Origin: Sedimentisphaera cyanobacteriorum
GTDB taxonomy: Bacteria; Planctomycetota; Phycisphaerae; Sedimentisphaerales; Sedimentisphaeraceae
Reading direction: 5' to 3'
NCBI RefSeq assembly: GCF_001997385.1
Contig: NZ_CP019633.1
Coordinates: 1,440,001 to 1,472,000 of the forward strand
DNA: 32,000 bases
The translations under genes were made by a program, and so were the position numbers. Shown piece after piece: positions 1-32,000 of the stretch (the stretch's first letter is position 1; the number at the start of each line of letters is the position of its first letter). The notes below the pieces were generated by a model. The model was not told the DNA's origin and did no database searches. It was given only the letters and a program-made list of their open reading frames with translations.

Positions 1-2
1 GA

Positions 3-203
3 GAAAATACGCTAAGTATCTGTGTAACAAGGATTAGCGCCGGTTCTAAGACGAATCCGGGCGGGTATGCAGGCAGCGAAAATGAAACTGTTTCGCAGTT
101 CGAGATCGACGACGACAGAACGCCTGAAGATGTAGCAAAGGTGATAAGCCAAATGGGTTTTGAACCGGTATGGAAAGACTGGGACGAGGGATTTTCTGAT
201 TAA
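3..203 (+). CDS. 3' end of an unidentified CDS entering from upstream of the window (66 codons plus TAA)
   Basis: Frame 3 is open from the window edge to TAA at 201-203 (...AKVISQMGFEPVWKDWDEGFSD*). It is absent from the ORF track because there is no start codon in the window. An AT-rich spacer follows. I do not recognise the family from this fragment. Confidence 0.45.
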   Translation, partial: ENTLSICVTRISAGSKTNPGGYAGSENETVSQFEIDDDRTPEDVAKVISQMGFEPVWKDWDEGFSD

Positions 204-262
204 GCAATATTTATATCGTTACAGAAAATATTTATTTTTTTTTACTAAAACACAAATTAAAC

Positions 263-290
263 TTGAAATATTACGTAGGAAGTGTATTAT
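263..290 (+). promoter_or_regulatory. Candidate sigma70-like promoter for the Rrf2/MazG-like pair
   Basis: TTGAAA (263-268), 16-nt spacer, TATTAT (285-290), in the AT-rich spacer about 90 nt upstream of the ATG at 380. Pattern match only. Confidence 0.3.
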
Positions 291-379
291 CAATTAAAGT
301 TTGAGAAACCAGGCGAGCCGATTAGCCGGTCGGTTCCCGTTATTGTTAATTGTTTTTAGATTTTGCGGAGGGTTACTAA

Positions 380-781
380 ATGAAATTCAGCAGATCTACA
401 GGTTACGGTTTAATTGCGGCAGCTTACATTGCTAAGAATGGTGATCCGAAGACTGCGATTCTTGCATCAAGCATTGCCAAAGAATTCGACATTCCTCTCG
501 AGTATTTGCTTAAGATTCTTCAGAATCTTGTAAGGGCAAATGTCCTCAGAAGTAAGAGAGGGCCAAGAGGCGGTTTTTATCTTGCAAAGCAGCCGGGCGA
601 TATCAACCTGCTCGAAATTATCGAAGCAGTTGACGGCCCTGCTAACAGCGAGATTCAGCTGCCGGAAAGATGTGAAGAGCTTCCTTATATGAAGCACATC
701 ACAGATGCTTGCAAAGAGGCAGTTGACAAGACAAAGAATGTCTTAGTAAATGTCAAGCTTTCTGCAGTTATCAAAGGCTAA
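380..781 (+). CDS. Rrf2/BadM-family winged-helix transcriptional regulator
   Basis: The N-terminal signature MKFSRSTGYGL...LRSKRGPRGGFYLAKQP...LLEIIEAVDG is typical of Rrf2 family proteins. GGAGGG Shine-Dalgarno (SD) just upstream of the ATG. Only two Cys (C98, C111), so the IscR/NsrR three-Cys cluster pattern is not obvious. Confidence 0.85.
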   Translation: MKFSRSTGYGLIAAAYIAKNGDPKTAILASSIAKEFDIPLEYLLKILQNLVRANVLRSKRGPRGGFYLAKQPGDINLLEIIEAVDGPANSEIQLPERCEELPYMKHITDACKEAVDKTKNVLVNVKLSAVIKG

Positions 782-793
782 TACCTCTCTTCA

Positions 794-1057
794 ATGGAAA
801 TATCAGAATTCCAAAAATTTATTGAAGAGAAGTATGGCGAAGTTGATCGGAAGCGCGGCACTAACGCCACCTTTCTCTGGTTTATTGAAGAGGTTGGAGA
901 GCTTGCTACCGCGCTTTCCGGCGACGACTTTGAAAACAAGCAGGAGGAGTTCGCCGATGTGTTTGCTTGGCTTTGTACACTGGCAAACATCAACGGCGTT
1001 GACTTGGAGAGCGTTATATCTAAGTATCTGGACAACCAGGTTGAGGGATTCAAGTAG
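794..1057 (+). CDS. Small MazG-like nucleotide pyrophosphohydrolase domain protein
   Basis: 87 aa with the MazG-type helical motifs FIEEVGELATAL and EEFADVFAWL (EExxE/ExxD metal-binding pattern). Lies 13 nt downstream of the Rrf2 gene. Confidence 0.75.
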   Translation: MEISEFQKFIEEKYGEVDRKRGTNATFLWFIEEVGELATALSGDDFENKQEEFADVFAWLCTLANINGVDLESVISKYLDNQVEGFK

Positions 1058-1198
1058 TTCAGGCATTGTCGAAGATTAATAATGGGCTTGCTCTGTCTGT
1101 ACACACGTTCTTTGGAACATACGTTAAAAAAACTGCTAAACATGTGTTTAGGGTTGTTAAGTGTTTATTAACTTTATTTAAAACCGGGGGTTTACTCT

Positions 1199-1501
1199 AT
1201 GGCAAAGAAAACTGCTAAGAAAACTGCCAAAAAGACAGCGAAGAAAACATCAACCAAGAAAAGTGCTGCAAAGAAGACGACCAAGAAGAAGACGACCAAG
1301 AAAAAACCAGCAAAGAAGTCAGCACCAAAGGAGCCGCTCATTGTAGCGAGCAAGGTTAAGGCCTACATCAAAGAGGGCGGAAAGATGACAGCATCAGAAA
1401 CTCTTGATGCTATCAACGAAAAGATTTACGCTATGCTTGATGATGCTATGGGCAGAACAGATTCTAATAACAGAAGCACTGTTAAGCCTCAGGACCTATA
1501 A
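1199..1501 (+). CDS. DNA-binding protein: Lys/Ala/Thr-rich H1-like N-terminal tail fused to a short bacterial histone-fold-like C-terminal domain
   Basis: Residues 2-44 are (A/T)KK(T) repeats. Residues about 47-100 (LIVASKVKAYIKEGGKMTASETLDAINEKIYAMLDDAMGRTDSNNRSTVKPQDL) match the pattern I recall for singlet bacterial histone-fold proteins (SKVK..IKE.G.M..S.E..D.L......L...A......RKTV...DL). GGGGG SD upstream and a strong terminator downstream. Confidence 0.65.
   Translation: MAKKTAKKTAKKTAKKTSTKKSAAKKTTKKKTTKKKPAKKSAPKEPLIVASKVKAYIKEGGKMTASETLDAINEKIYAMLDDAMGRTDSNNRSTVKPQDL
1202..1330 (+). repeat. Imperfect tandem 12-nt coding repeats (AKKT units) encoding the lysine-rich tail
   Basis: gcaaagaaaact / gctaagaaaact / gccaaaaagaca / gcgaagaaaaca, followed by degenerate AAG/ACG-rich units. 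Lies inside CDS 1199-1501. Confidence 0.8.
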
Positions 1502-1512
1502 TCAAAAGTCAT

Positions 1513-1546
1513 AAAAGCGGGGCTTAATTTGCTCCGCTTTTTTTTT
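1513..1546 (+). terminator. Rho-independent terminator after the histone-like gene
   Basis: AAGCGGGG / CTCCGCTT stem (8 bp with one G-U), 9-nt loop, then a run of 9 T. Confidence 0.65.
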
Positions 1547-1551
1547 AATCC

Positions 1552-1965
1552 ATGAAGCTCAGCACCCTGTTTATCTCCAGATTAGTATTTTCGCTTGCGG
1601 TATTGGCAACGATACTGCTAATCTATCTTACGCATGCTCCGATGGAGCAGCTCAAAGAAGATTACGGCGGATTTATCCACACATTGGGAGATAAGGCTCT
1701 TCATTTGCTAGCATACGGCGGGGTTGCATTTCTGTACTTTTTAGCAGCAAGATTTGCGGAATTTTCCCGGAAGGCACTGCACCGCCTGCTTGGAGCACTG
1801 CTTGTATTTTCGGCAGTGGATGAAGGGACGCAGGCACTTGTAGGGAGGAATGCGGACTGGCTGGATTTGCTCTTTAATCTGGCGGGGATTGTTATCGGTT
1901 TGTTCTTGAGCAAACTTTTCTATATTATTGCAAAAAAGACTGTCCGGCGTTTTTTCATGGAATAA
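1552..1965 (+). CDS. VanZ-like family membrane protein
   Basis: Four predicted TM segments with VanZ-type motifs GDKALHLLAYG ... VDEGTQALVGRNADWLDLLFNLAGIVIG. Confidence 0.7.
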   Translation: MKLSTLFISRLVFSLAVLATILLIYLTHAPMEQLKEDYGGFIHTLGDKALHLLAYGGVAFLYFLAARFAEFSRKALHRLLGALLVFSAVDEGTQALVGRNADWLDLLFNLAGIVIGLFLSKLFYIIAKKTVRRFFME

Positions 1966-2116
1966 CCCCTTATAAGCACCTTTAAGAGTTTTTTCTGCTT
2001 TTCAGAAAAGTACTGATGAGAATCTGCGCAGTTAATTTTTCTCGTTGAAAAAACAAATTTCTTGAATTAATATTCAGCACCCTTAGATTATTCACATATA
2101 CATTTTTTCAGGAAAT

Positions 2117-3001
2117 ATGAATATGTCTAAAACAAAAGACAGCTCTGAGGATCTTTTTGGCAATCAGCAAAGAAAAAGCACGAGTTACTATGCGGGCAGC
2201 CGGCGGGCACCTTTTGCCTGGTACGGAGGAAAATACTATTATTCGCAGTGGATAATAGAATATTTTCCCGAGCACCGCATATTTATTGAGCCTTTCGGCG
2301 GCGCAGGAAACATACTGATCAACAAAATTGAAAGCGAGGTGGAAATCTTCAATGATTTGGACAGCCGAATCTCAAATTTCTACTACGTTCTCAGGGAAAA
2401 AGAGCTTTTCGAAGAGCTTGAGCGAAGGCTCGCTCTAACCCCGTATTCAAGGGAGGTTTTTGAGAAGGTTATCGCAGAACCCGAGCCGGAAGAGCCGGTG
2501 CACAGGGCATATAACTTCTTCATCAAATGCCGCCAAAGCATGGGAGGCACAGGTATGAGCAGGCTCAGGCCTGCAAGCTGGGTGATGAGCCTGAGAGCAA
2601 GACGCAAGATGGCCGAACCTGTATCGAAATATCTGTCATCCATCGAAGGGCTTGAGCCGATTGCGGAGAGATTCAGGAGCGTGGTGATTGAAAACCTTGA
2701 TGCTGTAAAGCTGATCAGCAAGTACGACCGAAAAGACAGCCTGACATACTGCGACCCGCCCTACCTGCCTGAAACCAGAAACAGCAACACAAACACCTAC
2801 GGATGCGAAATGAGCGTAGAGGAGCATACAACACTGCTCGAAAAACTCAGAGAATGCAGAGGGAAAGTGATTCTCAGCGGGTACGAATCAAATCTCTACT
2901 CAGAAAAGCTCAAAGACTGGCGCAGAGAAGAGCTTGAAACGAAATCTTATATGAAAAATTCAGGGCAAACCAGAACGGAAGTGCTTTGGATGAATTTTTA
3001 A
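2117..3001 (+). CDS. dam: Dam-type (D12 class) N6-adenine DNA methyltransferase, orphan
   Basis: PFAWYGGKYY (Dam N-terminal motif). EPFGGAGNI (FxGxG AdoMet motif) precedes the DPPY catalytic motif at nt 2753-2764, which is the alpha-group order. No restriction endonuclease candidate on either side. Confidence 0.85.
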   Translation: MNMSKTKDSSEDLFGNQQRKSTSYYAGSRRAPFAWYGGKYYYSQWIIEYFPEHRIFIEPFGGAGNILINKIESEVEIFNDLDSRISNFYYVLREKELFEELERRLALTPYSREVFEKVIAEPEPEEPVHRAYNFFIKCRQSMGGTGMSRLRPASWVMSLRARRKMAEPVSKYLSSIEGLEPIAERFRSVVIENLDAVKLISKYDRKDSLTYCDPPYLPETRNSNTNTYGCEMSVEEHTTLLEKLRECRGKVILSGYESNLYSEKLKDWRREELETKSYMKNSGQTRTEVLWMNF

Positions 3002-3020
3002 TCTATGCAGGAGGCAGAAA

Positions 3021-3368
3021 ATGAACGACAGAATAGTTTTTTCCACTGATTCAGGCAGGATGTGCCCTGAATGCGACAGGCCTTTGGATGAATGCATCTG
3101 CTCTGAGATTGAAAAGCCCCGCCCCACAGATGGAATCGTTCGCATAAAGCGGGAAACCAAAGGCCGCAAAGGCAAAGGGATGAGCGTGATTACAGGGCTC
3201 GGGCTTACTGATTCCGATCTAAAAGAGCTCACGAGCGAGCTGAAGAAAAAGTGCGGCTGCGGGGGAAGCATGAAGGAAGGCAGAATCGAAATTCAAGGCG
3301 AAAAGCGTGATCAGCTTGAGAAAATTCTCAAAGACAAAGGATACAAAGTAAAGCAGGCTGGCGGATAA
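3021..3368 (+). CDS. yciH: SUI1/YciH-family translation initiation factor-like protein
   Basis: DGIVRIKRETKGRKGKGMSVITGL...LKKKCGCGGS...IEIQGEKRDQL...GYKVKQAGG is the classic YciH/eIF1 domain. AGGAGG SD upstream. Lies 19 nt after the methyltransferase gene. Confidence 0.9.
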   Translation: MNDRIVFSTDSGRMCPECDRPLDECICSEIEKPRPTDGIVRIKRETKGRKGKGMSVITGLGLTDSDLKELTSELKKKCGCGGSMKEGRIEIQGEKRDQLEKILKDKGYKVKQAGG

Positions 3369-3377
3369 GCAGAGCCC

Positions 3378-4433
3378 CTAATCGAGCATTTCTCTGAGCC
3401 TCGAACATACATCCTCAACGCTTGCTTCGCTGAATTCAGAGAAGCTTTTTTCCGGCTGAACAGTTATGTTTGCCCTGCCCCCCAGCGGGGAAAATCTGTT
3501 AGGATCGGTTTTCCCGAAAACAGCAAGCACCGGCAGCCCCATAAGCCCTGCCAGATGAGTTACGCCCGAATCATTACCAAGAAAGATATCCGTATGGGTA
3601 AGCAGGCTCACTGCCTGTTCAATGCTGAGCCCTGAAAGCACAGCCCCAGCGTTTTCAAGACGCCGCACATCATCGCAGGTGAAACGCTCCTGTTCAACAT
3701 AACCAAGCAGGAAGATTGGCCTAAAGCCTTCTGATGAAAGGATTTGAGATGCTTTGATAAAATTCTCAATATGCCAGCACTTAAATCCCCCTCCGCTGCC
3801 AGGGCATATCACTACAAGCCTCTCTGAGCCCTTCAGCCCAACACTGCGGCTTTGCAGCATCTCCCGCCCAGCGTGAACATCGTTTAAGTTTGCCAAAATA
3901 AGCGATTCGTGCTGCTGGTGGAGGTATTTATGCGGATTGTCAATGCCGAAAGCCTCTAATGAAACAAGCTTTCTGTTGAAGAAACTTTCCAGATAAAACC
4001 GGCTTATATGGCCTTGGTAATCCTCCGGCGGGCAGGCAGGAATAATCGAAATCTCAGGCGCGGAGCTAAGGCATGCAGTTACAGCAAGATTAGCTTCAAA
4101 ATCACTCCCCTCCTCGCCCATAAAGCTGATTATCCAGTCGTAAAAGCTGAATTTCTCTGCAAGGTCTTTCTCCGCTGAAGGATCGAAGTCTTTGCTCGGC
4201 AGAAAAAGCCTTGATATGCTGGCTGAGCTTATATCGCTTATTCTGTCTATGCTCGTTCTTCCCGGGAAGAAGGATATGTTCCTTATCTGGCCGAAAAAAT
4301 CGATGCTGGCAAGGCCGAGGCGGGATTTGAGGTAGTCTGCAAGTTTAAGCGTTAAGATGCAGTCGCCCAGAGCTCCCGGGTGGAGAATGAGCCCCCTGCC
4401 TCTGGTTACCATATCATCATAATAGTAAAACAT
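3378..4433 (-). CDS. Glycosyltransferase family 9 (heptosyltransferase-like)
   Basis: LILHPGALGDCILT near the N-terminus, VVICPGSGGGFKCW, and LGNDSGVTHLAGLMGLPVLAVFG are GT9 hallmarks. Confidence 0.8.
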   Translation of the reverse strand: MFYYYDDMVTRGRGLILHPGALGDCILTLKLADYLKSRLGLASIDFFGQIRNISFFPGRTSIDRISDISSASISRLFLPSKDFDPSAEKDLAEKFSFYDWIISFMGEEGSDFEANLAVTACLSSAPEISIIPACPPEDYQGHISRFYLESFFNRKLVSLEAFGIDNPHKYLHQQHESLILANLNDVHAGREMLQSRSVGLKGSERLVVICPGSGGGFKCWHIENFIKASQILSSEGFRPIFLLGYVEQERFTCDDVRRLENAGAVLSGLSIEQAVSLLTHTDIFLGNDSGVTHLAGLMGLPVLAVFGKTDPNRFSPLGGRANITVQPEKSFSEFSEASVEDVCSRLREMLD

Positions 4434-4827
4434 ATATCTAATACCATTAACTGATTAAACAGTTTTAATTTTGCTGCATAAATTATTCTCGCCCACAATA
4501 ATAAGCATAAATACTTCAAAAACAATATACCTTTCCATATTTGCAGCTCACTCGGGGGTGTTTTCAGCAGGTTTTCTCGGTTTTAGTCATCTTTTGCAGC
4601 TTGATTTAGAGCCTCCCGTAAATATTGTGTTATAAGGGCTTTGAGATGATAATTTGGGCAGGATTATCCGATCAGCTTTAGTATTTTTTAGCCATAAAAT
4701 GCATAATATGGTTGTTGAATTTCAAACAAGAAATATAATCGGCTTTTTAGTGAACCATAGAGCCTGGATAGGCGTATGATTTTTTATAAGTTATCATTGC
4801 TAACAGTGTTATTATTTAATAAAAAAA

Positions 4828-6276
4828 TTGAGTTTTTCCAAGAAAAATACAATAAACATTTTGCTGTTTTCCCTTATTGCGTTCTGCTGCGAACCTTTGT
4901 CCGGAGCAGATATTTTAAACGGAAGTTTTGAGATTTTCGACGAAAACGACCCAAACCTCTTTGAGCAAAGCTGGGAAACAACGAATTCAGTTCGATGCGT
5001 CTCTTCATTTGGGACTGCAGATGTATCTTTTGAGTACAGTCAGGCCTCTCAAGTAGAGTGGGATTTAGATCCTGCACAAGCTGTTCACGGGGATTACTTC
5101 GCAGTTCTTTCTACCGGTGATACGGGCTCAGACGACGGGGATTCTATTATGGCAGAGATACGTCAAAAGATCACTTTTCAGCCCGGAGAAGTGATTGGCG
5201 GCGTTTATTATTTTGCAACAGCCGACTACTACGGCTGGAATGATTATGCCAAAATAACACTAAATCCCGCAAGCAGAGAGAGGGAAACAGACCTCTCTAC
5301 TATCGAGATTGAATTCGAAAACGGCAAAACCGAGATGGATGTGGAAACCGTTGGTGATTTCCGTTCAATGGAAAACTGGAGCACGTTCGAATATGAGTTC
5401 ACTGAGCAAACAGCGGGCGAATACTACCTCACCTGCGGCGTTTACGACCGAAACGACCGTATATACAAGAGCTATCTAATGCTTGATAACTTTTATGCAG
5501 GCCTGCCGCAAAGGCTGCGAATCAAAAACTATTTAGAAATTTCCGGCTCTCAGATAGTCTCCAGAAAGATAGATATAAGCAGAAAAGACGACAGATATCC
5601 CAACGCAAAGGACGGATACGATCTCTCGGACAAATGTTTATCCGACACAACTGAGGAAGCCGTTATTTACTCGGATGTTACATATTACAACGACCCCAAC
5701 GACCCCAACAGCTTATCGCTTGATGTGCGTTCAGAAGACAGCACAGCGCCCTACTACCTGAAACTCAGCAGCTACGGAAATTTCAGAGAGCAAACTTCCA
5801 ACAACCTTATATTCACATTCCAGGGAGAGGCCCCCGCATTCGGCGGCAGCTCTATCTTATTCCAGCAGACAAGCAGCCGAGGCACGCCTGAAGACCCCAA
5901 CGGGCTGAATGAATTCTATCCGTTATATGACGTCAGAGCTGCTATAGAAGGCAATGAGGGGGTTATACCTCTAAAAGACCTGCCCCCCGGAGAATACAGA
6001 CATTCAGAGCCATACGGAAGCGGAGTTCTATATATAGGGAACCGCATCCTGGCAGATTTCAACGAAAGCAGCAAGGCTGATATGGAAGACTTCAGCATAC
6101 TTGCAAGAAACTGGATGAATCACCAGATACCCGCCGGCTACAAAAACTTAACTGCAAACATTTCAGGGGCAAACGGGATTCCCGACTATGAGGAGGAAAA
6201 GGCAAAGATAGACCTATGCGACCTCAAGGCACTTAGCTCAGACTGGACAAAAGAGTGCAGAAAGATTGAAGAATAG
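4828..6276 (+). CDS. Secreted hypothetical protein (signal peptide, N-terminal NGSFE-type jelly-roll-like region, two degenerate dockerin-like C-terminal repeats)
   Basis: TTG start. Hydrophobic leader INILLFSLIAFCCEPLSGA. ILNGSFE follows directly. C-terminal DMEDFSILARNWMN and IDLCDLKALSSDW segments. No family recognised with certainty. Confidence 0.6.
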   Translation: MSFSKKNTINILLFSLIAFCCEPLSGADILNGSFEIFDENDPNLFEQSWETTNSVRCVSSFGTADVSFEYSQASQVEWDLDPAQAVHGDYFAVLSTGDTGSDDGDSIMAEIRQKITFQPGEVIGGVYYFATADYYGWNDYAKITLNPASRERETDLSTIEIEFENGKTEMDVETVGDFRSMENWSTFEYEFTEQTAGEYYLTCGVYDRNDRIYKSYLMLDNFYAGLPQRLRIKNYLEISGSQIVSRKIDISRKDDRYPNAKDGYDLSDKCLSDTTEEAVIYSDVTYYNDPNDPNSLSLDVRSEDSTAPYYLKLSSYGNFREQTSNNLIFTFQGEAPAFGGSSILFQQTSSRGTPEDPNGLNEFYPLYDVRAAIEGNEGVIPLKDLPPGEYRHSEPYGSGVLYIGNRILADFNESSKADMEDFSILARNWMNHQIPAGYKNLTANISGANGIPDYEEEKAKIDLCDLKALSSDWTKECRKIEE

Positions 6277-6353
6277 ACTTTATTTTTTCCGATTTCAGTA
6301 ATCTTTCTTTCTATCAACTAATTCCCCTCTGCGTTTTTCTTTGCCGGCATATC

Positions 6354-6381
6354 TTGAAAATAACTGAGGAAAATTTATAAT
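6354..6381 (+). promoter_or_regulatory. Candidate sigma70-like promoter of the 2-oxoacid:ferredoxin oxidoreductase operon
   Basis: TTGAAA (6354-6359), 16-nt spacer, TATAAT (6376-6381). About 90 nt upstream of the ATG at 6470. Confidence 0.45.
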
Positions 6382-6418
6382 TACAAAAATATGCATTCGG
6401 GGGAGAGGGTGCATCTAA

Positions 6419-6450
6419 AATCAGGCTCAAAATGCCTGATTATTGTTTTT
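6419..6450 (+). terminator. Terminator-like hairpin (attenuator of the kor leader, or terminator of the upstream gene)
   Basis: AATCAGGC (6419-6426), loop tcaaaat, GCCTGATT (6434-6441), then attgttttt. Lies between the predicted promoter and the SD/ATG of the ferredoxin gene. Confidence 0.45.
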
Positions 6451-6469
6451 AAGACTAAGGAAAATCCAA

Positions 6470-6736
6470 ATGACTAAAGATAAAGGCAAAAAGCCGTATC
6501 CTATTATTCGGGCAATTGAATGCAAGGCCTGCGGGAGATGCATACTCGACTGCCCTGTAAACGTGCTTGAAATGAGCAAAGAGCTCAACGACAGGGGCTA
6601 CCACTTCGTAAAATACAAAGGCGACGGGTGCATCGGCTGCTGCAACTGCTTTTATACCTGCCCCGAACCAAATGCAATCGAAGTTCACATCCCGGACAAA
6701 GATGATGACAATAAGGGCTCCGGCAAGGAGTCTTAG
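6470..6736 (+). CDS. 2x[4Fe-4S] ferredoxin (delta-type subunit of 2-oxoacid:ferredoxin oxidoreductase)
   Basis: [12 protein letters not shown] and [13 protein letters not shown] cluster motifs. I place the start at ATG 6470 (AAGGA SD) rather than the ORF-track TTG at 6443. Confidence 0.85.
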
Positions 6737-6755
6737 AATAATGGAGATATAGATA

Positions 6756-7805
6756 ATGGCAACACAACTTGCAAAGGGCAACACCGCAGTAATCATCGGG
6801 GCGCTTTATGCCGGCTGCGACTGCTACTTCGGATACCCAATAACGCCAGCAAGCGAAATCCTCCATGAGGCCTCAAAATATTTCCCTAAGCTGGGAAGAA
6901 ATTTCGTACAGGCAGAAAGCGAGGAAGCTGCAATAAATATGGTTTTCGGTGCAGCTTCCACGGGAAAAAGAGTTATGACAGCTTCTTCCGGCCCGGGCAT
7001 AAGCCTGAAGCAGGAAGGCATATCATACATCGCCGGAGCAGAGCTTCCCGCAGTGATAGTGGATATAATGCGGGCTGGCCCCGGGCTCGGGAATATCGGG
7101 CCGGAGCAGGGAGATTACAATCAGGTAGTCAAAGGCGGGGGACACGGGAACTACCGAACAATCGTTCTTGCCCCAAACAGCGTTCAGGAGATGTGCGATT
7201 TTACTATGAAGGCCTTCGAGCTTTCCTTCAAATACAGAAACCCTGCTTATGTCCTTGCCGACGGGGTGCTGGGGCAGATGATAGAGCCTGTTAGATTTCC
7301 CGAGCAGGCCGTTAAGCCGGAAATAGACAATTCTTGGGCGGTTTCGGGGAATAAGGAAACTATGAAAAACCTTATAACCTCGATCTTCCTCGATTTTACA
7401 GAGCTTGAAGAGTTTAACTTTAAGCTTCAGGAAAAATACAAAAGGATTGAGCACAGCGAACAGAGCTGCGAACTTATCAATACAGAAGATGCAGATGTTG
7501 TGCTTGTTTCATACGGTATCAGCAGCCGAATCGCAAAAAGCGCTGTTGAACAGGCCAGGGGCAAGGGCATAAAAGCAGGACTTCTAAGGCCTATAAGCCT
7601 TTATCCCTTCCCGAAAAATGAGCTCAAACGAATAGCTGAGAGGGATGTAAAATTTATCTCGGTAGAGATGAGCAACGGACAGATGGCCGAGGACATTAAG
7701 GCATCAGTTGAGTACAAACGCGATGTTCATATTGTAAACCGGCTCGGCGGGAATCTGATAACTCAGGAAAAAGTAATGGATAAAATTGCGGAGCTCTCCG
7801 CTTGA
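6756..7805 (+). CDS. 2-oxoacid:ferredoxin oxidoreductase alpha subunit (KorA/VorB type)
   Basis: [28 protein letters not shown]...[30 protein letters not shown] is the conserved OFOR alpha N-terminus. GGAGA SD upstream. Confidence 0.9.
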
Positions 7806-7815
7806 AGGTGTTGAA

Positions 7816-9243
7816 ATGGCAGAAAAAGTAATAAAAAAACCGGCCTCAATGTACGATGTATTTGAGCGTAAAGGCGGAGCAGCGCCCACAGCAACGCATT
7901 ACTGCTCGGGCTGCGGACACGGAATCATACACAAACTGATCGCTGAGGCGATCTCCGATTTCGGCGTTCAGGAACGGACGGTAATGATCAGCCCTGTCGG
8001 CTGTTCAGTTTTCGCATATTACTACTTTGATACGGGCAATCTGCAAGTGGCTCACGGACGTGCGCCTGCGGTTGGTACAGGCGTATCACGGGCGCAGGAT
8101 GATGCGGTTGTGATATCGTATCAGGGCGACGGGGACTTGGCCTCCATCGGGCTGAACGAGACTATGCAGGCAGCGAACCGCGGAGAAAAGCTCGCTGTGT
8201 TCTTCGTGAACAACACGGTTTACGGAATGACCGGCGGACAGATGGCACCAACCACGCTTGTCGGCGAGCAGACTGTAACCTGCCCTGAAGGAAGAGATTC
8301 AAGAGACGCAGGTTATCCGCTAAAGATGAGCGAGATAATCAGCAATTTGAATGCCCCTGTGTTCATTGAGCGGGTATCAGTTTCGAATATCAAAAAAATC
8401 CGAAAGGCAAGAAAGGCTATAAGAAAAGCTATTGGAATCCAGCGGGACGGAAAGGGCTATGCCTTTGTTGAGATACTTTCAAACTGCCCTACCAATCTTC
8501 GGCAGGATGCTCAGTCGAGTATGAAATTTGTGGATGAGCAGATGGAGAAGGTATTCCCGCTCGGCTGCTTCAGGGATAAAATCGAGCAGACTGAGCGTCT
8601 GGGGCGTGAGCAAAGCTGCTTCGATAAATCCGCTATAGACGGCCTTTTCAACCTCCAAACGGAAAACGCCCCTAACCCCTCAGACGACAGCAGCTTCAAA
8701 GGCTTCGGACTGAAGATAGCAGGCTTCGGAGGACAGGGCGTACTCAGCATGGGAGTGATGGCGGCAAGGGCTGCCTGCGCAGATGGAAGGCACGTATCTT
8801 GGTTCCCTTCATACGGCCCCGAGCAGAGAGGCGGAACAGCCAACTGCTCAGTTGTAGCAGCGGGAAGGGCTGTCGGTTCGCCTGTGGTTTATCATCCCGA
8901 TATACTCGTAGCGATGAATAAGCCATCGCTAGAGAGATTTGCAGCAGATGTGCGTGATGGGGCATACATCTTATACGATTCTACTGCCGAAGGCTCAAAG
9001 CTTCCGGAAAATGCAAAGGCAGTTGCTGTGCCCGCAATTAAAACAGCCGAACAGATGGGCAGCGCAAAAGCAGCCAATTCCTTTATGCTCGGTGTTATGA
9101 TAGAGATATGCGACACGGGAATCGCTCCTGAAAAATACGAACAGGCCGTAAAAGACAGCTTTTCAGGCAAAGAGAAGCTGATAGATTTGAACATAAAAAT
9201 TTTCAACCGTGCCAGAGAATGGGCGAGAGAAAATTCGCTCTAA
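7816..9243 (+). CDS. 2-oxoacid:ferredoxin oxidoreductase, fused beta (TPP-binding) and gamma subunits
   Basis: N-terminal half: [10 protein letters not shown]...GDGD...[11 protein letters not shown] (TPP/beta). C-terminal half from about aa 315: [15 protein letters not shown]...[15 protein letters not shown] (gamma). Start moved to ATG 7816 (GAAGGTG SD) from the ORF-track 7786. Confidence 0.88.
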
Positions 9244-9250
9244 GCTGAAA

Positions 9251-10144
9251 TCAGTCTGCCGGCTTTTGCCTTGAATTGAGGATAAGGCTCGCAGCGAGAA
9301 GGGCTGTGCCGAGGCCGAGACGAACAATACTTTCCGCACTTTCGGTTTTATACTCGCCAAAGAAGAATAGAGAAACCGCCACTGCCAAAGGCATCTTGAG
9401 GTTGTTGGAGATCGCTGCGTTTGTGATATTTGCAATCCGAACGCCCTTATTCCAGAGAAAGAAGCAAAGGCCGGATGCGATTACTCCGAGATACAGAAGC
9501 GCCGCCCACTGACTTACGCTTATCTGAGCTACCTGAGGAAGACTGCCCCGCAGAAGAACCGCTGTAAACGTTATGGCTGCTGCTCCCCCGTAAGCGGCGG
9601 CAAAAATCTCCCTGTCTTTAACTTCAGTCGATTTCAGAAGCTTTCTGTAGAGCACCTGCCCGCCGGCAAAGCAGATGTTCGAGAGCTGCACAAGAAAAAA
9701 GCCCTTTTGAGCCTCAAACACGCTCAGGCTTTCCCAAGTTACCAGAGCTGAGGCAAATACCGCCATTATCACAAACAGATACGGACGAGGGGCAAATCGG
9801 CGATTAATAAAATCGTTTATAATCTCCACATACAGCGGGGTGAAAATAGTCATAGCGGCAATCTGATATGCCTTGAGATACTGAAACGAATATATGTATG
9901 CAATATACATAAGTCCAAACTGCAAAGCCCCAATAAGAAAAACCTTCAGGCTCACCTGCGGGGCTGTCTTCTTGAGCCTCAGGAACGGGAGAAAAACAGC
10001 AGCCGAAAGAACGAGGCGCAGAAAGGCCACTAAGGCCGGATCCAGACTGGACATATTCGTTTTGATAAGGCCGAATGAAAAAGACCAGATTAAAGATACT
10101 GCAATCAGATAAATCATAAATAAAGAGTTAAAAAAGGCCGGCAT
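9251..10144 (-). CDS. EamA/DMT-superfamily transporter
   Basis: About 10 TM helices and two EamA-like halves. The start may be the downstream Met (MIYLIAV...), because the annotated ATG sits in a terminator loop. Confidence 0.75.
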   Translation of the reverse strand: MPAFFNSLFMIYLIAVSLIWSFSFGLIKTNMSSLDPALVAFLRLVLSAAVFLPFLRLKKTAPQVSLKVFLIGALQFGLMYIAYIYSFQYLKAYQIAAMTIFTPLYVEIINDFINRRFAPRPYLFVIMAVFASALVTWESLSVFEAQKGFFLVQLSNICFAGGQVLYRKLLKSTEVKDREIFAAAYGGAAAITFTAVLLRGSLPQVAQISVSQWAALLYLGVIASGLCFFLWNKGVRIANITNAAISNNLKMPLAVAVSLFFFGEYKTESAESIVRLGLGTALLAASLILNSRQKPAD

Positions 10145-10152
10145 TGCCGGCC
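10130..10152 (-). terminator. Rho-independent terminator of galM, overlapping the EamA start codon
   Basis: Minus-strand GGCCGGC aat GCCGGCC followed by TTTTTT. The plus-strand stems are at 10136-10142 and 10146-10152. Confidence 0.5.
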
Positions 10153-10160
10153 GTTAAAGA

Positions 10161-11210
10161 CTATTCAGTGCTGAATGAATACGAAATGCTGTGCTTATAA
10201 ATCTCGCCCTTCTTCAGAACGGGTGAAGCAAAGCTCGGGATGTTTATCGCGTTAGGAAATTTCTGAGGCTCAAGACACAACCCGCAGTGCGGGTTGTAAA
10301 GCGCGCCCTGCTTGCCCTTTAGATTTTCAACGAAATTGGCTGCATAAAACTGCAGACCGGGCTGGTCTGTGTAAACATCCATCTTCCTCCCGGATTTCGG
10401 GTCATAAACACTCGCAGCAAGTCCGTATTCATTTTCGGGCTTGTTCAAAGCGAAATTGTGGTCGAAGCCGCTGGTGTATTCCTTGGCAGCTTCTTCTGCA
10501 TCTTCGCCTATTCGCTTGGGACTGCGGAAATCTAAAAACGTGCCTTCAACCGGCTTGAGCTGCCCTGTGGGAATCATATTTTCATCCACCGGGGTATATT
10601 GGTCTGCTTCGATTTTGAGGTTATGGTCGTAAATCTTTCCGGAATTATGTCCTGCAAGATTGAAATAGCTGTGGTGGGTAAGGTTTACGATTGTTGTTTT
10701 ATCGCAAGAGGCATTGAAATCAATCTTCAGCTCATTTGAGCCTGTGAGAGAGTAAACCGCCTCCACATTCATCTCGCCCGGGTAGTTCTCCTCCCCGTCG
10801 GGGCTGGTGTAAGTAAGCTTGAGGCAGGCGGAATCGCCGCTGGTATAGCCCTCAGCGTCCCATATCTTCATATTAAAGCCCTCTTCTCCCCCGTGAAGGG
10901 CGTTCGGGCCATTATTAACCGCAAGCTGATACTCACTGCCCTCAAGGGTAAACTTTCCTCCGGCAATTCTGTTTGCTGCGCGGCCGATATTCGCCCCGAA
11001 ATACGGAGAGTCTGTGAGATACTGCTCAAGATTACCAAAACCGAGAACAATATCATCAAGCTTGCCGTTCTTATCGGGCATATAAAGCGAAACAAGCGTT
11101 CCGCCGAGAGTGATTATTTCAGCTTTAGCTCCGCTGTCGTTAGTGAGCGTGTAGAGCTCAACGGGCTTTCCTTGAACTTTGCCGAATTCTTTACTGCTTA
11201 CCTGCGGCAT
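10161..11210 (-). CDS. galM: Aldose 1-epimerase (galactose mutarotase)
   Basis: GRAANRIAGGKFTLEG..Y.L..NNGPNALHGG, NLTHHSYFNL, FDHNF and CLEPQ.FPNA motifs of the GalM family. Confidence 0.9.
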   Translation of the reverse strand: MPQVSSKEFGKVQGKPVELYTLTNDSGAKAEIITLGGTLVSLYMPDKNGKLDDIVLGFGNLEQYLTDSPYFGANIGRAANRIAGGKFTLEGSEYQLAVNNGPNALHGGEEGFNMKIWDAEGYTSGDSACLKLTYTSPDGEENYPGEMNVEAVYSLTGSNELKIDFNASCDKTTIVNLTHHSYFNLAGHNSGKIYDHNLKIEADQYTPVDENMIPTGQLKPVEGTFLDFRSPKRIGEDAEEAAKEYTSGFDHNFALNKPENEYGLAASVYDPKSGRKMDVYTDQPGLQFYAANFVENLKGKQGALYNPHCGLCLEPQKFPNAINIPSFASPVLKKGEIYKHSISYSFSTE

Positions 11211-11224
11211 TTTCCATTCCTCTA

Positions 11225-12091
11225 TTAAACTTTCTGATAACCGTTATTCCTGTAACCGTCCATAAGTATGATTATCTTCCGGTAGATCTCATCCGGAAGC
11301 GTTTTTTTGAGTATGCTTTTTGCCTCGCCAATGTTTGTCCTCTGGGAGAAGTGGGTTAGGATTATGGTTTTGCACTCGAGCGGAGCGAGCATATCTTCAA
11401 GCTCAGAGATGTGTATATGCTTTCCTGCCTTTGCCCTTTCCAGATGGTCGTGCTCGAAGAAGGTGCATTCAGTTATGAAAACCTCACTTTTTCGCACCAG
11501 CTCAATCGAGGAATAGTCTGAATAGGCGGTATCGCCGGTATAGCTCACAAGCGGTATCTCAAGCTGGTAGGTAATCTCTGTGCCCTTTTTCTTGAGCTCC
11601 ACAATCTCCGGAGAGCTGAGCCCGAGATATTCTTCTTTGAGTTTTTGTCTAACCTCAACGACGGTATAGCCGTATGAATCCCGATTGTGGCGCGTTTTGA
11701 ACGGCACAACATAAAGCCTCGGTTTGATGGGGTAGTACTGCCCTGCCTGAACTTTGATGAAATTTGCCTCTATGCGGCTTCCGTCCAGCTCAGACCAAAT
11801 CTGAGCAAGCTGCTTGAGCTTGTCTATAACAGAGCTCTCGGCGAACACAGTGCCCGGGGTTTGGTCTGAAAACTGCCTGTGTGAGAGGTAGTAGGCAATG
11901 CCTGCTGAATGGTCTATATGACCGTGTGTAAGCAGGAGGTTGTCTATAGGGATAATGTGTTCGGGAGCTTTTCCCGCATCAAAACAAACACCCAGCTCAG
12001 GTACTGCAACAACCGATTCTTCCCCAGCCACCGAATAGCCGAAAATATTGTATTTATCGGTCTTTACTGTACTGAGCTTATGGCTTGGCAT
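11225..12091 (-). CDS. MBL-fold metallo-hydrolase (RNase Z/BN-like)
   Basis: LLLTHGHIDHSAG (HxHxDH motif). A C-terminal LTHFSQR motif resembles RNase Z-type proteins. Lies 14 nt upstream of galM on the same strand. Confidence 0.75.
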   Translation of the reverse strand: MPSHKLSTVKTDKYNIFGYSVAGEESVVAVPELGVCFDAGKAPEHIIPIDNLLLTHGHIDHSAGIAYYLSHRQFSDQTPGTVFAESSVIDKLKQLAQIWSELDGSRIEANFIKVQAGQYYPIKPRLYVVPFKTRHNRDSYGYTVVEVRQKLKEEYLGLSSPEIVELKKKGTEITYQLEIPLVSYTGDTAYSDYSSIELVRKSEVFITECTFFEHDHLERAKAGKHIHISELEDMLAPLECKTIILTHFSQRTNIGEAKSILKKTLPDEIYRKIIILMDGYRNNGYQKV

Positions 12092-12180
12092 AATGGTATC
12101 CGTAAATAAATTTTCAAAAAGAGCCCCTCTGCCCGCCTTAGAAACGGGGTTGAAGAATTAAATTTATCCGCTGTTTGAGT

Positions 12181-13485
12181 TCAGTCTTTCTCCCTGTCGG
12201 ATGAGCCTTGCTCTGAATCACTGCCGGTTTTGGGCTCCCATATTTCGAATACCTGAGAGAAATGCACAACCACTTTTGACGTAGCAGGGTCTGCAATTAT
12301 CTCGCCCTTGAAGCCAACCATTTCTCCAAGCATATCCATAGCTCTGGCTTTAACTGTGCTGTTTGCAGGCTCTGCGTATGCCTTGATAGAGCCGCTGCGA
12401 TCCTTCACAGCGAATCGGAAATCCCTTTCTTCGCCCGTATAAACATAGCTTTCTGCAAGCACGCCTGTATAGGCGTAGCCCTCTTCGCGGGTGATTTGGT
12501 TTTCCTTCCGGCTGTATTTTTTCCTTATTTCGCTGCGTCTTCTTGCAAGCTCTGAATCCTGATCTCTAAGCAGCTCATCAGCAAGCTTTGCTGCTTCATA
12601 GCGGTTCACTTCGCTAAGCAGAGCCTCTGCGTAAACTGCCGCCCTTCCGGCTTCTGGAGCCTCAATAATCTCAGCGAGCTTTTTCTTAATCGGCTTATAA
12701 TCCTGCACCTCAAGCGGCTTGTCTTTTTCCTTAGACACAAGTTCTGCGCAGCGAAGATAATTTTGGTATGCCTGCTTGCGTTTTTCCGCCTGCTCCGGTG
12801 TAATCTCGGGCTTATCAGGCTCTGAGTCCGTCTTTGCCTGCTGAGCTTCTGAATTTTCTTTACTGCCAGCCTGAGCTTCATCCTCTTTCACCTCGGATGC
12901 GCCTTGTTCACTGTCGTATTCAGCGGAGCTTCTCTGCTGGTTTTCTGATGATTCATCCGCCTGCCGGCTTTGCTCTTCACTCTTTTCTTCAGAGCTCTCC
13001 TGCTTTTCTGCTGATTCTGCAGGTTCGAGGTATGCGCTGTTAATCCAGTATGATGCGCCTCTGGGCGGCCTGATTTTGTAGTAGTCGCCGTCTATTCCAA
13101 TGATTTGAACTTCCGCCCCGCTGCTGAGCTTAAGCTGGCGGGTTGTTGAATGCACGGGTGAAGCGTAAGGCGAGCCTGCCCATACGTTCACATTGCTCGC
13201 TTCTACAACACCGCTTCCCGAATCGCTCTTTTTGACATACTGCTTTGCGATGAGGGAATAGCAGGTATCCAGCGGCTGAATTCGGGACCAACCGAACCGC
13301 TCTGCTGTTACTGTTACTTCCTCCGGCGATGACACCCTCGCGCATCGGTAGTAGTTCATCCCCGCACCGGAACGCACAAATACATTTTCGCCGGCAACTT
13401 TTGCCTTATAAGGAAAATCGTGACCTGTGGCCATAACGGCCGCAGAAACGAAAATAAGTGCAGCGAGAAAACTTAATTGCCTCAT
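12181..13485 (-). CDS. Secreted SH3b-domain protein with a hyperacidic low-complexity linker
   Basis: Signal peptide MRQLSFLAALIFVSAAVMA. Two SH3b-like segments (VFVRSGAGMNYY...; VNVWAGSP...YYKIRPP..ASYWINSAYL). An E/S/Q-rich stretch of about 90 aa, then a coiled-coil-like region. Confidence 0.6.
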   Translation of the reverse strand: MRQLSFLAALIFVSAAVMATGHDFPYKAKVAGENVFVRSGAGMNYYRCARVSSPEEVTVTAERFGWSRIQPLDTCYSLIAKQYVKKSDSGSGVVEASNVNVWAGSPYASPVHSTTRQLKLSSGAEVQIIGIDGDYYKIRPPRGASYWINSAYLEPAESAEKQESSEEKSEEQSRQADESSENQQRSSAEYDSEQGASEVKEDEAQAGSKENSEAQQAKTDSEPDKPEITPEQAEKRKQAYQNYLRCAELVSKEKDKPLEVQDYKPIKKKLAEIIEAPEAGRAAVYAEALLSEVNRYEAAKLADELLRDQDSELARRRSEIRKKYSRKENQITREEGYAYTGVLAESYVYTGEERDFRFAVKDRSGSIKAYAEPANSTVKARAMDMLGEMVGFKGEIIADPATSKVVVHFSQVFEIWEPKTGSDSEQGSSDREKD

Positions 13486-13648
13486 TTTTTCGTCTCCAGT
13501 TATATATAAGTTCTATAAACTATCCACGCCCGTCTGCTGGACACAGAAACTGCAAATCACAATACAGACAGGACTTAAGGGTAACACGAAGCTTACAGTT
13601 GTCAAATCTTTTTCTCTCAAACGAAGCTCTCAGGCCGTGAGGGAAAGC

Positions 13649-14212
13649 TTATTCCGAGCGGCTGCTGATAATCTCGCTTGTAAACAGATACACCTTCGTA
13701 TCTTTGTCTTTCCAAGCATCAGCAGGCAGGCCGGCCTTATGGGAGCAGCAGTATGAGAGGAACTGCTCTTTGTTCCATCCGGTTTCGTTTATTACCTGCG
13801 GGAGAAAACATCCTGAGGCGAAGCCTTTTTGAATGTAGATTCCGTCTATCCCTGGCCTTAGTGAGAGGGGGTCTTGAGTTTCTTTCAGCTCTGAGAGCAC
13901 GCTCACTTCAATCTCAAGCTCGGGCAGGTCTGAGGATTTGAGCCTTCTGCCTGCAAATCTCGGGTCAGAGCTTACGCTCGATCTAGCCATACTGCACACT
14001 GTCTTGTAGAGGGGCTCTTGAGAGGTGAAACAGCCTATGCAGCCCCTGAGTTCTCCGCTGGTTTTCAGCGTAACAAAACAGCCTCTGCGAGCTGACAGCT
14101 CTGATTCTTCGGGCTTTTCGGGGGTAAAGGGTCTTCCTGCAATCTCCGATGCTGCTGCATTTTCTGCAAGCTCAATAATCTTTTGTCTACTCTTTTCTTC
14201 CATTTTCGCCAC
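13649..14212 (-). CDS. AMMECR1-domain protein (AmmeMemoRadiSam system protein A type)
   Basis: RRGCFVTLKTSGELRGCIGCF is the AMMECR1 signature. The likely true start is ATG 14203 (GGTGG SD) rather than GTG 14212. Confidence 0.85.
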   Translation of the reverse strand: MAKMEEKSRQKIIELAENAAASEIAGRPFTPEKPEESELSARRGCFVTLKTSGELRGCIGCFTSQEPLYKTVCSMARSSVSSDPRFAGRRLKSSDLPELEIEVSVLSELKETQDPLSLRPGIDGIYIQKGFASGCFLPQVINETGWNKEQFLSYCCSHKAGLPADAWKDKDTKVYLFTSEIISSRSE

Positions 14213-14218
14213 CTAATA

Positions 14219-14479
14219 TTAAACACCAATCTCCCTTACAATTATAGCATCTGATGCGCCTCTTCCAAGAGCAGTTTTTGTTCCTTTGATTTCTAAAAGC
14301 AGCGGCCCTGCCGAGCTGTTCTGCAGCACCTTTATTGCCGTACCCGGAACAACGCCCATCTCCGAGAGCCGTCTCTGGAGTCTGTGGCCGGAGCTGATAG
14401 AGCTTACTATGACCGTTTTGCCGGCTTTTATATTCAGAAGAGTTTTCTTATTGTTCATTTCCGAATTCCTGTTAATCAA
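14219..14479 (-). CDS. feoA: FeoA-domain protein (stand-alone)
   Basis: LLNIKAGKTVIVSSI...LQRRLSEMGVVPGTAIKVLQNSSAGPLLLEIKGTKTALGRGASDAIIV matches the SH3-like FeoA domain. No feoB in the window. Confidence 0.8.
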   Translation of the reverse strand: MINRNSEMNNKKTLLNIKAGKTVIVSSISSGHRLQRRLSEMGVVPGTAIKVLQNSSAGPLLLEIKGTKTALGRGASDAIIVREIGV

Positions 14480-14550
14480 CGGGCGAGAAATATAAGCGCC
14501 TGCAAAACAAATACAAGCTAAAAATAGCCGCTTGAAGCCTCAAAAATGGC

Positions 14551-14586
14551 AAAACAAAATAAGCGGCTCCGTTTCCAGAGCCGCCT
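14551..14586 (-). terminator. Rho-independent terminator of pflB
   Basis: Minus-strand GCGGCTCT ggaaac GGAGCCGC followed by ttattttgtttt, starting about 15 nt after the pflB stop. Confidence 0.65.
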
Positions 14587-14598
14587 ATAAAAGGATTC

Positions 14599-16830
14599 TT
14601 AAATCTTATCGTGGAAAGTCCTTGCCAGAACCTCTTCCTGCTGAGCCCGTGAAAGGCGGTTGAAGTTCACAGCATATCCGGAAACTCTTATGGTAAGGTT
14701 CGGATATTTGCCGGGATTTTCCATGGCGTCTTCAAGCCGCTCTCTGTTGAGCACGTTTACGTTCATATGATGGCCGTACTGCTTGAAGTATCCGCCGATA
14801 ATGTTGACGAGATTCGAGATTCTCTCATCCTCCTCAGCTCCGAGCCCCTGCGGGGTAACGCTGAATGTGCAGGAGATGCCGTCGAGGCAGGCCTCATAGG
14901 GCAGCTTGGCAACAGAATTCAGCGATGCAAGAGCCCCCTGGCTGTCTCTGTTGTGCATTGGGTTTGCCCCCGGGGCGAACGGCTCGCCTTCTTTCCTGCC
15001 GTCCGGCGTGGAGCCGGTTTTCTTACCGTAAACCACATTCGAAGTGATTGTGAGTATTGAGAGCGTTGGCTTTGCATCACGGTAGGTTTCATGCTTGCAG
15101 AGGCGGTTGTAAAATCCTTCGACTATCTGCTCTGCGATAGCATCCACGCGGTCGTCATCATTGCCGAATTTGGGGAAATCGCCTTTGATTTCGAAGTCCC
15201 TAATGAGCCCTTTCTCATCTTGAACCGCTCTAACCTCAGCGTGTTTGATTGCGCTGAGCGAATCAGCAATAACGCTCATACCGGCTATCCCGAACGCCAT
15301 AAACCGCTCTGCATAAGTATCATGCAGCGCTAACTGGAGCTTTTCGTATGCGTATTTATCGTGCATATAATGAATCACGTTCATTGTATTTACATACAGC
15401 TCGCAGAGCCAGTCCATATAGCTGAGGAATTTCTGCATAACCTCATCATAATTTAGGATATCGCCTTCAATCGCCTCGCTCTCCGGTGCAACATAATCGC
15501 CTGTAATCTCATTGCGTCCACCGTTTATAGCGCAGAGCAGAACCTTTGGAAGATTCGCCCTTGCACCGAAAAACTGCATCTGCTTGCCGATTTTCATCGC
15601 AGAAACGCAGCAGGCTATGCCGTAGTCATCACCGAACTCCCTTCTCATAAGGTCGTCGTTTTCGTACTGGATGGAATCTGTGTCCACAGATATCCTTGCG
15701 CAGAACTTCCTGAACTCTTCGGGGAGCTTGTCAGACCAGAGCACAGTAAGGTTCGGCTCGGGCGATGGATTCAGATTGTTGAGCGTGTTGAGTATGCGGA
15801 AGCTGCTCTTTGTAACCAGCGTTCTGCCGTCTTCTCCCATACCGCCTACCGCCTCGGTAACCCAAGTTGGATCGCCGGCGAAGAGCTCGTTGTATTCAGG
15901 CGTTCTGAGCTGTCGTGCAAGCCTGAGCTTGAGGACGAAATCATCAATCAGCTCCTGAGCCCCGCTTTCATCAAGCAGGCCTTTTGCTATATCCCGTTCG
16001 ATGTATATATCGAAGAATGTACTCGTGCGACCGAGGCTCATAGCAGCACCGTTCTGCTCCTTGATAGCCCCGAGGTAAGCGAAATACGTCCACTGAATTG
16101 CCTCTCTTGCGTTTCTTGCGGGTCTATTGATATCAAATCCGTAAGATTTTGCCATCTGGCCAAGCTTTTGGAGGAAATCAACCTGCTTGAAAAGCTCCTC
16201 GAGCAGGCGGATTCTCTGCTCAGTCATCGGTCCTTCGCCGATTTGATCTTTGTCTTTGAGCTTCTCGTTCATAAGGAATTCAAGGCCGTATAGGGCAATT
16301 CTTCTGTAATCACCTATGATTCTGCCTCTTCCGTATGCATCGGGAAGCCCAGTAATCAGCCCGCTTCTGCGAACTGTACGCATCTGTTTTGTGTAAACAC
16401 GAAATACCCCGTCGTTGTGGGTAGTGCGGTAGTTGTTGAAGATATCCTCAAGCTTATCACTGAGCTCGTAGCCGTAGGCCTCGCAAGCCTGCTGTGCCAT
16501 ACGAATCCCGCCAAACGGGTTTACCCCCCTTTTCAGGGGCGCATCAGTTTGGAGGCCGTATATAAGCTCTTTATTTTTATCGATATACCCCGGCGGGTAC
16601 GCCGCAATGCTCGATGCCCTTTCAGTGTCGATATCCAAAACACCGCCTCTTTCCTGCTCGAGCCTCTGAAGCTCTTCGACCTGATTAAGCAGGTCTTTAG
16701 TTCGCGGCGTTGGCTCTGCGAGGAAACTGCTGCCGTCTTTGTAGGGAGTGTAGTTGCACTGGATAAAATCCCGCACATCTATCTGCGATTTCCATCTTTC
16801 TCCCTTAAAACCTTCCCAGGCTTCTCTCAT
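14599..16830 (-). CDS. pflB: Formate C-acetyltransferase (pyruvate formate-lyase, glycyl radical enzyme)
   Basis: Catalytic [12 protein letters not shown] (Cys-Cys) and C-terminal glycyl-radical motif [11 protein letters not shown]. Start set at ATG 16830 (AGGAG SD 8 nt upstream) instead of the ORF-track 16854. Confidence 0.95.
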
Positions 16831-16950
16831 AATTATACTCCTTCGGTTAAACAATATTAATGAACGACTGTCACTTCAGCGCATAGTCCAAGCCTTTGCT
16901 CTTTGAAGCATACGCTTAAGGGATTGAGCCTGATTAAACTCTGTCAAAAC

Positions 16951-16974
16951 ATTCCCCGGCTTTTACCGGGGAAT
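16951..16974 (-). terminator. Terminator hairpin after nifS (nifUS operon end)
   Basis: Perfect 9-bp stem ATTCCCCGG / CCGGGGAAT with a 6-nt loop. T-rich on both sides, so it may work in both directions. Confidence 0.55.
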
Positions 16975-16990
16975 AATAATTTTTAATTTC

Positions 16991-18154
16991 CTATTTCTGC
17001 CGCCTGCCGAAAGGCGAAAGCTCTCTGAGCCTTTTAATAACAGGCGGCATAACTTCAATAACTTTATCGATTTCGTTTTCGTTGTTGTATATGCTGAGGC
17101 TGAATCTTATTGATCCGTGGGCGGCTGTAAAGGGCACACCCATAGCCCTTAGCACGTGGCTGGGTTCCAGAGACCCGCTCGTGCATGCGCTTCCGCTGCT
17201 CGCACAGATTCCGTACTTATCCAGCATAAGCAGAATCGCCTCGCCTTCAATGTATTCGAAACTGATGCTGGTTGTGTTCGGAAGTCTGTTTTCGCTGTCT
17301 CCGTTGACAAAGGCATGCGGGCATTTTTCGAGCAGTCCTGCTTCGAGCTTATCCCGAAGCCTTTTTACCTCAGTATTTTCTTTTTCTATATTCTGTTCAG
17401 CAAGCTGACAGGCCTTTCCAAGCCCGATTATCCCTGCTGTGTTTTCAGTTCCGGCTCGACGGCCGCTTTCCTGATGTCCGCCCTTAATAAAAGGCCTGAG
17501 CATCACGCCCTTGCGGACATATAAAAAGCCAATGCCTTTAGGCCCGTGGAGCTTATGGCCGGAAACGCTCAGGAGGTCTATTTTGCTTTCTGCCATATCA
17601 ACCGGAATCTTACCCACGGCCTGAACGGCGTCTGTATGGAAAACAGCACCCGAATTATGGGCTGTCTCAGCTATTTTCTCCACAGGGAATATCGTTCCGG
17701 TTTCGTTATTAGCCCACATAATCGTAACGAGGGCAGTATCTTCGTCAACCTCTTTCTCGAGCTGGTCGATATCGAGCCTTCCGTTTTCATCAACATCAAT
17801 CTCCACAACATTGTATCCGTGCGGAGCCATAGACCGGGACATCGTAAGCACTGCGGGGTGTTCAACTCTGCTTGTAATAATCTTTCTTCTGTTCGGTGTA
17901 GCGGCGAGAATCCCTCGTATAGCCCAGTTATCGCTTTCTGTACCGCCGGAGGTAAAGGTTATTTCCGAAGGGTCGCAGCCTATAAGCGATGCGCAGCGGT
18001 TTCTTGCCTCTGTTAATTTTCTGCCCACCTGACCGCCGAAGGTGTGCATACTGGACGGATTGCCGTAGTATTCTGTGAAGTACGGCTTCATATCTGCAAA
18101 CACCTCTTCGGCCACTTGGGTTGTGGCGTTATTGTCTAAGTATATAGTATCCAT
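16991..18154 (-). CDS. nifS: Cysteine desulfurase, NifS type
   Basis: PLP-lysine motif SVSGHKLHGPKGIG and catalytic-Cys loop SSGSACTSG. Directly downstream of nifU. Confidence 0.92.
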   Translation of the reverse strand: MDTIYLDNNATTQVAEEVFADMKPYFTEYYGNPSSMHTFGGQVGRKLTEARNRCASLIGCDPSEITFTSGGTESDNWAIRGILAATPNRRKIITSRVEHPAVLTMSRSMAPHGYNVVEIDVDENGRLDIDQLEKEVDEDTALVTIMWANNETGTIFPVEKIAETAHNSGAVFHTDAVQAVGKIPVDMAESKIDLLSVSGHKLHGPKGIGFLYVRKGVMLRPFIKGGHQESGRRAGTENTAGIIGLGKACQLAEQNIEKENTEVKRLRDKLEAGLLEKCPHAFVNGDSENRLPNTTSISFEYIEGEAILLMLDKYGICASSGSACTSGSLEPSHVLRAMGVPFTAAHGSIRFSLSIYNNENEIDKVIEVMPPVIKRLRELSPFGRRQK

Positions 18155-18210
18155 AATGTTTCTCCTATTGCCTGCCTTCGGGAGAGGCTTTCAAAACTCA
18201 AAAATCCGGC

Positions 18211-19056
18211 TTATTTTTTCTCGTAAACGTTAATGTCTTCGCTTACATACTCCCTGAGCTTTGCCTGAACGACATCTGTGAGGGTAAGCTCTGCCATTTT
18301 GCAGTTTGCGCACATTCCTCGAAAAGCCACAATCACATCGTCGCCCACAACATCTATCAGATCAAGGTCTCCGCCGTCTGCCTTGAGCGACGGGCGAACC
18401 TGCTCGTTGATAATCTCCTGAATGAGCTGAATCTTCTGGATGTTGGTGAGGTTTTTGGGGCGTTTGGGCTTCTGTTCACCGGATTCTTTTTTCTCCCCGC
18501 GCACACGCTGAATAATCTTTTCGATCTCGCCTGTGCAGCCGCCGCAGCCCCCGCCGGCCTTGCAGTAGTTGGTTACCTGCTCAACCGTTTCAAGATTGTT
18601 ATCCCGAACAACCTCCTCTATCTCATGATCGGTGATCCCGAAACAGGTGCAAACCACATCACCCTCCATCTCGTGGGTAACGGTTTCCCCTGTTCGGTAG
18701 TTCTCGATTGCCGCCTCAAGGGCCTCTTTGCCCATTACAGAGCAGTGCATCTTCTCATCCGGAAGCCCGCCGAGAAAATCAGCGATGTCCCTGTTTGTTA
18801 TGCTCTCTGCTTCCTCGAGCGTTTTGCCCTTTATAAGCTCTGTGAGAGCTGAAGAAGAGGCAATCGCAGAAGCGCAGCCGAATGTCTGAAATTTAACGTC
18901 TTCAATTTTGCCCTCGTCATCGAGTTTGAATGTGAGCTTAAGGGCATCTCCGCATGCAAGAGAGCCTACCTCGCCCACGCCGTCAGGATTCTCAACCTCG
19001 CCCACATTCCGTGGATTGAGGAAATGTTCTTTTACTTTTTCTGCATAGTCCCACAT
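18211..19056 (-). CDS. nifU: Full-length NifU Fe-S cluster scaffold (IscU-like, BFD-like [2Fe-2S] and Nfu C-terminal domains)
   Basis: GSLACGDALKL / FGCASAIASS / MHCSVMG (IscU-type Cys). CTCFGITD...CKAGGGCGGC (BFD-like). GMCANC (Nfu CxxC). Confidence 0.92.
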   Translation of the reverse strand: MWDYAEKVKEHFLNPRNVGEVENPDGVGEVGSLACGDALKLTFKLDDEGKIEDVKFQTFGCASAIASSSALTELIKGKTLEEAESITNRDIADFLGGLPDEKMHCSVMGKEALEAAIENYRTGETVTHEMEGDVVCTCFGITDHEIEEVVRDNNLETVEQVTNYCKAGGGCGGCTGEIEKIIQRVRGEKKESGEQKPKRPKNLTNIQKIQLIQEIINEQVRPSLKADGGDLDLIDVVGDDVIVAFRGMCANCKMAELTLTDVVQAKLREYVSEDINVYEKK

Positions 19057-19082
19057 ATTTTATCTCCTGTGCAGGTGTTTTA

Positions 19083-19367
19083 TCATATTTTTTTTATTTT
19101 CTTTATCATAGCCTGCCTGAGCTCGTCGGGCAGCTTTGCCCAGATGCATATATCAACACTGAAAGGCATCTGATCAGCAAGCTCTTTTTTTATCTGCTTC
19201 AATATCTTTTTGTCCGGCTCGCTGTCTCCCATCAAAACCAGATCAAGACCCGGGGAGAGCTCGGGGAGGCTTTCGCCTTCCGCAAAGAACCTGATCTCAC
19301 TGCCTGGAAGATTCTTCTGGAATATACCCTTGATAGTATTTAATTGTTCAATAGTAATCTTATTCAT
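19083..19367 (-). CDS. Small minimal-nucleotidyltransferase (MNT/Pol-beta superfamily)-like protein with degenerate catalytic motifs
   Basis: The layout resembles MNT antitoxin-like proteins. IRFFAEGESLPELSPGLDLVLMGD sits where hG[GS]x9-13Dh[DE]h is expected, and a C-terminal PFSVDICIWAKLPDELRQAM segment is present. The start is probably ATG 19367 (AGGGGA SD). The ORF-track GTG is at 19406. Confidence 0.4.
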   Translation of the reverse strand: MNKITIEQLNTIKGIFQKNLPGSEIRFFAEGESLPELSPGLDLVLMGDSEPDKKILKQIKKELADQMPFSVDICIWAKLPDELRQAMIKKIKKI

Positions 19368-19461
19368 TTCATTCCCCTGAGGAGAAAAAACATCATTGCT
19401 TTTCACGATTAAAAGTAGATGATAACAAAATTGACTGCTGTTTTACAGGATTTTTAACTAT

Positions 19462-20547
19462 ATGCTGCTGAGAAACGAAATGATATTAAATGCACAAATA
19501 AATAATTTCAAAGCATTAAAAAACATATCTGTTTCAGACATAGGCAGAGTTAATCTGTTTGTAGGCAATAACAGTTCCGGCAAATCTACCCTTTTAGAAG
19601 CATTATACCTCGCTTCCAGCAGCAATCCTGTTAGAGCTGTTATAGATATTAACAATTTCCGAGGTATCAGTCAGCTCGATAAATATCCATGGGACACATT
19701 CTTCACCAGCTTTAACACTAAAAATGAACCTCAGATAAAATCAGAATTCACAGAGAAAACTGTTACAACACAGATCGAGCCTTTCCTGCCAGACTATAGG
19801 CATATAGAAACCGACCCCGAAGAGAGCTTTAACAGTGATTATTTCAGCAGCAGCATCTCAGGGCTTACTCTGAATATAAGCGAGTTTGATAGAGATAAAA
19901 ATAGGGATGGACGCAAAAGCTCTCAAACTATCAAATTCGACCATAAAGAAGGCAATGATTTGGTTAAATTTGGTATTCACGGAAGAGAACCTGATTTCCT
20001 GAGATTTACCTCAAGTTTGTTTATTACAGGCAAAGCAAATCTTATCAGCAAAATGCCTCACTTTATTACTAACCTCAAGATAAATAAGCAGTTAGATGCA
20101 GTCATTGAGATTCTGAAAAACTTTTCACCGTCAGTAAACAATCTTGAGATAGGCAGCGATTCAATCTACGTTGATATTGGGGAATCCAAACTTTATCCTA
20201 TCGGAGTGATGGGGGATGGTTTTGTGAGGTTTCTGGCTATCTCTCTGGCCATAATCAGCTCTGGGAGGAAAGTGATCCTTATTGATGAAATCGACACAGG
20301 GCTGCACTATTCTGCACAGTTCTTCTTATGGGAGGCTATCCTGAAGCTTGCAGAAAACAATAATGTGCAAATTATGGCTGTAACTCACTCCATAGACTGC
20401 ATATCAAGCTTTGCCAAGGCAGGAAAAAAATCCAGCGAAAAAACAAAAATGTACCGACTTGAAAAAGAAGACGACAAAAACTTCATAATAGACTACAATG
20501 TTGATGAAATTCAGTCTGCAATTGAGAAAGAGTATGAAATGAGGTAA
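19462..20547 (+). CDS. ABC-type (AAA_15/AAA_21-like) ATPase, OLD/AriA/PtuA-like
   Basis: Walker A G35NNSSGKST43 (nt 19564-19590). Signature-like M250GDGFVRFL. Walker B V271ILIDEID278. H-loop AVTH309S. The N-terminus ...INNFKALKNISV.D.GRVNLFVG is typical of this family. The start may be the second ATG at 19480. The gene is AT-rich. Confidence 0.8.
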   Translation: MLLRNEMILNAQINNFKALKNISVSDIGRVNLFVGNNSSGKSTLLEALYLASSSNPVRAVIDINNFRGISQLDKYPWDTFFTSFNTKNEPQIKSEFTEKTVTTQIEPFLPDYRHIETDPEESFNSDYFSSSISGLTLNISEFDRDKNRDGRKSSQTIKFDHKEGNDLVKFGIHGREPDFLRFTSSLFITGKANLISKMPHFITNLKINKQLDAVIEILKNFSPSVNNLEIGSDSIYVDIGESKLYPIGVMGDGFVRFLAISLAIISSGRKVILIDEIDTGLHYSAQFFLWEAILKLAENNNVQIMAVTHSIDCISSFAKAGKKSSEKTKMYRLEKEDDKNFIIDYNVDEIQSAIEKEYEMR

Positions 20548-20553
20548 AGTTAA

Positions 20554-21174
20554 ATGCCTTCAATTGAACTGGAAAAAACTGAATCGGAGATTGTTTTCAT
20601 TGTGGAAGGAAAGGACGATGAGATATTTCTGAATTCTTTTATTAAAAAAAGAATAACCGAAGATGACAGTTTTCAAATAGTTCAGCTTAAAGGCAAAAAA
20701 AATCTCAAACAAACTTTGAAGGATGTTTCAAAAATCCCTGGTTTTAGGAAAGTGCGGAGATTAGCCGTCATCATTGATGCAGACAATAGTTGTGAAAACA
20801 CATTTAAAAGTATTAAAAACGCTCTTTCGCATACAGGCTTCCCTAAGCCGGAAAAACTCGGCGAATTCACTTCAGACAGTGAAAGAAAGCTTTCAGCAGC
20901 CGCATATATTATGCCGAACTGTTGCGGCGAGGGCGAGCTCGAAGATCTTCTGCTTTCTTCAATAGAAGATACTCAAGCCTTAAACTGCATTGATTCTTTT
21001 TGGAACTGCATAGGCAAGGAGAGAAAAACTTCCAAAGGCTCTGCTCAAATCTATCTTGCCAGCAGAGAAAAATTTACCAGCGGAATTGGAGCAGGTGTTC
21101 AAAGGAAATACTTTATCCTAAAATCGAACAAATTCAGCAAACTCCAAACCCTTCTAAAGCAGGCATTTCTATAG
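20554..21174 (+). CDS. Small TOPRIM-like protein (DUF3226/DUF4435/OLD-nuclease-like), putative effector
   Basis: IVFIVE18GKDDEIFL, then AVIID75AD77NS (nt 20776-20784), then GEGELEDLLL. This is the E...DxD...E arrangement of TOPRIM domains. Lies 6 nt after the ATPase stop, with a GAGGT SD inside the end of the ATPase gene. Confidence 0.6.
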   Translation: MPSIELEKTESEIVFIVEGKDDEIFLNSFIKKRITEDDSFQIVQLKGKKNLKQTLKDVSKIPGFRKVRRLAVIIDADNSCENTFKSIKNALSHTGFPKPEKLGEFTSDSERKLSAAAYIMPNCCGEGELEDLLLSSIEDTQALNCIDSFWNCIGKERKTSKGSAQIYLASREKFTSGIGAGVQRKYFILKSNKFSKLQTLLKQAFL

Positions 21175-21444
21175 ACCCCAAACTCTTCCCTGCGTTATTT
21201 CATTTTCATAGAGAGGCTTAATATCTTTGTCAGAGATATTGTTAATAATTATTAATTCATTTGAAATTGGTTCATAAGCAGCCTCAGCGGCATAAGCCAT
21301 ATTATTACATTTAGGGCAATTTTCCATATTACCCACAGACTGAAATTTTCTTGGATTTCCAATACCGCCAATCATTCTTGAACAAAAAATTGTTGAGCAA
21401 TTTTTGCATCTTGACAAAGGGGTGTAAGTTTTTTCTGACATCAT
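21169..21444 (-). CDS. Zinc-ribbon hypothetical protein
   Basis: C13KNC16 ... C43PKC46 pairs. A strong GAGGTGA SD lies immediately upstream of the ATGATG start. A 91-codon ORF in very AT-rich DNA is unlikely by chance. The stop overlaps the TOPRIM-like gene stop in the palindrome CTATAG. Confidence 0.55.
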   Translation of the reverse strand: MMSEKTYTPLSRCKNCSTIFCSRMIGGIGNPRKFQSVGNMENCPKCNNMAYAAEAAYEPISNELIIINNISDKDIKPLYENEITQGRVWGL

Positions 21445-21625
21445 TCACCTCATCTTTAAAAATATTATTACAAAGATGGAAATATTATAACATAACAATT
21501 AAATAAATCACGCTGAATATTTATATTTTATTGGGAAACATGCTGCAATTGAATTGATTGATATTTGAATTTAAGATTATACAATGGATCATTGAAGAGG
21601 ATTATATCTAAAAGGAAGAATAAAC

Positions 21626-22120
21626 GTGTATAGAAAAGACATCACTGCGGTATTTCCGGGCTCATTCGACCCGATAACCAACGGCCATATAGACGTAATC
21701 GAAAGAGGACTAAAGATGTTCTCGCGGGTTGTGGTTGCGGTAGGTGAAAATTCCGTAAAAACTCCGATTTTCACGGGCGATGAGCGAGTTGAGATGATAC
21801 AGGAGCTCTTTACAGGCCGGCCAGAGGTAGTTGTGGAAAAATACGAGGGTCTTACGGTTGAATATGTAAAGAGCATCAAGGCCGATGTAATGCTCAGGGG
21901 CCTGAGAAACCTTACCGACGTTCAATATGAATTTCAGCTGGCCATGACCAACCGCTCTGTTGCCGGTATCGAAACGGTTTTTGTGATGACGAGTGAACAA
22001 TTTGGGTTTGTAAGCTCTACACTAATAAGAGAAATGGCCAGTTTAGGCGGTGATGTATCGAACCTTATCCCGCAGAATGTATTTAAAAGGCTGCAAACTA
22101 GAAATAAAGAAAGTTCGTAG
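21626..22120 (+). CDS. coaD: Pantetheine-phosphate adenylyltransferase
   Basis: AVFPGSFDPITNGHIDVIERG (T/HxGH motif) and ...SSTLIREMASLGGDVS. GTG start with an AAGGAAG SD. Confidence 0.92.
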   Translation: MYRKDITAVFPGSFDPITNGHIDVIERGLKMFSRVVVAVGENSVKTPIFTGDERVEMIQELFTGRPEVVVEKYEGLTVEYVKSIKADVMLRGLRNLTDVQYEFQLAMTNRSVAGIETVFVMTSEQFGFVSSTLIREMASLGGDVSNLIPQNVFKRLQTRNKESS

Positions 22121-22121
22121 G

Positions 22122-22481
22122 ATGTATAAGGTAACCGTAGAAGACACGTTTTATGCTGAGCATGCGGTGAAGATGCCCGGCGGTGAGATAGAGCCGAGCC
22201 ACGGTCACGATTGGCGTGTACGAGTATGTGCGGCAGCGCGGGAACTTGACGAATACGGATTTGCATTCGAATTTAAGGATTTCAGAAAAGCTCTGAATAT
22301 TGTTATAAGCAATATAGGGCAGAATCTAAACGAGCTTGAATTGAACGGACAGCACCCAACCACAGAGCTTGTATGCAAGCATTTCTATGATAAAATGCAG
22401 CAGGAGCTCAGCTCTGTTGAGCTTGATTATGTGGAAATTGAAGAGGAAAAGGGCTGCCTCGTTCGATACAGCAGAGATTGA
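22122..22481 (+). CDS. 6-pyruvoyl-tetrahydropterin synthase family protein (QueD/PTPS-like)
   Basis: MYKVTVEDTFYAEHAV...EPSHGHDWRVRV...YGFAFEFKDFRKAL is the PTPS fold signature. Start set at ATG 22122, 1 nt after the coaD stop. The ORF-track 22050 start overlaps coaD. Confidence 0.8.
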   Translation: MYKVTVEDTFYAEHAVKMPGGEIEPSHGHDWRVRVCAAARELDEYGFAFEFKDFRKALNIVISNIGQNLNELELNGQHPTTELVCKHFYDKMQQELSSVELDYVEIEEEKGCLVRYSRD

Positions 22482-22503
22482 ATTTTTGCAAAGGCGGTGA
22501 AAT

Positions 22504-23010
22504 ATGTTATGCCAGAGATGTAATAAACGGCCTGCCTCAGTACATATGGCCGAATATATAAACGGTAAGCAAAGAGAGGTGCACTTCTGCGAGAAGTGCG
22601 TTCAGGAAACGCTCTCAGAAGCTCTTAACGGGGGTTCATTAAGTGAAATGATGGGTAAACTGATAGGTTCAGTAAGCCCAGAAGCCGGCGGAGAGGAAAA
22701 AACAAAAAGCCCTGCTGAGCAAAAAAATTATGAATGCCCTGTGTGCGGGGAAACCTATTCAGGCTTCACGAGAGACACACTCCTTGGCTGCCCTGAGGAT
22801 TATTTCGTTTTCAGCAATAAGATAAGCGATGTTCTCAGCAATACTGAAATCGAAAATCCCGTTCATTCAGGGAAATTGCCGTCTAAAAGTCTTGAAGATA
22901 CCGTAAACGAAAACATAAGGCAGACACTGAATATTCGTATCGAAAAAGCCCTTGAAAATGAAGACTACGAAAGTGCTGCACAAATCCGAGACAGGCTCAG
23001 GAGCCTTTGA
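22504..23010 (+). CDS. mcsA: McsA-like protein (zinc fingers plus C-terminal UVR domain)
   Basis: MLCQRCNKRPASVH...HFCEKC, then CPVCG...LGCPEDY, ...HSGKLP, and the C-terminal UVR-like EDYESAAQIRDRLRSL. This is the same architecture as Bacillus McsA. Confidence 0.8.
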   Translation: MLCQRCNKRPASVHMAEYINGKQREVHFCEKCVQETLSEALNGGSLSEMMGKLIGSVSPEAGGEEKTKSPAEQKNYECPVCGETYSGFTRDTLLGCPEDYFVFSNKISDVLSNTEIENPVHSGKLPSKSLEDTVNENIRQTLNIRIEKALENEDYESAAQIRDRLRSL

Positions 23011-24047
23011 TGCTTGAGGAAAATATGTACAAACTGTATCAAATGCCTGATGTAGTGATGGGCACTCAGCTCAATCTCCGTCGGAATCTGATTAATCATC
23101 GCTTCAGGAAGTCTGCATGCAGTTCTGAACTGAAAGATATTAAAGAAGAGATATTAAGTTCCGCCCTGGAGCTTGATTTTTTTAAGAACGGAACAGTTTT
23201 CAGTATGGAAAACTGCGATTTTGACGCTATAGATATGTTCCTCGAGAAGGGATTTATAGACGAGGAGTTTAAGGAAAGCAGCTTGGGGGTTATTCTTGTA
23301 AGCAGGAACCGCAAGATAACGCTCGTTATCAACGGGGAAGACCATATAAGCCTTTTTATAAACTGCCAGGATGATGATATATTCGACAGCTGGGAAACGC
23401 TGTCGAATATAGATGATGAACTTGAAAAAAAGCTCGGATTTTCTTTCGGCCCGAAATACGGCTACCACTGCAGCAAAATATCAAACTCAGGTACTGGATT
23501 TACCGTTACATACTTCCTTCATATACCAATGCTTACCGCTGAGGCAGAGGATGAAGACCTCGACTACTTCTGCGAGCAGTACAATATTTCCATTGAAAAC
23601 TCTATCATAGATTCTTCCGGGATTTCCGACTACTCTAAGATCGAAAACGAACAGAAGATCGGCTTAAGCGAAGATGAAATAATCGTCCGTATGGAAACAG
23701 CGGCAGTTCAGATATCCGAGCGTGAAAGATTCCTTCGGGAGAAAGTGATTCAGAAGAAAAGCATTGTTGTAGAAGACGGTATAAAAAGGGCCTGCGCAGT
23801 GCTGAGAAATGCAAAACTTATCACCTTCCATGAAACTGAAAGGCATTTGAGCTTTCTTCGTCTTGGTATCGAAGCCGGGCTGATTAAAGGCCTTTCGCTG
23901 AAAAAGGCTGATTCAATGTTCAGCAGATCTACTCCTGCCTACATCCATAACTGCATTTTCTCCACAGACCCTATCGAAGAAGATAAATTCAGGGCTGAGC
24001 AAATTCAAAAACAGCTTCCTGAGAATATTAAATTTGAAGAAATGTAA
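23010..24047 (+). CDS. mcsB: McsB-like ATP:guanido phosphotransferase homologue (probably catalytically degenerate)
   Basis: Collinear with McsB: LNLRRNL..HRF, NGEDHISLF (versus NEEDHxRIQ), SNSGTGFTVTYFLHIPML (versus TNVGTGLRASVMxHLPAL), and LSFLRLGIEAGLIKGLS (the well conserved C-terminal domain). ATG 23010 overlaps the mcsA TGA. Confidence 0.7.
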   Translation: MLEENMYKLYQMPDVVMGTQLNLRRNLINHRFRKSACSSELKDIKEEILSSALELDFFKNGTVFSMENCDFDAIDMFLEKGFIDEEFKESSLGVILVSRNRKITLVINGEDHISLFINCQDDDIFDSWETLSNIDDELEKKLGFSFGPKYGYHCSKISNSGTGFTVTYFLHIPMLTAEAEDEDLDYFCEQYNISIENSIIDSSGISDYSKIENEQKIGLSEDEIIVRMETAAVQISERERFLREKVIQKKSIVVEDGIKRACAVLRNAKLITFHETERHLSFLRLGIEAGLIKGLSLKKADSMFSRSTPAYIHNCIFSTDPIEEDKFRAEQIQKQLPENIKFEEM

Positions 24048-24061
24048 GGAACGGCAAGGCA

Positions 24062-25255
24062 ATGAAAATCGGCATATTCGACTGCCCATCAGGAGCTGCT
24101 GGAGATATGATTCTCGGGTCTCTTATAGACTGCGGGGCAGACTCTGAAAAGATTAAATCTGCTTTGATGTCTCTTGGGATTGAAGAGCTCGAAGGGTTTA
24201 GTATAACAGAGGTGATCCGCAGCGGGGTTAGAGCGGTGAAATTCGCCCCTGTAATCCACCATCATCATCAAAGCAGCCCAAACGAAGGCCATCACCATCA
24301 GCACCGTCATCTCCCTGATATTGAACGAATGATCGATGCTGCTGATCTGCCAGAGAAAGTACAGCAGGATTCCAAAGCGGTATTTTCGATGTTAGCCAAA
24401 GCCGAGGCGCAAGTTCACGGCACTACGCCTGAGAAGGTTCATTTCCATGAAGTTGGTGCGGCTGATTCAATTGCGGATATAGTAGGCTGCTGCCTTGGTA
24501 TATATCTTCTTGAATTTGAGAAGATTTACTGTCCGAAGGTTGCCGTTGGAAGCGGGACAGTGGAATGTGCGCACGGTGTTATGCCAGTTCCTGCGCCTGC
24601 AACAGAGATTCTCATTAGAGGGCTCAATGTTTTCAGGGGCGAGGCAGATACTGAGCTGCTCACACCCACCGGCGCTTCAATTCTGAAATATTTCTGCCTA
24701 CCCGGCGAACCCCCCGCCTATACAAACATACGCAGCGGTTATGGAGCCGGAAGCAAAGAGTTTCCGAAAATGGCTAATATTATCCGCCTTACTGAAGGCA
24801 GTTCAGGCGATGAGCAGATGATGGAGAAGGCCGTTATGATGGAAACAAACGTGGATGACAGCACAGGCGAACTTGTTGGCTCGCTCACGGGCGAACTAGC
24901 TGGAAAGGAAAGCTGTCTGGATGTTTGGACAGAGCCTATATATATGAAAAAAGGCCGCCCGGGGGTAAAATTCTGCGTTCTCTGCAAAGAGGACGACCTT
25001 GACCGAATAGCTGAAATAATCTTTCAAAGCGGGATAACCCTCGGCATAAGATACCATAAATTAGACAGAATAACCCTCCAGAGAGAGTTTGAGACCGTAG
25101 AGATTGAGGGTTGTGAAGTAAATCTTAAAAAAGGATTTTATAACGGAAAGCAGGTTTTTTGCAAGCCGGAATTCAGCGACTGCCGAAAGCTTGCTGAAAT
25201 GAAAGATGTATCCCCTGCAACGGCACTAAACACTATCACCGGACCGCTTAAATGA
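24062..25255 (+). CDS. larC: LarC-family nickel insertion protein (DUF111)
   Basis: MKIGIFDCPSGAAGDMILGSLIDCG N-terminus, His-rich HHHHQSSPNEGHHHQHRH, HFHEVGAADSIADIVG, and C-terminal KKGRPG... Confidence 0.9.
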   Translation: MKIGIFDCPSGAAGDMILGSLIDCGADSEKIKSALMSLGIEELEGFSITEVIRSGVRAVKFAPVIHHHHQSSPNEGHHHQHRHLPDIERMIDAADLPEKVQQDSKAVFSMLAKAEAQVHGTTPEKVHFHEVGAADSIADIVGCCLGIYLLEFEKIYCPKVAVGSGTVECAHGVMPVPAPATEILIRGLNVFRGEADTELLTPTGASILKYFCLPGEPPAYTNIRSGYGAGSKEFPKMANIIRLTEGSSGDEQMMEKAVMMETNVDDSTGELVGSLTGELAGKESCLDVWTEPIYMKKGRPGVKFCVLCKEDDLDRIAEIIFQSGITLGIRYHKLDRITLQREFETVEIEGCEVNLKKGFYNGKQVFCKPEFSDCRKLAEMKDVSPATALNTITGPLK

Positions 25256-26178
25256 ACGAAAGAAACAGGAATCTTCTCAGCGAAATAACCCTATGGCTCA
25301 CCAGCGCTGTTCTGATTTTCTCGGCAGCGACCAAGTTCAAGATGGTTCTCAGCGAACCGATCGTTCCCGCAAACATATTCGAGGCAAGGGAATTTGTTAT
25401 CGTACAAACGGTGCTGATAACCGGGCTTGCGATTTGGCTGGTTTGCGGAATATTCAGAAAGGCCGGCTGGCTTCTCGCTGTTATCGCTTTCATCGTCTTT
25501 ACTCTCGACAGCCTATACAAGGGGCTTAGCGGGGCAGCCTCCTGCGGGTGCTTCGGGGGGGTAACGGTTAATCCGTGGATTACTGTTTTTGCTATTAATC
25601 TGCCCGTCTTAATCCTTCTTACATTGTTCAGGCCTCAAGGCGAGAAGCTCCTGCCGCCGCCTTGGCCGAACGCAAGACATCTGGTTTCAACCGCCCTGCC
25701 TACAGCCCTGCTTATTGCCTCTGTCAGCTGGACGATGGTGCATTTTGAACCACCGGCAGAAACTGAGGATTATCTTTATGTGGAAGAAGAGAAGTGGGAA
25801 GGTGAATACTTCGAATACCTTTACGACATCAGCATTGCAGATCAGCTCGCTGAAGGGCTGTCCATAATGCTCTTCTACCATAACGACTGCCCGAACTGCC
25901 GCGAGGCGATTCCAGTTTACGAAGAGTTTAATCAGGTTATGCAGGCCTCCGGGCAGGACGTGAAGGTAGCATTCATTCACCTGCCCTCGCAAGGCAGCTC
26001 TGCTCCGGATCCTGTGCCGCAGGATACTACCTGCCTGACAGGCGAGATTGTCAATCAGAGGCAGTGGCTCACGGCTACGCCGCTTGTTATAGTTACAGAA
26101 GACGGAACAGTGCTGGAGGTTTGGGAAAACGAGGTGCCTATGGATCTCGACAAGCTTCTAAGCGCCGTTTTCGGTTAG
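25252..26178 (+). CDS. Membrane protein: MauE/DoxX-like N-terminal TM domain fused to a thioredoxin-like (CxxC) domain
   Basis: Four TM helices with an ASCGCFGG motif (MauE-like). C-terminal MLFYHNDCPNCREAIPVYEEF is the thioredoxin-fold CxxC. ATGA overlap with the larC stop. Confidence 0.65.
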   Translation: MNERNRNLLSEITLWLTSAVLIFSAATKFKMVLSEPIVPANIFEAREFVIVQTVLITGLAIWLVCGIFRKAGWLLAVIAFIVFTLDSLYKGLSGAASCGCFGGVTVNPWITVFAINLPVLILLTLFRPQGEKLLPPPWPNARHLVSTALPTALLIASVSWTMVHFEPPAETEDYLYVEEEKWEGEYFEYLYDISIADQLAEGLSIMLFYHNDCPNCREAIPVYEEFNQVMQASGQDVKVAFIHLPSQGSSAPDPVPQDTTCLTGEIVNQRQWLTATPLVIVTEDGTVLEVWENEVPMDLDKLLSAVFG

Positions 26179-26248
26179 CCTCGGGTTTAGAAACGTTTTT
26201 GTGATATTTAGGGTATAGATTCAGGCGAGCATAGATTTCGCTGCAGCG

Positions 26249-26303
26249 AAAAAAAAAGGCTGCAGATTGTGATTGAACCCAACCTGCAGCCCGCTTTATT
26301 TAT
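26249..26303. terminator. Bidirectional terminator between convergent genes (membrane thioredoxin-like gene and rny)
   Basis: GGCTGCAG (26258-26265) / CTGCAGCC (26284-26291) 8-bp stem with an 18-nt loop. A run of 9 A precedes it and a T-rich tract follows. Confidence 0.45.
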
Positions 26304-26313
26304 TATCTTGGTA

Positions 26314-27888
26314 TTATTTGGCGAATTCCACGCATTTGACCTCACGCAGGAGAGTAACCTTAATCTCGCCCGGATATGTCATTTCATTTTCAATCTTAGT
26401 GGCGATATCACGTGCAATCTTCTCGGCAGAATTATCATCAATCTCGTCGGCATTAACAATTACCCTAATCTCTCTACCCGCCTGAATAGCATAGGTTATG
26501 GAAACGCCCTTGAAGCTGTTTCCAATCTCCTCGAGGGAACGCAGTCGCTTGATGTAGCGTTCGAGGGTTTCTCTTCTTGCTCCCGGGCGTGATGCGCTGA
26601 TAGCGTCTGCGGCTGCCACAAGAGGGGTGTACGGGTTGTCCGGAGCAATGTCTCCGTGGTGCCCTGCTACTGCATTTAGAACGACAGGGCTTTCATTAAA
26701 CTTTCGGAGGAATTCAGCACCAATGGCTGGATGGCCGCCTTCGTGTTCGTGGTCTATGGCCTTTCCGATATCGTGCAGGAAGCCTGCGCGCCTTGCCATG
26801 CTTCCGTCGAGCCCAAGCTCATCAGCCATCACCTGCGAGAGATACGCCACTTCAATACTGTGCTGAAGGGCGTTCTGGCCGTAGCTTGAGCGGTACCTCA
26901 AAACGCCAATCTTACCGAGAACTTTATTCGAAAGCCCGCGGACATCCATCTCTGTAGCAGTTTCCTTGCCAATCTGGAGCATACGCTGATCAACGTCTTT
27001 TCTGGTCTGTTCAACAAGACCTTCGATATGAGTAGGATGGATTCTGCCGTCTTGGATAAGCCGCTCCATCGTGAGCCTTGCCACTTCCCTTCTTACCGGA
27101 TCAAAGCCGCTTACGACAATCACGCCAGGGGTGTCATCAACGATCACATCCACGCCGGTGGCCTTTTCGAAAGCCCTGATATTCCGCCCTTCCCGTCCGA
27201 TAATACGGCCTTTCATATCATCATTCGGGATGTCAACGATTGATACGGTGGATTCGCAGCACTGCTCGGCTGAGAACCTCTGGATAGCAGAGCTGATAAT
27301 CTCCCTGCTCTTTCTTTCTGCGGTCTCGTTCGCTTCCTCAACCTTCTTGCGGATAACGACATTCATATCGTGCTCGCATTCATCCTCGAGCCTTTGGAGA
27401 AGCAGCTCTTTGGCCTCCTGAACATTCATCCCCGTAATCTGAAGAAGCACCTTCTTCTGCTCGGCAATAATATCTGTAAGAGCGGTTTCCCTTGCAGAAA
27501 GGCGTTTCTGCCTTTCCTGAATCTCGTTCTGTGAAACAGCAATCTCTTTTTCCTTCTCTGCGAAGAGTTCAGTCTGCCTTTGGTTCGCATCTTCTCTTTT
27601 GCTTAGCCGTTTCTCCTGATCTCGCAGTTCTTTTCGAACCTGATTGCACTCCTTTTCGAATTCCTCACGCCTTTTCATAAATTCAGAGGATGCATCGATT
27701 CTTGCGGTTTTAAGGATTTCTTCAGCTTCTTTTTTTGCTTCTTCGGTTTGTTTGTCTAATTTGTGCTTTAGTGTCTGCTGCTTTGCCACAGCAATCGAAT
27801 GGATTACGGCAAAAGTTGCAATTGCCGAAACAACTGCAGCGCCGCCGCCAACTAAAATTGGCGAAATTGCTAATATATTTATTAACAT
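26314..27888 (-). CDS. rny: Ribonuclease Y
   Basis: N-terminal TM anchor, coiled-coil region, KH domain (MKGRIIGREGRNIRAFE) and HD domain (HSIEVA...GFLHDIGKA). Confidence 0.95.
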   Translation of the reverse strand: MLINILAISPILVGGGAAVVSAIATFAVIHSIAVAKQQTLKHKLDKQTEEAKKEAEEILKTARIDASSEFMKRREEFEKECNQVRKELRDQEKRLSKREDANQRQTELFAEKEKEIAVSQNEIQERQKRLSARETALTDIIAEQKKVLLQITGMNVQEAKELLLQRLEDECEHDMNVVIRKKVEEANETAERKSREIISSAIQRFSAEQCCESTVSIVDIPNDDMKGRIIGREGRNIRAFEKATGVDVIVDDTPGVIVVSGFDPVRREVARLTMERLIQDGRIHPTHIEGLVEQTRKDVDQRMLQIGKETATEMDVRGLSNKVLGKIGVLRYRSSYGQNALQHSIEVAYLSQVMADELGLDGSMARRAGFLHDIGKAIDHEHEGGHPAIGAEFLRKFNESPVVLNAVAGHHGDIAPDNPYTPLVAAADAISASRPGARRETLERYIKRLRSLEEIGNSFKGVSITYAIQAGREIRVIVNADEIDDNSAEKIARDIATKIENEMTYPGEIKVTLLREVKCVEFAK

Positions 27889-28304
27889 ACCAGATTACCT
27901 TTCAATTGTAAGTCGCTCAAAAGTGCAATAGAAATCCGGCGTGGTGAGACGTATAATAGACCCGCAGGGCCTATTGAGATTAAATTTCCGCGCACAACGG
28001 CTCTAAGGCCTGCGGAAAGGCTTCAAATAGAAGGTTGAAAAACGTATATTTGAACATTTATTCAATATTCAGTTCCTGTAGATACAAATTTTCTGCCTAT
28101 TTTTGATTTCAACTATTATTACAGACCACCACAAGGTCTGAATGCTATTACACTTATAAAATTTATTTAAAACTATTTCCCAACAAAGGGAAACAGTTAG
28201 ATAATAAATTTGAGGAATGCAAAAATCAAGTAAAATGTTTTGAATTTCTTAGAGAAAAGCTAAGCATGTAATGAAAATCTGGTTTTTATCCGTAGAAACA
28301 GCAA

Positions 28305-28484
28305 TTACTGCTTCTCAGAATCTTTCTCGTGTATGCTGTCGTAAACTTCCTGTCTGTGCACAGTAACATCCCTTGGAGCCTGAACCCCAAGCTTCACCTT
28401 GCCGCCCTTAACATCAACAACTTTTATTACCACATTGTCGCCGATGACTATAGATTCGTCTTTTTGTCTGCTCAAAACCAGCAT
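28305..28484 (-). CDS. csrA: Carbon storage regulator CsrA (59 aa; below the ORF-track length cut-off)
   Basis: Hand translation of the minus strand gives [59 protein letters not shown]. This is collinear with E. coli CsrA (MLILTRRVGETLMIGDEV...GVNAPKEVSVHREEIY). GGAG SD about 8 nt upstream. Confidence 0.9.
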
Positions 28485-28624
28485 TCGGGGACTCCGTTCA
28501 CCGTATTATTATACTTTAAGCGAAGAGCATTATAAACTATCGGTCAATGAAAACAAAGAAATTATTTAAACTAAATAACTTTCTTTCAATCCGATTTAAT
28601 CAGGCTGCCTCCTGCCTGCCGAGA

Positions 28625-29620
28625 TTAGAACTGATCGAGAAAACGCAAGTCGTTTTCGTAGAGCAGTCTTATATCGTATATGCCGAACTTCCGCATTGCG
28701 AGTCTTTCGATGCCAAGCCCGAAAGCCCAGCCCGTATATTTTTCGCTGTCTATACCGACAGAATCAAAGACGTTCGGATCTACCATGCCGCAGCCGCCAA
28801 TCTCAATCCACTGCTCTGAGCCGTCTTTATTATGGAAAAGAAGGTCGATCTCAGCGCTTGGCTCAGTAAACGGGAAAAAACTCGGTCTGAAACGCCATTT
28901 GGTATCCTCGCCGAAGAAAGTTCGGACAAACTGATCGACGGTTGTTTTGAGGTCTATCATGGAAACTCCCTCATCAACAACAAGCGCCTCAATCTGATGG
29001 AACATAAACATATGAGTTGCATCAACCGTATCCGGGCGGTAAACCCTTCCGGGAGCTACAACCCTTATAGGGGGCTTCTGAGACTCCATAACCCTGATCT
29101 GGATTGTGGATGTCTGGCTTCTAAGAAGGGTGTTCTCATCAATATAGAAATTATCCGCAGGGTCTCTTGCGGGGTGTTCATCAGGGATATTCAGAGCGAT
29201 GAAATTATGCCACTCATCTTCCACTTCCGGCCCGTATGCGATGCCGAAGCCCATCCTGCCGAAAATATCCAGCAGCTCATTTACAGTGTTTGATATTACA
29301 TGCTGCTTGCCTACTGCCGGCTTGAGCCCAGGAAGGGTAACGTCTTCAATCAGTTTCTCGGCCTTGCCGGATTCGCCGCCGGAAAGGCTCTTCTGCTTCT
29401 GCTTGAAGGCCTGATTTACTTCATTTTTAATCTTGTTGGCAAGTTTGCCGGCCTCTGCTCTATCTTCCGGGGCAACCTCGCCAATCTTGCTGAGAAGCTT
29501 GGTAATCAGCCCTTTCCTGCCGAGATACTTAATCCGGTACTGCTCAAGGGCTTCACTGCTTTGAACCTGCTCAAGCTCCTGCATGGCCTCTTTGCCGGTG
29601 TTTTCAAAATCTTTAAGCAT
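28625..29620 (-). CDS. pheS: Phenylalanine--tRNA ligase alpha subunit
   Basis: HPARD..DNFYI, RSQTS.IQIR, GRVYR.D..DATH...FHQIE, and FFPFTEPSAE...GCGMV.P.V class II motifs. Confidence 0.95.
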   Translation of the reverse strand: MLKDFENTGKEAMQELEQVQSSEALEQYRIKYLGRKGLITKLLSKIGEVAPEDRAEAGKLANKIKNEVNQAFKQKQKSLSGGESGKAEKLIEDVTLPGLKPAVGKQHVISNTVNELLDIFGRMGFGIAYGPEVEDEWHNFIALNIPDEHPARDPADNFYIDENTLLRSQTSTIQIRVMESQKPPIRVVAPGRVYRPDTVDATHMFMFHQIEALVVDEGVSMIDLKTTVDQFVRTFFGEDTKWRFRPSFFPFTEPSAEIDLLFHNKDGSEQWIEIGGCGMVDPNVFDSVGIDSEKYTGWAFGLGIERLAMRKFGIYDIRLLYENDLRFLDQF

Positions 29621-29640
29621 AAAATAGCTCTGAGCTTTAA

Positions 29641-29994
29641 TTAAAGAGCAGCTTTCGCTTCTTCTACGATCTTCTTGAAAGCAGCAGGATCATCTATAGC
29701 AATCTCGCTGAGCATCTTTCTATTGAGATTTATGTTTGCCTTTTTCAGTCCGTTAATGAAATGACTGTATGAGATGTCGCTGCTTTTGCATGCAGCGCTT
29801 AGGCGGGTTATCCAGAGCCTGCGGAAATCTCGTTTCCTGAGTTTCCTGTCGGCAGTTGCCCTTGCTCCGGCACGAACCGAGGCCTCCTTGGCAAGACGCA
29901 GCTGGCGTCCTGAAGGGCCTCTGTATCCTTTAACACTCTTTAGAATTCTTTTGTTTTTGCGCTTTTTCGCAGCGCCTATTCTTGTACGTGGCAT
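29641..29994 (-). CDS. rplT: 50S ribosomal protein L20
   Basis: MPRTRIGAAKKRKNKRILKSVKGYRG...RDFRRLWITRLSAA. Start set at ATG 29994 (AAGGAAAG SD). The 143-aa ORF-track version is over-extended. Confidence 0.95.
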   Translation of the reverse strand: MPRTRIGAAKKRKNKRILKSVKGYRGPSGRQLRLAKEASVRAGARATADRKLRKRDFRRLWITRLSAACKSSDISYSHFINGLKKANINLNRKMLSEIAIDDPAAFKKIVEEAKAAL

Positions 29995-30087
29995 TTCAGC
30001 TTTCCTTTCGTTAAATTTTCGCTGCTGGCGGCAAGCTGCAGGAGCCGAGAAGCAGCATTTCCCCGCCGGCAAAACGCCGGCAGATAA

Positions 30088-30294
30088 CTATTTCGATTTC
30101 TTCAAACCAAGCATATCACGGCATTTACCCGCATACTCATCACTGATATAACCGTCTTTGCCGAGATTGCGGCGCCTCTTAGGGCTCATCGCACTCATAA
30201 GGTGGTTGCTGCCGGCACGCTTATATTTGAATTTGCCCTTGGCAGTTATCTTTACCCGCTTGGACAATCCTTTGTGGGGCTTCATCTTAGGCAT
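30088..30294 (-). CDS. rpmI: 50S ribosomal protein L35
   Basis: MPKMKPHKGLSKRVKITAKGKFKYKRAGSNHL is the L35 signature. Confidence 0.93.
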   Translation of the reverse strand: MPKMKPHKGLSKRVKITAKGKFKYKRAGSNHLMSAMSPKRRRNLGKDGYISDEYAGKCRDMLGLKKSK

Positions 30295-30368
30295 AATAAG
30301 TTTACCCGTTTTCGATAAATTATTTTACTCCGCCCGAACGACCGCCGCCCGAGCAAATTGAAAACGTG

Positions 30369-30396
30369 ATTATCTGAAAAAAAGACTCAAGGTCAA
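30369..30396 (-). promoter_or_regulatory. Candidate sigma70-like promoter for rpmI-rplT-pheS
   Basis: Minus strand: TTGACC (complement of 30391-30396), 16-nt spacer, GATAAT (complement of 30369-30374). About 75 nt upstream of the rpmI ATG. Confidence 0.4.
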
Positions 30397-30523
30397 GTGA
30401 TATTTTTGGGGCGAGGCTGCGGTGTGGTTAAAGTATTGTATATTTAGCTGTTATAATTATCTGTTGTTGATATTCAGCAAGCGGATATAATTTTATGTTT
30501 TATATTCTCAGGGAACTCTCTCA

Positions 30524-31756
30524 TTGAAAAACAGGAAGATTTACACATTATTCCTCGGTCTGCTTGCGGCTGTTCCGCCTCTTGCAACTGATATGTATCT
30601 TGCAGCGATACCTCGGATAGCAGATGAGTGGAGTGTTGAAAAATCTGTCATCAACCTCTCGCTTGTTCTTTGGTTTGCGGCATACGGTATTGCGCTTCTA
30701 ATCTGGGGCGGTTTATCCGACCGATTCGGCAGAAGACCTATCTTGCTCAGCGGTCTTATAACGTTTATCGTATCTACAATACTCTGCTCACTCTCTCAGA
30801 ATGCTAATCAGCTGATCGCGGCGCGTCTTCTTCAGGGAATCGGTGCGGCAGGGGCATCCTCAATGGTTCTTGCAATAGCCCGAGACCGCTTTGAGGGCAA
30901 AGAGCGTCAGAAGCTGCTGGCATGGATAGGCATAATTCTTGGAACAGCTCCAATGATCGCCCCGTCTTTCGGTGCGCTGATCCTCAAATACAGCAGCTGG
31001 CGGATGATCTTTATTGCTCAAGCCCTTCTCAGCGTGATATCGCTTGCAGTCACGCTCAATATCTACACAGAAACGGCAGTATCACTAGATAAAGGCGGCT
31101 TTACAGCAATGCTGAAGCGATATGTACGACTGAGCAAAAATGCTGATTATATGCTTAGTAATGGTGCGATTGGATTGATAAATCCGCCCTTTTTTGGTTT
31201 TATTGCTTTTTCTGCTACTGCATACATCTTACACTTTGGAATGAGCGAACAGAGATTCGCAGCTTTGTTCGGAGCCAATGCGATGTGTGCTATACTCGGT
31301 TCAGCCCTGTGCACTCAATTGATAAAGAGATACAGCGAATATCGCCTGCTCACAATCTGTTTTACCGGCTGCCTTATTGGGGGATTGACACTTCTTTTGA
31401 TGGGCGTGCCAAAATGGTACGTGTTCTTTATTGGTATGGGGATATATTCGTTTTTCCTCGGCTTAAGCCGTCCGCTGATAAATCACCTTATCGTTGAGCA
31501 GGTCAGCCAAGACATAGGCGCAGCGAGCTCAGGCATCGTGTGCTATCAATTTATAGCAGGTGCGATTGGGATGTATATCGCTGAACAGCCTTGGCTCAAG
31601 CCATTTCTTGCATTCGGCATAATGGCAGCAATATGCCCGCTTGCTGTACTGCTGATATGGCCAGTACTGCTCAAACGAATCCGACAAAATCAGAGCACCG
31701 CCTCAGCAGACACCACGGCAAAAGAGGCATCTATCGAGGAAGCAAGCGGAGGATAA
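30524..31756 (+). CDS. MFS transporter, Bcr/CflA drug-resistance subfamily
   Basis: 12 TM helices. N-terminal LGLLAAVPPLATDMYLAAIP and motif A GGLSDRFGRRPILLSGL are typical of Bcr/CflA. TTG start. Confidence 0.85.
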   Translation: MKNRKIYTLFLGLLAAVPPLATDMYLAAIPRIADEWSVEKSVINLSLVLWFAAYGIALLIWGGLSDRFGRRPILLSGLITFIVSTILCSLSQNANQLIAARLLQGIGAAGASSMVLAIARDRFEGKERQKLLAWIGIILGTAPMIAPSFGALILKYSSWRMIFIAQALLSVISLAVTLNIYTETAVSLDKGGFTAMLKRYVRLSKNADYMLSNGAIGLINPPFFGFIAFSATAYILHFGMSEQRFAALFGANAMCAILGSALCTQLIKRYSEYRLLTICFTGCLIGGLTLLLMGVPKWYVFFIGMGIYSFFLGLSRPLINHLIVEQVSQDIGAASSGIVCYQFIAGAIGMYIAEQPWLKPFLAFGIMAAICPLAVLLIWPVLLKRIRQNQSTASADTTAKEASIEEASGG

Positions 31757-31796
31757 GGGCAGGAAAATTGAGCCTTAAAGGTTGCAGTGCGGCCTT

Positions 31797-32000
31797 TTAT
31801 CCAACGATATTGAAAAACAGATACGCAAACGGAGCCGTGAAAACGAGCGAATCGACGATATCAAGCACGCCTCCAAAGCCCGGGAGTTTGTCGCCGGAGT
31901 CTTTTATGCCGGCATCCCTTTTGAGCATAGATTCGGCGAGGTCTCCAAGCTGGCCTGCAAAAGCGAATATAATCCCGAAAATGGCCCCCTGCCACCACAG
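31797..32000 (-). CDS. cdsA: Phosphatidate cytidylyltransferase, C-terminal 67 codons (partial; continues beyond the window)
   Basis: Hand translation gives ...GQLGDLAESMLKRDAGIKDSGDKLPGFGGVLDIVDSLVFTAPFAYLFF...*. This matches the CdsA signature GDLxES..KR..g.KD....lPGHGG.lDR.DS with H-to-F and R-to-I substitutions. Confidence 0.8.
   Translation of the reverse strand: MWWQGAIFGIIFAFAGQLGDLAESMLKRDAGIKDSGDKLPGFGGVLDIVDSLVFTAPFAYLFFNIVG

Follow-up and report, generated by a model that had tools for sequence, protein, structure and literature searches.

A coupled ABC ATPase and DUF3226 TOPRIM gene pair of the PDC-M38 family in Sedimentisphaera cyanobacteriorum, a probable horizontally acquired conflict module

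Two adjacent genes in a 32 kb stretch of the Sedimentisphaera cyanobacteriorum genome (the window) encode an ABC ATPase (gene A) and a TOPRIM protein (gene B). Combinations of this kind raise the question of whether the pair is an immune module and, if so, whether it belongs to a known system. An earlier note on this DNA described it as a compact split-OLD or PARIS-like operon and proposed that it could be undescribed, either a minimal variant or a new family. The analysis presented here indicates that the pair belongs to a family that is already catalogued, and that the locus is probably a two-gene conflict module gained by horizontal transfer, split-OLD or PARIS-like in type, within the PDC-M38 family. 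The features of the locus are collected in Table 1.

Table 1. Features of the gene pair and its surroundings (positions in the window)
Feature	Position	Strand	Description
nifU	ends 19056	minus	one flank of the islet
Low-GC islet	19057-21625		GC 0.367; holds the gene pair and two small unrelated ORFs
107-aa ORF	19083-19406	minus	divergent from gene A; weak nucleotidyltransferase-like match (Pfam Polbeta, E 0.072 only)
Gene A	19462-20547	plus	361 aa; ABC ATPase of the OLD/GajA/PtuA/SMC-Rad50 class
Coupling junction	20541-20556	plus	GAGGT Shine-Dalgarno 20541-20545, TAA 20545-20547, ATG 20554
Gene B	20554-21174	plus	206 aa; DUF3226-family OLD-type TOPRIM protein, putative metal-dependent nuclease
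91-aa CxxC...CxxC ORF	21169-21444	minus	convergent with gene B, overlaps its last 6 nt; GC 0.337
coaD	starts 21626	plus	other flank of the islet

Gene A contains a full set of ABC motifs: a Walker A motif G35NNSSGKST (G35-T43), a signature-like M250GDG (G251-x-G253), a Walker B motif V271ILIDEID (D275, E276), a D-loop (G280/H282), Q303, and an H-loop T308HS (H309). The reading frame, its coordinates and length, and all of the motifs quoted for it previously were found to be present. Judged by this motif set, the catalytic apparatus of an ABC ATPase is intact in gene A, and K41, D275, E276, Q303, and H309 are invariant among 71 homologous pairs. The Pfam families AAA_15 (E 5.9e-22, 79.2 bits) and AAA_21 (E 9.9e-22, 78.8 bits) both match above their cut-offs. 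An AlphaFold2 (AF2) model of the protein (pLDDT 88.2) was found by Foldseek to resemble GajA, the SMC and Rad50 heads, retron Eco8, PtuA, and OLD most closely, with E-values of 1e-13 to 1e-11. The absence of any further domain, as had been suggested, was borne out by the profile searches, the model, and Foldseek alike. Family alignments and PADLOC models start at residue 7 of gene A, and therefore the true start is probably M7 (ATG at 19480), which would give a protein of 355 aa. In the NCBI annotation gene A is named "recombination protein F".

Gene B carries the motifs VE18GKDDE, IID75AD77N, and G127ELEDLL. Its key residues are the TOPRIM glutamate E18, D75-A-D77, E130, and K161, and a pair of cysteines (C145 and C152) is often conserved. 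Again, the reading frame, its position and length, and the Glu / DxD / acidic arrangement read from the sequence were confirmed, and the motif sets of the two proteins lie, as sequence patterns, far beyond what chance would give. Among the 71 pairs E18, D75, and E130 never vary, K161 is retained in 70, and position 77 is D or E in 67. Further evidence comes from Pfam, where DUF3226 (PF11536) matches almost end to end (E 1.1e-26; 94.4 bits, cut-off 27; residues 15-205, model 4-207 of 208) and OLD-like_TOPRIM matches marginally (E 8.7e-5; 23.4 bits, cut-off 23.2). The AF2 model of gene B (pLDDT 94.3, pTM 0.90) has the C-terminal TOPRIM regions of OLD proteins (6NJX, 6NJW, 6NK8) as its best solved matches in Foldseek, with probabilities of 0.97-1.00; the similarity, though significant, is loose (TM about 0.40). 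The model gives gene B an OLD-type TOPRIM fold, as the earlier note had anticipated, and the acidic residues expected to bind metal (E18, D75/D77, E130) are all in place. Of the three resemblances that had been suggested for it, those to DUF3226 (at full length) and to the OLD C-terminus held, and that to DUF4435 did not (14.3 bits, cut-off 27; residues 12-78 only). The UniRef label on gene B is DUF4435.

The two genes are closely linked. The intergenic gap is 6 nt, and the GAGGT motif overlaps the 3' end of gene A, 8 nt before the start codon of gene B; the proposed coupling can be read directly from the sequence and describes a tightly coupled, co-conserved operon. Similar junctions occur in homologous loci, in which the stop of the ATPase gene and the start of its partner overlap or lie a few nucleotides apart (typical gaps -4, -1, 0, and +2). 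The order is ATPase gene first in 7/7 sampled contexts. The partner gene was found directly downstream in about 71 of the 78 ATPase homologue loci with room for it, across many bacterial and archaeal phyla, and the two proteins co-evolve (Mantel r = 0.75, p <= 0.001), which answers the question of co-conservation posed earlier. Loci without gene B contain a frameshifted remnant of it, a transposase, or a simple loss. Alternative partners in these loci were considered and rejected, as the loci look like decay. The two genes are thus a conserved, translationally coupled, and almost always adjacent unit.

The family to which this unit belongs can be named from profile matches. Gene A matches the PADLOC model PDC-M38A (PDLC04611) with an E-value of 6.9e-51 over residues 7-361 and model positions 1-383 of 383, and gene B matches PDC-M38B (PDLC04623) at 2.1e-15 over residues 14-205 and model positions 5-218 of 219. 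PDC-M38 is a PADLOC candidate system, predicted from cassettes embedded in BREX, DISARM, or type I restriction-modification (RM) loci, in which the ATPase gene precedes that of a small protein (10.1101/2024.01.29.577857). By these matches the pair is a member of PDC-M38 and shows no structural difference from it; the reference cassettes are embedded in RM, BREX, or DISARM loci, whereas the copy in S. cyanobacteriorum is not. Because both proteins match PDC-M38 and gene B matches Pfam DUF3226 over the full length, and gene A is also a full-length match to PADLOC AbiLi, the description of the pair as undescribed or as a new family falls. The idea of a minimal effector, clearly shorter than AriB, had to be dropped as well. 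The DUF3226-type family has a median length of 210 aa and comprises 1,937 clusters at 50% identity, nearly all of 190-235 aa, so that gene B is of typical size and is not a truncated AriB. These homologues were collected by exhaustive HMMER searches, as a word-indexed search with gene B alone gave one non-self relative, and related loci were gathered with an ATPase alignment. In a sample of the B family, 52/52 members match both PDC-M38B and DUF3226. The searchable literature gave no experimental record of the family, and nothing on PDC-M38, on DUF3226, or on the accessions of the plasmid proteins was found in main texts.

Several known systems combine related parts. Members of the OLD family were compared by class, namely class 1 (P2 and Thermus OLD), class 2 (GajA of Gabija), and class 3 (retron Eco8). 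They provide the best structural matches of gene B and are among the best for gene A (GajA 8X5I, Eco8, 6P74), although the TM-scores are only about 0.40-0.48, and the acidic residues of their TOPRIM domains are common to gene B. [quoted passage not shown] Neither the GajB helicase nor a retron reverse transcriptase or ncRNA was found near the pair among the window ORFs. The statement that the pair lacks a helicase or HNH partner was likewise upheld by the ORFs and Pfam matches at the locus. This distinguishes it from Septu and retron I-A: PtuA (8EE4) is by sequence among the nearest relatives of gene A with a solved structure, the A-family profile matching it over nearly the full length (E 3.8e-16), but the partner of PtuA is the HNH nuclease PtuB, while that of gene A is a TOPRIM protein. 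HEC-01, which is embedded in Hma systems, has the same architecture of ABC ATPase plus TOPRIM and a related ATPase family, and FAM_00005 is common to HEC-01 and one PDC-M38 cassette. However, its TOPRIM partner comes from a different family, and the HEC-01 models match genes A and B weakly (HEC-01B against gene B, 4.3e-6, N-terminal half only). HEC-01 protected against none of the phages tried (10.1101/2024.01.29.577857).

Composition sets the pair apart from its surroundings. The window has a mean GC content of 0.463 (sd 0.031), and a composition scan revealed the islet that holds the pair to be the lowest-GC 2.57 kb stretch of the entire 32 kb. The earlier view of the pair as part of a low-GC insert is therefore well founded, and an accessory character is supported. 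The genes on either side of the islet are housekeeping genes (nifS/nifU and coaD). At the edges of the islet the only repeats are short and AT-rich and match no better than by chance, so that none is a convincing boundary repeat. The window holds no tRNA or Rfam match, no integrase nearby, and, among its ORFs, no other defence genes near the pair. A scan of the operon for promoters gave 13 promoter-like sites, not above the shuffled expectation of 8.1 +/- 2.9, and a terminator scan found none after gene B. The two small ORFs that share the islet were considered as third components and rejected as lying outside the conserved module, because neither recurs beside the pair in about 150 other loci. 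The 91-aa zinc-ribbon ORF also gave no family match in profile searches.

Analysis of related loci revealed a patchy distribution at 25-35% identity among Planctomycetota, Bacteroidota, Spirochaetota, Chloroflexota, Cyanobacteria, Acidobacteriota, Proteobacteria, and methanogenic archaea. The closest relative of the pair (46% and 44% identity) has other genes around it. ColE1-type plasmids of 3.8-4.2 kb in Klebsiella, Salmonella, and E. coli carry nothing but the pair besides their replication functions. A homologous ATPase is present on about 130 plasmid records from Klebsiella, with the partner gene confirmed on the two plasmids that were checked for it. Among complete E. coli genomes the enterobacterial copy is seldom met (1/5,426). 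Moreover, about 31 IMG/VR contigs carry the pair among phage structural genes, with portal, large terminase, baseplate, integrase, methyltransferases, ShosA, and PD-Lambda-5_B encoded at most three genes away; the phage genomes of INPHARED gave no tblastn match for gene B. The cassette therefore moves between genomes, small plasmids, and prophages. On chromosomes, type I RM methylase and specificity genes adjoin the pair in 2 of about 37 loci. Most immediate neighbours are unrelated housekeeping genes, and association with defence islands is weak in this sample.

A further point of comparison is PARIS, which is likewise split into two genes, with the OLD-type TOPRIM effector encoded after the ABC ATPase, and is likewise carried on mobile elements. 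"Split-OLD / PARIS-like" is an apt description of the architecture. The proteins of the two systems come from different families and differ in size and shape. AriA and AriB are 464 aa and 306 aa long, compared with 361 aa and 206 aa here. In PARIS, AriA forms a hexameric propeller that sequesters AriB, Ocr-like triggers bring about activation, and tRNA-Lys is cleaved. AriA has a long coiled-coil insert, whereas the AF2 monomer of gene A shows a short helical hairpin only and no long coiled coil. A connection between the effectors is offered by PH0156 of Pyrococcus horikoshii (2P62), a DUF3226-like protein of 241 aa, which was the sole match of the B-family profile among PDB sequences (E 1.3e-5, via the VEGK-D and RD-D motifs). 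The same protein was the top HHpred match of the validated DUF4435 AriB (lactococcal plasmidome paper). As PH0156 is the nearest solved relative of both, DUF3226 can be tied to AriB as a remote sister family; PH0156 is itself an uncharacterized structural-genomics protein and adds no functional information. PARIS is likely the template for how the DUF3226 pair works.

On the model of PARIS, P2 OLD, and Gabija, the most likely mechanism is one in which an ATPase acting as sensor and restraint would release a TOPRIM nuclease on infection. The gene A ATPase would dimerize or oligomerize and hold the gene B nuclease inactive while surveying for an infection cue. Sensing of the cue would lead to an ATP-dependent rearrangement, by which the TOPRIM nuclease would be released or activated. 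[quoted passage not shown] Such cutting would stop translation or replication, and the infection would be aborted. A toxin-antitoxin-like relationship between the two proteins would be expected in resting cells.

[quoted passage not shown] The best PADLOC match of gene A is in fact AbiLi (PDLC02336, 1.5e-57, full length), although that model has 340 positions compared with the 453 aa of lactococcal AbiLi and may not represent the original protein. The AriA models match gene A at 4.5e-26, and gene B, besides its DUF4435 label in UniRef, weakly matches AriB (2.8e-5, N-terminal 67 residues only) and AbiLii (PDLC02338, 3.9e-5; a partial match of residues 45-158 to model positions 8-85 of 125). The PADLOC AriA and AriB models are almost exactly as long as Pfam AAA_21, AAA_15, and DUF4435, which suggests that they are simply these generic Pfam models, and AAA_15 and AAA_21, the AriA feature that gene A does have, are generic domains common to many systems. 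The canonical features failed where they are more specific: DUF4435 stays below threshold in gene B, AbiLii is matched only in part and by only 3 of the 52 B-family members, all of which are DUF3226/PDC-M38B proteins, and gene B gave no match to Pfam RloB at E <= 1. None of the 52 members reach AriB at E <= 1e-5 in PADLOC or DUF4435 at <= 1e-3 in Pfam. With the B-family profile, neither an AriB nor an OLD chain was retrieved from the PDB at E <= 10, AriB (8UX9_A) ranks only 33rd in Foldseek for gene B (E 0.044), the A-family profile aligns AriA over its C-terminal 80 or so residues only, and both proteins are shorter than AriA, AriB, and AbiLi. A canonical PARIS or AbiL system, the outcome that the earlier note had named as making the pair a known one, is thus improbable. 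More improbable still is a housekeeping couple for DNA repair or recombination, composed of a RecF/Rad50-like ATPase and a RecR/Mre11-like nuclease. The NCBI name of gene A, the likeness of its fold to Rad50 and SMC heads, the housekeeping neighbours, and the occurrence of TOPRIM domains in RecR would all fit such a role. However, the RecF model TIGR00611 reaches 38 bits on gene A against a cut-off of 172, over about the first 50 residues only (10-59). The patchy, low-identity distribution, the carriage on tiny plasmids and prophages, the low-GC islet, the different gene context of the closest relative, and the existence of solo or decayed copies also argue against it.

The alternative of an addiction or competition module is to be taken more seriously, although it is still unlikely. 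Here a nuclease toxin and an ATPase antitoxin would stabilize small plasmids and prophages or exclude rival plasmids, and the chromosomal copy in S. cyanobacteriorum would be a stranded remnant. The mechanism would overlap with that of the conflict module set out above, and the selected function would differ. The sole-cargo position on the ColE1-type plasmids, the presence inside prophage-like contigs, the scarcity of defence neighbours around most chromosomal copies, and the behaviour of PARIS itself as a type II toxin-antitoxin pair all speak for addiction. On the other hand, the relatives by architecture that have been validated (PARIS, OLD, Gabija, and AbiL) are anti-phage systems, type I RM systems surround the pair at some loci, and the invariant ATPase motifs suggest active sensing rather than simple sequestration. 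Moreover, toxin-antitoxin behaviour and defence are not exclusive.

The horizontally acquired conflict module therefore remains the preferred reading, and the locus adds a member from the Planctomycetota (Phycisphaerae) to a large catalogued candidate family of split ATPase-TOPRIM cassettes. Two public labels are also corrected, "recombination protein F" on gene A and "DUF4435" on gene B. The result at the level of the family is the more useful one, comprising the near-obligate pairing, the co-evolution of the two proteins, the retention of catalytic residues, and the carriage on plasmids (Klebsiella pneumoniae) and prophages. [quoted passage not shown] The family provides a tractable native setting in which to address it, along with the question of what a near-minimal ATPase sensor recognizes. 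It is conceivable, if rather doubtful, that the DUF3226 pair is a mechanistically distinct and very widespread ABC ATPase plus TOPRIM immune branch with its own trigger and substrate. If so, the branch would span at least 1,900 clusters at 50% identity in bacteria and archaea, and would differ from PARIS (Ocr/tRNA-Lys), P2 OLD, and Gabija. Its near-minimal ATPase of 355 aa, without the coiled-coil sensor surface of AriA, would then be a new solution to sensing and activation, of which the 206-aa effector with its conserved cysteine pair and invariant lysine would be a part, and the Klebsiella plasmids of about 4 kb would be dedicated defence vehicles.

The window is chromosomal DNA of Sedimentisphaera cyanobacteriorum (Planctomycetota, Phycisphaerae), in which an ABC-type ATPase gene (gene A) is followed by a DUF3226 TOPRIM gene (gene B), whose product was identical to the protein of locus tag L21SP3_01150 in the homologue search. 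ORF calling reproduced exactly the coordinates and lengths proposed in the earlier note, with both genes on the + strand, and every motif quoted there is present in the two sequences. Direct reading of the junction (...GAAATGAGGTAAAGTTAAATGCCT...) places the TAA stop of gene A at 20545-20547, and a GAGGT which overlaps the 3' end of gene A sits 8 nt upstream of the gene B ATG. Since the family alignments and PADLOC models have residue 7 of gene A as their first position, the true start is probably M7 (ATG at 19480) rather than 19462.

Features of the ATPase-TOPRIM locus and its flanking ORFs
Feature	Coordinates	Strand	Description
Gene A	19462-20547	+	ORF, 361 aa
Gene B	20554-21174	+	ORF, 206 aa
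107-aa ORF	19083-19406	-	In islet, divergent from gene A; weak Polbeta (nucleotidyltransferase) match, E 0.072; GC 0.42
91-aa ORF	21169-21444	-	Two CxxC pairs (zinc-ribbon-like); convergent, overlaps last 6 nt of gene B

The pair lies in an islet (19057-21625) with a GC of 0.367, compared to 0.497 in the left flank and 0.464 in the right, with nifS/nifU on one side and coaD on the other. This bears out the low GC proposed in the earlier note, as the islet is the lowest-GC 2.57 kb of the 32 kb (2.57-kb windows: mean 0.463, sd 0.031). Its surroundings contained no tRNA, no integrase and no credible repeats at the boundaries. The 91-aa ORF has the lowest GC in the islet (0.337; GC3 0.272) and no family match in HMM searches, and neither it nor the 107-aa ORF was found beside the pair at any other examined locus. 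Elsewhere in the window, GC is near 0.40 (window mean 0.46) at ~4000-5500 and ~27500-29000, the latter surrounding the gap between ORFs ending at 27888 and 28625.

By its motifs, gene A encodes an intact ABC ATPase. Only ABC-type ATPase families were matched (Pfam AAA_15, E 5.9e-22; AAA_21, E 9.9e-22), and Foldseek hits of its AlphaFold2 model (pLDDT 88.2) were Gabija GajA, SMC and Rad50 heads, retron Eco8, Septu PtuA and Thermus OLD (E 1e-13 to 1e-11, TM 0.45-0.53), in keeping with the proposed ABC/SMC-type ATPase without other domains. With a profile built from 46 homologues, the nearest PDB sequences were the retron I-A ATPase (9N69, 1.9e-16) and PtuA (8EE4, 3.8e-16, nearly full length); OLD, GajA and the PARIS ATPase AriA scored below these, AriA being aligned over the C-terminal 80 residues only. 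Residues G35, N37, K41, G251, D275, E276, G280, Q303 and H309 are invariant across 71 pairs. The public name "recombination protein F" does not fit this protein, which reaches 38 bits against the RecF model TIGR00611 (cut-off 172). ORFs of ~720-750 aa on IMG/VR contigs (L109, L124-L127, L129-L131, L141-L142) also match the ATPase profile, with no clear B gene after them, and could represent forms to which a further N-terminal domain has been fused. The alignment of gene A to positions 387-703 only of the 715-position PADLOC PDC-M38A model fits this idea.

Gene B has the sequence features of an intact OLD-type TOPRIM protein and putative nuclease, with a conserved acidic set (E18, D75 and E130 invariant across 71 pairs; position 77 D or E in 67/71) and a near-invariant K161 (70/71). 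The earlier note likened it to DUF3226, DUF4435 and the OLD C-terminus. The first likeness holds over the full length (94.4 bits, cut-off 27) and the third in structure, whereas DUF4435 fails (14.3 bits, cut-off 27); OLD-like_TOPRIM is just above threshold (23.4 bits, cut-off 23.2). The UniRef label "DUF4435 domain-containing" therefore looks wrong. The best solved matches of the AlphaFold2 model (pLDDT 94.3, pTM 0.90) in Foldseek include retron Eco2 and the C-terminal TOPRIM regions of Xanthomonas/Burkholderia OLD (6NJX, 6NJW, 6NJV and 6NK8; probability 0.97-1.00, E 4e-4 to 5e-3, TM only ~0.40); the PARIS AriB chain ranked 33 (E 0.044). A 52-member B-family profile matched one PDB sequence entry only, the uncharacterised Pyrococcus protein PH0156 (2P62, E 1.3e-5). 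The same structure is reported in the literature as the top HHpred match of a validated lactococcal DUF4435 AriB, which makes DUF3226 and DUF4435 remote sister TOPRIM families. Cysteines C145 and C152 (window 20986-21009; family alignment A1) lie on the same helix and are kept in 49/71 and 47/71 family members, a share that rises to 90% or more among the 52 closer members; by themselves they do not make a zinc site.

An exhaustive HMMER search with gene B gave 1,937 clusters, built at 50% identity, with E <= 1e-3; 760 of them reached E <= 1e-10. Almost all fall between 190 and 235 aa, so that 206 aa is the family norm and not a minimal or shortened form relative to AriB, as had been suggested. 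One representative of 443 aa (P0089), about twice the normal length, has two matched stretches and may have arisen by tandem duplication or by fusion of the TOPRIM protein.

The two genes are translationally coupled, almost constantly paired and co-evolving, and the expected co-conservation of homologous pairs was recovered. The ATPase preceded DUF3226 in 7/7 sampled contexts of either homologue (B truncated in one). The ATPase profile retrieved 80 genome loci; 78 had room downstream and ~71 of these carried a same-strand B-family ORF, typically at a gap of -4, -1, 0 or +2 nt. At the exceptional loci, B persisted as a frameshifted remnant, a transposase was present, or B had been lost, and no alternative partner gene was found. 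Over 71 pairs, A and B identities were correlated (Pearson 0.75, Mantel p <= 0.001). Decayed copies occur in Thioflexithrix (L007 9053-9418), where B is frameshifted after the VEGKDD motif, and in an alphaproteobacterial MAG (L077 ~11465-12763), where a transposase follows the ATPase.

The earlier note considered the module a candidate undescribed system and possibly a new family. HMM matches against PADLOC-DB models instead place the locus, by sequence, in a catalogued candidate family, PDC-M38/DUF3226. Gene A matched AbiLi (PDLC02336, 1.5e-57) and PDC-M38A (6.9e-51) end to end, as did gene B PDC-M38B (2.1e-15); AriB (2.8e-5), AbiLii (3.9e-5) and HEC-01B (4.3e-6) gave partial, weak matches to gene B. 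Among 52 B homologues, PDC-M38B and DUF3226 were matched in 52/52, OLD-like_TOPRIM was reached in 29/52, AbiLii in 3/52 only, and AriB or DUF4435 in 0/52 with PADLOC and Pfam models. The PDC set comprises 145 "phage defence candidates", predicted because their genes sit inside BREX, DISARM and type I RM loci and left as candidates; PDC-M38 stems from two ATPase-then-small-protein cassettes, counted 84 and 66 times, and the sister ABC ATPase-TOPRIM pair HEC-01, when tested, gave no protection from any phage tried (Payne et al., 10.1101/2024.01.29.577857). No mention of PDC-M38, DUF3226 or the accessions of plasmid homologues was found in the main texts of the literature searched. The two-gene ABC ATPase-TOPRIM class is already known, and is discussed in the literature as diverse and mostly unexplored; the DUF3226 family as a whole is a candidate variant beside experimentally validated systems.

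The pair moves between genomes, plasmids and prophages. Its hosts range across many bacterial phyla as well as methanogenic archaea, with identities of 25-35% (ATPase-profile loci), and the nearest relative (A 46%, B 44% identity) has a different gene context. It is the sole cargo besides mobilisation and Rop genes on a 3.8 kb ColE1-type Salmonella plasmid (PLSDB), and besides Rop and an HTH gene on a 4,167-bp ColRNAI plasmid of Klebsiella pneumoniae. On ColE1/ColRNAI plasmids of this size class (3.8-4.2 kb; Salmonella, E. coli and Klebsiella pneumoniae), represented by NZ_AP026957.1 and NZ_CP024435.1, it is essentially the only cargo. A homologous ATPase is on ~130 Klebsiella plasmid records, with the partner gene checked on two plasmids, and among 5,426 complete E. 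coli genomes the enterobacterial version occurs once, plasmid-borne. A literature search found no papers mentioning the plasmid-borne ATPase/DUF3226 proteins. On 31 IMG/VR contigs the pair is intact, and genes within three of it on such contigs include those for portal, large terminase, baseplate, scaffold, head protease, integrase, NinB and DinI, as well as DNA methyltransferases, a type II restriction enzyme, ShosA and PD-Lambda-5_B. Gene B had no tblastn match in INPHARED reference phages and no significant structural match in BFVD. In chromosomes, an uncontrolled sample of 138 immediate neighbours (two genes each side, ~37 loci) suggested a weak association with defence genes: type I RM methylase and specificity genes adjoin the pair at 2 loci, a zeta toxin, ResIII or C5-methylase is near it at a few others, and the remaining neighbours are unrelated housekeeping genes.

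The pair is rather more probably a defence or abortive-infection system than anything else. By analogy with PARIS, P2 OLD and Gabija, the ATPase would be the sensing and restraining component and the TOPRIM protein the effector. In PARIS, AriB is sequestered by AriA, freed on Ocr binding, and then cuts tRNA-Lys; P2 OLD is also reported as a tRNase, and DNA is cleaved in vitro by GajA and by OLD of classes 1/2. The substrate of gene B could thus be tRNA or DNA. The gene A model has only a short helical hairpin at the place of AriA's long coiled-coil sensor surface, which suggests that any sensing of a phage protein by the pair probably differs from that of AriA. A role mainly in plasmid or prophage addiction or competition is a less likely reading, which overlaps mechanistically with defence.

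Membership of canonical PARIS or AbiL, either of which would have made this a known system, is improbable, as gene B fails the DUF4435 feature that defines PARIS and the AbiLii/RloB-type partner of AbiL is missing. The ATPase-TOPRIM fusion of OLD and Gabija also failed here and, as the earlier note observed, so did the Gabija helicase and the Septu HNH partner, the latter although gene A is near PtuA in sequence. A housekeeping repair couple is very improbable, the defining RecF feature having failed in gene A. For the proposed defence system, the best starting points are that both components are near-minimal in size and that native copies exist on small plasmids, so the DUF3226 pair family is easy to test.
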